From an uncultured virus (IMG/VR IMGVR_UViG_3300036715_000622) (taxonomy: Duplodnaviria; Heunggongvirae; Uroviricota; Caudoviricetes), in the IMG/VR virus record IMGVR_UViG_3300036715_000622: a stretch of 64,000 bases of DNA, one strand, 5' to 3'. Below the pieces are notes generated by a model that had not been told where the DNA came from, made no database searches, and worked only from the letters and a program-made list of their open reading frames with translations. A program made the position numbers and the translations under genes. Below, piece by piece: positions 1 through 64,000 of this stretch. How positions within the stretch are numbered: position 1 is the stretch's first letter; every line of letters starts with the position of its first letter.

Positions 1-169
1 TTGATTTTATTGGATTTTCTAAGTTATTGATTTTATTGGATTTTCTAAGTTATTGATTTTATTGGATTTTCTAAGTTATTGATTTTATTGGATTTTCTAA
101 GTTATTGATTTTATTGGATTTTCTAAGTTATTGATTTTATTGGATTTTCTAAGCCATTGATTTTATTGG
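1..169. repeat. 26-bp tandem repeat (TTGATTTTATTGGATTTTCTAAGTTA), about 6.5 copies, possibly truncated by the window edge
   Basis: Units start at 1, 27, 53, 79, 105, 131 and 157 (partial). No unique spacers. An extra partial copy lies at 247-266. Confidence 0.95.
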
Positions 170-401
170 CTTTTTACCCAGAATTGCGCGAATTGCGCTA
201 ACCCCTTGTTTTTACAAGGAAATTTGCGGAATTGCGCGGGTTAGGGTAAGTTATTGATTTTATTGGGTTAAATAAAGCTTGACAATGCGCGCGCATTGTG
301 CGAAAATATGTTATAAGTGGGAAAGTTTGCATTTTTGGCGCGGGCTGGCACGATTTTTGCTAAAGCAATTTTTAGGCCAGAAAAATTTTTTAATTTTTCG
401 C

Positions 402-461
402 TTGACAATTTTTTAGCGGCATGGTAAAATTGGCGCGGCCAAATGATAATCATTCTCATTT
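402..461 (+). promoter_or_regulatory. Rightward sigma70 promoter module 1 followed by Fur-box-like site
   Basis: TTGACA 402-407, 17-nt spacer, TAAAAT 425-430, TGGCGCGGCC, then AAATGATAATCATTCTCATTT 441-461. Confidence 0.8.
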
Positions 462-474
462 GGATTTTGGGCAA

Positions 475-538
475 GAAAAAAGCCAAGCTTTTAACTTGGC
501 TTTAATTCAAGGCCGGATTTTAACCCGGCCTTGGTTTG
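475..538. terminator. Two adjacent hairpins, probable (bidirectional) intrinsic terminator(s)
   Basis: AAAGCCAAG..CTTGGCTTT and CAAGGCCGG..CCGGCCTTG, downstream of the A2-like gene. Confidence 0.65.
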
Positions 539-539
539 A

Positions 540-878
540 TTAGAAGGGTTTGCTATTCGCAAGAGCGGCAAAAATCTTGTTAAGCGCTGTTTTGTTAGCC
601 TTGGTCAGGCTATCGGTTTCTGCCTCGGTAAAGCCAAGAATATTACCGATTGCATCCGCTACCGTGTCCTTCTTAGTAGGTGCTTCGCCAGTCTTTGTCG
701 TGCGCACCTTGGCAATATAAACCTTTTCACGGCTAAGTTTAGCAACGACAGACCTAACGCTTTTACCCATGCTGGAAGCCAGCAATTCTACAGTTTCCTT
801 GGTGGGATTCGCCGTGTATTCCGCAATCATTTTAGCAGTTTGGTCAGCGGTGTAGTTTTCAATTTTGGTAGTTGCCAT
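540..878 (-). CDS. A2: T5 A2-like pre-early DNA-binding protein (copy 1)
   Basis: NYTADQT...VELLASSMGKSVRSVVAKLSREKVY motif resembles T5 A2. Start moved to MATTK (878), which has GGAGA upstream. Confidence 0.8.
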   Translation of the reverse strand: MATTKIENYTADQTAKMIAEYTANPTKETVELLASSMGKSVRSVVAKLSREKVYIAKVRTTKTGEAPTKKDTVADAIGNILGFTEAETDSLTKANKTALNKIFAALANSKPF

Positions 879-954
879 TTTTCGATTCTCCATATTTTGG
901 CCGGGTTAGGAATTTTGGGATTTCGCTGGCCGTTTCGTCATCCCATGAAAAACA

Positions 955-1056
955 TTATACAGGGTTTAATTCATTTTTGCAAGTATTTTTTTTTTTTTTT
1001 TTTTTTTTTGTTATCTTATGAAAAACATTATATAGGATTTAATTCATTTTTGCAAG
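955..1056 (-). promoter_or_regulatory. Tandem duplicated leftward sigma70 promoters (TTGCAA-17-TATAAT) separated by a 24-nt homopolymer
   Basis: Near-identical ~35-bp copies at about 955-983 and 1027-1056; T24 at 986-1009. Confidence 0.7.
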
Positions 1057-1248
1057 TTTTTCTTTGAAATATTTAGCTTTTTTTCCACAACCAAAAAATA
1101 AAGCGTTTCTTTCAGCCATGCAGTATTCAGCATCCTGTTCAATCTTAATCTTTTCGCCAGAAACAGGGCTGATATAATAAGTAGGTTCCTTTAGTTTTCT
1201 GGTGCAGTAACCAGCATTAAAAAACTGGCAATCTTTGCAAAGTTTCAT
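1039..1248 (-). CDS. Small Cys-rich hypothetical protein
   Basis: CKDC...C...C...CG pattern; AAGGA upstream. Confidence 0.65.
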   Translation of the reverse strand: MKLCKDCQFFNAGYCTRKLKEPTYYISPVSGEKIKIEQDAEYCMAERNALFFGCGKKAKYFKEKLAKMN

Positions 1249-1412
1249 TTTGTCAATTCCTTTTTAGTCTTAATCAACAAATTCATGGCTTCCTTTTCAG
1301 GCATATAAAGCGCCAGCATATTAAACGAAGCGGAAAAGCTAAACTCCATAGCCTTAAACATGGCAAGAATATATGAAACCTTTGCATTGTTATTGCTATT
1401 TACTGTTTCCAT
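1245..1412 (-). CDS. Hypothetical protein, 55 aa (below ORF-track cutoff)
   Basis: METVNSNNNAKVSY...; AAGGGG upstream; stop overlaps the next start (ATGA). Confidence 0.55.
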   Translation of the reverse strand: METVNSNNNAKVSYILAMFKAMEFSFSASFNMLALYMPEKEAMNLLIKTKKELTK

Positions 1413-1518
1413 TTTTAACCCCTTATTTGTTTACCTGATAAGCTTATTATACATGAAATCACAAAAAAGTGTACGATTATTTTTATGGCGTTATAAATAA
1501 AATTAGTGCAAAAAGCGC

Positions 1519-1608
1519 TTGACAATTTTTTGACGGCATGGTAAAATTGGCGCGGCCAAGTCATTGATTTTAATAGCTTTTTTATTTTCCTTTATAATCA
1601 ATGGCTTG
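1519..1608 (+). promoter_or_regulatory. Rightward promoter module 2 followed by inverted pair of IHF-consensus sites
   Basis: TTGACA 1519-1524, 17 nt, TAAAAT 1542-1547, TGGCGCGGCC; WATCAANNNNTTR matches at 1557-1569 (-) and 1596-1608 (+). Confidence 0.75.
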
Positions 1609-1625
1609 CGAAAAATTAAGGGTAA

Positions 1626-1654
1626 AACAAAACCCGGATTTACCGGGTTTTGTC
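1626..1654. terminator. Intrinsic terminator hairpin
   Basis: ACAAAACCCGG-ATTTA-CCGGGTTTTGT. Confidence 0.7.
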
Positions 1655-1662
1655 AAGGGTTT

Positions 1663-2349
1663 TTATTTTGCAACGAATGCATCTTTTAGTTGACATTCTC
1701 GCCAATTATAAGGCCGCATTTTTTTACGCCAATTTTTACTTTTCAAAACATTAACCAAAATATGCCGCTCAAAATCTTTGCAATCTGCTAACGCTGTGTG
1801 CTGTTCTTCAGCCTTTATGCCAGTAACATAATGGCTCATTACTTCAGCATTGGTTTGATAAGTGGCATTCCCTAAATCAGTAACATTATTAAAATAATGG
1901 TTATCAAGTACGAATTGGCGATATTTTTTAGTTTGACCATGCAGGCCGTATGCTATCTGCCACAAACAAAGATATTCATTAAACCGGCTGAAATCAATCC
2001 CTGATTTCTGCAATTTATCTTTATCAAAAGCGGCATTATAGGATACGGCTATAACTTCGGGATATTTTGCTATAACGCGATCAAGCCAGCGATTAACGCC
2101 CTGAACCGATGATATCATAATCGAACCATTTTCCAGCATATTAGCATATTTTTGCTGGCGTAGTTTCAGATTCCAAAGCGTGCTTTGGTTATCATGAAAT
2201 AATGGCTCATTAGCAAAATCCTTAAGAATAACTGAACATTCCGATTCGATAGTGCCATGCCGATCACACAAAACTGCACCAAAATCGTAAACGTGATCCT
2301 GCATTGTGGTTTCTGTGTCAATTATCAAAAACATCTGTTTTTTTGCCAT
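1663..2349 (-). CDS. DEDDh-family 3'-5' exonuclease
   Basis: IIDTETT (ExoI), YNAAFD (ExoII), HTALAD (ExoIII). Start set at MAKKQ (AGGA upstream). Confidence 0.8.
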   Translation of the reverse strand: MAKKQMFLIIDTETTMQDHVYDFGAVLCDRHGTIESECSVILKDFANEPLFHDNQSTLWNLKLRQQKYANMLENGSIMISSVQGVNRWLDRVIAKYPEVIAVSYNAAFDKDKLQKSGIDFSRFNEYLCLWQIAYGLHGQTKKYRQFVLDNHYFNNVTDLGNATYQTNAEVMSHYVTGIKAEEQHTALADCKDFERHILVNVLKSKNWRKKMRPYNWRECQLKDAFVAK

Positions 2350-2446
2350 TTTCTTTTTTCCTATTTTACCGTTTTGCAATATGCTGGTACGGACAATCAA
2401 CCATGAAGCGCTTATTATACAGCATTTTTAATAAAAAATGCAAATT

Positions 2447-2929
2447 TTAATGGCCTTGTTTGGAAGGAATATAAACCCCTTTAATATTAAACTTATCGCA
2501 AACAGCCTTTAGGTAACTGGTATTATCCTCAAAAAATACGGCATTATTGCAGGCTGTTCTAAAATTTTTAAGATTAAAAAATTTTTGCAGACCTTTAATT
2601 TTCAGAGTAGCACCAGATTGGCTATCGCCTTCCTTTCTGCTGATAAAGTAGTCTGGCTTACCTAGTTTTTCATTAACAAATTTCCAGTCCTGCTCGCCCA
2701 TTACTCTAGCAGTCGCAATTATAACGTAAGTTTCGTTATCTGCCAAATCCGCTTTATATTGTTCTGCTAATGGCAGCAATGAATCGTTAAAAGCTTTATG
2801 GCTGTTATTGCGCCAATAGTCTAAATCAATAACTTCCTTACCATTTTTTTCTATCGTCTTATAACGATGCAAGCTACAAACTATCGTACCATCCATATCA
2901 TATATTGCCAATTTTTTAATCATTTCCAT
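2447..2929 (-). CDS. HAD-superfamily phosphatase (possible functional analogue of T5 dmp)
   Basis: YDMDGT motif I, ATAR motif II, K, FFEDN motif IV. Confidence 0.75.
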   Translation of the reverse strand: MEMIKKLAIYDMDGTIVCSLHRYKTIEKNGKEVIDLDYWRNNSHKAFNDSLLPLAEQYKADLADNETYVIIATARVMGEQDWKFVNEKLGKPDYFISRKEGDSQSGATLKIKGLQKFFNLKNFRTACNNAVFFEDNTSYLKAVCDKFNIKGVYIPSKQGH

Positions 2930-3036
2930 TTCCTTGTTTACCTAGTGAAAATAATTATATATGAACAAATAAAAAATGCAAGATAATTTTTATATTTTCT
3001 AGGCTAAATATATTTTTATATTTTTACAGGAAACGC

Positions 3037-3099
3037 TTGACACGTACAATTTTACATGGTAAAATTGGCGCGCCCAAATGATAATCATTCTCATTTGGG
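3037..3099 (+). promoter_or_regulatory. Rightward promoter module 3 followed by Fur-box-like site
   Basis: TTGACA 3037-3042, 17 nt, TAAAAT 3060-3065, TGGCGCGCCC, AAATGATAATCATTCTCATTT 3076-3096. Confidence 0.8.
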
Positions 3100-3112
3100 T
3101 TTTGTCAGTGTA

Positions 3113-3376
3113 TTATGCTGGATTTACAACAAAGACAATCTTGTCCGGAATCCGTGAAGGATATTCATTAGAAAAAGTTAAGTATTTAATTTTAGGATTA
3201 GATACAAGCAATTCTGGGCTGTAAGCAGGGAAATATTTATAATTCAAATATTCTAACGCTTTCCTAATAATTGCCTTTTCGTCAAAATATGCGCCAAATT
3301 CATTTTTTGGAATTTGGCTGATATCCTCATATAACTCCATGATATCTATAGTAAGTTTCATTTTCTCATTCTCCAA
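3113..3376 (-). CDS. Hypothetical protein
   Basis: ORF in the pre-early operon; true start probably MKLTID, with GGAG upstream. Confidence 0.55.
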   Translation of the reverse strand: MENEKMKLTIDIMELYEDISQIPKNEFGAYFDEKAIIRKALEYLNYKYFPAYSPELLVSNPKIKYLTFSNEYPSRIPDKIVFVVNPA

Positions 3377-3485
3377 TCATAATATACTGAAATCAACAAG
3401 AGGATTAAAATACCCATTAAATCATATGCTTTTACTTCCATAAAAGCATAGAAAAGTAGGGAAAGAAGCATCGCAACAGCGTATT

Positions 3486-3848
3486 TTAGCATAACCCGGC
3501 CTTTTTCCTTTGATTCAGCGTTATAAGTGGATGGTATACATCAGGGGACAATCCCATTTTAACCATTGTTTCCTTCCAATGCTTCCCATGTTTAGCATCC
3601 CCCGTCAAACGATATGCAATATGGTGGCATAATTCATGCGGAATAATAACCTTGTAAAAATATTCCTCATTGTGTGCCATTAGATATACGCTTAAATCTA
3701 TTTTATTAGAATCAAGCCATGCCCGGCCAGCAGTGGACGTTAGGCGGTTATTCATAACAATAATCGGCATTTTTCCTATTTTATCCCCAAAAATGCAAAT
3801 TGCATAATTCCACCATCCCGTGGCGTTCCTTTGTGCTTTAGCTAACAT
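3486..3848 (-). CDS. SprT-like zinc metalloprotease-domain protein
   Basis: RLTSTAGRA...IIPHELCHH...HGKHWK (SprT HExxH...HG pattern). Confidence 0.8.
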   Translation of the reverse strand: MLAKAQRNATGWWNYAICIFGDKIGKMPIIVMNNRLTSTAGRAWLDSNKIDLSVYLMAHNEEYFYKVIIPHELCHHIAYRLTGDAKHGKHWKETMVKMGLSPDVYHPLITLNQRKKAGLC

Positions 3849-4050
3849 AATTTACAATCCCCCACAAATTAACGCAAGAAAAAAATCCCCATTGCACAAT
3901 TCCGGCCTTATCTCGCACGTCAACAGAAGCATAAAGCCATGCAACAGAACCAGTTAAAAATGCAATATAGCCGTAAACTTGCAAGCCAGAATTGGCAGCA
4001 ACCAGAACCGAGCCGACAATTCCTGCAATAGTACCAATCCATTTGAACAT
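3838..4050 (-). CDS. Small membrane protein
   Basis: Three short hydrophobic segments; AAGGA upstream. Confidence 0.7.
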   Translation of the reverse strand: MFKWIGTIAGIVGSVLVAANSGLQVYGYIAFLTGSVAWLYASVDVRDKAGIVQWGFFSCVNLWGIVNYVS

Positions 4051-4122
4051 TTTAATTTATCCTTAGTTGATGGAATAATTATCCTATATTAAAAATAGTT
4101 TGCATATAACCCTGATGGGGTA

Positions 4123-4188
4123 TTGACAAGTTACGGATTATGGAGTAAAATTGGCGCGGCCAAGCCATTGAAAACAATGGCTTTTTAT
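4123..4188 (+). promoter_or_regulatory. Rightward promoter module 4 followed directly by a hairpin/T-tract overlapping an IHF-like site
   Basis: TTGACA 4123-4128, 17 nt, TAAAAT 4146-4151, TGGCGCGGCC, AAGCCATTG-AAAA-CAATGGCTT-TTT. Confidence 0.75.
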
Positions 4189-4197
4189 TATCAAGGG

Positions 4198-4530
4198 TTA
4201 GTCTACATTATACCCGATGCTTTCAAAATACTTCACCCAGTTATGAAAACTTAAGCCATGACCTACTTCTTCCTTATTTTCTAGCTGCCAAGCGTGGATC
4301 AATTCATGCAAAATTGTTTCCTCAATTGCTTTAGCTGTCATATTAAGAACAGTGGAAATTTTAATATTATGATATTCCTTCATATCCTTGCCTAGTTTGG
4401 ATTCATAGTATCCAAAGGTCTTATTTGATGAGCTTGGCTTAACTTTAATCCTATATTGTAGATTGAAGCCATAATACGTATTAAATGCGTTAGCTTTTTC
4501 CTCAAGGTACGCTTTAATTAACTTTTTCAT
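4198..4530 (-). CDS. SprT-like zinc metalloprotease-domain protein (second)
   Basis: TILHELIHAWQ...HGLSF. Confidence 0.75.
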   Translation of the reverse strand: MKKLIKAYLEEKANAFNTYYGFNLQYRIKVKPSSSNKTFGYYESKLGKDMKEYHNIKISTVLNMTAKAIEETILHELIHAWQLENKEEVGHGLSFHNWVKYFESIGYNVD

Positions 4531-4532
4531 GA

Positions 4533-4664
4533 TTAAAATCCTTTCCATTGAACATAACGCAATGTTACCATAAGCAGTGTAAAAAGTACAGCAAGAGGCA
4601 AAGAAGCGGCAGAAATTAATGCCATAATCATGCCCAAGGTAATGCCTTTTAATAGTGCGCCCAT
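4533..4664 (-). CDS. Small membrane protein, 43 aa
   Basis: Hydrophobic MGALLKGITLGMIMALISA...; GGAG upstream. The longer track start runs through promoter DNA. Confidence 0.5.
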   Translation of the reverse strand: MGALLKGITLGMIMALISAASLPLAVLFTLLMVTLRYVQWKGF

Positions 4665-4762
4665 TTTGTTAGCTCCATTCATTGTGTTATTTGATGATTC
4701 ATTATTGCATAGTGAGCACAATTTTGCAACATATTTATTTATATTTATTTTTGATTTACCTA

Positions 4763-4821
4763 TTGACACCGACAGTTTTACATGGTAAAATTGGCGCCGC
4801 CAGATGCTAATGATTCTCATT
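4763..4821 (+). promoter_or_regulatory. Rightward promoter module 5 followed by degenerate Fur-box-like site
   Basis: TTGACA 4763-4768, 17 nt, TAAAAT 4786-4791, TGGCGCCGCC, GATGCTAATGATTCTCATT 4803-4821. Confidence 0.75.
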
Positions 4822-4833
4822 CGCTATACAGTA

Positions 4834-4881
4834 GAACATCAAGCTGGCATGATCTTTGCTTATCATGCCAGCTTGATGTTC
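4834..4881. terminator. Perfect 20-bp inverted repeat (hairpin) at the end of the A2-like gene
   Basis: GAACATCAAGCTGGCATGAT-8 nt-ATCATGCCAGCTTGATGTTC. Confidence 0.65.
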
Positions 4882-5203
4882 ATTCAGCTTTAATGGCTTT
4901 CAGAAGTTTAGCAAGTACAGTCCTATTTGCTTTAGACAAGGAAGCGCATTCTGCTTCAGTAGCGCAGACCAGAAACCCGACCTGATAAGCCAGATCATCC
5001 TTTTTAACAGTAGCCTTATCAGACTGTGCATTTTTGACCTTGGCTTTGTAACAGCCTTCCCTGCTAAGTTTAGCAACAACAGACCTAACGCTCTTACCCA
5101 TGCGCTTCGCCAGTACCTCCACAGTGACGCCCTCGTTAGTATATGCCTCAATCATTGCGGCAGTTTGTTCAGCAGTATAGTTTACTTGTTTAGTGGTTGC
5201 CAT
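4880..5203 (-). CDS. A2: T5 A2-like pre-early DNA-binding protein (copy 2)
   Basis: NYTAEQT...VEVLAKRMGKSVRSVVAKLSREG; paralog of 540-878; AAGGAG SD. Confidence 0.8.
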   Translation of the reverse strand: MATTKQVNYTAEQTAAMIEAYTNEGVTVEVLAKRMGKSVRSVVAKLSREGCYKAKVKNAQSDKATVKKDDLAYQVGFLVCATEAECASLSKANRTVLAKLLKAIKAE

Positions 5204-5243
5204 TTTTTGATTCTCCTTAGTTTTTACTGCATTGAAAGATTAT

Positions 5244-5272
5244 ATTATATTAGAGTTAAGCATAGCTGTCAA
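5244..5272 (-). promoter_or_regulatory. Consensus leftward sigma70 promoter for the A2-like gene
   Basis: TTGACA-17-TATAAT on the minus strand. Confidence 0.85.
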
Positions 5273-5438
5273 GGATTATTTTACTAATATTATATTTATT
5301 TTTTATTTGTTATCTATTGCATTCTACTGTATAGTATGATATACTAGGGCAGGGCGGTTATTAGACTCGCTATTTTTCAACCGCTCGCCGACCCACCCAC
5401 ACGTAAAACTTTATAAGGCCCCATCAAAAGTCAATTAG

Positions 5439-5499
5439 GCGATAATTGCGATAATTGCGATAATTGCGATAATTGCGATAATTGCGATAATTGCGATAA
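5439..5499. repeat. 9-bp tandem repeat GCGATAATT x6.8
   Basis: Units start at 5439, 5448, 5457, 5466, 5475, 5484 and 5493 (partial). Confidence 0.95.
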
Positions 5500-5517
5500 G
5501 CATAAAAAATTTTTAAC

Positions 5518-5546
5518 TTGACATAACTTCCTTAAGCTGTTATAAT
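5518..5546 (+). promoter_or_regulatory. Consensus sigma70 promoter for the packaging operon
   Basis: TTGACA-17-TATAAT. Confidence 0.85.
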
Positions 5547-5574
5547 ATCTATATTATCATAATTATAATATAAC

Positions 5575-6054
5575 ATGAGCCTACCTATTACTCCACCTGC
5601 ACAAGCAGTACAAATCTCTCCAGAAGCATTGGAAGTAGCTAATCTCTATTTACAATGCCAAAATATGCAAACTGTATCGCTAGAATTAGATATACCAATA
5701 GAGGAAGTATCTGCAATACTATCGCGCCGAGAGGTAAGAGCCTATATTGACCAAGTATTCCAAGATGTTGGGTTTAATAATAGATTTAGGATGAGAGGTG
5801 TAATGGATACTCTAATCCAAAAGAAACTTAAAGAGTTAGACGAAGCCGATATAGGATCATCAAAAGATATTGCAGATCTATTAGCCCTTAGTCATAAAAT
5901 GACTATGGAAGTCTTAGATAGAGAGATTAAATTAGAGACAGCAAGGGCTAATAATACAAAAGTCCAAACTCAAGTTAATATGCAAGTTAATGATTTTGGG
6001 GATGGCAGTAAGTACGGAGACCTTATTAATAAATTGTTATCAGAAGGTAAATGA
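5575..6054 (+). CDS. terS: Terminase small subunit (T5-like)
   Basis: ISPEALEVANLYL...YIDQVF.D.GF.NR...KL.EL.E....SSKDI.DLL pattern of T5-type TerS; upstream of terL. Confidence 0.85.
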   Translation: MSLPITPPAQAVQISPEALEVANLYLQCQNMQTVSLELDIPIEEVSAILSRREVRAYIDQVFQDVGFNNRFRMRGVMDTLIQKKLKELDEADIGSSKDIADLLALSHKMTMEVLDREIKLETARANNTKVQTQVNMQVNDFGDGSKYGDLINKLLSEGK

Positions 6055-7269
6055 ATGTTAGACGTTATTACGCACGAATATAATAAATCTGTAGCGTATC
6101 TTAACAAGGGTAACTATAAGAAAGCTCTTGCAATACTTAAAAAGTGTCTTAGCCAGGTAGAATTTAAGGAAGCGTATCTAAATATTGGAAACTGTTATAG
6201 GATGCTAGGTCAGGATACTAAAATGATCGAATCCTATAAAAAAGCCTGCTCACCTAAAATAACTTTTCTTGATGGTCATACTGTAGAGGAGTACCCAGCT
6301 GGTCTAAATAATCTAGGTCTTGCCTACTATATGTGTGGATATGATGATCTAGCTATTGAGTGCTACGAGAGAGCAATGGCTGTGGAGCCTAAATTCTGGG
6401 ACGCTTGGTGGAATTGCAGTACAGCAGTATTACGTAAAGCCTCTTCGGGACAACTTGAGTTATTCCCGAGAGGATGGATGATGTATGATGCTAGGTTCCT
6501 AAAAACACCACCCATTAAAATGAAGAATACTAAAGCTTCTCTAGTTTATTGGGATAGAGTATCTTCAGGTACAGCAATAATTGTCTTAGCAGAACAAGGT
6601 ATTGGTGATGCTATTATGTGGGGCCGCTACTTACCCCTATTGGCGGAAAAGTTCTCCGAAGTATATGTACAGTGTGATGCAGAGTTAGAACCCGTATTTT
6701 CCGACTATAAATGTGTTAGAGATGCATCTGAGTGCCCAGCTGAATTAGCTATTCCAATGTGCACGCTTTCTAGGTGTTTTGATACTATTCCTTCTGGAGA
6801 TTGGTTACGTGATAAATTTTCTGCATTTGATTTTGGCACCTCTGAGAGGCTTAATGTGGGTATTGTACATCGTGGTTCAGCTACTCATGCTAATGATCGT
6901 AATAGGAGTGTTCCTATACACCGTTTTCATTTCCTTAGTAAGTATGTTAATCTTTACAGTCTTGTACCGGGGTTTAATACTACTAAACATGTTACTGGGT
7001 TGGATATCCACTCATGGGAAGATACGGCAAAATACATTAATGGACTCGATCTTGTCATCTCTGTCGATACGTCGGTAGCTCATATGGCGGGATCTCTTGG
7101 AGCCAAAACATGGCTCCTACAACCATTAAAAGAAACAGATTTTAGATGGGGTAATAACGTTTCTTCTAGCGTATGGTATGACTCTATACAAATTTTTAAT
7201 AATCCCAACTCTTGGGAGCATGTATTCTCCCAAGTAGAGGATGCAATAAAGTCGGAGTTATATTTATAG
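6055..7269 (+). CDS. TPR-repeat / glycosyltransferase family 9-like protein
   Basis: N-terminal TPRs (AYLNIGNCY, GLNNLGLAY); EQGIGDAI; C-terminal LDLVISVDTSVAHMAGSLGAKTWLL...DFRW...WYDS. Confidence 0.85.
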   Translation: MLDVITHEYNKSVAYLNKGNYKKALAILKKCLSQVEFKEAYLNIGNCYRMLGQDTKMIESYKKACSPKITFLDGHTVEEYPAGLNNLGLAYYMCGYDDLAIECYERAMAVEPKFWDAWWNCSTAVLRKASSGQLELFPRGWMMYDARFLKTPPIKMKNTKASLVYWDRVSSGTAIIVLAEQGIGDAIMWGRYLPLLAEKFSEVYVQCDAELEPVFSDYKCVRDASECPAELAIPMCTLSRCFDTIPSGDWLRDKFSAFDFGTSERLNVGIVHRGSATHANDRNRSVPIHRFHFLSKYVNLYSLVPGFNTTKHVTGLDIHSWEDTAKYINGLDLVISVDTSVAHMAGSLGAKTWLLQPLKETDFRWGNNVSSSVWYDSIQIFNNPNSWEHVFSQVEDAIKSELYL

Positions 7270-7270
7270 T

Positions 7271-8584
7271 ATGTTACTTATTAGTCGTCCAGACATAGAA
7301 TCAGAGTATATTCAGGAGTTTGATGTATCTGAGCGTTTCATCAAGCTCCCTGTAGCAAAGTATTTAGAATTATTACCTACTAAGGTTGATGGTAGGTCTA
7401 GTAATGTATTGGAAGAGATAAATAGACCTCAAATTGCATTAATCAACGCAATCAACTCACCTAAATATAGATTTGTATGTGCTGCACTAGCACGACGACT
7501 AGGTAAAACCTATATTGCTAATATTATTGCACAACTTGTAGTATTAGTACCTGGTTGCAATGTACTAATTATGTCTCCAAACTACTCACTTAGTTCTATT
7601 AGTTTCGAGTTACAGCGTAAGTTAATGGGAACTTTTGATCTTGAAATAGCTCGTGATAACTTGAAGGATAAGATTATTGAACTATCTAATGGATCAACCG
7701 TTAGAATGGGTTCTATTAATCAAGTAGATTCATCAGTTGGTAGGTCATATACTCTAATTCTATTTGACGAAGCAGCTCTATCACGAGATGGTGAAGCGGC
7801 TTTTAACGTTAGCTTACGACCAACTCTAGACCTGCCCAATAGTAAAGCTATATTTATTTCAACACCTCGTGGTAAGAAGAACTGGTTTAGCCGCTTCTAC
7901 GCCAGAGGATTTAGTTCAGAGTTTCCTGAGTGGGCTTCAATTACAGCTGACTATACCGAGAATAGTCGTATGAGCGAGAAGGATGTTCAAGAAGCTCGTA
8001 TGTCTATGACGCCAGCCGAATTTGAGCAAGAGTATCTCGCCTCATTTAATACCTATGAGGGACAGATATACACTCTTAGCGAAGAAAACATTGTTGATGA
8101 ACTACCAGAGGGCAAATATGAGTACTTTGGGGGAATTGACCCCGGCTACAAAGACCCAACTGCAGTAGTAATCATAGCCTATGATATAGAGAATAACATA
8201 TACTATATTATTGAAGATTATTTAGAGGCACAGAAAACCACTGCACAACACGCTGAACATATTAGAGAGATGCTATCTAGGAATGATGTAGAAGTGCTAT
8301 TTATTGACTCAGCAGCTGCGCAATTTGCAGGCGACCTAGCGTATAGCTATGACATTGCTACAATTAAAGCTAAGAAGGCAGTGCTTGAAGGAATCGCATA
8401 CGTTCAGACCTTAGTACAGAGAGATCAATTAAAAGTATTAAGAAGTTGCAACCATGTATTAGATGCTATGGATCAGTATCAGTGGGACCCTAACGAAAAC
8501 TTAACAAAAGAAAAACCTGCTCACAATGAAGCATCCCACATAGCAGATGCTATTAGGTACGCTTTATACTCCTTTACTCTATAA
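7271..8584 (+). CDS. terL: Terminase large subunit (T5-like)
   Basis: ARRLGKT Walker A, ILFDEAA Walker B, ISTP, GIDPG nuclease motif, HIADAIRY. Confidence 0.95.
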   Translation: MLLISRPDIESEYIQEFDVSERFIKLPVAKYLELLPTKVDGRSSNVLEEINRPQIALINAINSPKYRFVCAALARRLGKTYIANIIAQLVVLVPGCNVLIMSPNYSLSSISFELQRKLMGTFDLEIARDNLKDKIIELSNGSTVRMGSINQVDSSVGRSYTLILFDEAALSRDGEAAFNVSLRPTLDLPNSKAIFISTPRGKKNWFSRFYARGFSSEFPEWASITADYTENSRMSEKDVQEARMSMTPAEFEQEYLASFNTYEGQIYTLSEENIVDELPEGKYEYFGGIDPGYKDPTAVVIIAYDIENNIYYIIEDYLEAQKTTAQHAEHIREMLSRNDVEVLFIDSAAAQFAGDLAYSYDIATIKAKKAVLEGIAYVQTLVQRDQLKVLRSCNHVLDAMDQYQWDPNENLTKEKPAHNEASHIADAIRYALYSFTL

Positions 8585-8596
8585 GAAAAACATAAA

Positions 8597-9160
8597 ATGA
8601 ACTCTGGAATCTATAAACTAACATTTAAAAGTGGCAAGTACTATATTGGCAAAAGTAATAATATAGATCGTAGGTGGAAAGAACACCACGATAAATTTAA
8701 TCGTGGGAAAGCTGCTACTCGTATGCAGCAAGAGTTTAATAGGTATGGTATGCCTAAAGGAGAGGTTTTACTATATTGCCACGAAGATCATATAGATATT
8801 ATGGAAGCTTTGTACATTCATAGTAATTGGGGACCAAATATACTAAATAGTACCCACCCTATTACAGTTAGCCAGAGTGATTATAATGCTTTAGTTAAAC
8901 ACCCAGAGCTACTAAACTATAGTACTGCCTCACACTGTCTAACCATTTATAATAATGCAATAGAGATACGCGATTTAAAGAAAGAATTAGAAAATACTAA
9001 TAGAGAGTATAAGAGAAAAATAGCAAATATAGTGCCAGGCACAGCATTACAAGAATCTGAAGATCTAGTATCAGAACTTGAATCAGAAGTACTAGATCTA
9101 AAGAGAGAGTTACGTAAACTTAAATCACGTAACTGGTTTGAACGTCTTTTTAACTTATAG
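8597..9160 (+). CDS. GIY-YIG endonuclease with C-terminal coiled coil
   Basis: SGIYKL...YYIGKS..I.RRW.EH...E...N. Confidence 0.85.
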   Translation: MNSGIYKLTFKSGKYYIGKSNNIDRRWKEHHDKFNRGKAATRMQQEFNRYGMPKGEVLLYCHEDHIDIMEALYIHSNWGPNILNSTHPITVSQSDYNALVKHPELLNYSTASHCLTIYNNAIEIRDLKKELENTNREYKRKIANIVPGTALQESEDLVSELESEVLDLKRELRKLKSRNWFERLFNL

Positions 9161-9226
9161 GAAAAATATATGGCATGTAGACCAAAACCAGATAAGAATC
9201 CAACTCCTAAGCCTAAGAAGTAAATG

Positions 9227-9260
9227 AAAACCGCTAACTATTAATAGTTAGCGGTTTTTT
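9227..9260. terminator. Bidirectional intrinsic terminator
   Basis: AAAACCGCTAACTAT-TA-ATAGTTAGCGGTTTT between convergent genes. Confidence 0.85.
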
Positions 9261-10704
9261 ATTTTAATACCCAAACATCATTACCACAGTCAAATACTCT
9301 ATAGTATCCAGCCTCTTTCATTATCTCTACTTCAGTCATCTCCTCCTTATATACCTCAGGAAATAGTTCCTTTAATTTATGTTTTTGACACTGATACCTA
9401 GACAAGGATTTAAGTCCTCTATAGTACCTATAGTTAGGAGCAGAAGTGTGTAGGTACTCAAATCCTAGTTTTTTATATAGGGCCCCAGTACTCCAGCGCC
9501 TATCACTATAGCTAATAATAGATCCTTTATGCCCCTTAATAAAGTACTTTAGTAGCTTAGAAGCCCCACCTACTACAGTTATATCTAGTAAAGAACAATA
9601 ACGAACTAATTCATAGTCGTACCCTTTAGTAAACTTGGGAGTACTAAAGGTCATGACTGCAACTAATTCATCATAGTAAAATAGTCCCAAATTTATAGAA
9701 GAGGGAGAGCCAGCACCCTGTATATGGTTAGCCTCTAAAAACTCTCGGGGAAATCCAATTTCTTTTACTATGCATTTACGTGCACCTATCTGATCTGTAC
9801 TACCTAGTATAGATTTAATTCGGGACTTTACTATATCTTGTTTATTAATCCATTCATCTTCATTAATATGAATTAATTGGTATCCAAAATTCTCTACACC
9901 TATAGTCTTATCAAGATGATACCTACTGCCTTTAATTTCCTCTCTATGATGGTATACCCCATTAAACTCAAAAGCCAACCCAAGATCTGGCAGAACAATA
10001 TCTATCTCTTTACCTTCTAAGATATCTCTATCCCCCGAAATCACCCATCCAGAGTATATTGACTTTATATAGGTAAGTAACTCAAGTTCCTTATTAGAAG
10101 TATTAGGATTACACTGAGGGCATATACTAGAGTCACCCCGTTCTAGTATATTATTAGGGCGTACCTGTGTAGTATGATCACAGGTAGTATACCCTATCTG
10201 AATAAGCTCCCTACTATGGGTATACTCAGATAGCACTTTAACAGTGGGGTATAGTAAAGATAAATCTGCTATAAATTGTTCAGTACTCTTCTTTCTAGTT
10301 ATAGCTGGTGTACATTTTCTACAAATACTGCCTATTTTCTGAGTAAGAAAATTATCAGGGATTATACTCCAAGTATTATGACAGTCATTACATTCAACAA
10401 GTATTGAAGTTTTAGCATTTATATACTTACCTACCACTTTAATATTGGGGGTAATAGTAGCTACTTCTTGCTCAAATTGTTCCTGCGTTTTCTTATTATA
10501 AACCTGAACTGGATTACATATCCTACATGTACTTCCAGTACCCTTACTTTTTAATCTATCTGGCACTATCTCCCACTCATGACCACAAGCCCCTTTAACT
10601 AACACTTTACTTTTAGCATTAATATATTCCCCTACTACTAATAAGGTAGGATGAGTTATACGCATATACTCCTTAAATTTATTGCTATTTATACTTGTAA
10701 TCAT
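9259..10704 (-). CDS. Hef-like free-standing endonuclease (zinc-ribbon repeats + PD-(D/E)xK/Vsr-like core + C-terminal domain), copy 1
   Basis: Three Cys-rich repeats; EIDIVLPDLGLAFEFNGVYHH; ARKC...HIQG...YSDRRW. Start set at MITS (10704), AGGAG SD, own TTGACT-17-TATAAT promoter at 10726-10754. Confidence 0.75.
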   Translation of the reverse strand: MITSINSNKFKEYMRITHPTLLVVGEYINAKSKVLVKGACGHEWEIVPDRLKSKGTGSTCRICNPVQVYNKKTQEQFEQEVATITPNIKVVGKYINAKTSILVECNDCHNTWSIIPDNFLTQKIGSICRKCTPAITRKKSTEQFIADLSLLYPTVKVLSEYTHSRELIQIGYTTCDHTTQVRPNNILERGDSSICPQCNPNTSNKELELLTYIKSIYSGWVISGDRDILEGKEIDIVLPDLGLAFEFNGVYHHREEIKGSRYHLDKTIGVENFGYQLIHINEDEWINKQDIVKSRIKSILGSTDQIGARKCIVKEIGFPREFLEANHIQGAGSPSSINLGLFYYDELVAVMTFSTPKFTKGYDYELVRYCSLLDITVVGGASKLLKYFIKGHKGSIISYSDRRWSTGALYKKLGFEYLHTSAPNYRYYRGLKSLSRYQCQKHKLKELFPEVYKEEMTEVEIMKEAGYYRVFDCGNDVWVLK

Positions 10705-10791
10705 ATTTATTCTCCTATTTATATTATTATAAAATAAAAACAAGTAAAAGTCAAGACTAAATTTTATGGCCCAGCATAAAAAATTTTATCC

Positions 10792-10820
10792 TTGACTTAT
10801 GCTTGCATCTATGAGATAAT
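10792..10820 (+). promoter_or_regulatory. Late promoter for the head operon
   Basis: TTGACT-17-GATAAT preceded by AAAAAATTTTATCC. Confidence 0.7.
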
Positions 10821-10850
10821 ATCCTATAAATCAAAGATAAGAGCTTAAAA

Positions 10851-11276
10851 ATGGCATCTAATACAGGAGCTAACAAACGTATTCCGGTGAAGTGGATTAG
10901 AGACGGAGCTAAAGCCGCTTATATTAAGCAACCAGCCTGCCAAATATGCGGGTCAACAGAAGATTTAGAGCTGCATCATACTAATTCAGTAACTCTAATG
11001 CTAGAAGCATGGGTAAAGAAAACTGGGTATAGTATTGAAACAGACGAGGATGTGCTAGCAATTAGAGACGAGTTTATAAACACCCATTACTCACAAATGT
11101 ACGATCAAGTGTACACCCTTTGCAATACTTGCCATGTTAAATTACATGGAGTATTTGGAAAGGCACCGCCGCTTAATACGGCATCTAGGCAGAGTAGATG
11201 GATTAGTTTACAAAAGGATAAGTTCTCAGGTGTAGCACCCGAAAAGAAGGCCGGAGCCTTTAGCAATTTCTACTAA
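10851..11276 (+). CDS. HNH endonuclease, T5 nicking-endonuclease-like
   Basis: CQICG..EDLELHH...TLCNTCHVKLH; conserved T5 position upstream of portal. Confidence 0.8.
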   Translation: MASNTGANKRIPVKWIRDGAKAAYIKQPACQICGSTEDLELHHTNSVTLMLEAWVKKTGYSIETDEDVLAIRDEFINTHYSQMYDQVYTLCNTCHVKLHGVFGKAPPLNTASRQSRWISLQKDKFSGVAPEKKAGAFSNFY

Positions 11277-11285
11277 AGGAATACT

Positions 11286-12476
11286 ATGAGTTGGTGGAAT
11301 CCAATCAGCTGGGTTAAATCTAATCCCGCTCAAGAAATTATTGCATGGTCAGAAGGTAGTAATGTACCTTCTGACTCAAGTGTTACATACGCGCAGGCAC
11401 ACGATAAATTAGAAAGTGTTAACCGAGCCGTTAATATGGTAGTTAGTGCCTGCGCTAGCTTAGACTATGATGTTAAGGATAAAGCAGTAGATGGAATAGT
11501 AGCAGGTGTAAAACAAAAAACCCTAGTTAATCTATTAAACTTTAGACCTAACCCGCATCAATCAACACAAGAATTCAGAACGCACATATTCACAGACTTC
11601 ATTTTAGAAGGTAATATATTTATCTACTACGATGGAGTCTACATGTATCATCTACCAGCTAATAAAATGGTAGTACTACCAGACCCTAAGACATTTGTTA
11701 AAGGTTATACATATAATAATATAACTAATTTTAAGCCCGATGAAATTATACATATTAAGGAGATTAGTAGTACTTCCGTGTATAGAGGTTCTAGTAGATT
11801 AATGGCGGCTGATAGAACAGTTAAAACCCTTTATCGTATGCAAGCTTTTCAGGATCAGTTCTTTGAGAATGGAGCTGTAGCAGGTCTAGTAATTGAAACT
11901 GATAATACTCTTAGCCAGATTGCTAAGGATAGAACAATCCAGAATTGGATCTCTAAATATAGTGTAAAGAATGGTGCTAGACGCCCCATGATACTTGATA
12001 GTGGGTTAAAACTAAAGAATATTGGCGAAGCTAATTTTAAAGATATGGACTTCGACAACTCTATTAGAACTCACGATATTAAAATTTTATTAGCCCTAGG
12101 AGTACCTGAGGTACTTATCTATGGTGGAAATAATGCCAATATCTCCCCAAATTTAAGGCTATTCTATTTAGAAACAGTCTTACCAATTGCACGTAAATTA
12201 GTATCTGGAGTTGAAAGATATTTTGGATATGATGTTGAAGTAGTAACTACAACAGTATCAGCGTTACAGCCAGATATCAAAGATATTGCAGCGTATCATA
12301 GCTCTTTAGTAAATGGAGGTATTGAAACACCGGCAGAAGCTAGAGAAGCATTACGCCTAGAAAAACTCGCGGGTACAGATGAGATAAGAATCCCAGCTAA
12401 TATAGCCGGTTCAGCAGTAAATCCAGGAGTTGGTGGTGCACCTCCTAGTTCTAATGAAGACGACTCAGCACCGTAA
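11286..12476 (+). CDS. Portal protein (HK97/T5-type)
   Basis: LLNFRPNPHQS, GN.FIY, FFENGA..G, ILDSG, GI.TP.EARE. Confidence 0.92.
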   Translation: MSWWNPISWVKSNPAQEIIAWSEGSNVPSDSSVTYAQAHDKLESVNRAVNMVVSACASLDYDVKDKAVDGIVAGVKQKTLVNLLNFRPNPHQSTQEFRTHIFTDFILEGNIFIYYDGVYMYHLPANKMVVLPDPKTFVKGYTYNNITNFKPDEIIHIKEISSTSVYRGSSRLMAADRTVKTLYRMQAFQDQFFENGAVAGLVIETDNTLSQIAKDRTIQNWISKYSVKNGARRPMILDSGLKLKNIGEANFKDMDFDNSIRTHDIKILLALGVPEVLIYGGNNANISPNLRLFYLETVLPIARKLVSGVERYFGYDVEVVTTTVSALQPDIKDIAAYHSSLVNGGIETPAEAREALRLEKLAGTDEIRIPANIAGSAVNPGVGGAPPSSNEDDSAP

Positions 12477-12485
12477 AGGAGTATT

Positions 12486-14420
12486 ATGAAGGTAACTGAT
12501 AAGATTTTATATCTTACCTCTCAGTTTAAGAAGGATATGCCTCTGCCAAAAGCAGGAGACACCATTGATTCTATCAATATCGAAGGGTACGCAAATACTA
12601 CTAGTGTAGATAGAACTGGCGATATTATCCCAATGCCTGCTTGGAATACAGCACTTGAAAACTACTTAAAAAATCCTATTATTTTGGCTTATCATGATCA
12701 CGATGAGCCAATTGGTAGAATGGTAGATTATAGAGTGGATGAGCAGGGTTTATGGGTTAAGGCACGTATTTCAGCAGCTGCTGAGGATGTTTTTAACTTA
12801 ATAAAAGATGGTGTACTAACCGCATTTAGTGTTGGATTCATCATTAAAGATGCTATGTATGATTCTGTAACAGACTTATTTATTATCAAAGAGCTAGAAC
12901 TTCTAGAGATCTCGGTAGTATCAGTCCCAGCAAATCAAGATAGTATATTTAGTCTTTCCAAGTCATTTGAAACTGACGAGGATTATAGTAAATTTAAAAG
13001 TCAATTTGCAGCGAAAAGCGAATCAGCTAAAAGGCTAGAGTCCTCAGAGCCAAGCAAAATTGACCCAATTAAAAAGGAATGGAATATGGATCCAAAAGAA
13101 TTAGAATTAATGCTAGCTAAAGCCGCAGAAGATGCTGCAACCAAAGCAGTAGCTGCTGTAACTGAAAAAGCATTGGCTGAAAAAGCAGCTGCTGAAAAAG
13201 CAGCTAAAGAAGAAAAAGAAATAAGTGATAAGATTGCTGCTGCTGTTAAAGTGGGCCAATCAGGTGCAGAAAAGCTTCTTACAGATATCGAAGCACGTAT
13301 TGCTGCACAAGAGCAAGCATCCAAAGATGCCCTAGCTGGTCTTGAAGCAACAATTCGTGAAAAGACAGAAGAACTTGCCGCTATCCAAAAAAGCAAGATG
13401 AACTTCTCTGATAAAGATGCTGGCCAAGCTACTACATATGAAGAACGTGAAAAGGCAGTTCTTGCTGCAAAAATCATGGGTAAATCATTGGATGGTACTA
13501 AGTTTGGTCGTAGTATTATTGAAAAAACCGGTGCTCATGAAGCTTCTGCAACATGGGAACTAGAAGTTTCTCTAGCAATGGAATCGGAAATTCGCCGTCG
13601 TTTAGTTATTGCTCCTCTGGTCCGTCAGATCGCAATGCAAACCAACGTTATGACTATCCCAGTTAATCCAGAAGCAGGTCTAGCAACTTGGATGGCTAAT
13701 AGCTCATTCGGTACTACTGCATCTGCTGGTGTTGCTCAAGTTCACCAACTAAAAGAAATTACATTGAATGCATATAAAGTTGCTACAATGGAATATCTGG
13801 CATACGAAGAAGAAGAAGATTCACTACTTATACTGCTACCAATCATCCGTGATGCAATGATTCGTCGTGTAGCCCGTGCCGTGGATAAGGCATTTGCTCT
13901 AGGTGCAGGTTCTGGTGCTGATCCAGTTAAAGGTATGGCTCTATATGACGCAACCTCAGTTGTAACTCCTACCAGTACTGGTGCAGCAACTATTGCTAAC
14001 CTACGTGCACTACGTAAAGATCTAGGATATTGGGGTCTTGATCCAGCCGAATTAGTTTATGTCGTTTCTACTGAAGTGTACTATGATCTTCTTGATGATA
14101 CTTCATTCCAGACAATGAATCAGGTCGGTGTTCAAGCAACTCTACTAACAGGTCAAGTAGGTTCAATTGGTAATACTCCAGTTCTAGTTTCTGACGCTTT
14201 CCCATCCAAAACTGGTGGTACTGCATCCGCAACTACTAATATTGGTGCTTTCTGTATTGCTCCAGCAAACTTTATCGCAGGAAATCAGCGTGGTCTACGT
14301 TTCGATACACAAGATCTAGTTGAAACCCAACGTAAAGTTTTAGTAGCTTCTCTACGTACTGGTATGACTCAATTGTCTACAGTCAATGGTATGGGTATTT
14401 CTACTCTACGCTGGTCATAA
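12486..14420 (+). CDS. Fused HK97-type prohead protease + major capsid protein
   Basis: aa 1-200: IEGYANT..VDR.GD, HDH..PIG, FSVGF, LLEISVVSVPANQ. aa 201-644: coiled-coil delta domain and HK97-fold capsid resembling T5 pb8. Confidence 0.9.
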   Translation: MKVTDKILYLTSQFKKDMPLPKAGDTIDSINIEGYANTTSVDRTGDIIPMPAWNTALENYLKNPIILAYHDHDEPIGRMVDYRVDEQGLWVKARISAAAEDVFNLIKDGVLTAFSVGFIIKDAMYDSVTDLFIIKELELLEISVVSVPANQDSIFSLSKSFETDEDYSKFKSQFAAKSESAKRLESSEPSKIDPIKKEWNMDPKELELMLAKAAEDAATKAVAAVTEKALAEKAAAEKAAKEEKEISDKIAAAVKVGQSGAEKLLTDIEARIAAQEQASKDALAGLEATIREKTEELAAIQKSKMNFSDKDAGQATTYEEREKAVLAAKIMGKSLDGTKFGRSIIEKTGAHEASATWELEVSLAMESEIRRRLVIAPLVRQIAMQTNVMTIPVNPEAGLATWMANSSFGTTASAGVAQVHQLKEITLNAYKVATMEYLAYEEEEDSLLILLPIIRDAMIRRVARAVDKAFALGAGSGADPVKGMALYDATSVVTPTSTGAATIANLRALRKDLGYWGLDPAELVYVVSTEVYYDLLDDTSFQTMNQVGVQATLLTGQVGSIGNTPVLVSDAFPSKTGGTASATTNIGAFCIAPANFIAGNQRGLRFDTQDLVETQRKVLVASLRTGMTQLSTVNGMGISTLRWS

Positions 14421-14431
14421 GTAATAAAAGT

Positions 14432-14486
14432 TGAGGGCCTAGGCCCTCTTCTTTTATAAGGGTTTAATGAACCCTTATAAAAGAAT
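14432..14486 (+). terminator. Terminator hairpins after the capsid gene
   Basis: GAGGGCCTAGGCCCTC-TTCTTTT, plus TTTTATAAGGGTT..AACCCTTATAAAA. Confidence 0.6.
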
Positions 14487-14500
14487 ATAAGGAGTAATAC

Positions 14501-15073
14501 ATGGGATTAAATCTATTTACTCTAGCTGAGTATAAGGTATACGCAGGAATAGTAAGTACAACACAAGATGTCCAAATTAATACTTTAATTCCAAAAGTTA
14601 GCCAGTTAGCAAAAACTATATGTGCTAGAGCATTTAATGATTATGTAGATGATGCAAAAGTAGAGGTGTATGCTGGAGGTACTACTAAACTAGTAATGTC
14701 TGAATACCCTCTAATTGCACTATCTAGTGTAGAGTACTCAGATGACTATGGGGCTACATATACACCACTTATAGAATTTATTGATTTTGTAGTTGATTCA
14801 GAAGATGGGCATATAACATCTGTAGCACCAACTGGATTTCCAAAAAAGATTAATGGATATAAAGTTACATATACTGCTGGGTTTGATCCAATACCAGAAG
14901 ATTTAAAAGTTGCAGTAATGGACCTGTTATCTTACTACTTAAAGAATGATATGGCAGTTAAATCTCAACGTAATGTTGGTGCTAATACCGTTCAAATAGA
15001 GTATATTACTAAAAATACTCTACCATCACATATCTCACGTGTATTTGATCTTTATAAGTCTACGGTGAACTAA
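14501..15073 (+). CDS. Head completion / head-tail adaptor protein
   Basis: TLAEYKVY.GI...VTYTAGF..IPEDLK.A; position after the capsid gene. Confidence 0.85.
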   Translation: MGLNLFTLAEYKVYAGIVSTTQDVQINTLIPKVSQLAKTICARAFNDYVDDAKVEVYAGGTTKLVMSEYPLIALSSVEYSDDYGATYTPLIEFIDFVVDSEDGHITSVAPTGFPKKINGYKVTYTAGFDPIPEDLKVAVMDLLSYYLKNDMAVKSQRNVGANTVQIEYITKNTLPSHISRVFDLYKSTVN

Positions 15074-15074
15074 G

Positions 15075-16442
15075 ATGGGGGAAAAAGTTGATTTAAAAGA
15101 TCTAATACGTAGTAAGTCTAAAGAGTTCTTTGATGCGCTATATGCTAATTATAGGCCTGAACTAGATGCAAGTATAACAATATTAGACTTATCGTACGAA
15201 TCTCTAAAAGTAAATGTTTATTTGGGCGATAAATTAAGTAATGCCCAAGCGGAAGTATATGATAGAGTATACGATACTTTATACACTGTCGTAAAAGAGA
15301 AAATGCCCAGTAATAGAACCTTCTACTCTTTAGAAGATCCCAGGGTAGAAGAATATTTAAAAACAAGGGATGGAAAGTGGTATATATTTCTTGTAGATGG
15401 GGGAAAGAATCATTTCTTTTTAGTAGGAAAGAGTTTCAATTCTATAAGAAAGTTTATAAGTGATAGTGTATCCCCAGATCCAAGACTATCTAATACTAGA
15501 TTCGGTTCAACAAAACTATTTAAAGAAATACTTAATAGTGATGATACCTCTACTGGGGATTATAAAGTCACCACTAGATCCAAAGTAGATATAGGACATA
15601 TCCCCTCAGAAGATAACGATAATTTGGTATCACCACTAGAAAAGAAGATACAGGCAGTATTAGATCTAGCATATAATACTGGTAATAGTAGAATAGAGCA
15701 ACAGGCACGTAAGGCACTACAAGACTTATATGATGTTCAAGCATCTTTTGCTTATAGCTTTAAAAATACTTCCCAAGAGGATATCGACACAGCCCGTAGA
15801 GTACTAGGTAAAGGCTATGTAGTAGTTACATTACATACCAGAAATAAAAATGCTAAATTCTCTAAGGAAGAATTTAGAATATTTAATAAGCTAGCTCATG
15901 AAATAGCTCTAAGTCTCCCTAATACATCTGGTTCTAACACTATAATACAAGATTTAACCGCAGAAATAGTTAGTAACCTAACTGGAGAAAAAAAGAAAGT
16001 AAGTGCACATGGAGAGCATGCTGGCACAGTAACTGCAAATCTTAGTAAAAAAGTAGGTGTAACCTCTAATACTACTAGTATTAACATAAGGGCTAGAAAC
16101 AAATTAGGTCAATTCACCAGCCTTGCTAATTTACAGACGTTGCTGAATCAGGCCCTCGCAAAACAAATTAGAAGTAATATGGGCACTGGAAGTTCACGTA
16201 ATGTATTAAATAATAGAACTGGTAGATTATCAGAATCAGCTAAGGTAGAAAGACTATCCTTGTCTAGAGATGGTTTAATTACAGCATTTTATTCATATAT
16301 GAAGTATCCATATGCTACATTCTCAGAAGGTGGAAGGCAAGAATTACCACGCTCAAGAGACCCCAAACTACTAATATCAAAGAGTATTAGGGAGTTAGCA
16401 GCAACCCTAGTGTTAAATAGAATGAGGGCAGTAAACATATGA
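15075..16442 (+). CDS. Tail completion / neck protein (T5 p143-like C-terminus)
   Basis: C-terminal L.NRTGR..ES...YSYMKYPYATF...RDP..LI.KSIR; position. Confidence 0.7.
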   Translation: MGEKVDLKDLIRSKSKEFFDALYANYRPELDASITILDLSYESLKVNVYLGDKLSNAQAEVYDRVYDTLYTVVKEKMPSNRTFYSLEDPRVEEYLKTRDGKWYIFLVDGGKNHFFLVGKSFNSIRKFISDSVSPDPRLSNTRFGSTKLFKEILNSDDTSTGDYKVTTRSKVDIGHIPSEDNDNLVSPLEKKIQAVLDLAYNTGNSRIEQQARKALQDLYDVQASFAYSFKNTSQEDIDTARRVLGKGYVVVTLHTRNKNAKFSKEEFRIFNKLAHEIALSLPNTSGSNTIIQDLTAEIVSNLTGEKKKVSAHGEHAGTVTANLSKKVGVTSNTTSINIRARNKLGQFTSLANLQTLLNQALAKQIRSNMGTGSSRNVLNNRTGRLSESAKVERLSLSRDGLITAFYSYMKYPYATFSEGGRQELPRSRDPKLLISKSIRELAATLVLNRMRAVNI

Positions 16443-16879
16443 GTGTACGTACCTCAATTGTAAAAGCATTATCTGAAAAATTAAAGTCAATAGATGGTAC
16501 TGGTATCTATAAAACCAATATATTTAATAATGCGTATCCTAAGCTAGTATTCTGGGATGAATGTAAGGACTTTCCATCTATTTATATATCCACAGGCTCA
16601 GAAACTAGAGAATATTTACCAGGTAACTTCAAATGGGCATTTCTTGTAGTCTCTCTTAAGTTATATGTAAAGGGTGAAGATTCAGCGCAACAACTAGAAG
16701 ATTTACTAGAAGATGTAGAGAAGTGTATTGACCTTAACCGCAATTTAGTTTATGATCCACTAACAGCAGGTGCACAAACTACCGAGATACTAATTAATAG
16801 TATTATAACAGATGAGGGGCTTCTGGCACCTTATGGAGTAGGAGAGATTAATCTTGTTCTACAGTACCAAGTGATGTAA
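16439..16879 (+). CDS. Tail terminator protein (T5 p142-like)
   Basis: RTSIVKAL...FWDE..DFP...ETREYLP...TDEGLL.P.GVGE. Confidence 0.85.
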   Translation: MSVRTSIVKALSEKLKSIDGTGIYKTNIFNNAYPKLVFWDECKDFPSIYISTGSETREYLPGNFKWAFLVVSLKLYVKGEDSAQQLEDLLEDVEKCIDLNRNLVYDPLTAGAQTTEILINSIITDEGLLAPYGVGEINLVLQYQVM

Positions 16880-16959
16880 CCCGTATATTAGCATATCATG
16901 TACAGATAAATATCTAGTCAGTATATGACTAATATGCACAATTATATAAAGGAAATAAT

Positions 16960-18441
16960 ATGGCCTATAATTTAGCCCGTAATTCACGCGTGTTTGTTAC
17001 TACAAACTTAAACACCGCTACTGGGGCAGTTCTAACAACTGGTCTTAGTACTACCAATACTTGGGAAGTTCAAGTATTAGATGGTTTTAAGTTTGCTCAG
17101 GCAACAAACTCTGCAAATATTCAAATCAAAGAAGGTGGAAATACACCTATTCGTGGTCAGCGTGCATTTAATACTGCTCTTAATCCGGTAGATATTACAT
17201 TCTCTACATATATGCGTCCACGTTTAAGTGGTGGACTAGTAACTGCTGAAGAACGCGTATTGTGGAATGCCCTAATGGGGGCAGTTGGTATTGACGGAAC
17301 GGTTCAAAATGGTACAGCAGTAGCTGGTGTAACAGTAACTGGTACTACTTTAACTGCACTTACTCGTTCTTCTACAACTTCATCTGTAGTTACTATGGCA
17401 GGTGCAACAATTACTGCAACTGGTCTAGCACTTAATGAAGTTGTAAGTATTACTGGTATGACTGGTACAGGTGCTTCTTACTGGAACCAACCCGCTAAAG
17501 TTACTTCAATTGCTGCAGGTGCAATTGTATTTACATATATTACAGCTCCAGATGCTGCTGCAGGCACTACTTCTGCTGGTGTACCTGCTTCAGGTCAGAT
17601 AATTCTGAAACGTGGTGCATGGGTTGAATACCCAACTGCAACTGGTGTACCTACATCATACGCGCAACTTACAAGTGGTACATCTAATAAGAACCAAATG
17701 CAACCAATCGGTTTTATCTTTATTGTAGATAGTACAGCATATACTGTAGATAACTGCGCTATTGATCAAGCTCAAATTGACTTTGGTCTTGACGCTATTG
17801 CAACGATAGCATGGACTATTAAAGGTACTAAGCTTAATCAGATAGCTATGCCAGTACTGTCAGCAACAGCCGATCCTGTATTTAGTGGTTCCTTAACAGG
17901 TACTGCAACAGGTAAGATCACTACAGCTAACTATATTACTAATAAGCTATCAACTGTTTCTCTACAAAGCAACCTTGGTGGTATTGGTGGTACGGTATAT
18001 GCAGTAGTTATTACCGGTGGTAGCATGACCATTGCAAATAACGTTACTTATGTAACACCTGCAAATATTGGTGTACTAAATACTCCAATTGGTTATTTTA
18101 CTGGTACTCGTGCAATCTCCGGCAACGTAACAGCATATCTGAAGTCTGGCTCAGGTTCACATACTGGTACGCTACTGAATGATATCCTAGTATCATCTGC
18201 AACTAATACTGATACTAAATATCATATGCAAATAGAGGTTGGTGGTGCAACTGCGGGTACTCGTGTAGAACTAGAAATGGATGGTGCTATGCTTGGTATC
18301 CCTTCTGTAGATATTGCAGATGTTGTATCTACAAGTATTACGTTTACTGCACAGGCTGCACAATCTGATATCGGTGCAGCAAATGCCCAATACGATATTG
18401 AGAATACAAACGAACTATTAGTTCGCTACTACTCTCTGTAA
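16960..18441 (+). CDS. Major tail tube protein (T5 pb6-like)
   Basis: L.RNSRVFV...EV.VLDGF.F.Q...FNTALNPV...STY.RP...LWNAL; YITNKLST. Confidence 0.9.
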   Translation: MAYNLARNSRVFVTTNLNTATGAVLTTGLSTTNTWEVQVLDGFKFAQATNSANIQIKEGGNTPIRGQRAFNTALNPVDITFSTYMRPRLSGGLVTAEERVLWNALMGAVGIDGTVQNGTAVAGVTVTGTTLTALTRSSTTSSVVTMAGATITATGLALNEVVSITGMTGTGASYWNQPAKVTSIAAGAIVFTYITAPDAAAGTTSAGVPASGQIILKRGAWVEYPTATGVPTSYAQLTSGTSNKNQMQPIGFIFIVDSTAYTVDNCAIDQAQIDFGLDAIATIAWTIKGTKLNQIAMPVLSATADPVFSGSLTGTATGKITTANYITNKLSTVSLQSNLGGIGGTVYAVVITGGSMTIANNVTYVTPANIGVLNTPIGYFTGTRAISGNVTAYLKSGSGSHTGTLLNDILVSSATNTDTKYHMQIEVGGATAGTRVELEMDGAMLGIPSVDIADVVSTSITFTAQAAQSDIGAANAQYDIENTNELLVRYYSL

Positions 18442-18450
18442 TTGTTTCAC

Positions 18451-18484
18451 AGGGTGGGGATTGATCCCCCCACTCTCTTTTTCT
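18451..18484 (+). terminator. Intrinsic terminator after the tail tube gene
   Basis: GGGTGGGGA-TTGA-TCCCCCCAC followed by T-rich tract. Confidence 0.6.
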
Positions 18485-18506
18485 TTAATTATAATAAGGT
18501 ATTAAA

Positions 18507-18944
18507 ATGTCAAATACAACTGTAAGTCTAAAAAGTCTCCTAGTTCCTACCAAAACGGTAGAAGTTGAATACCCAGGTATGGAAGGATTCAAGCTTAATC
18601 TGTGTTTTCTATCTCGTGAAGAACTGATGAAAATCAGAAAGAAAGCAACTAAAATGGAGTATAAGAATCGCCAACCAGTAGAAACATTGAATGATGAATT
18701 ATTTTTGCAGCTATATGTAGATGCAAGTATTAAAGGTTGGAAAGGGTTGAAATTCTCCTATTTAGAAACACTCGCTCCAGTTGATATCACAGGACTAAAA
18801 GAGGATGATTGTATAGAGTACTCTCGTGAGAATGCACTATATTTAATGAAGTCCAGTGCTAATTTTGATTCCTTTATTAGTGAAACGGTGACAGATTTAG
18901 CAAATTTTCAGCAGACCAGTGGGACACAGTCTACCGTCAAATAA
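18507..18944 (+). CDS. Tail assembly chaperone (gpG-like)
   Basis: Between tail tube and tape measure; slippery A-AAT-TTT at 18902-18908. Confidence 0.85.
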   Translation: MSNTTVSLKSLLVPTKTVEVEYPGMEGFKLNLCFLSREELMKIRKKATKMEYKNRQPVETLNDELFLQLYVDASIKGWKGLKFSYLETLAPVDITGLKEDDCIEYSRENALYLMKSSANFDSFISETVTDLANFQQTSGTQSTVK

Positions 18945-19276
18945 AGTCATATTATCAGAACTCGCAAGTAAATATGAGCAGAGACTCATATTTTGAAATG
19001 TGCGAAATGATGGGGACTGAGCCAGTAGAGGAGGAGATACCAGTAGAATTATCTGATCTATATGAAGAAGTTCAGGAAGCTCTTCTTGTATATAATATGC
19101 TACAAGATAATTGGGACTCTATGAATGGTATTTATATTGGTAAAAACTTCGCGGGCATATCTGATATTTTAGAAATGCAAGAAGTAGAGGATAAGAAAAC
19201 CTGTTATCTAATTCTTAGGATGCTAGATAGTAGACGAAGAAAAATTCTTAACTCAAAAAATAAGTCTACTAGTTAA
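18908..19276 (+). CDS. Tail assembly chaperone -1 frame extension (gpGT-like)
   Basis: The -1 frame is open from 18908 (SADQWDTVYRQ...) into ORF 18974-19276. Confidence 0.8.
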   Translation, partial: SADQWDTVYRQIKSYYQNSQVNMSRDSYFEMCEMMGTEPVEEEIPVELSDLYEEVQEALLVYNMLQDNWDSMNGIYIGKNFAGISDILEMQEVEDKKTCYLILRMLDSRRRKILNSKNKSTS

Positions 19277-19297
19277 CCGCTGGAGTAGGAATAAACT

Positions 19298-19329
19298 AAG
19301 CTCACTATATAAATATAGTGAGCTTTTTT
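19298..19329 (+). terminator. Intrinsic terminator
   Basis: AAGCTCACTATAT-AA-ATATAGTGAGCTT-TTTT. Confidence 0.8.
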
Positions 19330-19351
19330 ATTGCCTATACAAAAATTATCC

Positions 19352-19380
19352 TTGACATTTGCATGCTCTAATGTTATAAT
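19352..19380 (+). promoter_or_regulatory. Consensus promoter for the tape-measure/tail-tip operon
   Basis: TTGACA-17-TATAAT. Confidence 0.85.
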
Positions 19381-19425
19381 GGACTATAAAATGTTGTATG
19401 TACGAATATAAGAGAGGTATCAAGT

Positions 19426-22400
19426 ATGTCAGAAACAGTAAGAGTTAATATAGACGTAGGCGATAATGGGACTACTGCTAAGCTTAATGTAGAGGCGGCA
19501 AAATTACGCAGTAATTATGAGGGAGCACAACGTGCAGCCTCTAATACAAAGGCTTTTACTAGCTCGGCAGCTGCTCGTCCAGCTTCTTCAGCACTGAGCC
19601 AAGCGTCAGAGGACTCTAATCTGTCTCGTGGTGTTAGTGGCGTAACTGGTGCTGCAGGTAGGGACTTTGCTGCTCAAGCCCAAGGTCTTGGCGGTCTAGT
19701 GCACGTATATGCTACATTTGCGGCTAATCTATTTGCTGTAACTGCAGCATTCGAAGCGCTATCAAAAGCTGCTGACGTAACTAATATGGTAAAAGGCTTA
19801 GATCAACTAGGTGCCGTATCAGGACAAGCTCTTGGCTCAATGGCTAAGCATATTACAACACTCACTGATGGTGCAATCTCTTTAAAAGATGCAATGACTG
19901 CAACGGCTCAAGCTACTTCAGGCGGCCTTTCTAGCGAACAGATAAATCGTCTTACAACAGTTGCAAAGAATGCTAGTCAGGCTCTTGGTAGAGATATGCC
20001 TGATGCACTCTCTCGTTTAACCCGTGGTATCGTAAAAATTGAACCAGAATTGTTAGATGAACTAGGTATTATGGCTAAGGTAATACCATCTCAACAGGCG
20101 TATGCTCGTGAGGTGGGTAAATCTGTGTCTGCTCTTACTGACTTTGAGAAACGTCAAGCGTACGCTATTGCCGTTATTACTGAAGGTGAAAAGAAATTTG
20201 GAGCAATCCAAATAGATGCTAATCCATACTCAAAGCTACTAGCATCAATGACTAACTTAGCTTTAGCTGGTGCAGAATTAGCCAATAAAGTTTTGGGACC
20301 AATTGCCAAAATACTTGCGGAGAGCCCAACAGCTCTGGGTGCAATAATGGCAGGTATTGCAGGTATGTTATTAAGTAAAGCAATACCAGCCCTTACCCAA
20401 TATAAACAGGTTATGTTAGATAGTGCCATTGCTTCTGGTAAGTTAGCTAAAAGTCAAAAGGATGCGGCAGAGAACTTTGATATTGAAGGTAAGTTAGCGG
20501 CTGGAGAGAAAGCTGCTAATAAGTTCAGACTAGCTTCCGCGGCTGCAGCTGCAGAAGCTCAGCATATACTGCAGACAGGTGGAAAAAATAAATTAGCTAA
20601 TATATTTAATCAAGATGACTTTAAAGTAACAGAAAGTACATTACAAAGCATAGATAATGAGTACAATAAAGTAACAGAAAGACATATGCTTGCACAGGCA
20701 GCATATGTTAAAGCAGTTGAAGAAGGAGATAAAAAGGAGGCAGCATTAGCAGCAAGAAGAGCAAGTAATGCTGCAGAACAGGCTAAAGCAATAAGTCTGG
20801 CCAGAAGTAAAGCTGTGGACTCCATGATACAGAGTAAAGAGGCAGATAATGCTAGAGAAAGAGCGGCAGATGAGGTAGAGAAAAATTTTAGTAGATTATC
20901 TGTAGGTGGAGCACTAGTTAAAAAAGCAGAGGATGCAGAAAAAGCTTTCTCCAAAATGGCAGTACAAGCTAATGTAGCTGGAAACGTTAAGCTAGGTGGG
21001 CTATCATATGCATTAAAAGAACTGAAAAAAGACATAGAGGCTACTACTATTGAATTAAAAAATGCTGATGGTACAACACAATCATTTTCCAAAGTTAAAT
21101 TAGATCCAATAGAGGCAGGGTTTGCTAGGTTAAAAGGTGTAATAACTGCCGCAGGCACTGCTGTGGCTATAGTCGCAAGTTCTTTCCAAGCAGTATTAGT
21201 ATATATAGGAATAGTCGTAGCAACTTTTCAAATATTAGATAGTATTTTTAGTAGCAATGAAAAGCAGGCTACCAATTATTCAACTGCGATAGATACTCTA
21301 ACAGAATCCTTTGATAATATAGACAGAACCCTAGCAGCTATTGAAAATAAAAAACCCTTAGAGCAAATTAACGCTATAAGTATCCAAGCAAGTGCTATGG
21401 CTCTAAAAGAGCTATCTGATAGTCTTATTAACGTAACACAGAGTTTTAAAGATTTAAATAAATATTCTAGTGGGTGGGATAAAGCCTGGGACTGGATAAA
21501 GGGTATATTTGGCAAGGGTTCTCAAGATAAATTAGCAGAAGGTATGGGCAAATCAGTAGATAAAGCTCTACTTACCATTAGTGATCCAAAACGTAAAGAA
21601 GAAGCAACTAAAAGTATACAAAGTCTATTTGGTGGAGAAGGCGTAGATATATCCGGAACAAATATTAAAAAAATGATGCAAAGCTTAAGTGAGTCTGATG
21701 CTTTAGCAGTAGCAGAGAAGATTACCGAAGAGTTAAAGAATATATCTATGGAAAGCTCTAATGCAGCCTCTAGACAAGCTGAATTTACTGATGCAATGAA
21801 AAAAGGTGCTAGAGCAGCAGCTGATTTATCTAATTCATATATACCAACAGATAAGGTATCTCAAGTGATAATAGCTCAAGTGGAAAGCCTAGGCAAATTA
21901 GCCTTAGCTTCTGCTAGTAGTAAAGGTGCAGTTACAGCGCTTACAGAAGCTGTAAGTTCCTTTAGTAACCTTAGTGCATTTCCACCAGAAATGGCTACTG
22001 CACTACTAGATCATAAAAATGATATTGAGAAAATTGGTGAGCAATATGCTACTGCAAAAGCCGAAGCCTCTTTATATACAAAAACTTTAACAGAATTAAT
22101 AGCAAAACAAAAACAACTTGAAGAAAGAAAGAGCCAATTAAATAGTAATGGAAGATCTGCAGCATTTATAGATATGGATTCCTCTTTACAAGCGGAGGAA
22201 AATAAACTAAAAGCTCAGATTGCTACCATGGAAAGAGCTAAAAGTGATGCAAATAAAAATGCACAAAAAGCAGAAGAAGATATGCAAGAGATTTCATCAA
22301 AGTTTACCCCTTTAATAAGTAAGTCATTACTAGATGCATTTAATGTAGTAAATAAACTAGTAGATCAGGCAGGGGAAAAAGCAAGTATTAACTTTTCAAA

Positions 22401-25400
22401 AGCTATAAATGACTTGATCCCAGGTGGGGGATCAGTAGAAGAAGCTACTAGGCTAGCACAGGAAGAAATCTCAGTGCAGGAGAAAATGCTAGAAATAGAT
22501 AGAGCAATGATTATTGCAATGGATACTCTTGGAGCAAAATATGCTCTGGCTACAGCAGAAAGTGATATTAAGAAGTATGAGGGAAATAAAAATTCTCCTG
22601 AGTATAAAGCAGCACTAGCTTCAAGAGATGCTGCCTTAGGTACTAAAAACCTAGTAGGAATGAGTTCTGCAGAGTTAAAAGCCTTTATAGACGCAAAGAA
22701 GGATGAGAAAGATCAAGACCAAGCTTCTTTAGCTATACAAAAAGAAGCATTTCAACTATATCAAAAGCAAGTTAATTTAGAGGTAAAAAGTGTAGAATTA
22801 GCTGGACAGCATAATGTTATAAGTTTACAAGGGGCTATAAACTTATTAAAACAGCAAGAATCCAATATTGCTGCTGATATGGAAGCTAGTAAAAATAGAC
22901 AAGTAGCTGATCTAAATTCATTAGATATGCTAACTTCGTATTCATCTCTTTATAATGAAGTACTAGAGAAAGAAAAATTATCTTTAAGATTACAAATAAA
23001 TAGAACAGAAGAAACGAAAGCTCAGCTAGCTTATGATAGTGCTAGACAGCAACTAATTACACTAGAAAATGCTGGTGCATCCTCTTCTAGTATACAACAA
23101 GGTCGTATACGCCTAAGTGTACTAGAACAGCAGCTCAATACAGCCAAACAAATTAGAATATTAGAAGATACTAAAGCAAATCAAGAAAATGATAGAGCTA
23201 GACTAGCCTCTCTAAAGTTTATAAGAGATGAAGATGCTAAAATAGCTGATTTTCAATTAAGTATTGAGAATTCAAATATAGATTTAGATAGAAAGCGTTT
23301 AGATTCTGCAAATTCCTTATACACTTTAAATCAAGAAATGTATAATGCAGAATTAAGGGCTTTGGATATTAAAGCTGAAAAATTACGTTATAATAATGAA
23401 CTAATGAAGTTAGAAAATCGCAAAGCGGACGTAATAGATCCAAAACAACAACAATTAGATAGACTAGACGCATCTATAAAAGCTGGGACAGAAGAGGTAG
23501 GGTCTCAATCTCCAGAATTTATGGCACAGCAAATTTCTGAAGCCAGCATTTTACGTACAGAGATTAGTAAACTAACTGATACATATAATGCAGATGCAGA
23601 GGCCTTATCCATTTCTAATAAAAATAAGCTAACTAGTATAGGAATAGATTATAAGGCAAAAGAAGAAGTAAGAGCCCTAAATGATCTATTAGCGGCTCAG
23701 ACGGGAATTGTAGAAGGTTTAAGTGCAGTATTTGGTACTTTAGGCACTTCTATAGGTAACGTGGTAGATGCCTTCTTTAAGATGAGTAACGCACAAGATA
23801 AATTAGATAAAGGCAAAGCACATGATGATGAAGAATTACGTAAAAAAGCAGCTGCTAATGAGTTTAAAACTAAAGAGGAAGAAATAAAAGCATTTGAAAA
23901 AGTAGAGACTAAGTATAGAACAGACTCTATTAAGAATGAATTAACAGGGTATGCAAAAATAGCTGAAGGGGTAAAAGGGTTATTTAGTGAAAAAACAGCA
24001 GCATATAAGGTATTTAATGCATTTGAAGTAGGTCTGCATGTAGCTAAACTTGGAATGGATATAGCTGAAATTACTTCTGCATGGGCTAAGGCAAGCCAAG
24101 AAAATGCTGCAACTCTATCAACAATACCAGTTAATGCGCAAGGAGCATTAACTAAGGCGTTAAACAATGTATTCCCGTATAACTTAATAGCCTTTGCTGT
24201 AGTAGCTGCAATGTTAGCTTCAATAGGAAGTATGTCTGGAGGAGGTGGGGCAGCCCCAGCAATCCCACAAGAAGCAACAGCTCAATATAGACAGGAACAG
24301 CAAGGTACTGGCACAGTTTTGGGAGATTCAACAGCGCACTCTAACTCAATTGCTAAAGGTATTGATATACTTTCAGCCCATAGTTTCGAAATGCTTGACT
24401 ATACTCATGGTATGCTAACTGCATTAAAGAGTATTGATAAGGGTATGAGTGGATTAGCAAATGCACTAGTTAAAGTCGGAGGTATTACTGGAGTTAATGG
24501 AAAATCAGCATTTGGTACAGTAGAATCATCTAGTTCAAGTCCAGGATTTCTCGGTATTGGAGCAAGTAGTAGTAGTACTTCTATTACTGATACTGGTATA
24601 CAACTACAAGGTACCGTTAAGCAGTTATCTGAAATGAATGGTATAATCAAACAGTATGAAACTACTGTTACTCAATGGACAAAAAGTGGCTTCTTGGGTA
24701 TTGGTTCTAGTAGTGGTACTAGTGTTAATACACAGTTTAAAGATATAATAGATAACGGTACTAAGAAACAAGTTAGTATGATATTCTCTGGTATGCGTGA
24801 GTCTATTGTAGAAGGTATGAAATTACTCTCCTTCTCCTCTAAAGATATTGCAGATTTATTAAGTAGAGTTGATGCTATTAACTTTGTTGGGGATGCTCTG
24901 AGTGTATCACTGAAGGGTCTTTCTGGTGATGATATTAAAAATGCCCTTAATGGTGTATTTAGTGCTGCATTTGATAAAATGGTTGGAACAGTAGCGCCGT
25001 GGGCTGTTAAATTCCAAAAAGTTGGAGAAGGGTTAGGAGAAACATTCATACGTCTAGCCTCGGATGCTCGTACTCTTAATATGTCATTAGAAGCTGCTGG
25101 TATGGGTGTAAATAGTTTTAACATCCAATTTGAGAAAGGACACCCTAAAGATACTGTAAAGTATGCAAGTCAAGCACAATTAACAGAACTAGATAGTGCT
25201 AGTACAGAACATGCTGCATTAGAAGCCAAAGTTAAGAAACTTAAAGAAGGTGGGCTATTCTCACTTCGTGGTATTGTTGATGTAACCGATGATAGTGTAC
25301 TTACAGAGTATAATAGTGTACTGGCTAAGGCACAAGATGACCTTGCGAAGTCCGACGCTAGACTAGCAGCGGCCCAAAAGGCTGTAGGGGATGCTACCAC

Positions 25401-26916
25401 ATCATGGGCTGAGGATCTGACAAAAGCCCAGCAGTACTTATTAAACGGTGCAGGCGGAGCGGATGCTTTTAATAGTAAGTTACAGTTTATCACAGATAAC
25501 TTTATGACAAGTGAGCAAAAATTAGCTCCAGTATCTGCAAGAGTTAGAAATGCTTTTGCTGATATGACACCTAAAACATCAGAAATAGGCTCAGTAGCAG
25601 GATTAGGAGCTCAACTACAATCTATGGGTCTAGCAGTACCTAACACTAGAGCTGAGTTTACTAACTTACTAACTACACTTAGTGATCCTAATAATGCTCT
25701 TGGTATTACTACAGAGAAAGGAGCAGATTTATTTAATGCATTATTAGATATTGCACCAGCCTTCGACGCTGTCGCGACGGCCCTAGAAGGAATAGCCAAA
25801 ACAGTTGCTGATATTGTAACTCGTGGTCAAGATATGATCTTCAATATGAAGATGGATGTTGCAAACCCAGAGCAAAAATATTCTTTAGTAGATCAGAAAG
25901 CTAATGATTATAATAAAATCATGCATGATTCTACAAAAACGTTCTCTGAACAAGCAATTGCGGCCAATAGACTATTAGATACAATAAATCAAGGCTGGGG
26001 ACTGCTCAATGATGACCAAAAGAAAGAAGGACTAGCTCAGTATACTGCTAAAGTAACTGAGATCATGGCCTTTATGGAAAAACAGGGTATGTCAGCTATG
26101 GTTGATATGACTCCTGATGGTATTGGTATCATTGGAGCTGTTAATTCCTCTAGGGATGCTATAGTATCTGCCATAAAGTCCATAGACCCGAGTTATAACC
26201 CTAAAAATGATCCAACTTTAGCACACGCTACAGCAGATGTAATAGCTCAACATAGTATTGATAAAATCGCATCAAGTACACTAGACTTAGCAAAGATAGC
26301 AAAAAATACATCAGTTACACCGGAGGCTGAAAAGTTACCCGAGATAGTAAAATCAGTATCTGAACAAGATCTAGCAGGTATTGATAGTATAGCTACTAAA
26401 ATGGGGGAAAAATTATCCACTAGTGTTAGTTCCGCAATTGCTACTAATCCACAAATCTCGGCAGCATTAAAAAATTCTACTGATGTTGGTGCTAGAGCAG
26501 ATGGTATGACATCAGAAAAACTACCAGCAGAGGTGGCAGGTATACTAGATCATATTAATACTTACTCATCTGCGACAATAGCTGACATTAACTCAATGGT
26601 GTCTATGTTTAGTGGTTTAGAAAAGGATATAGCTAAAGTACCTAGTAGCCCAGAGGTTGAGGCTTTCAAGCAAGATTTAGCAAGTAATAAGCAAGCACTA
26701 AAAGACCAGGAATCTACAATTGAAGCATCTAAAGCTGCAGCAACTGCTGCAGTAGCAAATTTAGCCGCAGGCACTGGAAGTTTAGCAAATGTTACTGCCG
26801 CACTACAAGGACTAATTAGTAGTTTAGCAGCAGTAGCTAAAGAGCCTGCAAATGTAAATGTCTCTGTAAGTGTATCAGCACCTGCGGGTTCTGAGGTAGG
26901 TACTGGAGTTCACTAA
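19426..26916 (+). CDS. Tail tape measure protein, 2496 aa
   Basis: T5 pb2-like N-terminus (RDFAAQAQGLGGLVHVYATFAANLFA; RLTRGIVKIEPELLDELGI); long Ala/Lys/Glu-rich helical body. Confidence 0.93.
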   Translation: MSETVRVNIDVGDNGTTAKLNVEAAKLRSNYEGAQRAASNTKAFTSSAAARPASSALSQASEDSNLSRGVSGVTGAAGRDFAAQAQGLGGLVHVYATFAANLFAVTAAFEALSKAADVTNMVKGLDQLGAVSGQALGSMAKHITTLTDGAISLKDAMTATAQATSGGLSSEQINRLTTVAKNASQALGRDMPDALSRLTRGIVKIEPELLDELGIMAKVIPSQQAYAREVGKSVSALTDFEKRQAYAIAVITEGEKKFGAIQIDANPYSKLLASMTNLALAGAELANKVLGPIAKILAESPTALGAIMAGIAGMLLSKAIPALTQYKQVMLDSAIASGKLAKSQKDAAENFDIEGKLAAGEKAANKFRLASAAAAAEAQHILQTGGKNKLANIFNQDDFKVTESTLQSIDNEYNKVTERHMLAQAAYVKAVEEGDKKEAALAARRASNAAEQAKAISLARSKAVDSMIQSKEADNARERAADEVEKNFSRLSVGGALVKKAEDAEKAFSKMAVQANVAGNVKLGGLSYALKELKKDIEATTIELKNADGTTQSFSKVKLDPIEAGFARLKGVITAAGTAVAIVASSFQAVLVYIGIVVATFQILDSIFSSNEKQATNYSTAIDTLTESFDNIDRTLAAIENKKPLEQINAISIQASAMALKELSDSLINVTQSFKDLNKYSSGWDKAWDWIKGIFGKGSQDKLAEGMGKSVDKALLTISDPKRKEEATKSIQSLFGGEGVDISGTNIKKMMQSLSESDALAVAEKITEELKNISMESSNAASRQAEFTDAMKKGARAAADLSNSYIPTDKVSQVIIAQVESLGKLALASASSKGAVTALTEAVSSFSNLSAFPPEMATALLDHKNDIEKIGEQYATAKAEASLYTKTLTELIAKQKQLEERKSQLNSNGRSAAFIDMDSSLQAEENKLKAQIATMERAKSDANKNAQKAEEDMQEISSKFTPLISKSLLDAFNVVNKLVDQAGEKASINFSKAINDLIPGGGSVEEATRLAQEEISVQEKMLEIDRAMIIAMDTLGAKYALATAESDIKKYEGNKNSPEYKAALASRDAALGTKNLVGMSSAELKAFIDAKKDEKDQDQASLAIQKEAFQLYQKQVNLEVKSVELAGQHNVISLQGAINLLKQQESNIAADMEASKNRQVADLNSLDMLTSYSSLYNEVLEKEKLSLRLQINRTEETKAQLAYDSARQQLITLENAGASSSSIQQGRIRLSVLEQQLNTAKQIRILEDTKANQENDRARLASLKFIRDEDAKIADFQLSIENSNIDLDRKRLDSANSLYTLNQEMYNAELRALDIKAEKLRYNNELMKLENRKADVIDPKQQQLDRLDASIKAGTEEVGSQSPEFMAQQISEASILRTEISKLTDTYNADAEALSISNKNKLTSIGIDYKAKEEVRALNDLLAAQTGIVEGLSAVFGTLGTSIGNVVDAFFKMSNAQDKLDKGKAHDDEELRKKAAANEFKTKEEEIKAFEKVETKYRTDSIKNELTGYAKIAEGVKGLFSEKTAAYKVFNAFEVGLHVAKLGMDIAEITSAWAKASQENAATLSTIPVNAQGALTKALNNVFPYNLIAFAVVAAMLASIGSMSGGGGAAPAIPQEATAQYRQEQQGTGTVLGDSTAHSNSIAKGIDILSAHSFEMLDYTHGMLTALKSIDKGMSGLANALVKVGGITGVNGKSAFGTVESSSSSPGFLGIGASSSSTSITDTGIQLQGTVKQLSEMNGIIKQYETTVTQWTKSGFLGIGSSSGTSVNTQFKDIIDNGTKKQVSMIFSGMRESIVEGMKLLSFSSKDIADLLSRVDAINFVGDALSVSLKGLSGDDIKNALNGVFSAAFDKMVGTVAPWAVKFQKVGEGLGETFIRLASDARTLNMSLEAAGMGVNSFNIQFEKGHPKDTVKYASQAQLTELDSASTEHAALEAKVKKLKEGGLFSLRGIVDVTDDSVLTEYNSVLAKAQDDLAKSDARLAAAQKAVGDATTSWAEDLTKAQQYLLNGAGGADAFNSKLQFITDNFMTSEQKLAPVSARVRNAFADMTPKTSEIGSVAGLGAQLQSMGLAVPNTRAEFTNLLTTLSDPNNALGITTEKGADLFNALLDIAPAFDAVATALEGIAKTVADIVTRGQDMIFNMKMDVANPEQKYSLVDQKANDYNKIMHDSTKTFSEQAIAANRLLDTINQGWGLLNDDQKKEGLAQYTAKVTEIMAFMEKQGMSAMVDMTPDGIGIIGAVNSSRDAIVSAIKSIDPSYNPKNDPTLAHATADVIAQHSIDKIASSTLDLAKIAKNTSVTPEAEKLPEIVKSVSEQDLAGIDSIATKMGEKLSTSVSSAIATNPQISAALKNSTDVGARADGMTSEKLPAEVAGILDHINTYSSATIADINSMVSMFSGLEKDIAKVPSSPEVEAFKQDLASNKQALKDQESTIEASKAAATAAVANLAAGTGSLANVTAALQGLISSLAAVAKEPANVNVSVSVSAPAGSEVGTGVH

Positions 26917-27467
26917 TGAAAACACTAACAACTGCATATTCATCTGTAGTTACTGCAACAAAAACTCTACCAGGATATTTAGTAGAGATTATAATGCCTA
27001 CTACCTATTTAAGATTTTCCTCAATAGGTGATGTTACCTGGAAAGGAAATTATTTTATAGGTAGTAGTATAAAGGTTTCTGGAATTTCTTCAAATCCTGG
27101 TGGAAATTCCACCGGAAACCTTTCTCTTAGCCCAGATCCCTCAGACCCAAATATACTAGTAGGGTACGCTCTCAACTCTAATGAGGGATTTATGGGTAGA
27201 GAGATTAGGATTTGGTCATTTGATAGTACTCTAGTAGGTAGTACTACTACTGGAGTACTAGAAACGGCTGATGCCATACCTATATTTTCAGGAATAGGGG
27301 ATAATGTAAGTATAGATAAGCTAGAAATTACTATTAGTCTATCATCTAGTAGTATTACTTATCTATATGCCCCTAGAGTTAAGATATGTAAAGCAAGTGG
27401 TTTCAATTTTATTCAACCTAAAGGTCTGCGTATTCCTTGGGGTAACGAAGTATTTGTATTGGAGTAA
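26916..27467 (+). CDS. Tail tip / baseplate hub-like protein
   Basis: Directly after TMP; LRFSS..DVTWKG..F...GREIRIW...IFSG. Confidence 0.6.
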   Translation: MKTLTTAYSSVVTATKTLPGYLVEIIMPTTYLRFSSIGDVTWKGNYFIGSSIKVSGISSNPGGNSTGNLSLSPDPSDPNILVGYALNSNEGFMGREIRIWSFDSTLVGSTTTGVLETADAIPIFSGIGDNVSIDKLEITISLSSSSITYLYAPRVKICKASGFNFIQPKGLRIPWGNEVFVLE

Positions 27468-27470
27468 TCA

Positions 27471-27797
27471 ATGGCAGTCTACCCAACATTTGGACAGGAT
27501 ATTAGTTCAACAGAAACACTACTAGATGATATTCAAGTAGACCGTGCCTCTAATGGGCGCATACGTTTACGTGGGTTTTATGCCTCATCAGTAAAAGAGT
27601 ATACAGTAGTACATACATTAACAACAACTGATAAGGATATACTGGAAACTTTCTATAATACGAATAGAAATACTAGTTTTACTTTTACTTGGGTACCTGA
27701 TAATAGTTCTCATACTTGTATGTTTAGTGGAGCACCTGCATATACTATAATTGGCCCAGGTTTCTGGACTGTTACTACTAAATTGGTGGTGGTATAA
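27471..27797 (+). CDS. Distal-tail-like minor tail protein
   Basis: About 108 aa; LETFY....SFTFTW pattern like lambda gpM-type proteins. Confidence 0.55.
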   Translation: MAVYPTFGQDISSTETLLDDIQVDRASNGRIRLRGFYASSVKEYTVVHTLTTTDKDILETFYNTNRNTSFTFTWVPDNSSHTCMFSGAPAYTIIGPGFWTVTTKLVVV

Positions 27798-27798
27798 T

Positions 27799-30396
27799 AT
27801 GTTATATTTACCAAGCGTAAGTTGGGCTACAACAAATAAAGATGTACCATCAAAAGATACAGTAAATTCTACTGCTACAGATCCTAATGATACTCAATTA
27901 ACAGTAGCTGCTGCAAATGCACCTATTCCTATTATATATGGCACTGTACGATTAGGTCCTAAAATTGCATATGTAGCTCCAAAGGATTCAAGTCTAGTAA
28001 TACTTGCGGTATGGGGGCATGGAGAAACAGACAGTAGTATAGCACCCACGTTCACTGTAGATGATAAACCTTTACCAGCAGGTATAAGTATATCACACTA
28101 TTATGGAACTCAAACACAATCAGTTGATACTAATATGGCATCAGCTTTAGCTGGGTATACAGATACACTACCTGGTATAACTTATTCAGTTATAACTGTA
28201 CCCTCTGGCACAAGTGCTGGATTTCCAAGAATCAATGCACTAATTAGAGGGCAAAAGGTATATGATCCTAGACTAGATAGTACAAATGGAGGCAGTGGGC
28301 CTCAAAGAGCTAATACTCCTAGTACTTGGGCCTATTCAGATAATCCAGCACTCTGTTTAGCTGATTTTATAACTAATAGTACCTATGGGGTGGGACTTCA
28401 AGTAGATTGGGCAAGTGTAATACTTACTGCTAATTTTAATGATACTATGGTTGGAACCCCAGCGGAAAAATCTAGAACGTTAAATTTAGCTATAGAATCC
28501 CCACAAACGTGTGAAGCTTGGTTAGAAACCCTTAGACTATATGCTAGTTGCTGGTTAGTACGTTCTGGAGATGTTATTAAACTAGTACCGGATATGCCAG
28601 GCTCTTCAGTATATACTTTTGATCATGATAGTGGCAATATTAAAGATATACTTAATATCAAAAAACGTGGTATACTAAATACTCCTAACGTAATGATAAT
28701 AAATTATACTGATACTACTACTATACCGTATAAAAGCAATGATGTAACTATAGATAATAGTGGATTAGCAGGCAGAAAAGAAAGTTCAATAAGTCTACCT
28801 GGTATCAATAGGTATTCACAGGGGTATAGAGAAGCAGTTGAACGGTATAATAAGCTTACTCTAAATGATCTGACTTTCGATCTTGATGTCTTTGATGTAG
28901 GTATTCAATTTGAGATAGGTGATATAGTTGGAGTTAAGCATCCAATTGGTATTGCAGATCAGTCTGGTAATGCTAAATTAATGCGCATAATGGGCATTAA
29001 CTCTAATAGTGCAGGTAGATATACCTTAAATTTAACTGAGTATGATCCGGCTGTTTATTCTAATATAGTTAATCCAGAACCTACTTGGGATGATACTTCT
29101 TTTATAGACCCTACTAATCCTCCCGCAGTAACTGGACTTACTGCGGTAGAAGAGGTATATCAACTAGAGAATGGTACTTGGGCTAGTCGTATAAAGGCAA
29201 CTTGGGCATCAGCAATAAATTATCCCTATTTATCAACTTATTTAGTAGAGTTAACTCAAGCAGGCGAGTTAATAGATACAAAAAGAATTAGAGAACAAAC
29301 CTATAGATCTGCTACACTTAAAGAGGGTCTTGAATACGTCATTAAAGTAGCTATTATTAGTAGTATTGGTAGTATTGGTACTTGGGCTCAGTATAATGTA
29401 ATTGCCAAAGGTAAATACTTAATACCTAGTAATGTACCTAGTGTATCTGCATTTGAAGCCGGTGGTACTGTATATATCTCATGGACACCGGCAATTGACA
29501 TAGACATCTGGCGGTACGAGGTACGCTATGGAGCTATCGGAGTAGCTTGGGAATCAACATTGCTTATTGATCGCGTCGATGCCTTGCGCCTTACGTCAGA
29601 TCAGATACCTGTTGGCACGTGGACGATCCACGTCAAAGCAGTGGATTCGGTGGGGCAGTACAGCACAACAGCAGCTACCGCAAATGTTACCGTCACTAGC
29701 GATGCAGCAGCATTTCTAGTTGCCAGTTATGATCATACCAATCCGACATTAACTAATATGGCTAGTTACACTATTAACCCAACAGACACAAATAGTTACG
29801 CAGTAACGGAAGATGGAGTGATGGCATCCACCAAGTTTCCAAATACGGCAAGTAGCTATGGAAATATTGCAGCTACTTACCATAATAGTGTGACAAGCAC
29901 ATGGCTTGGTGAAGCAGAGGACTTCGGCTTGGTGCTTAGTGGACAGTGGACTGGAACGGCTACGGTAGCTGATATTTCTGGATCGCATATTAGTTATCTT
30001 GGAAACTCACTTGACAACTCGACATGGAATTATCCAGCTGGGCTAAGCCAGAAACTCAATGCCAGATTCGCCAAGATGAAGCATGAGTCTCTGACCACCA
30101 GCACCCTAAAAGTCACAATACCAACTCAGAATATCCGAGTAGATGCCGTCCCGCGCGAAGAAGTAGGCACAGGCACTAGTAGCTCATCTGGCCCGGTAAC
30201 TATCACACTAGCGAATCAATACGTGGCGGTGAAAAAAATTACTATAACCCCACAGGGAACAACTGCAAGATCATCTACCTATGATAACATTATCATCGGC
30301 GGGAGCGCAGGAGCAACAACTTTTGACGTTTACGTCTTTGACCAATCCGGGGCAAAAATAGCCTCACCGTTCCGCTATGAATGGCAGGGAGTATAA
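27799..30396 (+). CDS. Tail tip / central fibre (host-specificity J-like) protein with FnIII-like domains
   Basis: PIPIIYGT, G.KVYDPR, WAYSDNPALCLADF, L.LTEYDP.VY. Start set at MLYLP. Confidence 0.85.
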   Translation: MLYLPSVSWATTNKDVPSKDTVNSTATDPNDTQLTVAAANAPIPIIYGTVRLGPKIAYVAPKDSSLVILAVWGHGETDSSIAPTFTVDDKPLPAGISISHYYGTQTQSVDTNMASALAGYTDTLPGITYSVITVPSGTSAGFPRINALIRGQKVYDPRLDSTNGGSGPQRANTPSTWAYSDNPALCLADFITNSTYGVGLQVDWASVILTANFNDTMVGTPAEKSRTLNLAIESPQTCEAWLETLRLYASCWLVRSGDVIKLVPDMPGSSVYTFDHDSGNIKDILNIKKRGILNTPNVMIINYTDTTTIPYKSNDVTIDNSGLAGRKESSISLPGINRYSQGYREAVERYNKLTLNDLTFDLDVFDVGIQFEIGDIVGVKHPIGIADQSGNAKLMRIMGINSNSAGRYTLNLTEYDPAVYSNIVNPEPTWDDTSFIDPTNPPAVTGLTAVEEVYQLENGTWASRIKATWASAINYPYLSTYLVELTQAGELIDTKRIREQTYRSATLKEGLEYVIKVAIISSIGSIGTWAQYNVIAKGKYLIPSNVPSVSAFEAGGTVYISWTPAIDIDIWRYEVRYGAIGVAWESTLLIDRVDALRLTSDQIPVGTWTIHVKAVDSVGQYSTTAATANVTVTSDAAAFLVASYDHTNPTLTNMASYTINPTDTNSYAVTEDGVMASTKFPNTASSYGNIAATYHNSVTSTWLGEAEDFGLVLSGQWTGTATVADISGSHISYLGNSLDNSTWNYPAGLSQKLNARFAKMKHESLTTSTLKVTIPTQNIRVDAVPREEVGTGTSSSSGPVTITLANQYVAVKKITITPQGTTARSSTYDNIIIGGSAGATTFDVYVFDQSGAKIASPFRYEWQGV

Positions 30397-30765
30397 ATGG
30401 CATACACACTTTTCGATCCAACTACCCCAGATGCGACAACCCAGACGCTCACGCAGATGGGGCAATCCGAGAGGAATAATCTCAAGGCAGTACGTGACGC
30501 CTGCATCATGGGTGGGGGGTTTTATGGATTCAACCTTGCCGTATCTGGCGGCACGGCTGACCAGCCTGCACTGCTCACCTATACAAAAGGCACTGAGAAG
30601 ATCAAGGCCGCGCTGACGTGGGGCACAACAGGAGGTGAAGCCGGGAGTGTAACTGTGGCAGTTTATAGTTACTCGTCGGATTCCGGCAACACGTGGGCAA
30701 CGATTGGCACAAAGACAATCACCTATGATGCTAACGCAAACGTAACAGCAACAACTTGGAGTTAA
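30397..30765 (+). CDS. Putative tail protein
   Basis: Abuts the tip gene; Thr/Gly-rich. Confidence 0.7.
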   Translation: MAYTLFDPTTPDATTQTLTQMGQSERNNLKAVRDACIMGGGFYGFNLAVSGGTADQPALLTYTKGTEKIKAALTWGTTGGEAGSVTVAVYSYSSDSGNTWATIGTKTITYDANANVTATTWS

Positions 30766-30768
30766 TAA

Positions 30769-31206
30769 ATGATTGATTTTCTATTAGGCGTACCCGGCAA
30801 ACTCGCCACCATCATCGGATGGTTTACTAACTACTGGACGGCGGCGCGGGCAGCGAAGATTGATTATCTTGATGCCACTATCAGTAGTCGCGCACCAGCA
30901 TCAACAGCAGTCAGTAATGCAAATTACACTGCTGGAAGGGCCGCTTTGCTGGATGGAATTATCCAGAATAGTGTAATAAATTCGATTCAAACAGGCACAA
31001 CCATTGTTAAGACGGCAGCCGGCATTGGCTATACTGTTGACTTGACCATATCGGCTGTAAATGTCAGCAAGTGTTTTGTCTTTGTCCAAGGACAATCAAG
31101 TCAGGCATGGGGATATATGTCGAGCACAACAAACTTGCACATAGAAAGTATAACTGCTGTTAATACCACAGGTGGATTGCGCTGGTGGGTAGTGGAGTTT
31201 AAATAA
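30769..31206 (+). CDS. Short tail fibre-like protein
   Basis: INSIQTG...TISAVNVSK...RWWVVEF C-terminal fibre-type motif. Confidence 0.65.
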   Translation: MIDFLLGVPGKLATIIGWFTNYWTAARAAKIDYLDATISSRAPASTAVSNANYTAGRAALLDGIIQNSVINSIQTGTTIVKTAAGIGYTVDLTISAVNVSKCFVFVQGQSSQAWGYMSSTTNLHIESITAVNTTGGLRWWVVEFK

Positions 31207-31302
31207 ATGACTAAGTATCAAATTATCCAATCAGGCGGCATATTTGATTTTGAAACCAGTACACTTATCCAACTAGATCATACTACATTGGAGTTCAAAT
31301 AA
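31207..31302 (+). pseudogene. 31-codon remnant resembling the N-terminus of the next gene
   Basis: MTKYQIIQSGGIFDFETSTLIQ vs MGPYQLLDEGVFDLSSKTIIK; ends LEFK* like the upstream gene (VEFK*). Confidence 0.55.
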
Positions 31303-31868
31303 TGGGGCCATATCAATTATTAGATGAAGGTGTATTCGACCTATCATCAAAAACTATAATAAAAAGAGGCCAGCCAGGATGGTCAGATTACCAGACCTGG
31401 CTGACTCAAGGAGGAGTCCTTCTACCGAAGGACTCCCTTGGTCAGCTAGATCTAGTAACTGCTAAAGCCAATAGGACTGCTGAGATTGATTCATACGCTG
31501 CATCACTAAGAAATAAAATCATTGCTGGGCGTAGTGCGGGGGAAATGGCTGCTTGGACAATTAAACTATTCGATGCAATGGCAGTACTAGCTGCTCAACC
31601 TAGCCCATTTACTCCAATCTTAGCAACTCTGCGAACTACTTTAGGTTTACCAGTAACACCTAATAGTTATAATCATGCTATTGCCATGATTAGAGGTATT
31701 ACAGAAACTGAACATGCTACCAAAGTTGTAACTCAAGCAGTGCCATTCCTAGCAGCCGAAGCCGCAATTGATGGTACTAGAGGTAAGCACAATGATGCAA
31801 TTAATGCAATGTTAACAGTACCAGAAATAATTACTTATGATTGGTCTGTAGGATGGCCAGCTTTATGA
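31302..31868 (+). CDS. Putative tail fibre assembly/chaperone protein
   Basis: W.DYQ.WL..GG N-terminus and YDWSVGWP C-terminus typical of fibre-adjacent chaperones. Confidence 0.6.
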   Translation: MGPYQLLDEGVFDLSSKTIIKRGQPGWSDYQTWLTQGGVLLPKDSLGQLDLVTAKANRTAEIDSYAASLRNKIIAGRSAGEMAAWTIKLFDAMAVLAAQPSPFTPILATLRTTLGLPVTPNSYNHAIAMIRGITETEHATKVVTQAVPFLAAEAAIDGTRGKHNDAINAMLTVPEIITYDWSVGWPAL

Positions 31869-32356
31869 AATATATAGAGTATAGATCTAAAATTAAATCA
31901 GGTGACTTGCTAGCTTGGAGTCATAGATCTTGGAAAACTTGGTACGATATTAAAATACAACTAGTACGTATCTTTACTCAATCCGAGTATAGCCACGTAG
32001 GAGTTGCATGGGTATATCAAGATAGAGTATTTGTTATTGAGTCTGTTACCCCATTTGTACGCATTGTACCACTTAGTAATTTACTACCATGCTATGTTAT
32101 TAGCATGAACTTAGCATGGAGTAAAGAAACAGAAAACTTAGCTGTGGGGATGGTGGGCAAAGCCGGGTATTCACAGTTAGAAGCAATAAAAGCTTATTTT
32201 GGTAAAAATAAAGACCCTAATGCTTGGGAGTGCGCTGAGTTTGTACAAAAAATATACCATTCAGAAAATATTAATCTAGATTGTAGAGATGTACCAGCTG
32301 ATCTAGTATTAGCAGCCCAGAAAAGGTTTGGTCCCACTGTATACTTAGAGGAATAG
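31865..32356 (+). CDS. Permuted papain-like (YiiX/YebB, NlpC/P60) amidase-family protein
   Basis: KSGDLL...SEYSHVG...VIES...WECAEFV...P.DL (His precedes Cys). Confidence 0.75.
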   Translation: MKYIEYRSKIKSGDLLAWSHRSWKTWYDIKIQLVRIFTQSEYSHVGVAWVYQDRVFVIESVTPFVRIVPLSNLLPCYVISMNLAWSKETENLAVGMVGKAGYSQLEAIKAYFGKNKDPNAWECAEFVQKIYHSENINLDCRDVPADLVLAAQKRFGPTVYLEE

Positions 32357-32357
32357 C

Positions 32358-32840
32358 ATGATAGAGCGAAGAAAACATAATCGTATGTTAAAAGTAGTTA
32401 AGTATAGGTGGAATCAGTTACTTTGGCATACAGATTTAATGGCAGTAAGATTTATACTTGCTATAGGAGCCATTTCCTGGGGCTTAGCAATGTTATGTAA
32501 CCCTAACACATTGGTAATATCTAATATGTTAGTAATAATGCCATCATTTGCTTGGGCTATATTATGGATATTACAGGGGTCTATCATGCTCTGGTCATTA
32601 ATCTGGGATAAAAGGCCCAGATTAACGCTATGGGTAGATGCAGTATTAGGTACACTATTATGGTCTGTATCTACTATAGCCTGCTTACTATATCAATACC
32701 CAGAAGTAGTAACACTAGAAACAATTATGGAGTACTATAGAGTACCTCCTAGTCTTGTACCTAATATAGGACTAGCTTTAGCGTCCTGGTGGGTATTAGT
32801 TAGGCACTATACGAAAGGAGATACTGATGCCAACTTTTGA
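32358..32840 (+). CDS. Multi-pass membrane protein
   Basis: About four hydrophobic segments. Confidence 0.7.
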   Translation: MIERRKHNRMLKVVKYRWNQLLWHTDLMAVRFILAIGAISWGLAMLCNPNTLVISNMLVIMPSFAWAILWILQGSIMLWSLIWDKRPRLTLWVDAVLGTLLWSVSTIACLLYQYPEVVTLETIMEYYRVPPSLVPNIGLALASWWVLVRHYTKGDTDANF

Positions 32841-33213
32841 AACCCTTATAAGTTCAGGTGTATTAGCAGGAGGCGGAGGAGGCATATTAGTAATAATAGC
32901 CTTGTTCATTAGGAGACTTGTGTCTGATACAACTAAAAGCACTGCAAAAAGTAGTGCTGAGGTAGATATTTTAGCCATGTGGAAAATGGAGAGAGATACT
33001 CTTAAGAAGTTGACTGAAGAACTACAGGCTGAAAGACTAAGTTTAATAAGTAAGCTTTCCGCTATGGAAGGGCAATTAAAAGCTGTGCAAGCACAACTAC
33101 AAACTCTTATAGAAGATAAAAAGGGCTTAATGATTGAGGTAGAAGAGTATAACAAAAAATGTTTTGAGTGCAAATATAGAACAGGGCAACAAGAAATTTC
33201 ATCCTTGACATAA
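32827..33213 (+). CDS. Single-TM coiled-coil protein (holin/antiholin-like)
   Basis: N-terminal TM (GGGILVIIALFI) plus coiled coil; AAGGAG SD. Confidence 0.6.
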   Translation: MPTFETLISSGVLAGGGGGILVIIALFIRRLVSDTTKSTAKSSAEVDILAMWKMERDTLKKLTEELQAERLSLISKLSAMEGQLKAVQAQLQTLIEDKKGLMIEVEEYNKKCFECKYRTGQQEISSLT

Positions 33214-33233
33214 GGTTGGCCCCATGGTATAAT
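33205..33233 (+). promoter_or_regulatory. Consensus promoter for the accessory virion-protein operon
   Basis: TTGACA-17-TATAAT. Confidence 0.85.
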
Positions 33234-33276
33234 AGGGGTATAATTTTAAAAGATTTAAAATAAAAGGATACTTCCT

Positions 33277-33873
33277 ATGGCTGCACCAGCAAAGATTAAC
33301 TTCTCTATGTACCAGGGTAGTACCTTTAATGAGGTACTACGCTGGGAATCAAGCAGAAAGATATATAAACCTATTACTAATATCACCCAGGCCGCGCCAT
33401 GTGTAGTAACCGCTACTGCACATGATATTCCTGACGGATGGCGTGTGAAGATTACTAATGTAGGCGGAATGAAAGAAATTAATTCCACTGATGTATATCA
33501 TGTTATCACTAGATTAACAGATGATGATATAGAACTAAATGCTATTAATTCTATATCATATACTCCATATACTTCAGGAGGTATTGTAGAGTATAATGAG
33601 CCCGTGCCTTTAACCGGGTATACTGCTAGAATGCAGTTACGTACTAAGATAGATGATGTAACTCCTATTGATGAATATACCACAGTTAATGGCAAACTAA
33701 TTATATCTTATACTCCTGGCAAGGTAGCAACTATCCAAATTCTAGTGCCAGCAACGGATACTGCACTATATACTTTTAAAACAGCAGTATATAGTTTAGA
33801 ATTAATTAATGATACTACGGTAGTACCATTTGCTAATGGTACAATTACTCTAGTAAAAGAAGTTACACGCTAG
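33277..33873 (+). CDS. Putative virion structural protein
   Basis: QGSTF...LTGYTARMQLR...AVYSLEL...G.ITL..EVTR with an internal ITNITQAAPCVVT..AH beta domain. Confidence 0.7.
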   Translation: MAAPAKINFSMYQGSTFNEVLRWESSRKIYKPITNITQAAPCVVTATAHDIPDGWRVKITNVGGMKEINSTDVYHVITRLTDDDIELNAINSISYTPYTSGGIVEYNEPVPLTGYTARMQLRTKIDDVTPIDEYTTVNGKLIISYTPGKVATIQILVPATDTALYTFKTAVYSLELINDTTVVPFANGTITLVKEVTR

Positions 33874-34331
33874 TGGATACGGTTATAGATTCCGTAGTAG
33901 AGTCTATTGTAGTACAGTCTAATAATACAGATACAGTAGTATCAGATGCATTAACTGCAACTATTAGTAATACTAATATTCAGAATGTGATAGCCAATAC
34001 TACTAATACTACTAATGTAGGCACTACTAAAATACAAAATGTATTGGTAGAAATACCAGTACATACAGTAATAACAAGCGGATTAACTGGTATACAGGGC
34101 CCTCCTGGAATAAATGAGGAAGATATAGTGTATTCAAAACGCACTGATTTTATTGGTGAAGATGTTATATACAAAGGAGAGGCTGAAGTAGGTTCTTTAA
34201 CCTCTGCAGCAAGCTGGAGAATAAGAAAGCTCACTATATCTCCTGATGGCGATGTATCAGAGACTTGGGCATCTGGAAATGCAAACTTTGATAAAATTTG
34301 GGATAATAGAGCTTCTCTAGTATACTCATAA
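33873..34331 (+). CDS. Putative virion structural protein
   Basis: G.QGPPG collagen-like bit; IYKGEA..G.....SWRI...WA.G...FD..WDNR.SL.Y. Confidence 0.65.
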   Translation: MDTVIDSVVESIVVQSNNTDTVVSDALTATISNTNIQNVIANTTNTTNVGTTKIQNVLVEIPVHTVITSGLTGIQGPPGINEEDIVYSKRTDFIGEDVIYKGEAEVGSLTSAASWRIRKLTISPDGDVSETWASGNANFDKIWDNRASLVYS

Positions 34332-34341
34332 AGGAATTGAA

Positions 34342-34554
34342 ATGATTTTAGCACAAAGTAGTTTGACAATGATTGGCCTTAATACCACTACACCCCAAGT
34401 ATTTTGGAAGGGACAATTAGTCGCAGGTATTACTAGTATTAGAGTGGATTGGGAAAATGATGAGCAGCGCGTTACTTTACGTGTTAATACTAGTAACCCA
34501 GAACTTTATACAGAAATGAGTGCAGCAGGTATAAAAATTAGGGAACTAAAATGA
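34342..34554 (+). CDS. Hypothetical protein
   Basis: AAGGA SD; tightly packed in the operon. Confidence 0.65.
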   Translation: MILAQSSLTMIGLNTTTPQVFWKGQLVAGITSIRVDWENDEQRVTLRVNTSNPELYTEMSAAGIKIRELK

Positions 34555-34769
34555 GTGAGTTTTTGTTAGTCATCCCAGAAGGTTGGATACAGCTTGACTG
34601 GGATTATATCACCAATAATATACAAGGTATGAGTGCGGATAACGTAAATGGAGCACCGCTATCAGTTATCGAGGAGAACTTGAAACTAGGCGGAATTATT
34701 GCACCGGAATCTTCATTAGTAGAGTTTAAATTAATAGATAATACCTATTTTATTATTAGACTTGGTTAA
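34551..34769 (+). CDS. Hypothetical protein
   Basis: ATGA overlap with the upstream gene. Confidence 0.65.
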   Translation: MSEFLLVIPEGWIQLDWDYITNNIQGMSADNVNGAPLSVIEENLKLGGIIAPESSLVEFKLIDNTYFIIRLG

Positions 34770-34775
34770 TACGAG

Positions 34776-37364
34776 ATGACTGCCTACGTTTTAGCAAATA
34801 ATGCTACTTTAAGAGATATTGGTAATGCTGCTATCTGGGGTGTAACGACGGCTCGTGGCACATCGGGTGATACGATAGATACCAATGGATTCAACTTCAC
34901 GCAGGATCAGGACAATCGCTACGGACTAAGTGGCAATACCAGCGCGATCTGGTCAACCCTGACAATTAATGCAACTAAAGGTGGGCAGCTTAATTTCGAT
35001 GGTCGTTATGTACGTATGATACCGTTCGACACGGGTAGTGGTACTATCACACTTGGTGCATCGATCACAGTAGGCTCGGCCACAGCCAATGTAATTGGCA
35101 TATATACCTCACTTACCACAGCGCCAGCGACCACAGGAACATCCGGCTGGATTAAGGTAACTAACTGGAATAGTGTAGCTTTTCCAACGTCTGGAACTTA
35201 CACACAGGCAGGCTTCACCTTCAATATTACGGGCCCATCTATAGTCGGCTTTATCGAGGTGAATGGACTAGAGTCCTCCACCGTTAACGCCAATCGGCTA
35301 GGCTCGGTCAATATCACGGGCGAGTGGTTTGAAGTCGGCCTGACCAACGGCACGTCCAATCAGACGATGCAGATACCAAACAATGGGCTAACGTGCTGGC
35401 ATCCAGGTGTATTCATTGAGACAACCGCAGGCTCTGGCGTATTCGAGTTTTATCCGAATAATGGTACTAATACCACCACCGGAACGGAAGCCACTCGCGG
35501 TAAGGTGGTATGGATTGACAACACTGGATTGGTGCGTATCGGAAACTCCGGCTCAGCTACTAACGGCTATACACCCGTTGCTGGCCTGCGCGTAGTGATC
35601 GGCAACGTGTTCTTCAACAACGTAGGATCGACACTTACTGCTAATACCATCCCGAATGCCACCTTAGCCACGCGCCATAGCTTCACTACTACCGGTGGCG
35701 GCGTAATTAATATCGACAAGTGTTCGATGGGATGGTACTTATCCTGCTCACAGGCGTACTCGGTAGCATTGAGCAACAGTTGCTTCTCTGACGCGATACT
35801 GCTGTCTGAAGTAGCATCACCAATGACTGTTACTAAAGTCGGCGTTGGTAATAAACCTACTACAGCACTAATAACAACAGCCCTGACGCTGCAATATTGC
35901 TATGCAGGAGGAACTTTTACTGATTGTGTGTGGCAAAAAGCATCTGGTGCTTCTGCGGGTAACGTAGTTGCCATTACCGATATTGCTGGATTTACCTTCG
36001 TGCGGGATAAGGTTCAGTCCATGGTTATTATGGGTAACGTAGGAGCACTATCGCACAGTGTCACCCGTGCCAAGAACTGTACCTGGACAACTCCCACAGT
36101 AATTCTAGGTGGGATGTCCTTTATCACCTGCGATACTATCAACGTCACCGATATGATCTACTGCGGTGCGCCATCAGGAACCACGGTCACAACCTATGCT
36201 ACTTATGCATGGTACATGTCACTGAATAGCACCAATATTACGCTCTCTGGCCTGACGTGGCCGGTGACTAATACGCACCCTTATGCCGGAATAATGTCAG
36301 CAGCTACAGGTTGCTCTAAGATCAGATTACGCAACATTGGTACTTATAGTGCTCCGCTCACGATGGGCAGCACAAATAGCTGTGGCATCATCTATTCATT
36401 GGCTACCAATTGCTCTGACATTAAAATCCAACGTGTCTATGTGTCAGCAACTCGTACCGGCATTATGAGTGGTGATAACTCTAACCATGAAGTCACTGAG
36501 GAAAACGTATGGGGGGACTATGCTGATGCAGTGGACATTATGGCCGTACTTAATATGAAGCGCAAGGGCATGGGTGGCACAGGTGCATTGACGGCTCAGG
36601 TGTCTGTCTACGGTACGCACTGGTGCGATAGCCATACAAGCACTACAGGAGGACGTATCGCCATTCTGATGAACGAGGCTACCGCGCTAACCGCCCCACA
36701 AGTGACATTGACAGGAGGTGCGGCCTTCACTTCAGCAGGTGGTTTATACATGCCGGTAGTAGGCCAAACAGCCACATTCGAGATGCCGGAATACATAATA
36801 GGGCATACTGGCTTTGCTAACTCTGCACTAGTGATGGCCGGCGGCACGGCGACTAACTATACCTATGAATACGCTATAGATAAAAACGATGGTAATGGTT
36901 TTAGTCCCCTGACCGCTGTTGGTCAGAATGACTACACAGCAACCACCCTCGGAACAGCGCTGAATGGGATTACAGGTATTGATGCTAGCAAGGGATTTAA
37001 GCTCAAGCTCAAGATCACTACCGGTACGGCTAACACCTCGGCAATTACTAGCGTCTATATGCTCACGACCAGCACAACGACGACGCAGGCATATCAGTAC
37101 CCATTAGACCTTATTACATTGACCCTAACTGGTCTAGTTACAGGATCTGATATTGTAGTTCTTAACGCCGGAACTACAACTGAACGTATTAACGTAGATG
37201 CAAATCCTGGCTCAACTTACTCCTACGTTTACTCAACTACAGGAAATGTGGATATTGGAATATTTAAAGCAGGGTATGTTCCATTTTATATTCGTAACTA
37301 CCCTCTTGGTGCTACTGCTGCATCCTTACCAGTAGCACAGGTTGTTGATAGGAACTATGCATAA
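34776..37364 (+). CDS. Large beta-rich virion protein (fibre/spike; possible beta-helix)
   Basis: 862 aa, Thr/Gly/Asn-rich; C-terminal LTLTGL..GSDI...DRNYA. Confidence 0.7.
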   Translation: MTAYVLANNATLRDIGNAAIWGVTTARGTSGDTIDTNGFNFTQDQDNRYGLSGNTSAIWSTLTINATKGGQLNFDGRYVRMIPFDTGSGTITLGASITVGSATANVIGIYTSLTTAPATTGTSGWIKVTNWNSVAFPTSGTYTQAGFTFNITGPSIVGFIEVNGLESSTVNANRLGSVNITGEWFEVGLTNGTSNQTMQIPNNGLTCWHPGVFIETTAGSGVFEFYPNNGTNTTTGTEATRGKVVWIDNTGLVRIGNSGSATNGYTPVAGLRVVIGNVFFNNVGSTLTANTIPNATLATRHSFTTTGGGVINIDKCSMGWYLSCSQAYSVALSNSCFSDAILLSEVASPMTVTKVGVGNKPTTALITTALTLQYCYAGGTFTDCVWQKASGASAGNVVAITDIAGFTFVRDKVQSMVIMGNVGALSHSVTRAKNCTWTTPTVILGGMSFITCDTINVTDMIYCGAPSGTTVTTYATYAWYMSLNSTNITLSGLTWPVTNTHPYAGIMSAATGCSKIRLRNIGTYSAPLTMGSTNSCGIIYSLATNCSDIKIQRVYVSATRTGIMSGDNSNHEVTEENVWGDYADAVDIMAVLNMKRKGMGGTGALTAQVSVYGTHWCDSHTSTTGGRIAILMNEATALTAPQVTLTGGAAFTSAGGLYMPVVGQTATFEMPEYIIGHTGFANSALVMAGGTATNYTYEYAIDKNDGNGFSPLTAVGQNDYTATTLGTALNGITGIDASKGFKLKLKITTGTANTSAITSVYMLTTSTTTTQAYQYPLDLITLTLTGLVTGSDIVVLNAGTTTERINVDANPGSTYSYVYSTTGNVDIGIFKAGYVPFYIRNYPLGATAASLPVAQVVDRNYA

Positions 37365-37543
37365 TGAATTTACAGATAATTTCCTCTACAGATGGTAAGT
37401 TCCTAATGAAACTTATTACTGATACCATACCAATTTTATTGGGGGATTATGAATTTATCCCCGATTATCCCCCAATTCCTCTTGCAGATAAAGAGTGGAG
37501 ACTTTACAATTCAAATTATTCAATAGATGTTAGAGAGGTATAA
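37364..37543 (+). CDS. Hypothetical protein, 59 aa (below track cutoff)
   Basis: MNLQIISSTDGKFL...; TAATG coupling; fills the gap exactly. Confidence 0.6.
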   Translation: MNLQIISSTDGKFLMKLITDTIPILLGDYEFIPDYPPIPLADKEWRLYNSNYSIDVREV

Positions 37544-37546
37544 GGC

Positions 37547-39184
37547 ATGGCAAAAATTACCAGTAAAACTGGCTTAGTTGTAGGTACGGAACTTACTGTA
37601 AATACAACAACAAAGAAAATTACACTTAATGTAGCAGGTAATCTAGTAGCAAAAGACGGTGTATCATGGCAGGCACTGTACTCAAAGATGGTAGATCTAT
37701 GGACTACTTCAGCATATAACGATTTCCCATTCCCATTTTATGCATTGGACGTATTATCTGGTCAATACTTAATGGGTACAGATGGTGCTACGTATAATGG
37801 CTGGACGTTCTCTGATGATGCTTCTCGTGGGTATCTACGAGACGGTGGTTGGTCTGAGTATAATGCTAGTGGTGTTCTAGCACGTCAATATGCTGGTATG
37901 ATATCTCTTGGTACTGTATCAGCAGGATCTCAATTATACTACCAAACTACCCCTACAGGTGCTGCAACTAACTTCTTATATACTGATGCAGTAAACCAAG
38001 GTGTTCAAGTTTACGGGGATAATACGGCGGATTCAACTACAACAACCTTTAATACTCGTACATTCTTCAAAGGATTTGTACGTGAGTATGCTAAAAAGTA
38101 TAAGGACTCTGTATTAGCAGATACTGGTAAAACAGGTACTGGTGCTAATATTGTTAACTTACTACTAGCTAATGAAACTGATCTAGATATTACTGTTGCT
38201 GATGCTGGTATTACTGCATTACCATACTCAGAAATTAATGTAAAGTATTTCCCTACTAGTTTTAATAAAGATATTGATACCTCTGGAAGTCCTAGAGCAT
38301 TTGGTATTGTAATAGATGTTGGTACGCACTCAGGTGTTGATGGAACTGGAGCTAGTGGAGCTAGTGCATTGACTAGTGCTGCTGCTGGTATTAATATTTC
38401 TACCTATTATGGTGGTACTCTTACTATACATAATGGAGCAGCTAAGGGTATATATACTATTGCTGGCACCGGAGGCTCAGCTACAAGTATTCCAATCACG
38501 ACTACACTATCAGGTGCCGCCAGCAACGCGTCTTTTACGTTACAACGTGCTGCTCCAGTATCTGCATCATTACAGCAAATCTATACTAAGATTCAGTATC
38601 AATTACGCCAAAATAGTAATATTAACGGACTTGCTTCTGCTGGAGCAGTGACTGGTAAAACAGGTTCACTACTACTTAACTTCGTGGGCCCTGCACTGAA
38701 AGCTGGCTTCTACGCTCCTACTAATCCTAATGGCGGCGGTAGTGGTGTAACAATTATGGGTTATGCTTCTTCTGATGTTAATAGCTTTACATCATATGAT
38801 AATACAGGTGCAACTCGTGATTATCCATACGCTTCGGCTGGTGCTTTAAATTTTAATGCTAACCTTACAAATGGGGGTACTGGTTACTACCGTATGTACT
38901 TTACTACTAATCCTGCTGGTAACTATGGTACTGCTTCTGCTGTAACAGTAAATGATGCTTCTGGTAGCCCAATTACTGGTACTATTACTGGTAGTACTAT
39001 CAACTTTACCTTTGATTATACAGGTAATGTACAAGGTGGAAGAACTGGTGGTACTGATGCTAATGTTACAGTAGTTGCTGGTAATGCATCACATGCTAAA
39101 CCAGTAGTAGCTACAGGAACTATCAGTGCTTCTAAATCGATCTCAATATCATTAGTTGCTGAGACTGACCGCGCTTACGCGTAA
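37547..39184 (+). CDS. Putative virion structural protein
   Basis: 545 aa, Thr/Gly-rich; strong codon bias like the capsid and tail genes; followed by a terminator. Confidence 0.75.
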   Translation: MAKITSKTGLVVGTELTVNTTTKKITLNVAGNLVAKDGVSWQALYSKMVDLWTTSAYNDFPFPFYALDVLSGQYLMGTDGATYNGWTFSDDASRGYLRDGGWSEYNASGVLARQYAGMISLGTVSAGSQLYYQTTPTGAATNFLYTDAVNQGVQVYGDNTADSTTTTFNTRTFFKGFVREYAKKYKDSVLADTGKTGTGANIVNLLLANETDLDITVADAGITALPYSEINVKYFPTSFNKDIDTSGSPRAFGIVIDVGTHSGVDGTGASGASALTSAAAGINISTYYGGTLTIHNGAAKGIYTIAGTGGSATSIPITTTLSGAASNASFTLQRAAPVSASLQQIYTKIQYQLRQNSNINGLASAGAVTGKTGSLLLNFVGPALKAGFYAPTNPNGGGSGVTIMGYASSDVNSFTSYDNTGATRDYPYASAGALNFNANLTNGGTGYYRMYFTTNPAGNYGTASAVTVNDASGSPITGTITGSTINFTFDYTGNVQGGRTGGTDANVTVVAGNASHAKPVVATGTISASKSISISLVAETDRAYA

Positions 39185-39189
39185 TAAAA

Positions 39190-39222
39190 TAAACTAAAGC
39201 ACTTCATAGTGCTTTAGTTTTT
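39190..39222 (+). terminator. Intrinsic terminator
   Basis: AAACTAAAGCACT-TCAT-AGTGCTTTAGTTT. Confidence 0.7.
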
Positions 39223-39237
39223 AATTAAAGGAAAAAT

Positions 39238-40827
39238 ATGTCGGAGCATCACTTAAGATTTCCACCAGATAGTACAGGTAAACGTGTAGGACATAGTGTC
39301 TACGTGGATGTTGACTTCAATAATGGAACAATTCCATTTATTAGAGGTGAAAGGATATCTTCACCCATTTCATTAGTTAGTGGCACAATTATTAAAGTTG
39401 ATGGTAACACACAGAATGGATCAATTTATGTTCTATTGGACAGTGAGTCTCCAGAAACTTTTAGTATTGGTGAAGCCATTCAGGTCGGAGGCGTAACAAA
39501 GGCACTTGCATCTAGTGCCGGTATTCCAATTTATAACCAAATAGTAACAATAGCTGGACAAAATAACCCAAAATCTGGGTTGCATGTTGATTTTAAAGGG
39601 GCAGCATCTGTTCGATTTACAGAAGGCGAACCACAATTTGATGCGTATGGCAGAATGGGTATTTCTGCTCCAGAAACTGTAGCAGAATATACTCTAAGGT
39701 ACGATGATCTTGCTAATAAATTTACAACATTATTGACTGGTGGTGGAACATCTACATTTAACGCAACTCAGCACTCTATAGTACTTTCTTGCGGTACAGC
39801 AAGTGGTGATAAAGTTATTCGTAGATCAAATATATGGCATAAAAACCAAACAGGTATTTCCCAATTAGTCGAAATGTCTGTTTTGGTGGGCGATTCGGGC
39901 AAAACTGGTGTTCGTAGATCTTGGGGGTATTATGATGATAATTCAGGCATTCGTTTTGAATTAGTAAATGATATACTTTATGCAGTGTGGAGATCAAAAA
40001 CCTCGGGAAGTTTGCTTGAGATTCGTGTCCCTCAAACTGAATGGAACTTTGATAGACTAGATGGGTCTTTGGGTGAATTTAACTTATCGGGTCAAACATT
40101 AGACTTGACTAAAATCAATAATTTCTGGGTTGACTTGATGTGCTCGGCCGGGACAGCTCGATGTGGTGTTATTATTGATAATGTGCGTATTATTTGTCAT
40201 AAGTTTGCTATTGGAAATGTATATTCAACAGAGCATTTAATAGTTGGAACTCTTCCTCTTACATGGGAACAGGAAAATATTAGTTCAACTTCTTCGTCTT
40301 CTGAATTTAGAGTATATTGCTCTATTGTTAAGAGTGAAGGCGATATGTCCTCACCATATAAAACATTTGCGGCAGATAATGGATCTAATGTTAGTGTAGC
40401 TAGTGATGTAACTTATGTTCCAATCTTTTCTGGTCGCGCTAAACAATTATTTAAAACAAGTGATAATAGATCGTATGCTCTCCCATCATCATTAGATGTT
40501 ATAGCATTAAATGCTCCAATTATTATAGAACTTGTTAAAAATTCTACATTAACTGGAGCGACATGGACCGGTGATGCTGGAACAGAGTCGTGTATGGAAA
40601 CAGATACGGCAGCAACAATTTCAACTGGTGGCACAGTCCTTTGTAGTCATCTTGTTAATGGATCTAAAGATATTTCATTAACTAATTTTTTTAATAATGA
40701 TGGTGAACTTATTTCTAGGAAAGCAGTTATTACAGATGCACCTGACATATATACTATTAGAGCAAAGTTAATGGCTGCAGGAACTGCAGCATCTGTTAGA
40801 GTTGCAATAACCTGGAAGGAAATGTAA
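39238..40827 (+). CDS. Putative virion structural protein (lectin-like beta-sandwich candidate)
   Basis: DAYGR...S.P; WGY.D..GI.F; Q..WN.D.LDG; G..R.G pattern. Confidence 0.65.
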   Translation: MSEHHLRFPPDSTGKRVGHSVYVDVDFNNGTIPFIRGERISSPISLVSGTIIKVDGNTQNGSIYVLLDSESPETFSIGEAIQVGGVTKALASSAGIPIYNQIVTIAGQNNPKSGLHVDFKGAASVRFTEGEPQFDAYGRMGISAPETVAEYTLRYDDLANKFTTLLTGGGTSTFNATQHSIVLSCGTASGDKVIRRSNIWHKNQTGISQLVEMSVLVGDSGKTGVRRSWGYYDDNSGIRFELVNDILYAVWRSKTSGSLLEIRVPQTEWNFDRLDGSLGEFNLSGQTLDLTKINNFWVDLMCSAGTARCGVIIDNVRIICHKFAIGNVYSTEHLIVGTLPLTWEQENISSTSSSSEFRVYCSIVKSEGDMSSPYKTFAADNGSNVSVASDVTYVPIFSGRAKQLFKTSDNRSYALPSSLDVIALNAPIIIELVKNSTLTGATWTGDAGTESCMETDTAATISTGGTVLCSHLVNGSKDISLTNFFNNDGELISRKAVITDAPDIYTIRAKLMAAGTAASVRVAITWKEM

Positions 40828-41363
40828 TGTATGCTAGTTGGGACTATTGGCAGCTATATCAGAAGGTAACTTTTGATGGTATCAATAAACTGATTACTGT
40901 TAATGATGGTGTTATCAATCTAGATATACGTAGGGATGTATATTCAGCATGGGTTAGATGGATAGAACTAGGCACTAACACTAGTTTCCTACCTGCTATT
41001 AGATATGCTGGATTAGATCCTATTCCAGGAGGATTTACTGGTGATACATACTTCCTGATTAATGGTTGGAAGTTAATTATTGACCTTACTACCGTATCGG
41101 TAACAGGGGTTTTATTTTCGGATGATTATAATACTGCGTATTACTCTGCTTCATTAAAACCTCAATACCCAGCAGTTGTAGCATCTCTAGTTAGTACAGT
41201 AACCAATACTGTATATCAAAATATAGTTACTGGTACTGTACCTACTCCCGCTGAAATTAGTACTGCAGTATGGGATTCACCAGCTACTAACGTACCTGGT
41301 AGCTTCGGCGAGTTAATATCTAAAAAGATGTTAACTATTGCTAAATTTTTAGGACTTAAATAA
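40827..41363 (+). CDS. Putative virion structural protein
   Basis: VTFDG.NKLI...DVYSAW..W...YFLINGWK...AEISTAVW. Confidence 0.65.
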   Translation: MYASWDYWQLYQKVTFDGINKLITVNDGVINLDIRRDVYSAWVRWIELGTNTSFLPAIRYAGLDPIPGGFTGDTYFLINGWKLIIDLTTVSVTGVLFSDDYNTAYYSASLKPQYPAVVASLVSTVTNTVYQNIVTGTVPTPAEISTAVWDSPATNVPGSFGELISKKMLTIAKFLGLK

Positions 41364-41689
41364 TGACCTTATCTGATCTGATTAGAGCACTTAAAGCAGG
41401 TGAAGAGTTAGAGAATTCTACTACTTGGAAAAATATACAGGCAACTGCCAATTCTTCAGCTGTAGTACTGGCAGCAATAGTGGCAGCATTTAAAATGGTA
41501 GGAATTGAATTGCATGTTACTCCTGAAGAACTTACTTATATTGCTAGTGGTGTTGCTGGGGTTCTCGGGGTGTTCAACACTTACGCTACAATTGCCACTA
41601 GCAAGAAGGTTGGAATACCAGTGTCACCCAGCGTTGCAGATACTCCTAATACCAAATCCAACCTTGAAAGACTTGACGAACCATTTTGA
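41363..41689 (+). CDS. Putative holin
   Basis: Two TM segments; TIATSKKVG; upstream of endolysin. Confidence 0.6.
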   Translation: MTLSDLIRALKAGEELENSTTWKNIQATANSSAVVLAAIVAAFKMVGIELHVTPEELTYIASGVAGVLGVFNTYATIATSKKVGIPVSPSVADTPNTKSNLERLDEPF

Positions 41690-41726
41690 TGGTTTATACC
41701 TATATTTAAAATGTAAGGAGAAGTAA

Positions 41727-41948
41727 ATGAACGGTCTTGATATTATCAAATTAATCCCCTCAATTATTGCAGCAATTAAAGCAATTGAGGAAGCAATTCC
41801 CAGCGCCGGAGCTGGGGAACAGAAACTAGAAGCAGTACGTGGTATCCTAGAATCTCTAGATGAAACTATTGTGCCAGTATGGCCAAAGATTGAAGGCATT
41901 ATTAAAACCTTAGTTGCATTGTTTAATAGCACTATTTGGAAGAAATAG
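41727..41948 (+). CDS. Small lysis-cassette-associated protein
   Basis: AAGGAG SD; G.G.QKL..V motif; between holin and endolysin. Confidence 0.6.
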   Translation: MNGLDIIKLIPSIIAAIKAIEEAIPSAGAGEQKLEAVRGILESLDETIVPVWPKIEGIIKTLVALFNSTIWKK

Positions 41949-41949
41949 C

Positions 41950-42276
41950 ATGAATCTAGGACAAGAGCAACAACTATTTTCTAGAGATCTATGTACTCTA
42001 ATGCAGAAAGCTTTTGAACTAGGGTATGAAATACGCATGGGTGAAGTAGAGCGCCCATTAGAAATGCAAGAGTTATATGTTAAAACTGGTAAAAGTAAAA
42101 CAATGGACTCTATGCACTTAAAAAAGTGTGCTGCAGATTTACATTTTACTAAAAATGGTGAACTATGCTACCCCCAGGAACTTGGTGATTTTTGGGAAAC
42201 CTTAAGTCCAATTAACTCATGGGGTGGTAATTGGAAATCTTTTAAAGACTCTCCACACTTTGAAAGAAAAGTTTAA
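41950..42276 (+). CDS. Endolysin, M15 family (L-Ala-D-Glu) peptidase
   Basis: R..EMQ..Y..G.SKTMDS.H....AADL...WGGNW.SF.D.PHFE. Confidence 0.88.
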   Translation: MNLGQEQQLFSRDLCTLMQKAFELGYEIRMGEVERPLEMQELYVKTGKSKTMDSMHLKKCAADLHFTKNGELCYPQELGDFWETLSPINSWGGNWKSFKDSPHFERKV

Positions 42277-42295
42277 TAACTAATAAGGATAATGT

Positions 42296-43015
42296 ATGTC
42301 CTCAAGTAAGCGTGCACGTAATAAAGCATCAGCTAAATCAGTTTATGGCCGCAACAAGGAAATCTTAGCAGAAACACCGTACAGTAATAATAGTTTTGAT
42401 CCTGTTATACCTAAAAATTATGCTCAGGGTCAATACCTAGATAGTATTATTAGAAATCAGATAACCTTTGCTACTGGCCCTGCTGGTACTGGTAAGTCTT
42501 ATATTGCTACATCATACGCAGCAGAACAATTATTTTATAAAAAAATTGATAAGCTTATTATTACTCGTCCAGCTGTAGAAGCAGGTGAAAGTATGGGGTT
42601 CTTACCAGGGGAACTACAAGAAAAGTATGCCCCGTATCTTGCACCTTTCAGGGATATTTTAGATAAACACCTAGGTAAAAGTTTTGTTGATTACTTAATT
42701 AAAGTTAATGTAATAGAACCCGTACCTATTGGTTTCATGCGTGGACGCACGTTTAAAAATGCGCTAGTTATTATTATGGAGTCACAGAACACTACACCGG
42801 AACAAATGAAGTTAATACTTTCCCGTATCGGTGAGGGGTGTAAAATAATAGTAGAGGGAGATATTACACAAAAAGATATTTTAGGGCTATCTGGACTAGA
42901 GGATGCAATTAATAGGCTATCACATATTACTGGAGTAGATACTGTTAATTTTCTAACTAGTGATATTGTACGTTCAGGGTTATGCCGTAAGATTATTCAA
43001 GCATATGATAACTAA
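42296..43015 (+). CDS. phoH: PhoH-family ATPase
   Basis: GPAGTGKS, ITRPAVEAGE.MGFLPG, FMRGRTF, GD.TQ.D, DIVRS. Confidence 0.95.
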   Translation: MSSSKRARNKASAKSVYGRNKEILAETPYSNNSFDPVIPKNYAQGQYLDSIIRNQITFATGPAGTGKSYIATSYAAEQLFYKKIDKLIITRPAVEAGESMGFLPGELQEKYAPYLAPFRDILDKHLGKSFVDYLIKVNVIEPVPIGFMRGRTFKNALVIIMESQNTTPEQMKLILSRIGEGCKIIVEGDITQKDILGLSGLEDAINRLSHITGVDTVNFLTSDIVRSGLCRKIIQAYDN

Positions 43016-43023
43016 GGATTACT

Positions 43024-43113
43024 ATGATATACCGATGCCCAAAATGTGGGTGTTTATTTTCAAAGATATACCCGTGGCAAGAAGTATGCTTTAAGTGTGA
43101 TGCTGAAGCGTAA
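43024..43113 (+). CDS. 29-aa zinc-ribbon microprotein
   Basis: MIYRCPKCGCLFSKIYPWQEVCFKCDAEA; AAGGA SD. Confidence 0.5.
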   Translation: MIYRCPKCGCLFSKIYPWQEVCFKCDAEA

Positions 43114-43118
43114 AGAAT

Positions 43119-43156
43119 AAAAAAGCCCTAACCTAGCAATAGGTTAGGGCTTTTTT
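43119..43156. terminator. Bidirectional terminator between the late and early modules
   Basis: AAAAAAGCCCTAACCTA-GCAA-TAGGTTAGGGCTTTTTT. Confidence 0.9.
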
Positions 43157-43158
43157 AT

Positions 43159-43614
43159 TTAATTACCTGTCGAACCAAACCCACCTGTGCCACGCTCCGT
43201 ACTAGAGGAGAACTCCTCAACTTCGCTAAATTCGGCACGTATAATAGGGATACATATCATTTGAGCAATACGTTCACCGGGTTCAATTGTAATGTATTTC
43301 TCTTTATTTCTATTAAGTATAGAAACCATCAGTTGACCCTGATAATCAGAATCTATAATGCCAGTAGTATTACCTAGTACTTTACCCTCTTTGTGACCTT
43401 TTCCACTTCTAGGAAATATCATAGCAACTATATCTTCTTCTACTGGTTGCATATTAATAGCTAGACCAGTAGGTATAAGTGCTGTTTCTAATGGTGGTAT
43501 TTCAATAACTTTATCAATACAAGCTGCTAAATCCACCCCCGCAGAGTCTACTGTAGCGTACTTTGGAATTACTGCCCGTTGATCTAACTTTTTAATTTCT
43601 ATATTTCTAAGCAT
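43159..43614 (-). CDS. dut: Trimeric dUTPase
   Basis: SAGVDL, PRSG, GIIDSDYQG, RIAQ, RGTGGFGSTG. Confidence 0.96.
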   Translation of the reverse strand: MLRNIEIKKLDQRAVIPKYATVDSAGVDLAACIDKVIEIPPLETALIPTGLAINMQPVEEDIVAMIFPRSGKGHKEGKVLGNTTGIIDSDYQGQLMVSILNRNKEKYITIEPGERIAQMICIPIIRAEFSEVEEFSSSTERGTGGFGSTGN

Positions 43615-43793
43615 TAGTACTCTCCATCATTGCTAAACCACTTACCTTTGAATTTTATTGTCATATTGCCTACTATACACTTACGCATAGGTGTACCACA
43701 CTTTTTGCATTTAACTTCTGGTTTCTCAGCAATTTTATGCTGTACTTCTTTAGTACTATCACATACTACACATTGATATTCGTATAAAGGCAT
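43614..43793 (-). CDS. FmdB-family zinc-ribbon protein, 59 aa
   Basis: MPLYEYQCVVC...CKKCG..MRK.....IKFKGKWF. Confidence 0.8.
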   Translation of the reverse strand: MPLYEYQCVVCDSTKEVQHKIAEKPEVKCKKCGTPMRKCIVGNMTIKFKGKWFSNDGEY

Positions 43794-44650
43794 TATAAAC
43801 CCTCTAGTTCAAATATTTTACGATACTGAATCCATCCTACAAAATTACCAGAGTGTTGATACTTATTATCTGCTGGAGTAGCCTGATGCTCGATAGGAGA
43901 AGCATGAACTGGATCATTAGCACCTAGTGTATGACCCCTCTTATCTGTATATGGTCTAGTAACTAACATATTGTATAGTTCTAAATCATCTTCTATAGAT
44001 GGTTTATTACCATCATGTTTCATATAGCTAACTCTAGCACAGCGTGCAGCACTCATTTTTATTAGGTTATTAAAAGTGCCAAGAGCTTTTTGTGTAAGTA
44101 TTTCATCTTCTGATACATATGGTAAATGCCATTCACCAAGCATTAGTGTCTTAGGCTGACTCATATCCATAGCTACATGCATACTGGAGGCTAAAGCTTG
44201 AATCTCTGGTTGTGCATCTTTATGCTCCCTTAACATAAAGAAGTTATCCCACTCAGTGGCAGTAACTACAACATGAATATGCTGGAAAGGCTCAAGAATA
44301 CGATTAACTACTTGCTTATGTATACCCATATCATTCATAATTGTGGCAATACTAACAGCCTGTTTAGATGCCTCTAGCCACAGTGCTTTAGGGCCTTCTA
44401 TATTTGATACCTCACTATTAGCTTGCATACCTGGCTGATTTGCACCCCAATGTATGGGCATGGCTGGGTTTAATTGCACATTTTTAATAACTGTACTTAC
44501 TGGAATAGCACGACTAGAACTAGCATTCCTACTAAAAAGACGATGAGTCATAAATTCAGAATGAATAAACCGTGGGTATACCAATTGCATCGTAGTGATT
44601 CGTTTACCTGTATAAGCTACACTATCAGCTATAATTTTTGCTTCTATCAT
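43793..44650 (-). CDS. thyX: Flavin-dependent thymidylate synthase
   Basis: PRFIHSEFMTHRLFSRNASSSRAIP, HKQ..NR.LEPF, AQPEI, SAARCARVSY, HASP.EH. Confidence 0.9.
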   Translation of the reverse strand: MIEAKIIADSVAYTGKRITTMQLVYPRFIHSEFMTHRLFSRNASSSRAIPVSTVIKNVQLNPAMPIHWGANQPGMQANSEVSNIEGPKALWLEASKQAVSIATIMNDMGIHKQVVNRILEPFQHIHVVVTATEWDNFFMLREHKDAQPEIQALASSMHVAMDMSQPKTLMLGEWHLPYVSEDEILTQKALGTFNNLIKMSAARCARVSYMKHDGNKPSIEDDLELYNMLVTRPYTDKRGHTLGANDPVHASPIEHQATPADNKYQHSGNFVGWIQYRKIFELEGL

Positions 44651-44814
44651 AGTACAGTTTCCTTGTATTTTTTAATCTTACTTAACCAGTTTGGAAAGAC
44701 TCTATGCATATATACTTTACATATCGGACATTTTACTATAGGTTCTTGTGGTTCCTGGTACTCTACACCTTTATGTTTACCACATTCACGGCAATAATAG
44801 GTAGTATACGTCAT
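44647..44814 (-). CDS. Zinc-ribbon protein, 55 aa
   Basis: YYCRECG...KCPICKVYM.RV; ATGA overlaps at both ends. Confidence 0.65.
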   Translation of the reverse strand: MTYTTYYCRECGKHKGVEYQEPQEPIVKCPICKVYMHRVFPNWLSKIKKYKETVL

Positions 44815-45659
44815 ATTAGGTACTTCTCTAAAACATTATCAATAATAGCACAGTTATCTACTCCAATTGCATCTTTGCAATAAGTTACTAGATCCATTAA
44901 CTGATAGTTTAATAATATCCTATCTTTACACTTATTAAGTGATTGAATATACTTATATTTACTACTAATGGGTATTGCAGTGGCAATATCAAACGCACTA
45001 CCATATTCTTTGATTAAGTCCATAGCACGCTTAGGTCCAATACCTTCAACACCTTTTATGTTATCACCGGCATCACCCATTAGACACTTGATTGAGATAT
45101 ACTCATCAATATCCCAGTCATAGTGTGTTGCCCAATTATCTAAAGTTACTTCCTTTCTAGTTACATAGGAGAAGCGATTAATACCCTGACCAATTAATAG
45201 ATCCCAATCACGATCTGAGCTAATAAGCCAAACATCTGTAATAGGATACTTATTAATTTTCTGTACTATGTATGCTGCAATATCATCAGCTTCAACACCT
45301 TTGAACCTTAGTAGGGGGTATATGCCCTCAGCTTCAATAGTCATTAGCACACGATTAAACTCTTCAAAAAATGCAGCAAATTCTGCAGCCTCTTCCTCAG
45401 TTTGTTCAGCATATTTTTCTACACGATTTTGCTTATACTCTGGGTATAGCCCTTTACGATACGTACTACTACCAGCATCACTAGTAATTATAACTTTTGA
45501 GGCTTTATAGGATTTCTTTAAGCTTTCAACCACTTTTAAGTAATCATCAACAAAATCCGTACTCTTTGCATGTAAGTATCTAAAAGAAAGGTTTAATGCA
45601 TCCACTATCATTAAACATGATTCATTACTTTCTGCTACTTTAGTAAAGCTTTTACTCAA
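44811..45659 (-). CDS. D15: Flap endonuclease / 5'-3' exonuclease (T5 D15-like)
   Basis: IVDALNL.FR, YPEYK.NR, GVEADD, SSDRDWD, GD.GDNIKGVEGIGPKRA; TTG start. Confidence 0.95.
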   Translation of the reverse strand: MSKSFTKVAESNESCLMIVDALNLSFRYLHAKSTDFVDDYLKVVESLKKSYKASKVIITSDAGSSTYRKGLYPEYKQNRVEKYAEQTEEEAAEFAAFFEEFNRVLMTIEAEGIYPLLRFKGVEADDIAAYIVQKINKYPITDVWLISSDRDWDLLIGQGINRFSYVTRKEVTLDNWATHYDWDIDEYISIKCLMGDAGDNIKGVEGIGPKRAMDLIKEYGSAFDIATAIPISSKYKYIQSLNKCKDRILLNYQLMDLVTYCKDAIGVDNCAIIDNVLEKYLI

Positions 45660-45749
45660 TTTATTTCCTTTTAAAAACTGGTTGATATGTGAGTTCTACA
45701 TCAGATTCCGGAATTATATACCCATCCTCTACTATATGCCTATTTTTTA

Positions 45750-46202
45750 TCAATTAAACTTAATCTCCTCGTGTTTAAGCCAATCATCTAATTTAGCAAC
45801 ATAGAACTGATGTTCACCAGTATTAATAAACATATAACGGTATGCTTCTGTACTAGGAGGCTCTTTAAATCCCACAAACCACTTTGATCTATCGTGCTTA
45901 AAGATTAATAAAGGTTTTCTACTAATTTGTGCAGCTTCTCTAATCGTCTGTATCCACCACTCCTCAATCTGCGGAGTTTTATCAGTGAGAATATTAGAAG
46001 TAAGGTGGCAGTCTTTGTAGTGCTTTACTTCTATACAATATACATTTAGAGAATTAACTAAGTATAGATCACCTTTTAACTGATGAGATTCATGTAGCGC
46101 ACCAGACATGGGCACTCGTTTAAAGTCTAATCCGCTATATGCTTTGAGGACTTTGGCAGCATCAGACTCTGCTCTTGAGCCTTTTTGTCGTGAATCCACC
46201 AT
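45750..46202 (-). CDS. D14: Holliday-junction-resolvase-like endonuclease (T5 D14-like)
   Basis: DSRQKG.RAE, RVPMSGA, LKGD, IEVKHY, WW.Q..RE. Confidence 0.88.
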   Translation of the reverse strand: MVDSRQKGSRAESDAAKVLKAYSGLDFKRVPMSGALHESHQLKGDLYLVNSLNVYCIEVKHYKDCHLTSNILTDKTPQIEEWWIQTIREAAQISRKPLLIFKHDRSKWFVGFKEPPSTEAYRYMFINTGEHQFYVAKLDDWLKHEEIKFN

Positions 46203-46447
46203 TATATACGACCTAAATCACTAATAAATTTTTCTATCGTTGGTTTATCCGCATCTATTAAGCTCCACTTTATTACATTAGGTTTAAAAAGGTGCTTCTC
46301 TACAGCCCATGCGTACATTAAATAATCATTGATTACCCTTGTAGTTCCCGTTTTTACATAGTTTTCCCTACTGGATAGCTGGCAACCGTAGTACCCCGCC
46401 CGCTTATATTCTACACCATTTATTTTATATATAATACCATTACACAC
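46202..46447 (-). CDS. Hypothetical protein
   Basis: Overlaps neighbours in the operon. Confidence 0.55.
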   Translation of the reverse strand: MCNGIIYKINGVEYKRAGYYGCQLSSRENYVKTGTTRVINDYLMYAWAVEKHLFKPNVIKWSLIDADKPTIEKFISDLGRI

Positions 46448-47147
46448 TCACTAATCTCCCGTAACTGCTCCTAGTTGCTTGCAGTAGGTGTATATTATCA
46501 GAGATACTACTAAAGAATAACTTATGCTTAATAGCAATCATTTTCATAGCCTCTGCTGATAGCATATTAATATGCCCATTCCTAGCTCCAATATACCACC
46601 AATTAATATCTGTATTTTTATTAGGCATTAGGGTGGAAAATATAATAACACCATCCTTATCTAGGTACTTCTTTAATTCTTCCACAAGTTTATCAGTATT
46701 TAAGCTATGCTCAAATACCTCAATTGCAGTAATTAACTTATATTTACCTAATACTGGTATATTATTAGAGTAAGGGTCAAATGCAGTGGAGTCCCAATTA
46801 TTATACTTGTTAAGTATATCTACCATTATTCCTGAGCCACTACCATAATCTAGATGCTTTATCTTATGATTATATTTAAAAGTTTCTAGTAAGTATTTAG
46901 CAAAATTGGTGGGTCGTACCTCTATATAATCAGGGTCATAATTAATATAATCTACATTATATATTTCATCCCCTAGTTTCTCTGGAGTCCAGGTTAACAT
47001 ATCTGGACAAAGAATAGAGTTACAATAAGTACACCTAGCATATTCCATAGGAGTCACGTTTAGTAACTCTACTCCAGTATTATTTCTATCAAATGGGATA
47101 TACCCTATAGACTCTAACTTTCCCCCACATACATAACAATTATTCAT
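46440..47147 (-). CDS. Class I SAM-dependent methyltransferase (Methyltransf_23-like) with N-terminal CxxC/CxxC
   Basis: HLDYGSGSG, FDPY, ITAIEVFEH, G.IIFST, WWYI..RNGHI. Confidence 0.85.
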   Translation of the reverse strand: MNNCYVCGGKLESIGYIPFDRNNTGVELLNVTPMEYARCTYCNSILCPDMLTWTPEKLGDEIYNVDYINYDPDYIEVRPTNFAKYLLETFKYNHKIKHLDYGSGSGIMVDILNKYNNWDSTAFDPYSNNIPVLGKYKLITAIEVFEHSLNTDKLVEELKKYLDKDGVIIFSTLMPNKNTDINWWYIGARNGHINMLSAEAMKMIAIKHKLFFSSISDNIHLLQATRSSYGRLVSV

Positions 47148-47149
47148 TA

Positions 47150-48949
47150 CTACTCCAACCTACTAATATTATTTTCTTTAATTACATTAATCTTCTCTAA
47201 TAGAGGGTGGGTAAAACCATGTGATATCAAGAAAGTATTAAGGTGTTCCTCTTTAAGAAGAACCTCTACTAACTTCTCTTTACCGTATGTGTCTAAACTG
47301 TCTATAGTCTCATCTAATATAAGTAGATTTATGCGAGTATTAGAAAGAGATTGCATCAACTTACGAATTGCAAGTAGTGTTGCAGTATTAACTCTAGCCT
47401 TCTCTCCACCGGATAGAGCTAGGATATCTATATCTTTCCCGTTATCACTGATAAGAACATTTAACTTATCACCTGTACTTACTTTAAATGTAAGCTGGAA
47501 TCTTCCATCAGATAGATCAGATAAGTATTCGTTTGCTAGAATCTCTAAACTTTTTACTAGGCACTCAATTTTATAAGCTATTAGCCCATTAGTACTAAAA
47601 GTTTTTTGAAGAATTTGTAGTATAGTTAACCTGTCATTTAGACTACCTAATTCCTTATTATAATTGAGTAAATCCTCTTTCATACTATCCATCTGCGCAA
47701 GGATCACATCTATGCGTGAATTATGCGCAGATGCTTTAAGATTTTCTTTCTCAATTAAACTAATTTTATTAGTATTGTCATCTACTAATGCCTGTAATGA
47801 ATTAATCTTTGATTGAAGGTCCTCTGCATTTAGTACTTCTACTGGAAGAGTATTATCAATTAAACTATGATAACTTTCCCAATCTGCCTTAAGTTTAGCT
47901 ACTTTAGCTGTCTCCTTTGATAGCTCACCTAACTCCTCAATCTTAGTATCTAACTGAACTATTGCTTTCTCTGCAATTTTAATAAGTTCATGCTGTTCTG
48001 AGATCAGATCAGATAACTTCTTAGTATCAATCTCCTGTAAGCATGTAGGACAAGTACCATTTAATTTGCTAATTTTAGCAACAAAAGCTGTAGCATCTTT
48101 TACTGTTTTTCTATGCTCGGCTACTGCTGTAATATAGGGCTTATTATCTTCTACTGCTAATATGTCTGTAGCTATTACCTCTATTGGAATAGCATTTAAT
48201 TGTTCCTTATAAGTATTATTCTTAGCAATCTTTTTATTAGTAGCATCAATATCTTTAAGCTTTGCTGTAGCTTCGTGTAATTCTTGATTGATTTTATCAT
48301 CAAATTCTGGGTATTCTTGTAGGCATAACTTATCTAAGTTCTCTTTTGAATGTTTAGTTAGCCAAGTACTAGTAGTATTAATTTTACTCTCTAAAGTAAT
48401 AATCTCTTCGGATAATACTTTAGCTAGTGATTTAAAGTGATCAAATGCTTCAATATACTTTGATAAGTTAAGAAGGTCAATAAGAAACTTCTTTCGAACT
48501 GTGTCAGTGGCAGTGAGAAAACTTAAGCTACTACTACTGCTTTGATAAATAAGTTGAGAGAAGTTTTTAGCATCTACTCCTAATATTTCTTCTAAGAGCT
48601 TGAATGTATTTGTAGCAGTATGGCTTGAAATACTAATTCCATTCTTAGTAAGAGAAATAGTCTGGGTTGATCCTCGACTAGTTTTAACTTCAAAAATATC
48701 TCCGTCTTTCTCAAATTCTAGTTCAATACTGTAGCTTTTATCTTTAGTATATCTATTTAGGATATCACCCTTCTTAATACCTTTAGAGTTTTTATTAAAG
48801 CATACCTCTTCTAGAATTAAAGGAATTGATGATTTGCCATGCCCATTAAGCCCCACTAGTTGTACAATAGGATCTTTATCAAAGTGCACTACATTATTTA
48901 TACCGTAGCTAAAGCAGTTTGACCACCTCATAGTTTTAAATACTATCAA
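47150..48949 (-). CDS. D13: SbcC/Rad50-like recombination ATPase (T5 D13-like)
   Basis: GLNGHGKSS, CPTC hook, LSGGE, LILDE. Confidence 0.95.
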   Translation of the reverse strand: MIVFKTMRWSNCFSYGINNVVHFDKDPIVQLVGLNGHGKSSIPLILEEVCFNKNSKGIKKGDILNRYTKDKSYSIELEFEKDGDIFEVKTSRGSTQTISLTKNGISISSHTATNTFKLLEEILGVDAKNFSQLIYQSSSSSLSFLTATDTVRKKFLIDLLNLSKYIEAFDHFKSLAKVLSEEIITLESKINTTSTWLTKHSKENLDKLCLQEYPEFDDKINQELHEATAKLKDIDATNKKIAKNNTYKEQLNAIPIEVIATDILAVEDNKPYITAVAEHRKTVKDATAFVAKISKLNGTCPTCLQEIDTKKLSDLISEQHELIKIAEKAIVQLDTKIEELGELSKETAKVAKLKADWESYHSLIDNTLPVEVLNAEDLQSKINSLQALVDDNTNKISLIEKENLKASAHNSRIDVILAQMDSMKEDLLNYNKELGSLNDRLTILQILQKTFSTNGLIAYKIECLVKSLEILANEYLSDLSDGRFQLTFKVSTGDKLNVLISDNGKDIDILALSGGEKARVNTATLLAIRKLMQSLSNTRINLLILDETIDSLDTYGKEKLVEVLLKEEHLNTFLISHGFTHPLLEKINVIKENNISRLE

Positions 48950-48964
48950 CTTTTATTCTCCATC

Positions 48965-49912
48965 TTATAATAGATGTTTATTATCATTATATACTTGTAG
49001 TGCCTTTTCTATTGTATCTTCACTAAGTTCAAGAATATAACTAAGATACTCGGTTATTTCTTGTTCTACACTCATTTCTGGGGAAAGTATTAAGGCTGTT
49101 TCAATATTACGTTTTACCACTTTTTTATCAATCAATGCATTATCAGTAACATTACCAAGCTCAGACATATCACCTTCAATTTCGAAGATTGTATGGTCTG
49201 GGTGTGTTGGAACCATTTCGTCACCTACCTTAATAGTTCTCCTAATTAGCTGCGGTAAATTAAGTGGTATAAAAGTATGAGAAAGCGTATCACTGTCAAA
49301 AATAATAACACCAGTATCAACGCTATTGCGATGGAAAGAAGTGGTGATTGGGGATCCAGGATAAAGGATGTTGCGCTGGCTATTGCCATAAGAATGTAAG
49401 TCACCCGCAAGGACCACTTTCCATCTATCAAATAATTCCAAATTAACTTCAGGTTTGACATGTGGTGGTATTTCTCCTCTAACATGGGTTACTAGAATAT
49501 CCCCATGAAAATTAATATCTGCTTGGTTGTACTCTTTTAGTTTATTATATGGAATAAAATCTATATTCTCTATACTTAAATAATCATCAATAACTTCTAC
49601 TAATGAATTAATTAGGTTAGTAGATTTTTTGAGGTTAGTTAGGAATGTCTGACCTTTCTTAGTGGCCTCATGATTGCCTGGTATAATTATAGTCTTTGCC
49701 CTGCAATCTGCAATAAATTCAAAGTATAGTTCTAGTTCTTGCATTGATGGAAGTTTATCAAAAATATCCCCACCAATAATATGCATATCTACAGATTTTT
49801 CTAATTCATGTAACTTACCAAATAACTGTTTATATCTATTTACAGCCCATTCATTGGGTATATTTTTTGTATTGAGTTTTATATGCCAATCGGCACTAAA
49901 AAGCAGCTTCAT
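48965..49912 (-). CDS. D12: SbcD/Mre11-like nuclease (T5 D12-like)
   Basis: ADWH, GGDIFD, GNHE, GDLH, YPGSP. Confidence 0.95.
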   Translation of the reverse strand: MKLLFSADWHIKLNTKNIPNEWAVNRYKQLFGKLHELEKSVDMHIIGGDIFDKLPSMQELELYFEFIADCRAKTIIIPGNHEATKKGQTFLTNLKKSTNLINSLVEVIDDYLSIENIDFIPYNKLKEYNQADINFHGDILVTHVRGEIPPHVKPEVNLELFDRWKVVLAGDLHSYGNSQRNILYPGSPITTSFHRNSVDTGVIIFDSDTLSHTFIPLNLPQLIRRTIKVGDEMVPTHPDHTIFEIEGDMSELGNVTDNALIDKKVVKRNIETALILSPEMSVEQEITEYLSYILELSEDTIEKALQVYNDNKHLL

Positions 49913-50085
49913 TTATAAAAAACCACTTCAATAGTTGCTCGTATTTCTTTATCAGAGGTACTGCTAATACTAATATTTGGAATGTGCCCAATGCTACTAC
50001 TATTAAGAGCAATCTCTGTTAAATATGTAGAAACTTGTTCATCTAGTAAGGCTATATCTAGCCCATTAATTTCTAGAATATTCAT
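49909..50085 (-). CDS. Hypothetical protein, 58 aa
   Basis: AAGGA SD; ATGA overlap with D12. Confidence 0.5.
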   Translation of the reverse strand: MNILEINGLDIALLDEQVSTYLTEIALNSSSIGHIPNISISSTSDKEIRATIEVVFYK

Positions 50086-50094
50086 TATTTATCC

Positions 50095-51489
50095 TTATTG
50101 TAATACCCAAACAGTATTACCGCTATCATATACAGCATGGTATCCTCGCTGTTCCATAATTTTCTTTTCAGTTAATTCTATGCTATACCCCAGTTCTACT
50201 AATTTATGCTTCTGACACTGATTTCTAGATAAAGATTTAAGTCCTTTATAATACCTATAATTGGGGGAGGAGTTATGGCTTAATTTAAATCCTAAGGTAC
50301 TATACAATTTTCCTACACTCCAACGTCTGTCGGAGTAGCTTACTATACTACCTGCATTTAAACTTCTAAAGTACTTTAGAAGTTTGGAGGCACCCCCTAC
50401 CACAGTATAGTCTAGTATTGAACAATACCTTAGTAATTCAAATTTATAATCTTTACTATACCTAGGTATTCCGAAGGTCATTAGAGCCACTAGTTCATCA
50501 CCTAAATACATCCCATATCTATGGGTGGACACACAGCTACCTTGAATATGGTTAGTATTTAAGAATTCAGTAGATGTGGCTTCTGATACCTCTCTAATAG
50601 TACATTTACGTGCACCTATCTTATCTGTATTACCTAATATAGATTTAATACGCGATTTTACTATATCTTGTTTATTAACCCACTCATCTTCGTTAATATG
50701 AATTAATTGATAACCAAAGTCCTCCACAGCTTTAGTCTTATTTAAATGGTACTCTTTACCTGCTAATTCCTCCCTATGCCAATATATACCATTAAACTCA
50801 AAAGCTAGCCCAAGATCCGGTAAAACAATATCTAACTCCTTACCTTCTAGTATGTGCCTATCATTAGTAACTATCCATCCAGAGTATATTGATTTTATAA
50901 ACTCTAAAATAGCGCTCTCCCCTTTGCTTATCTTTATAGCCTTTGCGCAATTAGGACATCCAGATTCTTTACTAACTATATTATTTGGTTTTGCTTTCCA
51001 GGTTATTCCGCATACATCACAAGTATACTCTATAGGGGTCTTATTATTTATGTACTCCCCAATACAACTAATACTTCTACCCTTAATATCCTCTAGATGG
51101 GCCTCAGTAGTTCTAGAGGCTCTATTGGAACAAAATTTACAGTTATGCCCCTGTAACACGCTTGCAGGCCTAACTTTATGCACACTACCACATACTATGC
51201 ACTTATGATCTATCTCTGTAAGATTATTTATATAATCTTCTATACGTCTATAAGTTGTACTTTTAATCTTATCGTCGTATTCTTCATTTGTCCAAGTAAG
51301 TTTCTTTGTACTACAGGTTTTACAACCAACCCCTGCTAGAACTTTCTTAGGGGGTTTATTAGTTATAGTCCCGCATACTAAACATATATGATCAATAGGT
51401 ACTAAACTGGTAATGTATTCGCCAATACGTCTATATAAAATGCCTTTTTGTTTTAACTTACTATCATACTCTTTATTATTTAGTGTCAT
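50095..51489 (-). CDS. Hef-like free-standing endonuclease, copy 2
   Basis: Three CxxC...CxxC repeats; ELDIVLPDLGLAFEFNGIYWH; C-terminal half nearly identical to 9259-10704. Confidence 0.75.
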   Translation of the reverse strand: MTLNNKEYDSKLKQKGILYRRIGEYITSLVPIDHICLVCGTITNKPPKKVLAGVGCKTCSTKKLTWTNEEYDDKIKSTTYRRIEDYINNLTEIDHKCIVCGSVHKVRPASVLQGHNCKFCSNRASRTTEAHLEDIKGRSISCIGEYINNKTPIEYTCDVCGITWKAKPNNIVSKESGCPNCAKAIKISKGESAILEFIKSIYSGWIVTNDRHILEGKELDIVLPDLGLAFEFNGIYWHREELAGKEYHLNKTKAVEDFGYQLIHINEDEWVNKQDIVKSRIKSILGNTDKIGARKCTIREVSEATSTEFLNTNHIQGSCVSTHRYGMYLGDELVALMTFGIPRYSKDYKFELLRYCSILDYTVVGGASKLLKYFRSLNAGSIVSYSDRRWSVGKLYSTLGFKLSHNSSPNYRYYKGLKSLSRNQCQKHKLVELGYSIELTEKKIMEQRGYHAVYDSGNTVWVLQ

Positions 51490-51552
51490 TTATGTTACTC
51501 CCCCAAGCGCAAGTATCCCCAAAGCAACTTAATGCCTTGGGGATATTATCTA

Positions 51553-52194
51553 TTACTGTGGAATATCTGCTATTGCTTCTTTTTCTGCCTCTGTAGGCTC
51601 TGTATCAGTTTCACCACTAGTAATTTTATCTAGCAGTATTTTGATATCTGATGGGCTTGGACGAGGATACTTAGTATCAATATCAACTGCTTCTGCTACA
51701 AGAGCCTTTTCTTCTGCTGAAAGAGCACGTTTTTTGCAGCGAAGAACCTGAAGCGTATATTCAACGTTAAATGGTAGGGGACCAGTTTTAGCACGTTTAA
51801 ACACTACGTCCCAGCCAGTATCCATATCGGTAGGATCACCCAAATCTTCTGCTGCACTAAGAATCTGCTCGAAAAGCTTTTTCTTCAGGTTGAGTACTTT
51901 AACCTTACCATCTTTAGGGTCAATGCAATTAATACTGTATGCCCAAGAGCATTTCTTTTCAGGGAAATAGGTAGGTACATGATCTACTTCTTTATTTGCG
52001 AACTTTTCCATTTCACGGTCAAATGCTAGGCACTCAACTGGAATGTCTTTATCGTTTGTTCCTTTAATCCAGTATACATAACGTGGCAAAACTCCGCCAA
52101 TTAGACGTACCGTATTTTCTCCATCTTTATACTCATAAGCATCCACTTTATTCTTAATTGCGGTACCTTTAGTATTTCCAAATGCTAGTGCCAT
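51553..52194 (-). CDS. D11: Single-stranded DNA-binding protein (T5 D11-like)
   Basis: GENTVRLIGGVLPRYVYW...ECL.FDRE.EKF...LKKKLFEQI...KTGPLPFNVEY; acidic tail. Confidence 0.88.
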   Translation of the reverse strand: MALAFGNTKGTAIKNKVDAYEYKDGENTVRLIGGVLPRYVYWIKGTNDKDIPVECLAFDREMEKFANKEVDHVPTYFPEKKCSWAYSINCIDPKDGKVKVLNLKKKLFEQILSAAEDLGDPTDMDTGWDVVFKRAKTGPLPFNVEYTLQVLRCKKRALSAEEKALVAEAVDIDTKYPRPSPSDIKILLDKITSGETDTEPTEAEKEAIADIPQ

Positions 52195-52562
52195 TTTTCT
52201 TCCTCATATTTAAATTGTACTTCAGTTTGTGTTATTTTTAACAATGGATTTGTCTTAATGCTATCTAGGTTTAAGTCAGGGAAATGTGATAGCGGTAAAT
52301 GTTTAATTCCATATAATTGATATGCAGCATAGTTTCTTTTAGATGCCAATAATATATACTGATAAATATATAGAACATCTGTTACCCTATCTTCAAGTAT
52401 ATAGTCTGGGTTTAATAAGAAATTATGTCCCCTTAATTTACTACGTAGATTATTTTTAAGTAGTTTATGTGGGTTTGCGTACTCCCTCAATAAGTTAGTT
52501 AATTTAATTGGATTATTGTCTGTCTCTTTTACTAAATTTTCAAAGTTAAAGAAAAGAGTCAT
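52185..52562 (-). CDS. Conserved T5-like hypothetical protein
   Basis: LFFNFE...G.NFLLNP...QYI.LAS.RNY...NPLL; promoter TTGAAA-17-TATAAT at about 52582-52610. Confidence 0.65.
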   Translation of the reverse strand: MTLFFNFENLVKETDNNPIKLTNLLREYANPHKLLKNNLRSKLRGHNFLLNPDYILEDRVTDVLYIYQYILLASKRNYAAYQLYGIKHLPLSHFPDLNLDSIKTNPLLKITQTEVQFKYEEEKWH

Positions 52563-52619
52563 AATGCGATCCAATATATATATTATACGCTATTTGCAAA
52601 ATAATTTCAAGTCTCATTT

Positions 52620-53561
52620 TTACAACCCCACTACTTTCCAGCCCTTCTCAAAGTAAAAAGATAGTCTAGTCATAGTCTGTTTCTTCTCTGAATAACCTTT
52701 AAATTGCATATCAATAACTACTGGATCCAATTTACCTGGAGATAACCTCATTACTCTACCAATTACTTGCTCTAGAAGCCCAGCATTAGCAATAGGGGTA
52801 GTTAATATTACACAGCTAAGACTATTAACTGATATACCTTCTGCAAAAATGCCTCTACTACCACATATTACCTTCTTATTGCCTTCTGATACTTCTTTAA
52901 TAACTTCCTCTCTATCCTTAGTTGCTCCAATAATTAAGATAGAAGAGTCACCAAGTATTTTATGTACACCTTCTAAAAATTCTGTTCTATCACCAATTAC
53001 TAGTACTTTGTGCCCCATACTAACATGCTTTGCGGCTATATATGCAATCAATTGCTGGTACTCTGGGTCATATAATAGCTTATTCATCTTATCAGCCCAA
53101 CTCTTTCCAATTGGTAAGCTAATATTAGTAGGATATAGATGTATAGTGGGATCCATTGTATTACTCTGAGCAGGCTTATAAACTTTAGAGCCAAAAAAGT
53201 CTCTAAAATATACATGCTTACCGTCCCTTCGTGTCATAGTACCACTAAGACCTATCTTATAAGTAGCATGGCTACTATCAATAATACCTGTGAAGGTAGA
53301 AGCAGGAGTATGGTGTCCTTCATCCATAATCAGTGTACCAAACTCTTTACTTATCTGATCTAGTTTAAGTACTAGAGACTGTACATTACCAACTACTATA
53401 GGGGCATCTATATTATATTTTCCAGCGCCTATAATTCCTGGCTCAATACCGTATAATACCTTTACTTCATTAATCCACTGATCTCTTAAAGCTGATGTAT
53501 GTGTAACTACTAAAGTCTTTTGACCTAGTTTATACGCAATATGTAGGGCTGTGAACGTTTT
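52620..53561 (-). CDS. D10: SF2 helicase (T5 D10-like), exon 2
   Basis: Frame open from 53561: KTFTALHIA...DEGHH...GLSGT...EGIS...EQVIGRVMR. Confidence 0.9.
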   Translation of the reverse strand, partial: KTFTALHIAYKLGQKTLVVTHTSALRDQWINEVKVLYGIEPGIIGAGKYNIDAPIVVGNVQSLVLKLDQISKEFGTLIMDEGHHTPASTFTGIIDSSHATYKIGLSGTMTRRDGKHVYFRDFFGSKVYKPAQSNTMDPTIHLYPTNISLPIGKSWADKMNKLLYDPEYQQLIAYIAAKHVSMGHKVLVIGDRTEFLEGVHKILGDSSILIIGATKDREEVIKEVSEGNKKVICGSRGIFAEGISVNSLSCVILTTPIANAGLLEQVIGRVMRLSPGKLDPVVIDMQFKGYSEKKQTMTRLSFYFEKGWKVVGL

Positions 53562-53984
53562 CTGTGGACTATACCTTTATCTTAAAACTAATGATGCTAC
53601 TTAGTAGAATTTTTATATAACAAGTTAATTAACTGTAAGATTGAAGACTTCACCTATTTGATTAAAAGTTAGTCCTAAGTCTCTTGCTTCTAAAAACTCT
53701 TCTTTATTCATTATGTATCCCATATGTGGTTATGATACAATATAAGATATTCGCCGTATTATACTAAAATTCTTACATTATTTATCTATTATACTCTAGC
53801 CGACAAATTTTTGCAAGTATATTTTTGTATCCCAGTCTACTTCCGTTCTGGAAGTACTGTGAGTCTCTGAACCATTTGAAAGCATTCCTGCTAACTCTGG
53901 CTGCTGATTATCCTTATTAAAGGCCTTCCAGCAATTGAGCGAATTTATTACCCTTTAATTACTTAAAGGGAGGGCAAAACATTT
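53562..53984 (-). mobile_element. Group I self-splicing intron (423 nt) in the D10 helicase gene
   Basis: P AAUUGCUGGAA (53926-53936), Q AAUCAGCAGCC (53899-53909), R GGUUCAGAGACU (53862-53873), S AAGGUAUAGUCC (53566-53577); 5' exon ends in U, intron ends in G; splicing restores GWG|KT. Confidence 0.92.
53625..53711 (-). pseudogene. Truncated intron-encoded ORF (HTH-like N-terminus, probable homing endonuclease remnant)
   Basis: MNKEEFLEARDLGLTFNQIGEVFNLTVN*; GGA SD; own TTGCAA-17-TATAAT promoter at 53788-53816. Confidence 0.6.
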
Positions 53985-54317
53985 ACCCCAACCAACAAGC
54001 GCATTAATAAAACAACTACTATCTACTTGGTCGTATATCTCTTGCTGCTCCTCATATAGTGGAAAGATAGGTTCAGGAAAATCAGCGAAGTTTAATACCC
54101 GCTTATCCGCAATCTCATACCCTTCTGGAATTAGATCTACCCTACCAGAAGGTATTGATACTATCTTAGGTGTAACCATTTTATAGTTACGAATTGTTTC
54201 AACATTGCGGTACTTACCCTCTCCTATAATTATTTGATAAGTTAGGGCATCAAATAACTCTTTCTTCTTTTCTGGTAAGTCCATATAGATTCGATTAGAT
54301 ATTATTGCTTTACTCAT
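53985..54317 (-). CDS. D10: SF2 helicase (T5 D10-like), exon 1
   Basis: KAIISNRIY...SIPSGR.DLIP...FINALVGWG, breaks inside Walker A. Confidence 0.9.
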
Positions 54318-54844
54318 ATTTTTCTTACTGTATCCTTATGTAATTCTTTAAAAAAGCCATAAAGAATATAACTATGTTTACCTACTTTTAATACTCCAGC
54401 GTACTTCTCCTCAGTATTGGGAGGGTATAGGCACATATACCTGCCTGGAATATCTTGAATCTCTACTAAAGAGGCTGACGGGGTTCTATGTGTAATTAAT
54501 ATCTTCTTAAATATAAGAGGCACTATTTTACTCTTTTTATAATTAAAAAGCTTGCCTAGCGAGTCAATGAACCACATCTTTGGTGTTGCTAACTTTAGCA
54601 AGTCCCCAGGAAAAAATATTGCGTGCTGTAACTTATGAAGTTTGGCGCCGGTACCAGAGATTCTGAGCCTGCGAAGGCTGAGTTTATCTCCGGTAATATT
54701 CCTATCATCAATGATTTTAACTGAGGGTGTAATACTCTTGTCATCTTCTCGTTTAATAGTAAAGTAGAAAACTACACCATCCTCTATAGTGGGAGGGTGT
54801 AGTCCTACTTTATATACGGGCCAAGCAATCTCCGATAATTTCAT
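54314..54844 (-). CDS. Conserved T5-like hypothetical protein downstream of DNA polymerase
   Basis: I.WPVY...IIDDRN..G..L..RRL...FIDS.GKLF.Y.K...RKI; start set at MKLSEI. Confidence 0.7.
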   Translation of the reverse strand: MKLSEIAWPVYKVGLHPPTIEDGVVFYFTIKREDDKSITPSVKIIDDRNITGDKLSLRRLRISGTGAKLHKLQHAIFFPGDLLKLATPKMWFIDSLGKLFNYKKSKIVPLIFKKILITHRTPSASLVEIQDIPGRYMCLYPPNTEEKYAGVLKVGKHSYILYGFFKELHKDTVRKI

Positions 54845-57800
54845 ATTTCTTCTCAAATTTGTCGAAGGAGTAGTCCTGACCAACATCTTGATCTACACCA
54901 ATAGGCTGACCTTGGATGGAGCAACCACGGTCTTTTTGCGTATTACGCGTAAGAATTTCCCTAGCCTGCTCAACTAAATCGTCTCGCACAATACATACTA
55001 TTGAATCGTGTACTAACATGAATACTTTAGCATCCATGTTATTAGCTCTAAATTCATTAGCAGTATCAATAGCCCCTAATAGATTTACGTCACTACATAC
55101 TGATTGAATTGTAGCATTTACTCCGCTGCGAACCTCGTGAGCAGCGATGCCTTTATCAGTACTAAATACGTTAGGCAAACGACGTTTACGCCCAAAGAAG
55201 GAATACACGTACCCATTAGCTTTAATGAACTCTTGAGTATCAGTAAGCCATTTCTTCAGTCCTTTAAAAGTATTAAAGTACTGCTTAATAACTTGTTGTG
55301 CATCCTCTAGCGTAAGATTACCACCTTCTTTGTTAACTGTATCTGCTACTTTTTGCGGCCCAGAGCCATATAAAATCCCGAATGTTACAGCCTTTGCTGC
55401 TTGCCTATCTAAAGAAAATAACTTCTTAACATCCTCGACTGCGCAGGGTAAGTTAAAAACCTGTTTAGCAATTGTAGAGTGAAAATCTCCCCCCTGTTTA
55501 AATACGTTCTGAAGTGCCTTATCACCACTAAGAACTGCAGCATAGTAAACTTCACCAGTCTGCAAGTCTTGAGAGATTATCTTATACCCTGGAGGAGCTT
55601 GTATACATCCTTTGATAATAGGATCATCTCTAGGTATCTGCTGAGCGTTAAACTTCCCACTACTGCTAAGGCGGCCGCTGGTAGTAAAAGTAAGATTAAA
55701 ATTAGTACGAATACGACCATCTTTATCTAGTTCCGGTAAAATCTTGCTAATGTAAGAGCTCTTAATCTTCCCAAGCTGGCGAACTTTCAAAATCGCAGCA
55801 GGCAATGGGTGCTCTTCGCTCAACTCTTCCAAAACCTCTGCATCTGTTGAAAGAGCGCCAGTCTTAGTTAACTTACCAGTAGGCGTAAGCTTAAGATAAT
55901 CAAAGAGTACCTTTCTAAGTTGTTGCACAGAATTTGGGTTAAATATTGCTCCAGTATCCTGCTCGAATTGTTTAACCTCAGCAAATCCATATACCTCTTC
56001 CTTAGCTTCTTGAATCCATTTATCTAGATATTTTTCCGATGCTAGTAGTCTTTCTTCTGACATTGGGATACCTACTTCTTCCATATTCATTAGAAACTCT
56101 ACACCGGGAATCAAAATATTATCATATACCCACTTTAGTTTTGGCTGCTTATCAATAAGTGGTTTAAACTTATAGTGCAGTTCTAGTGTTACTGCAGTGT
56201 CAATACAATTATGTACTAATCCCACATCTGTAAAAAAACAATGATTATTCTCTACGTTAATACACCATTTAGTGGAGTACCCGCGCTTATTTACTGGAGG
56301 GTTCCAAGGTACCTTTTTATAAATAATTGCATAATAGGGTTTATCCCCTATAGTATCCCAATAGTACGTATTAACTAGTTTACGATACTGCTCTGGTATC
56401 TTATAGGCACAGTCTGTATGAATATACGGGGCTATAGATTTAAAGAAGTTATCTTGAAATTCTCTATCCCAAGTAAAAAATTGATTATTTTTCTCACTAT
56501 CCTCAAAAAATCTAGCTCCCTTTAAGCCTAAAACTTCCAAACGCTCTATCATAATACGTCTTTCTGTATCAGACATAGTTCTAGACCAAATCCTAGGGGC
56601 ACTACCCGCTAGATTACCATCATCCATATACCAAACTGCAATTGCCTTAATATTTAAGTTACTAGAAAAATCCGTAGTGATTTTAGGCTTTTGTACCTTT
56701 GTGCCTTCTCTAAATATACTGCTGCGAAACAAATCAGTATATAATAAAGAATACTCTGAATAATACTGATAAATATCTTGCCTTCTTCCATCTACATCCC
56801 CTACAATTACTTTAACCTTAGTGCAGCCTAGAGCTTCTGCCTTAAACTTAGCATAATTTTTTCTAGAGGCTGCCTGACTTACCATAAATCCTGCACCAGA
56901 AGTATTCCTAGAATCAAATCGGCCGTCTCCTAACATAGAGCCATACAGTATCTGGTAACTATCGGGTGTTAAATCAAATTCCTGCGAGAGTATTCTATCG
57001 CCTACTTGTATAGAGGATACCTCTGACCATCCTCTAGATAGTAGTACTTTATGATCTGAAGTAAATTTTGGTCCACGGTATATTCCACTATCTTTTATAG
57101 TTTCTGTAGTATACATACCCGTAACAATAGAATACCACTCTTTACTAGGATGTGTCTGTTTTACCCAACCATTAATTCTGCTATCTTCGTATTGGCCTGT
57201 TTTCTCATTATATGATAGTACTTTATCAGTAGATTTAGTACGTACTAATTCTCCAATAGTCTTTTTTGTACCATCTGCCATAAAAACTAGAGAATCATGG
57301 GTTAAACAGGCATATGTACTAATAATATCAAAAGGTATAAGGTCATAAGTAAAGTCAGCAGATAGAATATTATGGGTAGCACAATAGTTCTTCTTAAAGT
57401 CCTCCAATGCTGCATCGTAGTCACCATATGTTGTATACTTAATTGCAAGACCCTTTAGACCGTGTGAACCCTCTGTTTCATCTAATACATAGTGTTCTAC
57501 CATAGTATCATCACAATCTGGAGCAAACTTTAGACTAAAATGATACTCTAGCCACTTTTGGTCAAACTTACGATTATGGAATACAATATGATAGTTCTCA
57601 ATTATTCTTTGTAGAATCTCAATATGTTCGTCAGTAAGGATATCTGTATTAATATACCTACCCTGCTTTAGTTTATAACTAATTGAAATACCCAGAATAT
57701 ACCCATCTCGTGGATATAAGGCAGTAGTTTCAGTATCCACTGCTATTACTTTAGCCCCAGAGTTAAGAACTTCTAGTAAAAACTCCATTGCTTCATCAGC

Positions 57801-58202
57801 ATTATCTATACCTTTAAAATCACCATCTACTCTAGCTGAAGTAATTTCGCCTTTAATATACTTATTAATTTTATCTACAGCACGTTCAAATTCGGGTTTA
57901 CCTTCTGGTCTAAATGTAAGCATCGCAGGATTACTAATAGGAAGGTATTTATCATCCACTAGAAGTCCTGCAAAGTTAGTAACGGATACTTTCGCTAGAT
58001 GCTTTGTTGCTTCTGAACCTACTGTAATAATGAAATCATAGTCATCTGGATTGAGTTCTAAGTCTACATCTTTTTTAAGAACTTTCTGTAAATATACAGA
58101 GCTTAGGTGTTTAAGGTCAAAATCAAAGTCAAAATACTTTTTATAGTCAGTTCTTATTGGGCATTTGTCGATAACAGCTATTCTTGGAGTTCTTCCATTC
58201 AT
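54810..58202 (-). CDS. Family A DNA polymerase (T5-like) with intein
   Basis: AVDTETT (ExoI), HNRKFD, TSGRLSS, RQAAKAVTFGILYG, LVHDSI; about 763 aa after splicing. Confidence 0.96.
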   Translation of the reverse strand: MNGRTPRIAVIDKCPIRTDYKKYFDFDFDLKHLSSVYLQKVLKKDVDLELNPDDYDFIITVGSEATKHLAKVSVTNFAGLLVDDKYLPISNPAMLTFRPEGKPEFERAVDKINKYIKGEITSARVDGDFKGIDNADEAMEFLLEVLNSGAKVIAVDTETTALYPRDGYILGISISYKLKQGRYINTDILTDEHIEILQRIIENYHIVFHNRKFDQKWLEYHFSLKFAPDCDDTMVEHYVLDETEGSHGLKGLAIKYTTYGDYDAALEDFKKNYCATHNILSADFTYDLIPFDIISTYACLTHDSLVFMADGTKKTIGELVRTKSTDKVLSYNEKTGQYEDSRINGWVKQTHPSKEWYSIVTGMYTTETIKDSGIYRGPKFTSDHKVLLSRGWSEVSSIQVGDRILSQEFDLTPDSYQILYGSMLGDGRFDSRNTSGAGFMVSQAASRKNYAKFKAEALGCTKVKVIVGDVDGRRQDIYQYYSEYSLLYTDLFRSSIFREGTKVQKPKITTDFSSNLNIKAIAVWYMDDGNLAGSAPRIWSRTMSDTERRIMIERLEVLGLKGARFFEDSEKNNQFFTWDREFQDNFFKSIAPYIHTDCAYKIPEQYRKLVNTYYWDTIGDKPYYAIIYKKVPWNPPVNKRGYSTKWCINVENNHCFFTDVGLVHNCIDTAVTLELHYKFKPLIDKQPKLKWVYDNILIPGVEFLMNMEEVGIPMSEERLLASEKYLDKWIQEAKEEVYGFAEVKQFEQDTGAIFNPNSVQQLRKVLFDYLKLTPTGKLTKTGALSTDAEVLEELSEEHPLPAAILKVRQLGKIKSSYISKILPELDKDGRIRTNFNLTFTTSGRLSSSGKFNAQQIPRDDPIIKGCIQAPPGYKIISQDLQTGEVYYAAVLSGDKALQNVFKQGGDFHSTIAKQVFNLPCAVEDVKKLFSLDRQAAKAVTFGILYGSGPQKVADTVNKEGGNLTLEDAQQVIKQYFNTFKGLKKWLTDTQEFIKANGYVYSFFGRKRRLPNVFSTDKGIAAHEVRSGVNATIQSVCSDVNLLGAIDTANEFRANNMDAKVFMLVHDSIVCIVRDDLVEQAREILTRNTQKDRGCSIQGQPIGVDQDVGQDYSFDKFEKKYEIIGDCLARI
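56208..57308 (-). mobile_element. Intein (367 aa) with LAGLIDADG homing endonuclease
   Basis: YA|CLTHDSLVFMADG ... FTSDHKVL ... LYGSMLGDG ... AVWYMDDG ... VENNHCFF...LVHN|CID. Confidence 0.95.
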
Positions 58203-59077
58203 TTGTTTACATATTCCTTTATACTGTGAACATATTCCTCGGACAGTTCACCTGGATCCGTATCTGGTTCTAATTCAATTATTTCTACTTCAAATTCACA
58301 AGCTTCAACTAATGGTTTAAGTTTCTTAGCTGCTTCGTCGCCAGCAGAATCCCCATCAAACATTATATACACCTTTGTTACACCCTGTGTCTTATATGCG
58401 AGTAGTTTTTCTCTAGTATCCTTTTGAAGTGTTTTTGTTCCAAAGGTACAAACTACATTAGTAAGTCCTTTATCATAACAGTTTAAGAAGTCGAACATAC
58501 CTTCAACTAATATGATACTTTTACTATTCTCTTCTAATGAGGCTGGGAATAGTGGAATAGTTACACCAGAGGGAAAATTCCTATATCTAGGATTACCATT
58601 AGATAGAGTATGCCTACCAAGAAACATTACTACTTTTCCTGTAATATCTTTGATTGGAAAAATAATTCTATCTTCCATACCTGCAAAGTGTTTATCTTCC
58701 TGTGGGATATAAAATGCGCCAAATTTAGTAAGGGTATTTTTACTAATTCCTCTAAAAATATTAGTATAAGGAATCCAACTATTGGGATATTCTAACCCAT
58801 CTTTAGATACCTTAAGTGCTTTTAGTTTTTCTTTTAATTTAGCCACCTTAATAAAGGATTGATTAGTAAATATACCATAGTATTTAAATATATTACCACT
58901 ATACCCACATGATAGGCAATGAAAAATACCTGTTACTTTATCAATCTTTAATGAAGGATTCTTATCCTCATGATCTGGTGATAGACAACGAATTACTAAA
59001 TCATTGGCAGAATACCTATAGTATACTCCTTTTTCTTTTAGTAGGTTTTCTACATAGTCCATAACTTTTTCCACCAA
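58199..59077 (-). CDS. DNA primase (CHC2 zinc finger + TOPRIM)
   Basis: CLSPDHEDKNPS...FHCLSCG, RIIFPI, LVEGMFD, MFDGD.AG, DPG. Confidence 0.93.
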   Translation of the reverse strand: MVEKVMDYVENLLKEKGVYYRYSANDLVIRCLSPDHEDKNPSLKIDKVTGIFHCLSCGYSGNIFKYYGIFTNQSFIKVAKLKEKLKALKVSKDGLEYPNSWIPYTNIFRGISKNTLTKFGAFYIPQEDKHFAGMEDRIIFPIKDITGKVVMFLGRHTLSNGNPRYRNFPSGVTIPLFPASLEENSKSIILVEGMFDFLNCYDKGLTNVVCTFGTKTLQKDTREKLLAYKTQGVTKVYIMFDGDSAGDEAAKKLKPLVEACEFEVEIIELEPDTDPGELSEEYVHSIKEYVNK

Positions 59078-59247
59078 GGTTTAATTAAAGGCTTAAAACA
59101 CTTAGCTTCTACCCCACAATATTCAGCAGTTCTAGCTACTGTTAAAAATACTGTTTCCGATTTACCTTCTATCAGTGATTTTCCATTACATGGTGAGTTA
59201 CAAAATACATCTGATATATTATACCTACAATTAGTGCATGATTTCAT
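59050..59247 (-). CDS. Small Cys-rich hypothetical protein
   Basis: MKSCTNC...C...AR...CG.EAK.F.P; resembles 1039-1248. Confidence 0.6.
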   Translation of the reverse strand: MKSCTNCRYNISDVFCNSPCNGKSLIEGKSETVFLTVARTAEYCGVEAKCFKPLIKPWWKKLWTM

Positions 59248-59437
59248 CTTTATATACTCCACAATCCATACGCCAAGGACATTGGGATAAAAACATAGTG
59301 GAGCAGTCGTCTTCCCCAAAACATACTGGCGGTATTACTCCACGTAGTTTTTTAATTGTATTATGAAGGGCTAGGCGTTTATTGCCTAGGTTCGCTTCTT
59401 CGTCTAATAGTATTTGCATTATTGTTGGATTAATCAT
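59231..59437 (-). CDS. Hypothetical protein
   Basis: CFGEDDC....CPWR.DC; abuts the helicase stop. Confidence 0.55.
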   Translation of the reverse strand: MINPTIMQILLDEEANLGNKRLALHNTIKKLRGVIPPVCFGEDDCSTMFLSQCPWRMDCGVYKDEIMH

Positions 59438-60817
59438 TTAGGCATCCCAGGGTAAATCCGTTGCGGGTTCTTCTACTTTATGCGACTTTTTTCCAGCTTT
59501 CTTAATAGTTTCCTTTTCCGGTGGAGGCTCAACTGAATGTGGGCTAATTCTAAGAGTATCCCAATTCATACCACTAGTAAATGTTCCCTCTCTAGCTCCA
59601 CGAGATTTGGTAGTTTCAAAACCTAAAGCATTAGTACTTTTATCATGGGCTTCCATAATAAGAGAAGTATCAGCAGCATCCAGAATACCTTTAGCGAATC
59701 TAGCCTCTCCTGAAGCATCAATTTGATATGGGCTAAGCATAACTACATCATACTTACGGGCTAGGTCTTTTAACTTCTTGGATACTAGCACTTGGGGCTG
59801 CCAATCAAACTGACTATATCCACCCTCAATAACGATCTGATTTAGATAGTCAACTACTACCGTGGTTAGTTTATCTCCAAAGCGTGCTTTTAATTTACCT
59901 ACGTGTAGGTCAATAGAAGATAGTGTAAGTGCTCTATCATCCACAATTATGATCTGATTATCTACTTTTAGTTCTTTTTCTTTTACTAGACGACTTTCAA
60001 ACTTAAACCTATCACCAGTTTCTATAAACTCTTTAACTAGATCAGATGCGTCCTGAAACATATTAGCTCGTGCTTTTACTAGCTTGAGGGTCTCATCTGG
60101 AGTCAGTTTATTATGTTTCAGGTTCTGATGATTAATGTCTGCATGAATACTCATAATACGTTTCAGAGTTTCTGCGCTAGTCATCTCAATAGTGAAATAC
60201 ACTGATGAATTACCCATCTCATATTGATTTACCACCACGTTAGCCGCTGTAATAGATTTACCAGATCCGCGCTTTCCACCAATTAAGATCAGATCCTGTC
60301 TAAGAACACCGATATCTGCATCAAAGGTATTGTTAAGACCTAAGAATACTCTATTACGTGCTACTTCATCTTCATGTTCAAATAATAGCATATTATTCAT
60401 TGAATATACACCCTCAGTAGTAAGGGTCTTTTCATCAATGGTTTGCACTATGTGTGCTAGATTATCTTTAATTTCTATTGTGTCAAATAGTGGTAGTTTA
60501 TCTACAAACCTATCTAGTAACCTAATGGTTTCGTCTTGCGTATACTGATCTATTAACGCATCTAGCGCGACTTCCGCGCTTATTTCGTCAACTTGTACTA
60601 ATTTAAGAGCAGCAACTACTTTGGAGGTTGCACCCTCTCTTAAAGAAATTTCTAAATCTTCAAATGTTGGAAGACTATTATATTTATTATAGTGTCTTGA
60701 TATTGCACTATATACTGAGGAGTATGCAGAATCTAAGAAGGATATCTTTAATTTTGCCCATAAATCTAGGCTGCCCTCAGTCAATAGCTTATTAAGAACT
60801 ACCGCTGAAATATCTAT
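59438..60817 (-). CDS. Replicative DnaB-like helicase (T5-type)
   Basis: GGKRGSGKS, FTIEM, VVDYLNQ, SPYQIDASGEARFAKGILDAAD; probable ATA start at 60817. Confidence 0.9.
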   Translation of the reverse strand: MDISAVVLNKLLTEGSLDLWAKLKISFLDSAYSSVYSAISRHYNKYNSLPTFEDLEISLREGATSKVVAALKLVQVDEISAEVALDALIDQYTQDETIRLLDRFVDKLPLFDTIEIKDNLAHIVQTIDEKTLTTEGVYSMNNMLLFEHEDEVARNRVFLGLNNTFDADIGVLRQDLILIGGKRGSGKSITAANVVVNQYEMGNSSVYFTIEMTSAETLKRIMSIHADINHQNLKHNKLTPDETLKLVKARANMFQDASDLVKEFIETGDRFKFESRLVKEKELKVDNQIIIVDDRALTLSSIDLHVGKLKARFGDKLTTVVVDYLNQIVIEGGYSQFDWQPQVLVSKKLKDLARKYDVVMLSPYQIDASGEARFAKGILDAADTSLIMEAHDKSTNALGFETTKSRGAREGTFTSGMNWDTLRISPHSVEPPPEKETIKKAGKKSHKVEEPATDLPWDA

Positions 60818-60935
60818 GGTACTTCTCCTTTATACACTTTCCATTTTTAGATCCTTTTTATGTACTTCTCTATATTAGAACTACATACTACATAAAAATA
60901 ACCATTACTAAAGGCTAATTTATAATTATCAATAG

Positions 60936-61238
60936 TCATATTGATGCTTTTTCTTCTGTATCCATTAATACTTCATCTAGGATTTCTCCAAGTTTATATA
61001 AAGTATCTGCTCTTAGAACTCCAAGATCTGTTTGATAAGTAGAACCACTATCATATATTAAGGATAGATGTTTACCAGTTATATACCTTTGTATTCCAAA
61101 GTATATATAGTCCAAAGGAGACGAGGATTCAGGACCAACTTCCACCTTAACTGAATTACCATAGTTATTTTTTGCGTTTTTTATTACTTCTTCTATTAGG
61201 AAAGACTCATTATCATGGTATTCAATTTTTACTTTCAT
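60936..61238 (-). CDS. Hypothetical protein
   Basis: 100-aa ORF between D5 and helicase. Confidence 0.65.
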   Translation of the reverse strand: MKVKIEYHDNESFLIEEVIKNAKNNYGNSVKVEVGPESSSPLDYIYFGIQRYITGKHLSLIYDSGSTYQTDLGVLRADTLYKLGEILDEVLMDTEEKASI

Positions 61239-61254
61239 TATACTCTATCCATAG

Positions 61255-61294
61255 AAAAAAGGGGCAGGAGTCTTTCAAAACTCTCTGCCCTTCT
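61255..61294 (-). terminator. Intrinsic terminator after D5
   Basis: GGGCAG..CTGCCC stem followed by a T-run on the minus strand. Confidence 0.65.
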
Positions 61295-61305
61295 CATTTA
61301 CTTAA

Positions 61306-62058
61306 TTAAGCTGCCTTAGCTTCTTTGGCTTCTGCTTTGGCCTTTTTCTCAGACCCTTTATAGTCAGCGCAGTCAATACCACGACGAGTAAGTAGGGTTT
61401 TGATACCACGCTCTGTCTTATCAACTGCCTTAGCAATTTCAGCTACAGTCATACCAGCAAGAGCCTTACCAAGTGTGTCTACAGGATCAACCACATCTTT
61501 AGCATGGCTTTCTTTCTGCGCTGGAATCTTAGTAATAGCGCCAGAACGCAACAGTGAAAGAGCCTTACCACGAGCACTAGAAAGTTTCTTACCAAGAGCA
61601 TCAGCTATTTCTTCGATGAACTTACCACTTTCAGCCATAGAAATAAACTTTGCTTCTTCTTCTTCAGTGTAATTACGTTGAACTTCAACTTTCTCAGTTG
61701 CTTTAACTGCGCCAGTCAACTCCAGAGCGAGAACCTTGCCCTGAATTTGTTTAGCGTTGAACTTACCATTAGCAAAGGCTTCAGCAATTTCTTTGTAGGT
61801 ATACTTACCGGCGTTAGAGTTAACGAAACTAATTAGTTCAGTTGTTTCATCTTCGGAGAATGCAGATACTTTCTCTTTAGCCATAGAAGCAACAGTATGT
61901 TCCAGAGTACGTAGCTTAGATGCTACGGAACGAACGCTAAATCCTAGAGCCTCAGCTGCTTTCTCAACAGTAGCTACAGATACGGGGGACTCAGAGCCTA
62001 CAATATTATTCAAGGTTGTAACAGCTTCGTCAGTCCATTTCTTTGTCTTTTCAGTCAT
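61306..62058 (-). CDS. D5: T5 D5-like DNA-binding protein
   Basis: KWT.E...SVRSVASKLR...TY.EIA...KQIQGK.L.LELT...S.RGKALSL.R...RGIKT.LTRRG..C.DY.G. Confidence 0.9.
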   Translation of the reverse strand: MTEKTKKWTDEAVTTLNNIVGSESPVSVATVEKAAEALGFSVRSVASKLRTLEHTVASMAKEKVSAFSEDETTELISFVNSNAGKYTYKEIAEAFANGKFNAKQIQGKVLALELTGAVKATEKVEVQRNYTEEEEAKFISMAESGKFIEEIADALGKKLSSARGKALSLLRSGAITKIPAQKESHAKDVVDPVDTLGKALAGMTVAEIAKAVDKTERGIKTLLTRRGIDCADYKGSEKKAKAEAKEAKAA

Positions 62059-62080
62059 TTTATTGCCTTTATAATTTATA

Positions 62081-62824
62081 TTAAATCAAATCAAGAAGAT
62101 TTGTTATGATTGTGATACCATATTCGTCAGCTTTTTTTCGCTTAGAACTATTTTTATTGTCCTCATCAACTAGGTAGTTGGTTGTTTTTGTTATATTTTC
62201 TACTACCCTAAAACCAGCATTTATTAGAATATTTGTTGCTTCCGCTTTAGTTTTAAAGGACTTTAATTTTCCAGTAATGCATACTGTTTTTGCATTTACA
62301 TCTACTGGCTTACTGCATGGAGTTTCAAAAGAAAAAGGTAAAAATTCTTTTAACTCTTGATACTCCGTGTTAATCCAATCCATAAGATTGGCTGTTGCTT
62401 TTTCCCCAAGTCCTGCTTTTTTACATATCTCCAAGGTTATATCATCAATATTACTTACTAGTGGAGCTATTTTATTACTAGCAGAATTCCCAATAAGGGG
62501 AATAGAAAAAGATGCTAGTACTGTTGCTAAAGATGCCGATTTTGCTCTTTCGATTTCATCCAGTAGTTTAAGGGCTACTTTCTCGCTTCCTAGTAGCCTT
62601 CCAGTTTCTACTGGATCAAGATAGAACAACTCGGTCAGATCTGAGAGATTTAATTTTTCTATACTCTTTTCACCAAGTCCTTTAATGCCCAAAGTCTTAG
62701 CGAAGTGCTGTAACTTTCCGTTGACTTGCGCTGAGCACGCAGTATTACGGCAGAAGAGCTGGTCGTTCACCTTGATCAAGGGGTACTCGCAGCAGGGGCA
62801 ATTAGTAGGAATTTGTATTTTCAT
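62081..62824 (-). CDS. ligB: NAD-dependent DNA ligase subunit B (Zn finger, HhH, BRCT) of the T5-type split ligase
   Basis: IPTNCPCC...FCRN..C, IKGLGEK, CITGKL...SSK.KKA..GI. Confidence 0.9.
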   Translation of the reverse strand: MKIQIPTNCPCCEYPLIKVNDQLFCRNTACSAQVNGKLQHFAKTLGIKGLGEKSIEKLNLSDLTELFYLDPVETGRLLGSEKVALKLLDEIERAKSASLATVLASFSIPLIGNSASNKIAPLVSNIDDITLEICKKAGLGEKATANLMDWINTEYQELKEFLPFSFETPCSKPVDVNAKTVCITGKLKSFKTKAEATNILINAGFRVVENITKTTNYLVDEDNKNSSKRKKADEYGITIITNLLDLI

Positions 62825-62856
62825 CTTCTCTTAGCGATCTCTCAGTGTATATAGAT

Positions 62857-62885
62857 ATTATACAGGGTTTAGGCATTAAAGTCAA
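62857..62885 (-). promoter_or_regulatory. Early sigma70 promoter upstream of ligB
   Basis: TTGACT-17-TATAAT. Confidence 0.8.
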
Positions 62886-62903
62886 GACTAATTTTTTTGA
62901 TGC

Positions 62904-63107
62904 TTAATGAATTGATACTGATTTAAAGTACTTGGGATGCATACCCTCAACAAAGTCACCATCTTCATAGGGGGCATCATTATCAGCATGTACAACTACG
63001 CCAGAAAAACTATTTTCATCTTCATTTATGTGGGTTACTGTAACAAAATACCTAATATCCTTCTTACGCTCAACTTTATCACCAATTACCATATTTTTTA
63101 GTTTCAT
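62904..63107 (-). CDS. Hypothetical protein
   Basis: GAGG SD; 67 aa. Confidence 0.6.
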   Translation of the reverse strand: MKLKNMVIGDKVERKKDIRYFVTVTHINEDENSFSGVVVHADNDAPYEDGDFVEGMHPKYFKSVSIH

Positions 63108-63109
63108 TT

Positions 63110-63352
63110 TTATTTCCTCTTATTCCACTTTTCGATTGCTTCTTCTCGTGTATCTCCATGCATTTCTGCACCACAACCTACAGAGCAATGTAGCGAATAG
63201 CACCACTGCTCTTTTGGTACTTCACTAAGCTTATGATACGTGCGACATTGTAGCTCTTCATTAAATTTCCACCCAATGCCATTAGGATAGAGTGTATCCG
63301 GGTCATCTAAATCTACTTTCTTTCCGCAAAATGGGCAGTCCTTCATTACCAA
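63110..63352 (-). CDS. Lar-family (restriction alleviation-like) zinc-finger protein
   Basis: MKDCPFCG...CSVGCGA...TREEAIEKWNKR. Confidence 0.65.
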   Translation of the reverse strand: MVMKDCPFCGKKVDLDDPDTLYPNGIGWKFNEELQCRTYHKLSEVPKEQWCYSLHCSVGCGAEMHGDTREEAIEKWNKRK

Positions 63353-63807
63353 TTTCCTTTATCTGCGGCATAACTTGCTGCAAATGCCTCTGGTTTAACT
63401 TTTGGGTTAATTCCATGCACCCCTTTAATATACCCAATTGCTTGATGCAAAGCGCATGAAGAACCATGTAATTCGTTAGGATTGATATCTAAATGAATTT
63501 CGCAATGTTTGTTCCCTATAGTATCTGTTAGTTCTAAGAAGAGCTCTGATACTTTGTATACTTCATTCATCATTCTATAAGATGGCCTATTGAACTTCTT
63601 ATCATAGTCAGGTTCAGACTCAGAGTATCCAAATACTTTAGCGCCATGTTTACCATCTTTGTGGATAACCACTACTACTGTGTAACGAGCAAACCACTTT
63701 CCATCTTTTTTGAACCTTTCAGAATCTGCTCCAAAGTAAATCTTGGAGTCATCTGAGCTTTCTTTGATAAAGTCTTTTACTCCATCTAATTGTTCTGTAC
63801 TAAACAT
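63346..63807 (-). CDS. RNase H-like YkuK (DUF458) family protein
   Basis: IYFGADS, VVIH..GKHG, RM..EV, EIHLDINP, KP.AFAASYAAD. Confidence 0.8.
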   Translation of the reverse strand: MFSTEQLDGVKDFIKESSDDSKIYFGADSERFKKDGKWFARYTVVVVIHKDGKHGAKVFGYSESEPDYDKKFNRPSYRMMNEVYKVSELFLELTDTIGNKHCEIHLDINPNELHGSSCALHQAIGYIKGVHGINPKVKPEAFAASYAADKGNW

Positions 63808-64000
63808 TGGTCTTTTAATTCCTGAATTTGGTCAAACTTGGCTTGGATAACACCTTCTAGTACTTTATCCCCAAAATCGTAATTATCAGGAATACCTAGA
63901 TTATACACATCTCTATCAAAGCCTGTTTCTTGCAATTGCTGATTTACTACGCTAAAAGCATCGTCATCTGCACATAGTACTAATTCTGCCCAAAATAGAT
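63786..64000 (-). CDS. Partial CDS (3' end), possibly low-molecular-weight protein tyrosine phosphatase-like
   Basis: ...WAELVLCAD...LGIPDNYDFGD..L; truncated by the window edge. Confidence 0.45.
   Translation of the reverse strand, partial: LFWAELVLCADDDAFSVVNQQLQETGFDRDVYNLGIPDNYDFGDKVLEGVIQAKFDQIQELKDQCLVQNN

Follow-up and report, generated by a model that had tools for sequence, protein, structure and literature searches.

Gene-less promoter modules with an invariant GGCGC discriminator, candidate cis regulators of a pre-early-type gene block in an uncultured virus

The window, i.e., the whole 64-kb stretch of DNA from an uncultured virus (IMG/VR IMGVR_UViG_3300036715_000622) that was analysed, contains a leftward gene block interrupted by five rightward promoter modules (m1 to m5). 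All credible genes within 540 to 5203 lie on the minus strand, as the preliminary description had stated, and family matches are restricted to minus-strand ORFs: two SprT-like proteins, a Dmp-like HAD protein, an exonuclease-like protein and an A2-like DNA-binding protein. This gene set is syntenic, and also on the minus strand, in the relative L052. The 160-aa HAD protein has T5 Dmp as a homolog (tblastn E 9e-10; both match phrog_415), and a 117-aa protein matches the T5 A2 family phrog_1725 weakly (E 5e-4, against 4e-52 for A2 itself); both matches bear out the earlier assignment to a pre-early-type block. A homolog of A1 was looked for and not found. The genes and features are as follows.

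1..400, plus strand: gene-free repeat region left of m1, with AATTGCGC repeats and GGCGCGGG at 337
402..436, plus: m1 promoter (-35 at 402-407, 17-nt spacer, TG-extended -10 at 425-430, GGCGC at 432-436)
439..463, plus: m1 palindrome CCAAATGATAATCATTCTCATTTGG, then ATTTTGG (11 of 12 pairs; Fur-type box)
479-503, minus, and 507-534, plus: pair of terminator hairpins separating m1 from the convergent A2-like gene
540..5203, minus: leftward gene block interrupted by the modules
540-893, minus: A2-like gene
982..954 and 1055..1027, minus: duplicated leftward promoter TTGCAA-17-TATAAT of gene 540-893 (consensus promoter scan)
1039-1248 and 1245-1412, minus: genes in the block
near 1449-1477, 2414-2444, 2955-2982 and 4085-4105, minus: further leftward promoters (by eye)
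1519..1553, plus: m2 promoter (-35 at 1519-1524, -10 at 1542-1547, GGCGC at 1549-1553)
1558-1590, plus: m2 stem AAGTCATTG-ATTT-TAATAGCTT with T-run (AAG...CTT stem)
1558..1653, plus: predicted transcribed part of m2 (longer inverted repeat, arm at 1596-1612; two inverted IHF-core matches)
near 1631-1653, plus: second m2 hairpin with TTTT
1663-2349, minus: exonuclease-like gene
2447-2929, minus: Dmp-like HAD gene
3037..3071, plus: m3 promoter (-35 at 3037-3042, -10 at 3060-3065, GGCGC at 3067-3071)
3073-3099, plus: m3 palindrome CCCAAATGATAATCATTCTCATTTGGG (Fur-type box and terminator-like hairpin; 3073..3103 with TTTT)
3113-3376 and 3358-3492, minus: genes in the block
3486-3848, minus: first SprT-like gene
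3838-4050, minus: gene in the block
4123..4157, plus: m4 promoter (-35 at 4123-4128, -10 at 4146-4151 without TG, GGCGC at 4153-4157)
4162..4188, plus: m4 putative intrinsic terminator AAGCCATTG-AAAA-CAATGGCTT with TTTTT (9-bp stem, 5 nt after GGCGC)
4198-4548, minus: second SprT-like gene
4533-4691, minus: gene in the block
4729..4701 and 5272..5244, minus: other leftward promoters (consensus promoter scan)
4763..4797, plus: m5 promoter (-35 at 4763-4768, -10 at 4786-4791, GGCGC at 4793-4797)
4806-4824, plus: m5 palindrome GCTAATGATTCTCATTCGC (Fur-like)
4834-4881, plus: m5 long hairpin (20-bp stem, shared with the end of the convergent gene 4880-5203)
4880-5203, minus: A2-like paralog

The pattern TTGACA-N17-TAAAATTGGCGC matches the plus strand five times without mismatch, at 402, 1519, 3037, 4123 and 4763; there is no sixth match elsewhere in the 64 kb with two mismatches allowed, and none of 100 shuffled windows contains any match, so that the five plus-strand promoter copies first described hold up. 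In a consensus promoter scan, the hexamers of all five match at 11 of 12 positions, and the -10 is TG-extended in every module except that at 4123. Hexamers and spacing are constant across the five copies and the spacer sequence varies, being common to m1 and m2 and to m3 and m5. Judged by their sequence, the modules are sigma-70-type promoters without ORFs and form a single special class, marked by an invariant GGCGC discriminator; their starts, ends and strength are predicted values. This invariance is stricter than a GC-rich discriminator needs, which suggests sequence-specific recognition by something else. Each module is located in an intergenic gap, and a weaker leftward gene promoter lies back to back with m2 to m5; such back-to-back gene promoters occur in the window, L052, L051 and G004. 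The divergent -35 hexamers are about 17 to 54 bp apart (by eye), a variable distance that offers no fixed geometry for cooperation. Left of m1, there is a weaker promoter-like site at 279-307, and window 1-160 holds six tandem units of 26 bp, which are degenerate forms of the m2/m4 hairpin element.

The exact module pattern was found in 23 stretches (18 viral contigs) and, in bacteria, at only 16 scattered places in 596 Gb with nothing common downstream; it does not appear to be a host promoter. In L051 and L052, which were retrieved by TerS homology with no motif selection, GGCGC lies at most 3 nt from the -10 in four of nine and three of eight promoter-like sites, respectively. The 112-kb, 100%-complete contig G007 has four module sites, which share a strand and fall within 5.5 kb; there are two in G006, four in G008 and none in the controls. 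G002 carries a sixth module immediately left of the equivalent of the window start, and in G004 two pairs of modules face each other, their starts being about 12 bp apart. Dmp homologs adjoin modules in seven of the eight sources tested. The module design thus seems to be kept in environmental relatives and confined to the Dmp (pre-early-type) block, and this recurrence of ORF-less sigma-70-type promoters upholds the earlier view of a repeated cis system. The design is absent from phage T5, whose terminal repeat has no such promoter.

A hairpin is present downstream of all five modules, in agreement with the claim that the promoters soon meet hairpins, and m3 then reaches the convergent gene 3113-3376. 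For GGCGC modules (n = 40), MFE averages -12.9 and z averages -2.37, against -6.5 and -0.32 for other promoter-like sites of the same loci (n = 34); the Mann-Whitney p-values (1.6e-5 for MFE and 1.6e-4 for z), like the conservation of the core, are inflated because the comparison sets are related sequences, many of which were retrieved through the motif itself. In 34 of 40 modules versus 19 of 34 control sites, a stem begins within 25 nt. Only 10 of 34 module stems have at least four T in the next 7 nt, so that termination may fail at many hairpins and longer antisense transcripts could arise. The terminator stem covaries (AAGCCATTG/CAATGGCTT, AAGCCTTTG/CAAAGGCTT, AAGTCCTTA/TAAGGACTT and AAGCCCTTA/TAAGGGCTT, with a T-run after each), covariation of the m4 stem being seen in L028 and L052, and the m2/m4 hairpin is a putative intrinsic terminator with a covarying stem. 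The preliminary description had assigned IHF-like sites to m2 and m4. The IHF core WATCAANNNNTTR has two inverted matches in m2 but no match in m4, and the covarying terminator stems would explain both sites better, so that the label is probably mostly a coincidence. The proposed alternation of Fur-like and IHF-like sites is retained for the Fur-like m1, m3 and m5 and for IHF at m2, but is lost at m4 and its order is not kept in relatives, all modules in L052 being of the terminator type; with the IHF match confined to m2, the alternation amounts to five data points in the window lineage.

The Fur-box likeness noted earlier for m1, m3 and m5 is confirmed, each of them agreeing with the 19-bp Fur consensus at 15 of 19 positions. 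In a 9-1-9 reading made by eye, m1 and m3 match at 17 of 18 positions and m1 of G002 at all 18. The Fur box is described as a 19-bp consensus with 7-1-7 and 9-1-9 readings (PMC2189734). The palindrome has a T.C mismatch in window m1, window m3 and VEc33, a T-A pair in G002 m1, and a G-C pair in G002 m3, G003 and NBSal003; its symmetry appears to be maintained by differing, compensating changes, and it is a candidate Fur-family operator. Such retention of dyad symmetry is shared with Fur boxes, which, however, usually lie over the -35/-10, whereas the site in the modules follows the start, at about +6 to +30, and, unlike them, would also form an RNA hairpin. GATAAT within the Fur-type box is a -10-like element and could pause sigma-bound polymerase.

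Window 432-473, which covers GGCGCGG and the palindrome, is 86-90% identical over 40-44 nt to the terminal repeats of T5-like phages. The T5-like element, GGCGCGG plus CAAATGA(T/G)AATCATTCTCATTTG, is near-identical in m1/m3, VEc33, NBSal003 and Vibrio phage VspSw_1, and both it and the modules have a hairpin and a convergent gene end downstream. The T5-like element is preceded by GTAAY, half of the nick site, 34-36 nt upstream, whereas the module is preceded by a promoter; the former is present in one or two copies close to where the first-step-transfer DNA ends, whereas a module occupies each intergenic gap of the block. An 82-nt T5-like element is present at a coverage of at least 80% in 179 of 199 matching T5-like records, and arrays of the m1/m3-type palindrome adjoin the 7.9% nick in the T5 iss region. 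The m1, m3 and m5 hairpins thus appear to resemble closely a conserved Fur-like site of T5-type first-injected DNA, and the near-identity lends more weight to the Fur-box likeness.

T5 promoter classes are described as differing mainly in the discriminator, with ATATT shared by early promoters, and gpT5.026 as targeting the polymerase-discriminator contact (PMC7472727). These temporal classes share with the modules a T5-like lineage, the host sigma-70 polymerase and a class-specific sequence between -10 and start; the modules have GGCGC instead and are gene-less. At lambda pR'-tR', where a terminator lies close to a constitutive promoter, a short RNA is made until antitermination sets in. The modules likewise have a strong predicted promoter and then a close terminator; unlike at pR'-tR', read-through would run antisense to early genes, and neither a Q-like antiterminator nor its binding element was found for the modules.

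The explanation that we tentatively prefer is that the modules are cis-acting promoter-terminator or promoter-operator cassettes, which capture polymerase, release it nearby and thereby tune the pre-early units. Each would offer a host sigma-70 promoter (consensus -35, 17-18 bp spacer, mostly TG-extended TAAAAT -10, GGCGC) that faces away from all genes and whose transcript would be a hairpin only. The m2/m4 terminator begins about 5 nt after GGCGC, which predicts a transcript of about 30-35 nt; for m1, m3 and m5, both hairpin and Fur-family operator would be provided by a palindrome of 19-27 bp, with terminators within about 35-110 nt. RNA polymerase would be captured with very high affinity and released after 30-110 nt, and the leftward pre-early units would be insulated or tuned via polymerase roadblock, competition or local supply. 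The shared discriminator could define a separately switchable class, comparable to the T5 temporal classes, and m1, m3 and m5 would additionally be gated by a Fur-family protein just past the start site. Since an ordinary terminator would insulate equally, this explanation does not account for the need for a consensus promoter.

A not very likely alternative is that the modules are DNA-level docking sites on the first-entering DNA, a dispersed T5 injection-stop region, where polymerase, a Fur-family protein and perhaps IHF or an A2-like protein would ratchet, anchor, protect or pause the DNA, or would be titrated by the sites; the short RNAs would be by-products. Both hairpin types do occur promoter-free, namely as Fur-type palindrome arrays in T5 iss (9545-9725), in the widely shared 82-nt element, and as the 26-bp tandem array of the m2/m4 element at window 1-160. 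The order left of m1 (repeats, GCGC core, hairpin, palindromes, convergent gene) is like that of T5 iss on the T5 minus strand, the face-to-face pairs of G004 fit polymerase docking and not productive transcription, and host DnaA is proposed to bind at iss in a preprint by Davison (10.1101/866236). However, the plus-strand T-runs after the stems and the stem covariation point to RNA-level termination, DnaA boxes are not enriched in the window (5 matches versus 7.4 expected), and the likeness to T5 DRD repeats spans only about 8 nt.

It is unlikely that the modules are genes for trans-acting small RNAs of about 30-110 nt, with Fur repressing m1, m3 and m5 to give iron-responsive phage sRNAs of the RyhB kind. 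sRNA genes are usually laid out in this way, with a 5' hairpin and a 3' terminator behind the promoter; the RNAs predicted for m1, m2 and m5 would measure about 85-105 nt, and the position of the Fur-type box is compatible with this idea. But no Rfam family matches the modules significantly (best E 0.16, far below gathering scores), and the transcribed parts differ wholly between modules and relatives except for the terminator stems and palindrome, with no conserved single-stranded seed evident. In addition, m2 has no relative among GenBank phages (best E 0.1), and the same palindrome is conserved in T5-like phages with the promoter missing upstream.

The preliminary description had also named a T5-type nick core, and it is quite unlikely that GGCGC is the single-chain-interruption site of this clade, cut as G/GCGC on the plus strand. 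m1, m2 and m4 read G/GCGCGGC, where the T5 nick consensus is given as R/GCGCRGG (PMC3517423). The bipartite pattern GTAAY-N28-32-RGCGCRG has five matches on the T5 minus strand, one of which is the annotated nick 9748/9749, and none in controls. The other four, at 18.3%, 32.6%, 64.5% and 99.6% of the genome, fit the map of major nicks. The pattern also predicts five one-strand sites each in VEc33 and VspSw_1, one of them directly ahead of the palindrome shared with m1 and m3; it has no match in G001, G002, G006, G007 and G008, so that if this clade is nicked, another site must serve. The modules are all on one strand, and GGCGC outside the block is scarce on the plus strand (3 versus 13.3 expected; minus strand, 17 versus 12.7). 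Against nicking at the modules, none of the five has the upstream GTAAY half, m3 and m5 do not follow RGCGCRG, and the single bipartite match in the window is at 60172-60213 on the other strand (6 of 100 shuffles match likewise). T5 nicks are spread across the genome whereas modules are clustered, GGCGCSS has no strand bias in G007 (4 and 4) or G006 (3 and 4), and a GC-rich discriminator already explains the position of the core. T5-type nicking in the clade is putative, and the suggestion is a fair lead in that a homologous coliphage element lies on a predicted nick site.

That the cassettes are mainly evolutionary, as PeSL-like portable repeats where homologous recombination swaps small early genes, is rather improbable. 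PeSLs are described as composite terminator/promoter motifs mediating modular shuffling (PMC4122927). Those of T4-type phages are, like the modules, short repeated promoter/stem-loop units between small variable early genes, with within-genome copies alike enough for recombination; the flanked small genes vary in content and order among the window, L052, L051 and G004, near-identity extends over more than 150 bp in two L052 cassette pairs, and spacers are shared within the window. However, the PeSL stem-loop ends the upstream gene and its promoter drives the next, whereas the module promoter points away from genes; the invariant GGCGC and, in three copies, the Fur-type box are features of the modules only and are left unexplained; and recombination is compatible with every other reading and is not an alternative to them. 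Finally, it is highly improbable that m1, m3 and m5 start nearly leaderless micro-ORFs (MIIILIWILGKKK...) for small hydrophobic peptides: an ATG does occur in the same place in all three, 5-8 nt past the predicted start, and the peptides would begin with hydrophobic residues, but at m3 the frame past about 10 codons differs between the window and G002, substitutions track palindrome symmetry (e.g., Ile to Arg, with the partner position in the opposite arm changed as well), a ribosome-binding site is absent, and no comparable ORF exists in m2 or m4.

The cassettes probably load and release RNA polymerase and in this way regulate the pre-early block in cis or insulate it; a Fur-family protein may gate three of the five.

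Five exact matches to TTGACA-N17-TAAAATTGGCGC occur in the 64-kb window, each of them in plus-strand orientation: 402, 1519, 3037, 4123 and 4763 (modules m1 to m5). No sixth copy exists in the 64 kb at two or fewer mismatches and none of 100 dinucleotide shuffles of the window gave a match (0/100), which bears out the five plus-strand promoter copies without ORFs that had been claimed in the preliminary description. In a consensus scan, all five have a perfect -35 hexamer (6/6), a 17-nt spacer and TAAAAT as the -10 hexamer (5/6), giving 11/12 in total, and TG is found one base upstream of this hexamer, making an extended -10, in all except the module at 4123. When the five modules are aligned, only the spacers and flanks differ; the hexamers and a run of 13 bases, GTAAAATTGGCGC, do not change at all, which is a signature of selection on polymerase contacts. 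Very tight and long-lived polymerase binding is expected from a consensus -35, a TG-extended -10 and a G two bases after the -10; for the stringent discriminator, the generally known consensus was used. Confidence in this anatomy is high. A distant search of GenBank phages with m2 gave a best E of 0.1, and Rfam matches to window 1-6000 (E up to 5) were at chance level only.

Every family-matched ORF in the block at 540-5203 is on the minus strand, as had been claimed for all credible genes of this region, and these ORFs encode a pair of SprT-like proteins, one exonuclease-like protein, one HAD phosphatase and a pair of small DNA-binding paralogs. The block genes of a relative are syntenic with these and likewise on the minus strand. 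It is reasonable, judging from a Dmp homolog and a weak A2-family match, to call this block pre-early-like; it had been described before as the pre-early region. The T5 pre-early protein Dmp aligns with window 2666-2941 (30% identity, E 9e-10; the HAD gene is 2447-2929), and both Dmp and the HAD protein match phrog_415. The 117-aa protein encoded at 540-893 matches the T5 A2 family, phrog_1725, over nearly its full length but weakly (E 5e-4, versus 4e-52 for T5 A2 itself), and a search with T5 A1 yielded no homolog (best E 0.53). The large terminase of the window shares 48% identity with the terminases of Vibrio phages of roughly 113 kb and has 1236 matching records, among them Escherichia and Salmonella phages; the T5-like phages retrieved for comparison are classed in Demerecviridae, and relatives are classified as linear genomes that lack end repeats. 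No match to window 1-6000 was returned by a near-identity DNA search of GenBank phages. Leftward promoters were flagged by the consensus scan at 982..954, 1055..1027, 4729..4701 and 5272..5244 (minus strand), and others were recognized by eye. Each of the modules m2 to m5 is paired back to back with a leftward promoter weaker than itself, and its hairpin is located between it and the 3′ terminus of the leftward gene that comes next.

Several other features were observed around the block. A 73-bp duplication at 933-1078, whose copies have a run of about 23 T between them, bears the leftward promoter of the gene at 540-893. Two perfect consensus promoters diverge from each other, 5272..5244 (minus strand) and 5518..5546 (plus strand), the latter before TerS, and between them seven tandem 9-bp units, GCGATAATT, occupy 5439-5501; a related repeat, AATTGCGC, is present at 181-240. 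Two homing/HNH endonuclease genes, 8597-9160 (plus strand) and 9259-10743 (minus strand; phrog_559, E 7e-128), adjoin the large terminase gene.

The exact module pattern was found in 23 stretches of 18 viral contigs. Bacterial genomes (596 Gb) contain only 16 exact matches, scattered over unrelated taxa and with nothing in common downstream; an rRNA/tRNA-type promoter that the phage took over from its host is thereby ruled out, and the module is a phage element. The nearest record is a near-identical fragment (G001), and a contig about 90% identical (G002) keeps the five modules and has a sixth just left of the position where the window starts. Relatives reached through TerS (62-67% identity), and thus independently of the motif, show leftward genes and rightward promoters in the same layout, with GGCGC 0-3 nt from the -10 in 4/9 promoter-like sites of one locus (L051) and 3/8 of another (L052). 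The complete 112-kb contig G007 has four promoters of the class in a 5.5-kb stretch of a single strand and none elsewhere; G006, G008, G003 and G005 show a similar distribution, and the count in controls was 0. Dmp homologs adjoin the modules in seven of the eight sources tested, the exception being an 8-kb piece of G005. Conservation of the module in related phages, which the preliminary description had set as a test, is found both in the TerS-derived loci and in G002 to G008; the T5 terminal repeat has no GGCGC-class promoter. The GC-richer relative G004 displays a mirror-image design together with two face-to-face module pairs, and in every one of its cassettes the orphan promoter is separated from the gene promoter by CATTACAAATTTGTAATG, a palindrome of 18 bp without mismatch:

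4610, 5497, 6708, 8008 and 8601 of L030 (the G004 locus): palindrome CATTACAAATTTGTAATG, an operator-like site

The start of the module transcripts is predicted to fold much better than that of controls. Over the first 50 transcribed bases, the mean MFE is -12.9 for 40 distinct modules and -6.5 for 34 controls, which are other promoter-like sites from the same loci, and the mean shuffle z is -2.37 and -0.32, respectively (Mann-Whitney p 1.6e-5 for MFE and 1.6e-4 for z, statistics that overstate independence since both sets consist of related sequences, many of them motif-selected). A stem begins within 25 nt in 34/40 modules versus 19/34 controls, and 10 of the 34 module stems found have at least four T in the next 7 nt. 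In the window, the structures are as follows:

507-534, plus strand: m1 terminator, flagged by the scan
m2, plus strand: stem followed by the T-run TTTTTTATTTT, from sequence comparison
m3, plus strand: palindrome followed by TTTT, from the sequence
4162-4183 and TTTTT, plus strand: m4 terminator, flagged by the scan
4834-4881, plus strand: m5 hairpin, without a U-run

The m2/m4 hairpin consists of a 9-bp stem, AAG......-loop-......CTT, and a T-run. Between the window, the G002 locus L028 and L052, three stem positions vary in their Watson-Crick pair, with two or three alternatives each; one position has A-T, T-A or C-G, and another C-G or T-A. As far as its sequence tells, this hairpin is an ordinary intrinsic terminator, and because it starts 5 nt after GGCGC, the predicted RNAs of m2 and m4 are only about 30-35 nt long. 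Six 26-bp tandem repeats at 1-160 are decayed copies of the same terminator element, and this array (window 1-260; L028 1325-1565) has about ten copies in G002. It may be transcribed as a repeat RNA, since the sixth GGCGC promoter of G002, at L028 1213, points into it.

The preliminary description had also placed IHF-like sites in m2 and m4. With the IHF core WATCAANNNNTTR, m2 has two inverted matches, 1557-1569 (minus strand) and 1596-1608 (plus strand), whereas m4 has none, which rules out the IHF reading of m4. The window contains 17 core matches against 6.9 expected, 7/17 of them in the left tandem repeats (1-160), and the likeness in m2 is demoted to a probable side effect of the terminator-family sequence. 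DnaA boxes of the kind found in the injection-stop region of T5 (iss) number 5 in the window versus 7.4 expected, with one in the block, inside a gene.

The other three modules, m1, m3 and m5, carry the palindrome CCAAATGATAATCATTCTCATTTGG and variants of it. Scored with the 19-bp Fur consensus, m1 and m3 reach 15/19, and m5 reaches 15/19 on the minus strand. The window has 5 Fur-like sites with four or fewer mismatches, whereas 30 shuffles had 0.77 on average and 5 at most. The m1/m3 palindrome agrees at 17/18 positions, by eye, with the 9-1-9 reading of the Fur box, which is the one favoured in PMC2189734. Dyad pairing holds at 11/12 positions in m1 and m3, and relatives restore the unpaired T.C in two ways, as T-A (m1 of G002) or G-C (m3 of G002, and G003), and symmetry of the palindrome is under selection. 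The palindrome is followed by TTTT in m3 and by ATTTT in m1. With this consensus score and dyad symmetry, the Fur-box-like repeat described earlier for these modules holds up as a sequence feature. Leaderless micro-ORFs at m1, m3 and m5 were also considered and were ruled out, because the frame is unconserved and the changes track the symmetry of the palindrome. In G003 (locus L029), a GC-rich hairpin that recurs, CACCCTCGC...GCGAGGGTG, flanks the Fur-like palindromes, and one of the copies, GGGCGCGG with a 27-nt palindrome behind it at 7620-7656, has no promoter in front:

4600-4800, 5260-5350, 6620-6700 and 7540-7660 of L029: Fur-like palindromes with the GC-rich hairpin

A distant BLAST search with m1 retrieved 292 phage records (Escherichia 112, Salmonella 91, Klebsiella 33, Vibrio 14, Aeromonas 5, and others), and what they match is only window 432-480, namely GGCGCGG and the palindrome. 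Among the matches listed, many lie about 9 kb into the record, where some are annotated as left terminal repeat. The element of the T5-like phage VEc33 reads ...GTAACACCC...CGCGG|GCGCGGTCAAATGATAATCATTCTCATTTGA and, as an 82-nt query, is covered to at least 80% in 179/199 matching records; the G-C variant of the palindrome occurs in NBSal003 and in Vibrio phage VspSw_1. At the corresponding spot of T5 the VEc33-type element is absent, and T5 9545-9725 contains arrays of the same palindrome beside the 7.9% nick. In their downstream half, m1 and m3 are, at the level of sequence, nearly identical to an element conserved over T5-like phages of different hosts. Because of this cross-host conservation, a conserved host protein such as Fur would fit better as the binder than a fast-evolving phage protein. 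No paper linking Fur boxes to T5 first-step-transfer DNA was found in the literature library that was searched.

In T5, it is chiefly the discriminator that sets the temporal promoter classes apart, and a phage protein targets the contact that polymerase makes with it (PMC7472727). Since T5 classes differ in this way and tight polymerase binding is expected, the modules may be read as a separate, controlled class. We tentatively propose, with somewhat less than even confidence, that they are separately controlled orphan promoter-terminator or promoter-operator cassettes; consensus-strength modules would capture polymerase and let it go after 30-110 nt, this capture and release near the module would insulate or tune the leftward units, and a Fur-family protein would gate three of the five. 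DNA-level docking or decoy activity, trans-acting small RNAs and recombination like that of the promoter-early stem-loop (PeSL) of T4-type phages may also be roles of the modules, and these can coexist. The PeSL cassette, however, has a promoter that drives the adjacent downstream gene, whereas the modules of the window face away from all credible genes and its gene units are each served by a separate, weaker promoter (from the scan, and partly by eye). No description of such orphan promoters was found in the same literature library, and Davison's T5 preprint contains the word “promoter” 0 times (10.1101/866236).

Nicking is the other property that GGCGC could reflect. The T5 nick consensus is given as R/GCGCRGG (PMC3517423). 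At the annotated nick 9748/9749, T5 has this core on its minus strand, and GTAAY is found 34-36 nt upstream of each T5 core site. The bipartite pattern GTAAY-N28-32-RGCGCRG, which we inferred from five T5 sites, occurs on the minus strand of T5 (AY543070) exactly at these five: 9749, 22337, 39747, 78574 and 121280. It yields five one-strand sites each in T5, VEc33 and VspSw_1 and 0-1 in controls, and one VEc33 site and one VspSw_1 site directly precede the palindrome. The T5 sites other than the annotated 7.9% nick fit what we take to be the map of major nicks. Nick sites of T5 thus seem to have two parts, the second half-site lying about 36 nt upstream. That GGCGC of the modules is the nick site of this clade is nevertheless unlikely. 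The modules keep the GCGC core, all five on the plus strand, and outside the block GGCGC numbers 3 on the plus strand against 13.3 expected and 17 on the minus strand against 12.7; yet none of the five (0/5) has the GTAAY half 34-36 nt upstream, and GGCGCSS shows no strand bias in the relatives G007 and G006. Compared with R/GCGCRGG, m1, m2 and m4 read G/GCGCGGC, with the last base off, and m3 and m5 are off at two positions. T5-type bipartite sites number 0 in five contigs of the clade, so that either the clade is unnicked or the modules have taken over the nick role. A Chi-like protection signal, prompted by the one-strand orientation, was rejected because GGCGC is invariant across phages that differ in GC content, which does not fit host-specific Chi sequences.

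Whichever way the genes of a region are oriented, GGCGC is rare on the plus strand outside the block. The single match of the window to the bipartite pattern, 60172-60213 (minus strand), is near chance, as 6/100 shuffles do as well. At window 337 (region 328-346), ATTTTTGGCGC(G/A)G occurs without a promoter and resembles plus-strand bipartite matches in the terminal repeats of T5 (4423-4465) and VEc33 (4436-4478), on the strand that has no major-nick pattern matches.

These results describe a geneless promoter class that is defined by its discriminator, confined to a pre-early-type block and conserved in a whole environmental branch of T5-like phages. By sequence, this class is tied to a conserved element of the well-studied coliphages that resembles a Fur box and that lies, in the terminal repeat, next to a predicted nick site. 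As compact natural units of a strong promoter and an immediate terminator, the cassettes may serve as insulators. To our knowledge, the timing of the earliest genes in T5-type phages is unsolved, and the same goes for what the nicks and the repeat-rich injection-stop region do. It is conceivable, at a very low probability, that the clade is nicked at GGCGC within the melting region of the promoter, so that only nicked, virion-derived DNA would open and fire or hold polymerase, marking the parental, first-entering DNA. If this were true, nicks and host iron status, given the Fur-family boxes shared across Escherichia, Salmonella, Klebsiella, Vibrio and Aeromonas T5-like phages, would be tied to DNA entry and the pre-early programme, and the unexplained nicks and injection-stop palindromes of T5 would gain a function.

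Follow-up and report, generated by a model that had tools for sequence, protein, structure and literature searches.

Group I introns without P9 interrupt the Walker A codons of D10-type helicase genes in T5-like phages

The introns of the T4 td, nrdB and nrdD genes and those of phage Twort are examples of subgroup IA2 that reside in phage hosts and in genes of DNA metabolism. That phage genes of this kind carry group I introns has long been known (PMC8541194, PMC12350094). IA2 introns occur in phages and bacteria and include IStron ribozymes. The features that define them comprise P7.1 and P7.2, located between P7 and the 3' strand of P3 (P3'), and an extended domain 9 (P9.0, P9.1 and P9.2) (PMC4227781). 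P9 counts as a component of the catalytic P3-P9 domain (PMC3984707) and has been called an essential paired region whose absence is very unusual (PMC3873408). The phage helicase introns described here likewise have P7.1 and P7.2 between P7 and P3', but they are without domain 9.

Our literature search, the scope of which stopped short of older subscription journals, found a single precedent for a natural intron without P9. This is Pr.rnl.1 of the Prasinoderma coloniale mitochondrion, a naturally occurring group I intron for which the structural model contains no P9 (PMC3873408). Pr.rnl.1 is fragmented, trans-spliced, organellar and of subgroup IB, and its authors suspected a missing third piece or accessory factors (PMC3873408). 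The helicase introns, in contrast, are contiguous and cis-arranged, recur in at least 11 sequence variants and have lost the P5 partner as well.

The other comparison is with engineered ribozymes lacking the 3' domain, in which a core without P9 elements still catalyses transesterification. The sunY mini-ribozymes, for example, reportedly retained transesterification after their 3' domain had been removed. In the Candida ribozyme, folding was only marginally affected when P9.2 and P9.0 were deleted (PMC2588497). These molecules were truncated in the laboratory, and their assays were often run in trans or at high Mg2+, whereas the helicase introns form a natural lineage in essential-looking genes.

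Group I introns themselves being known, the P9-less introns of the phage helicase are a new structural variant of them. The D10-type helicase also appears to be a new host gene, its P-loop joining the phage genes invaded by group I introns. When the intron was compared by blastn with 50,697 phage records, 60 records matched, and none of the 30 listed showed an intron match within a D10 helicase; no report of a group I intron in a D10-type helicase was found in the literature, in agreement with the original prediction, made from the DNA alone, that the host gene is unusual. The material comprises at least 11 sequence-diverged natural introns without P9, in helicase genes whose exons are under purifying selection.

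The interrupted helicase gene

The window, by which we mean the whole 64,000-nt stretch of uncultured-virus DNA that was analysed (IMG/VR IMGVR_UViG_3300036715_000622), contains a D10-type SF2 helicase gene whose two exons are parted by a 423-nt insert on the minus strand. The phage is T5-like and uncultured, and the intron breaks its helicase gene within the codons for Walker A (GWG|KT; Table 1). Because the intron splits the gene, annotation yields two truncated helicase ORFs, and the ORF list indeed reproduces the break that had first been noticed, with minus-strand pieces at 53955..54317 and 52620..53327. Removal of the insert had been predicted to give a 424-aa helicase; the exons translate to 111 and 313 aa, and their joining restores the Walker A motif GxGKT. 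Alignment to the helicases of Ceto (a Vibrio phage) and bobsandoy (a Salmonella phage) puts the junction after G[FW]G and before KT, within Walker A, with no residue gained or lost. An empty site is provided by an intron-less environmental homologue (L004, 56% aa identity), which is uninterrupted and reads ...GGCTGGGGCAAAACATTCACAGCCCTACAT... / ...GGCTGGGGCAAAACATTCACAGCC... at this point. The protein alignment and the empty site together fix the intron bounds at 53984..53562, so that the GGU|AAA junction of the original prediction holds, and the comparison with intron-less D10 homologues that it had proposed shows exons that abut exactly.

Annotated helicases of T5-like phages, some labelled D10 in their records, align with the whole of exon 2 at about 46% identity. 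The exon is matched by 2,828 phage records, 2,586 of which cover at least 80% of it. The protein contains the Pfam domains ResIII and Helicase_C, and its exons carry a DExH motif (DEGHH) and motif VI. As in Ceto and bobsandoy, the genes run polymerase - small ORF - helicase, which makes the helicase a neighbour of the polymerase gene. The D10 protein of T5 is a characterised branch-migration helicase (PMC5180179). The locus is absent from the nearest virus record (G001).

Table 1. Positions of the helicase exons and of the structural elements of the intron in the window, in the order of the coding strand. Compensatory pairs are pairs with compensatory changes out of all pairs of the helix among the aligned copies.
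Feature	Position	Strand	Compensatory pairs	Description
Helicase exon 1	53985..54317	(-)		111 aa, C-terminus ...FINALVGWG
P1 5' strand, exon GGGGU	53985..53989	(-)		5 pairs, all formed (100%); outer pair varies between G-U and G-C
Group I intron	53562..53984	(-)		423 nt, IA2-like, without P9/P9.0
Internal guide sequence	53971..53980	(-)	1/5 (P10)	GUUUU (P10 strand, 53980..53976), then GCCCU (P1 3' strand, 53975..53971)
P2 hairpin	53951..53970	(-)	7/8	8 bp, GUAA tetraloop
P3 5' strand AUUCGCU	53938..53944	(-)	1/7	Partner 53755..53749
P4-P5-P6-P6a domain	53871..53933	(-)	4/7 (P6a)	P4 UGCUGG/UCAGCA, minimal P5 CCUU/AAGG, P6 GCCA/UGGU, P6a with GGAA loop
P7 5' strand G(A)GACU	53862..53867	(-)		Bulged A; R element GUUCAGAGACU; invariant across the helicase-intron family
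P7.1	53832..53861	(-)	6/11	Lower stem and 7-bp hairpin, AGAAC loop
P7.2, extended	53761..53830	(-)	3/4 (base)	Basal pairs covarying; distal part with sigma-70-like site
P3 3' strand GGCGAAU	53749..53755	(-)		Pairs with 53938..53944
P8 and loop L8	53579..53748	(-)	3/6 (P8)	AUCUUA 53748..53743 with UAAGAU 53584..53579; L8 carries a decayed homing-endonuclease gene
LAGLIDADG homing-endonuclease ORF remnant	53625..53723	(-)		32 codons, N-terminal helix-turn-helix-like part only
J8/7 and P7 3' strand	53566..53578	(-)		S element AAAGGUAUAGUCC
3' tail ACAG	53562..53565	(-)		Terminal G is omega G; P9 and P9.0 absent
Helicase exon 2	52620..53561	(-)		313 codons and stop; N-terminus KTFTAL / KTFTALHIAYKLGQK; ResIII and Helicase_C domains; first five bases AAAAC form the P10 strand

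Group I architecture of the helicase introns

In the whole 64-kb window, Rfam at the gathering threshold gave no match. The search with the group I model RF00028, proposed as a check in the original prediction, was borne out in part: in E-value mode the model matches 53994..53800 with 34.8 bits (E 4.2e-7), and at the gathering score of 50 there is no match. The alignment to the model is right for P1, P2, P3, P4-P6 and the R element and then runs out of register in long insertions. A 264-nt relative at the same helicase codon (L143) scores 71.3 bits, over the gathering score, and sister introns from polymerase genes, in which P9 is present, are also under the cut-off (25.6 and 34.3 bits). The low score of the window copy therefore tracks its long P7.2 and L8 insertions, not the missing P9. 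With the RF00028 similarity, the score of the short relative and covariation over eight copies, the group I assignment stands.

The core helices P3-P8, with the P3/P7 pseudoknot and the P, Q, R and S elements, are present, and P4, P6 and P7 match the RF00028 consensus. All of the pairings that had been read from the window, namely P1 (GGGGU/GCCCU, with U.G at the splice site), P10 (GUUUU/AAAAC), P3 and P8 (AUCUUA/UAAGAU), were found. An MFE fold of the intron with its flanks (z = -3.1; 0 of 100 shuffles equally stable) recovers P1, P2, P3, P4, P5, P6, P6a, P7.1 and P8. The exact sequence GTATAGTCC occurs once in the 64-kb window, within the intron, at its 3' end with the S element AAGGUAUAGUCC. 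The U.G wobble of P1 at the 5' splice site is found in 8/8 aligned copies, and the final intron base is G in 11/11 complete copies. P7.1 and P7.2, which mark IA2 introns, lie between P7 and P3' and show compensatory changes (6/11 pairs, and 3/4 at the base of P7.2, respectively); the extended domain 9 of that subgroup is absent. Judged by these helices (P1, P2, P3-P8, P7.1 and P7.2), the predicted architecture is IA2-like.

Relatives were collected with a helicase-specific 3' pattern, which retrieved 12 stretches in IMG/VR and 7 in metagenome contigs before identical copies were removed. Eleven complete, distinct introns occupy the same helicase codon: that of the window and 10 others (L128, L129, L130, L131, L132, L137, L138, L141, L143 and L144). 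Two further copies, L139 and L146, are partial, and L136, on the same contig as L003, represents a fragment of the phage to which the window belongs. With the motif of the P7 5' strand, IMG/VR yielded at least 121 stretches, mostly introns of other genes; in a subset of these, exon 2 starts with AARAC.TTYAC (KTFT), which is the same helicase site.

Covariation was counted over eight copies aligned with MAFFT, comprising 68 pairs in 11 helices. MAFFT misplaced the P8 3' strand of the window copy and shifted P5; the window was accordingly entered as a gap in P8, and P5, because of this misalignment, was excluded from the count and examined separately. Standard pairs occupy 98.0% of cells, compared with 86.7% in column shuffles and 35-47% when the partner is slid by 1-3 columns. 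Changes on both sides were seen in 25/68 pairs against 11.3 in shuffles, and the covariation score was 0.351 against 0.117; 0/500 shuffles reached any of the observed values. For P10, six copies have U-A as the middle pair; L130 and L137 have C-G, the Lys codon having changed synonymously from AAA to AAG and the guide from U to C to match. P6a and P5 covary, and the P2 loop is GUAA, GCGA or GUGA in all copies. P4 and P6 are constant across copies; since P1, P4, P6 and P7 are invariant in the family, covariation neither supports nor contradicts these helices. The window copy keeps all family-invariant columns, and its only mismatches are two inner P6a pairs, which are common to 4-5 of the eight copies.

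Inside P7.2, at 53816..53788, lies a sigma-70-like site, TTGCAA-17-TATAAT, with 10/12 positions matching. A promoter-like insert is found in P7.2 of 5/8 aligned copies, the conservation of which may simply reflect common ancestry. A promoter reading of TTGCAA-17-TATAAT is not established, as four promoter-like sites were found and 4.5 are expected from shuffles.

Sister introns, the missing P9 and the decayed endonuclease

When the intron was compared by blastn with the 50,697 phage records, its P4-P7 core was found to be 76% identical to sequences in Providencia phage PR1 and Proteus phage PM135. Both phages are T5-like, and in both the matching intron lies between two 'DNA polymerase' CDSs beside an 'endonuclease' CDS, the records annotating it only as a split polymerase and an endonuclease. 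LAGLIDADG-bearing polymerase introns of this kind are also present in many IMG/VR contigs. The polymerase and helicase introns have in common P2, P7.1 with its AGAAC loop, P7.2, an ORF in L8 and the S element AAGGUAUAGUCC. They differ in gene and site, with polymerase exon GGGAU and guide GUCCC (our own reading of that junction) as against helicase GGGGU and GCCCU. In the polymerase introns of T5-like phages, moreover, P9 is present as a hairpin capped by a GNRA loop, the terminal G is preceded by a P9.0-like pairing, and P5 is longer, all of which sets them apart from the helicase introns.

The loss of P9 was predicted from the four nucleotides, ACAG, that follow the S element AAGGUAUAGUCC in the window, a reading that the sequence confirms and the family extends. 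After the P7 3' strand (...AGUCC), 11/11 complete copies have a G-terminated tail of 4-8 nt: ACAG (four copies), AUGG, AUAAG (two copies), ACAAACG, AUGUAAG, AUAAAUG and AAUAAAAG. Tails of this length leave space for neither P9 nor a P9.0 pairing. All of the polymerase-gene sister introns inspected, in contrast, have a P9 hairpin, as illustrated by the 3' end of the PR1 intron, ...AGUCC GCA CCAUAU GAAA AUAUGG AAUUAUG|. When a P9 hairpin was defined as a stem of at least 5 bp with a loop of 3-10 nt, starting no more than 8 nt from P7', it was found in 65/78 distinct non-helicase introns among the P7-motif stretches listed; seven of the failures were inspected, and in these the stem was 4 bp or the loop was longer. 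Of the helicase introns, 1/8 satisfied the definition, solely by virtue of an A/U-G.U run to which tail and exon both contribute. That a 3'-exon hairpin might stand in for P9 was considered and rejected, the candidates being weak A/U or G.U runs that include the tail and reach 5 bp in 1/8. In the RF00028 alignment of the 264-nt relative, the P9 of the model is forced onto exon 2, with mismatches.

P5 changes together with P9. In the polymerase-type introns inspected (n=18), L9 is GUAA or GAAA and the P5 segment differs with the loop: GUAA is accompanied by a conserved 22-nt P5 segment, and GAAA, in 6/7, by the arrangement CUAA...(U/C)AUG, which may resemble the classical 11-nt tetraloop receptor. 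In 10/11 helicase introns P5 is a hairpin of 12-17 nt with 3-4 bp; L130 alone retains the 22-nt polymerase-type segment. The joint loss of L9 and its presumed P5 partner argues that P9 is truly gone and not supplied from elsewhere. Comparison of the two groups of introns thus indicates that the helicase lineage lost P9 and, in most members, the P5 segment that accompanies the P9 tetraloop. The helicase and polymerase introns constitute a natural before-and-after pair for the roles of the L9-P5 clamp and P9.0 in folding and in 3' splice-site choice.

In a FastTree phylogeny of 95 distinct 177-nt cores, 7/8 helicase introns form one clade nested among polymerase introns. The remaining one (L043, the same intron as L130) stands beside L042, the polymerase intron of the same contig, a faint hint of exchange between introns that share a genome; both kinds of intron are found together on two contigs (L042/L043 and L068/L069). 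The helicase lineage probably descends from the LAGLIDADG-bearing introns in polymerase genes of T5-like phages or is their sister. The polymerase and helicase target sites are alike in the bases read by P1, which is compatible with reverse splicing or with a shift in endonuclease specificity. A more detailed history, to which we assign an even chance, is that a polymerase intron moved to a GGGNU P-loop site, possibly by reverse splicing, that it discarded P9 and P9.0 and then the P5 receptor, and that it would still self-splice accurately with a 5-bp P10 and a G positioned 3-7 nt from P7.

Nine of the 11 complete helicase introns contain in L8 an intact ORF of 252-263 aa with two LAGLIDADG motifs, the exceptions being the window copy and L143. 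One of these ORFs was scanned (L128, 256 aa) and matched LAGLIDADG_3 (E 7.8e-12). Homology between the L8 endonuclease and its counterpart in the PR1 polymerase intron extends along the entire protein (29% identity, E 2e-26). What is left in the window corresponds to the first ~30 codons of the ORF, with 58% identity over 26 aa to that of L128, and to its last ~40 nt, the rest having been removed by more than one deletion; a Pfam scan of the 32-codon remnant gave no match. The 264-nt L143 lost its ORF independently. With the intact endonuclease of a mobile intron nearly gone, the window copy has presumably ceased to move, although it would continue to be spliced. In one DNA run, a contig of lower depth shares 53633..53662 with the window and then continues into full-length endonuclease sequence, from which it follows that ORF-bearing relatives coexist with the window phage. 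A single family thereby documents the usual cycle of invasion followed by endonuclease decay, the latter in two independent copies (423 nt and 264 nt).

Splicing and competing explanations

In all 11 intron-bearing helicase genes both exons are open and DExH is present; a motif VI-like QxxGRxxR was found in 10, the eleventh running off its locus. The dN/dS ratio, a value for the family and not for the window alone, was 0.13-0.28 (median 0.16); owing to saturation at synonymous sites it could be computed for 18/55 pairs. No start codon precedes Walker A in exon 2, whose first in-frame ATG lies 78 codons downstream (the 52620..53327 ORF). Exons kept open under purifying selection argue for splicing in vivo, and an exon 2 that is under selection without a start of its own implies translation from a spliced message. 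Among RNA sequencing runs the window locus had no match, and the contigs of runs X2, X3 and X4 and of RNA run X22 contained no joints, that is, neither the spliced nor an intron-less DNA form. DNA contigs of three further runs carry the intron form at high contig depth, the phage occurring in samples of mat or sediment. The RNA contig of X22, 88 nt long, covers only the conserved core (53837..53916) with two mismatches and probably derives from a related intron.

We propose that splicing would follow the ordinary two-step route initiated by guanosine. P1 would set the 5' splice site, with exon GGGGU, guide GCCCU and U.G at the cleavage site. Without P9 and P9.0, the 3' splice site would be chosen by the 5-bp P10 (GUUUU with the AAAAC of exon 2) and the terminal G, which in the window copy would be tethered to the P7 3' strand by three nucleotides. 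The second step is reported to proceed after removal of P9.0 or P10 singly and to be blocked once both are removed (PMC11417360), and this single dispensability fits a design that retains a strong, covarying P10. We infer that splicing occurs, that it is protein-free and that P10 and the terminal G suffice; the family lets this sufficiency be tested. If that is true, the 264-nt L143 would be among the most compact protein-free phage ribozymes and a ready-made minimal scaffold for RNA-circularisation designs.

Taken whole, the explanation that we regard as very probable is that of an IA2-like intron without P9, sister to or derived from the polymerase introns, which has lost its endonuclease and is spliced via P10 and the terminal G. 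Against it count the failure of the window copy to match Rfam at the gathering score, the invariance of P1, P4, P6 and P7, the RNA-run search that gave no match for the locus, and the description of P9 as essential (PMC3873408), in view of which a copy devoid of P9, with no endonuclease or maturase candidate of its own, might depend on a helper or be spliced inefficiently. In organelles, LAGLIDADG proteins serve as maturases for group I introns. Alternatively, the intron could be genuine and not self-sufficient, in that without P9 and the L9-P5 clamp a protein would be needed for folding or exon ligation, be it a host chaperone or the LAGLIDADG maturase of a related intron or intein, which would serve the window copy in trans. 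The intact L8 ORF in 9/11 complete copies and a further LAGLIDADG domain encoded by the polymerase intein of the window phage would supply candidates, and in PMC3873408, where P9 is called essential, its absence in Prasinoderma is taken as dependence on accessory factors. We nevertheless consider such a helper unlikely, because the two independent ORF-less copies, the window (423 nt) and L143 (264 nt), have intact exons, because a strong 5-bp P10 with a compensatory change fits an RNA-only choice of the 3' splice site, and because P9.0 and P10 are singly dispensable as far as the account in PMC11417360 goes.

The several deletions in L8, the Rfam score under gathering and the failure of the RNA-run search and contigs to give a spliced form would also suit a dead relic, in which the window copy, once deprived of P9 and of its endonuclease gene, no longer splices and the helicase is a pseudogene or dispensable in its phage. 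This is very improbable for a gene with 111 + 313 open codons and intact DExH and motif VI: the deletions are confined to the L8 loop, the copy shares every family-invariant column and pair apart from the two inner P6a mismatches, and the same sequence recurs at high contig depth in three further runs. D10 is moreover a characterised branch-migration helicase of T5 (PMC5180179). To the idea that the insert is no intron but a spacer between helicase halves that are expressed separately we give almost no credence. The first half does stop nine codons past the splice point, and the sigma-70-like TTGCAA-17-TATAAT (10/12 positions, 53816..53788) could be seen as an internal site driving the second half. 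Exon 2, however, begins without a start codon and has its first in-frame ATG after Walker A, the split falls between the G and K of GxGKT, and the insert has group I sequence and a covarying structure; promoter-like matches number 4, against 4.5 expected.

Polymerase and helicase introns on the same contigs

At least two IMG/VR contigs bear both a polymerase intron and a helicase intron, in each case ~2 kb apart (L042 with L043, and L069 with L068). In the tree of intron cores, helicase intron L043 groups with L042, the polymerase intron of its own contig, and it retains a polymerase-type P5. This grouping and the retained P5 suggest that introns L042 and L043 have recombined with each other.

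P5 also varies jointly with the P9 tetraloop among 18 polymerase-type introns (L005, L006, L009, L016, L017, L027, L042, L046, L052, L054, L055, L065, L069, L075, L078, L081, L086 and L118). A GUAA loop accompanies a conserved 22-nt P5 segment, and a GAAA loop accompanies a CUAA...(U/C)AUG arrangement in P5 in 6 of 7 cases. This joint change of loop and P5 resembles tetraloop-receptor co-variation.

The polymerase of the window phage is read in a single open frame, and its residues ~307-665 form an intein-like insert that starts with C, ends with HN and is followed by C. A domain search placed a LAGLIDADG_2 domain in the insert (E 2.6e-13), together with a weak, below-cut-off Intein_splicing match (E 5e-4). 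The insert and its LAGLIDADG_2 domain point to an intein in this polymerase, the relatives' polymerase bearing a group I intron instead.

Features described in this part, with their coordinates
Feature	Location	Strand	Remarks
Hairpin containing CCACAUAUGG	window ~53740..53705; columns ~285-320 of A2, the helicase-intron alignment	-	directly upstream of endonuclease start codon
Sigma-70-like TTGCAA-17-TATAAT	window 53816..53788	-	10/12 matches; within P7.2 of helicase intron
Family A DNA polymerase	window 54810..58202	-	1130 aa; single open frame
Compact helicase intron copy	L143 712-975	+	264 nt; ORF-less
Free-standing 'homing endonuclease' CDS, Salmonella phage bobsandoy	L002 2510-3043		immediately 3' of uninterrupted D10-type helicase

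Elements ahead of the endonuclease gene and its loss

All eight aligned helicase-intron copies keep the CCACAUAUGG hairpin, the outer stem of which varies in sequence. The hairpin could lengthen P8 structurally or hide the endonuclease gene's ribosome-binding site. Some 65 nt upstream of the start codon lies the TTGCAA-17-TATAAT site, which may be an internal promoter for this gene. An insert of this type (TTGAAA or TTGCAA, 17 nt, TATAAT or TAAAAT) is present in five of the eight copies and missing from the three with a short P7.2 (L130, L131 and L137); shuffles contained at least as many promoter-like sites as this region.

The smallest of the helicase introns, L143 (RF00028 score, 71.3 bits), has a short P7.2, a short L8 and the tail AUAAG, and its endonuclease gene was lost independently.

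Co-resident alleles and homing endonuclease neighbours

In DNA sequencing run X2, a contig of lower depth (47 vs 272) matches window 53633..53662 and then diverges into sequence encoding a full-length endonuclease; an ORF-bearing allele, or a close relative, was therefore present in the same sample. Contigs from the sequencing runs break at window 53565-53582 and 53828-53857, since other phages in these samples carry the same segments in their polymerase-type introns.

In Salmonella phage bobsandoy, a 'homing endonuclease' gene stands beside the helicase gene; thus in cultured T5-like phages, too, the helicase neighbourhood draws homing endonuclease genes.
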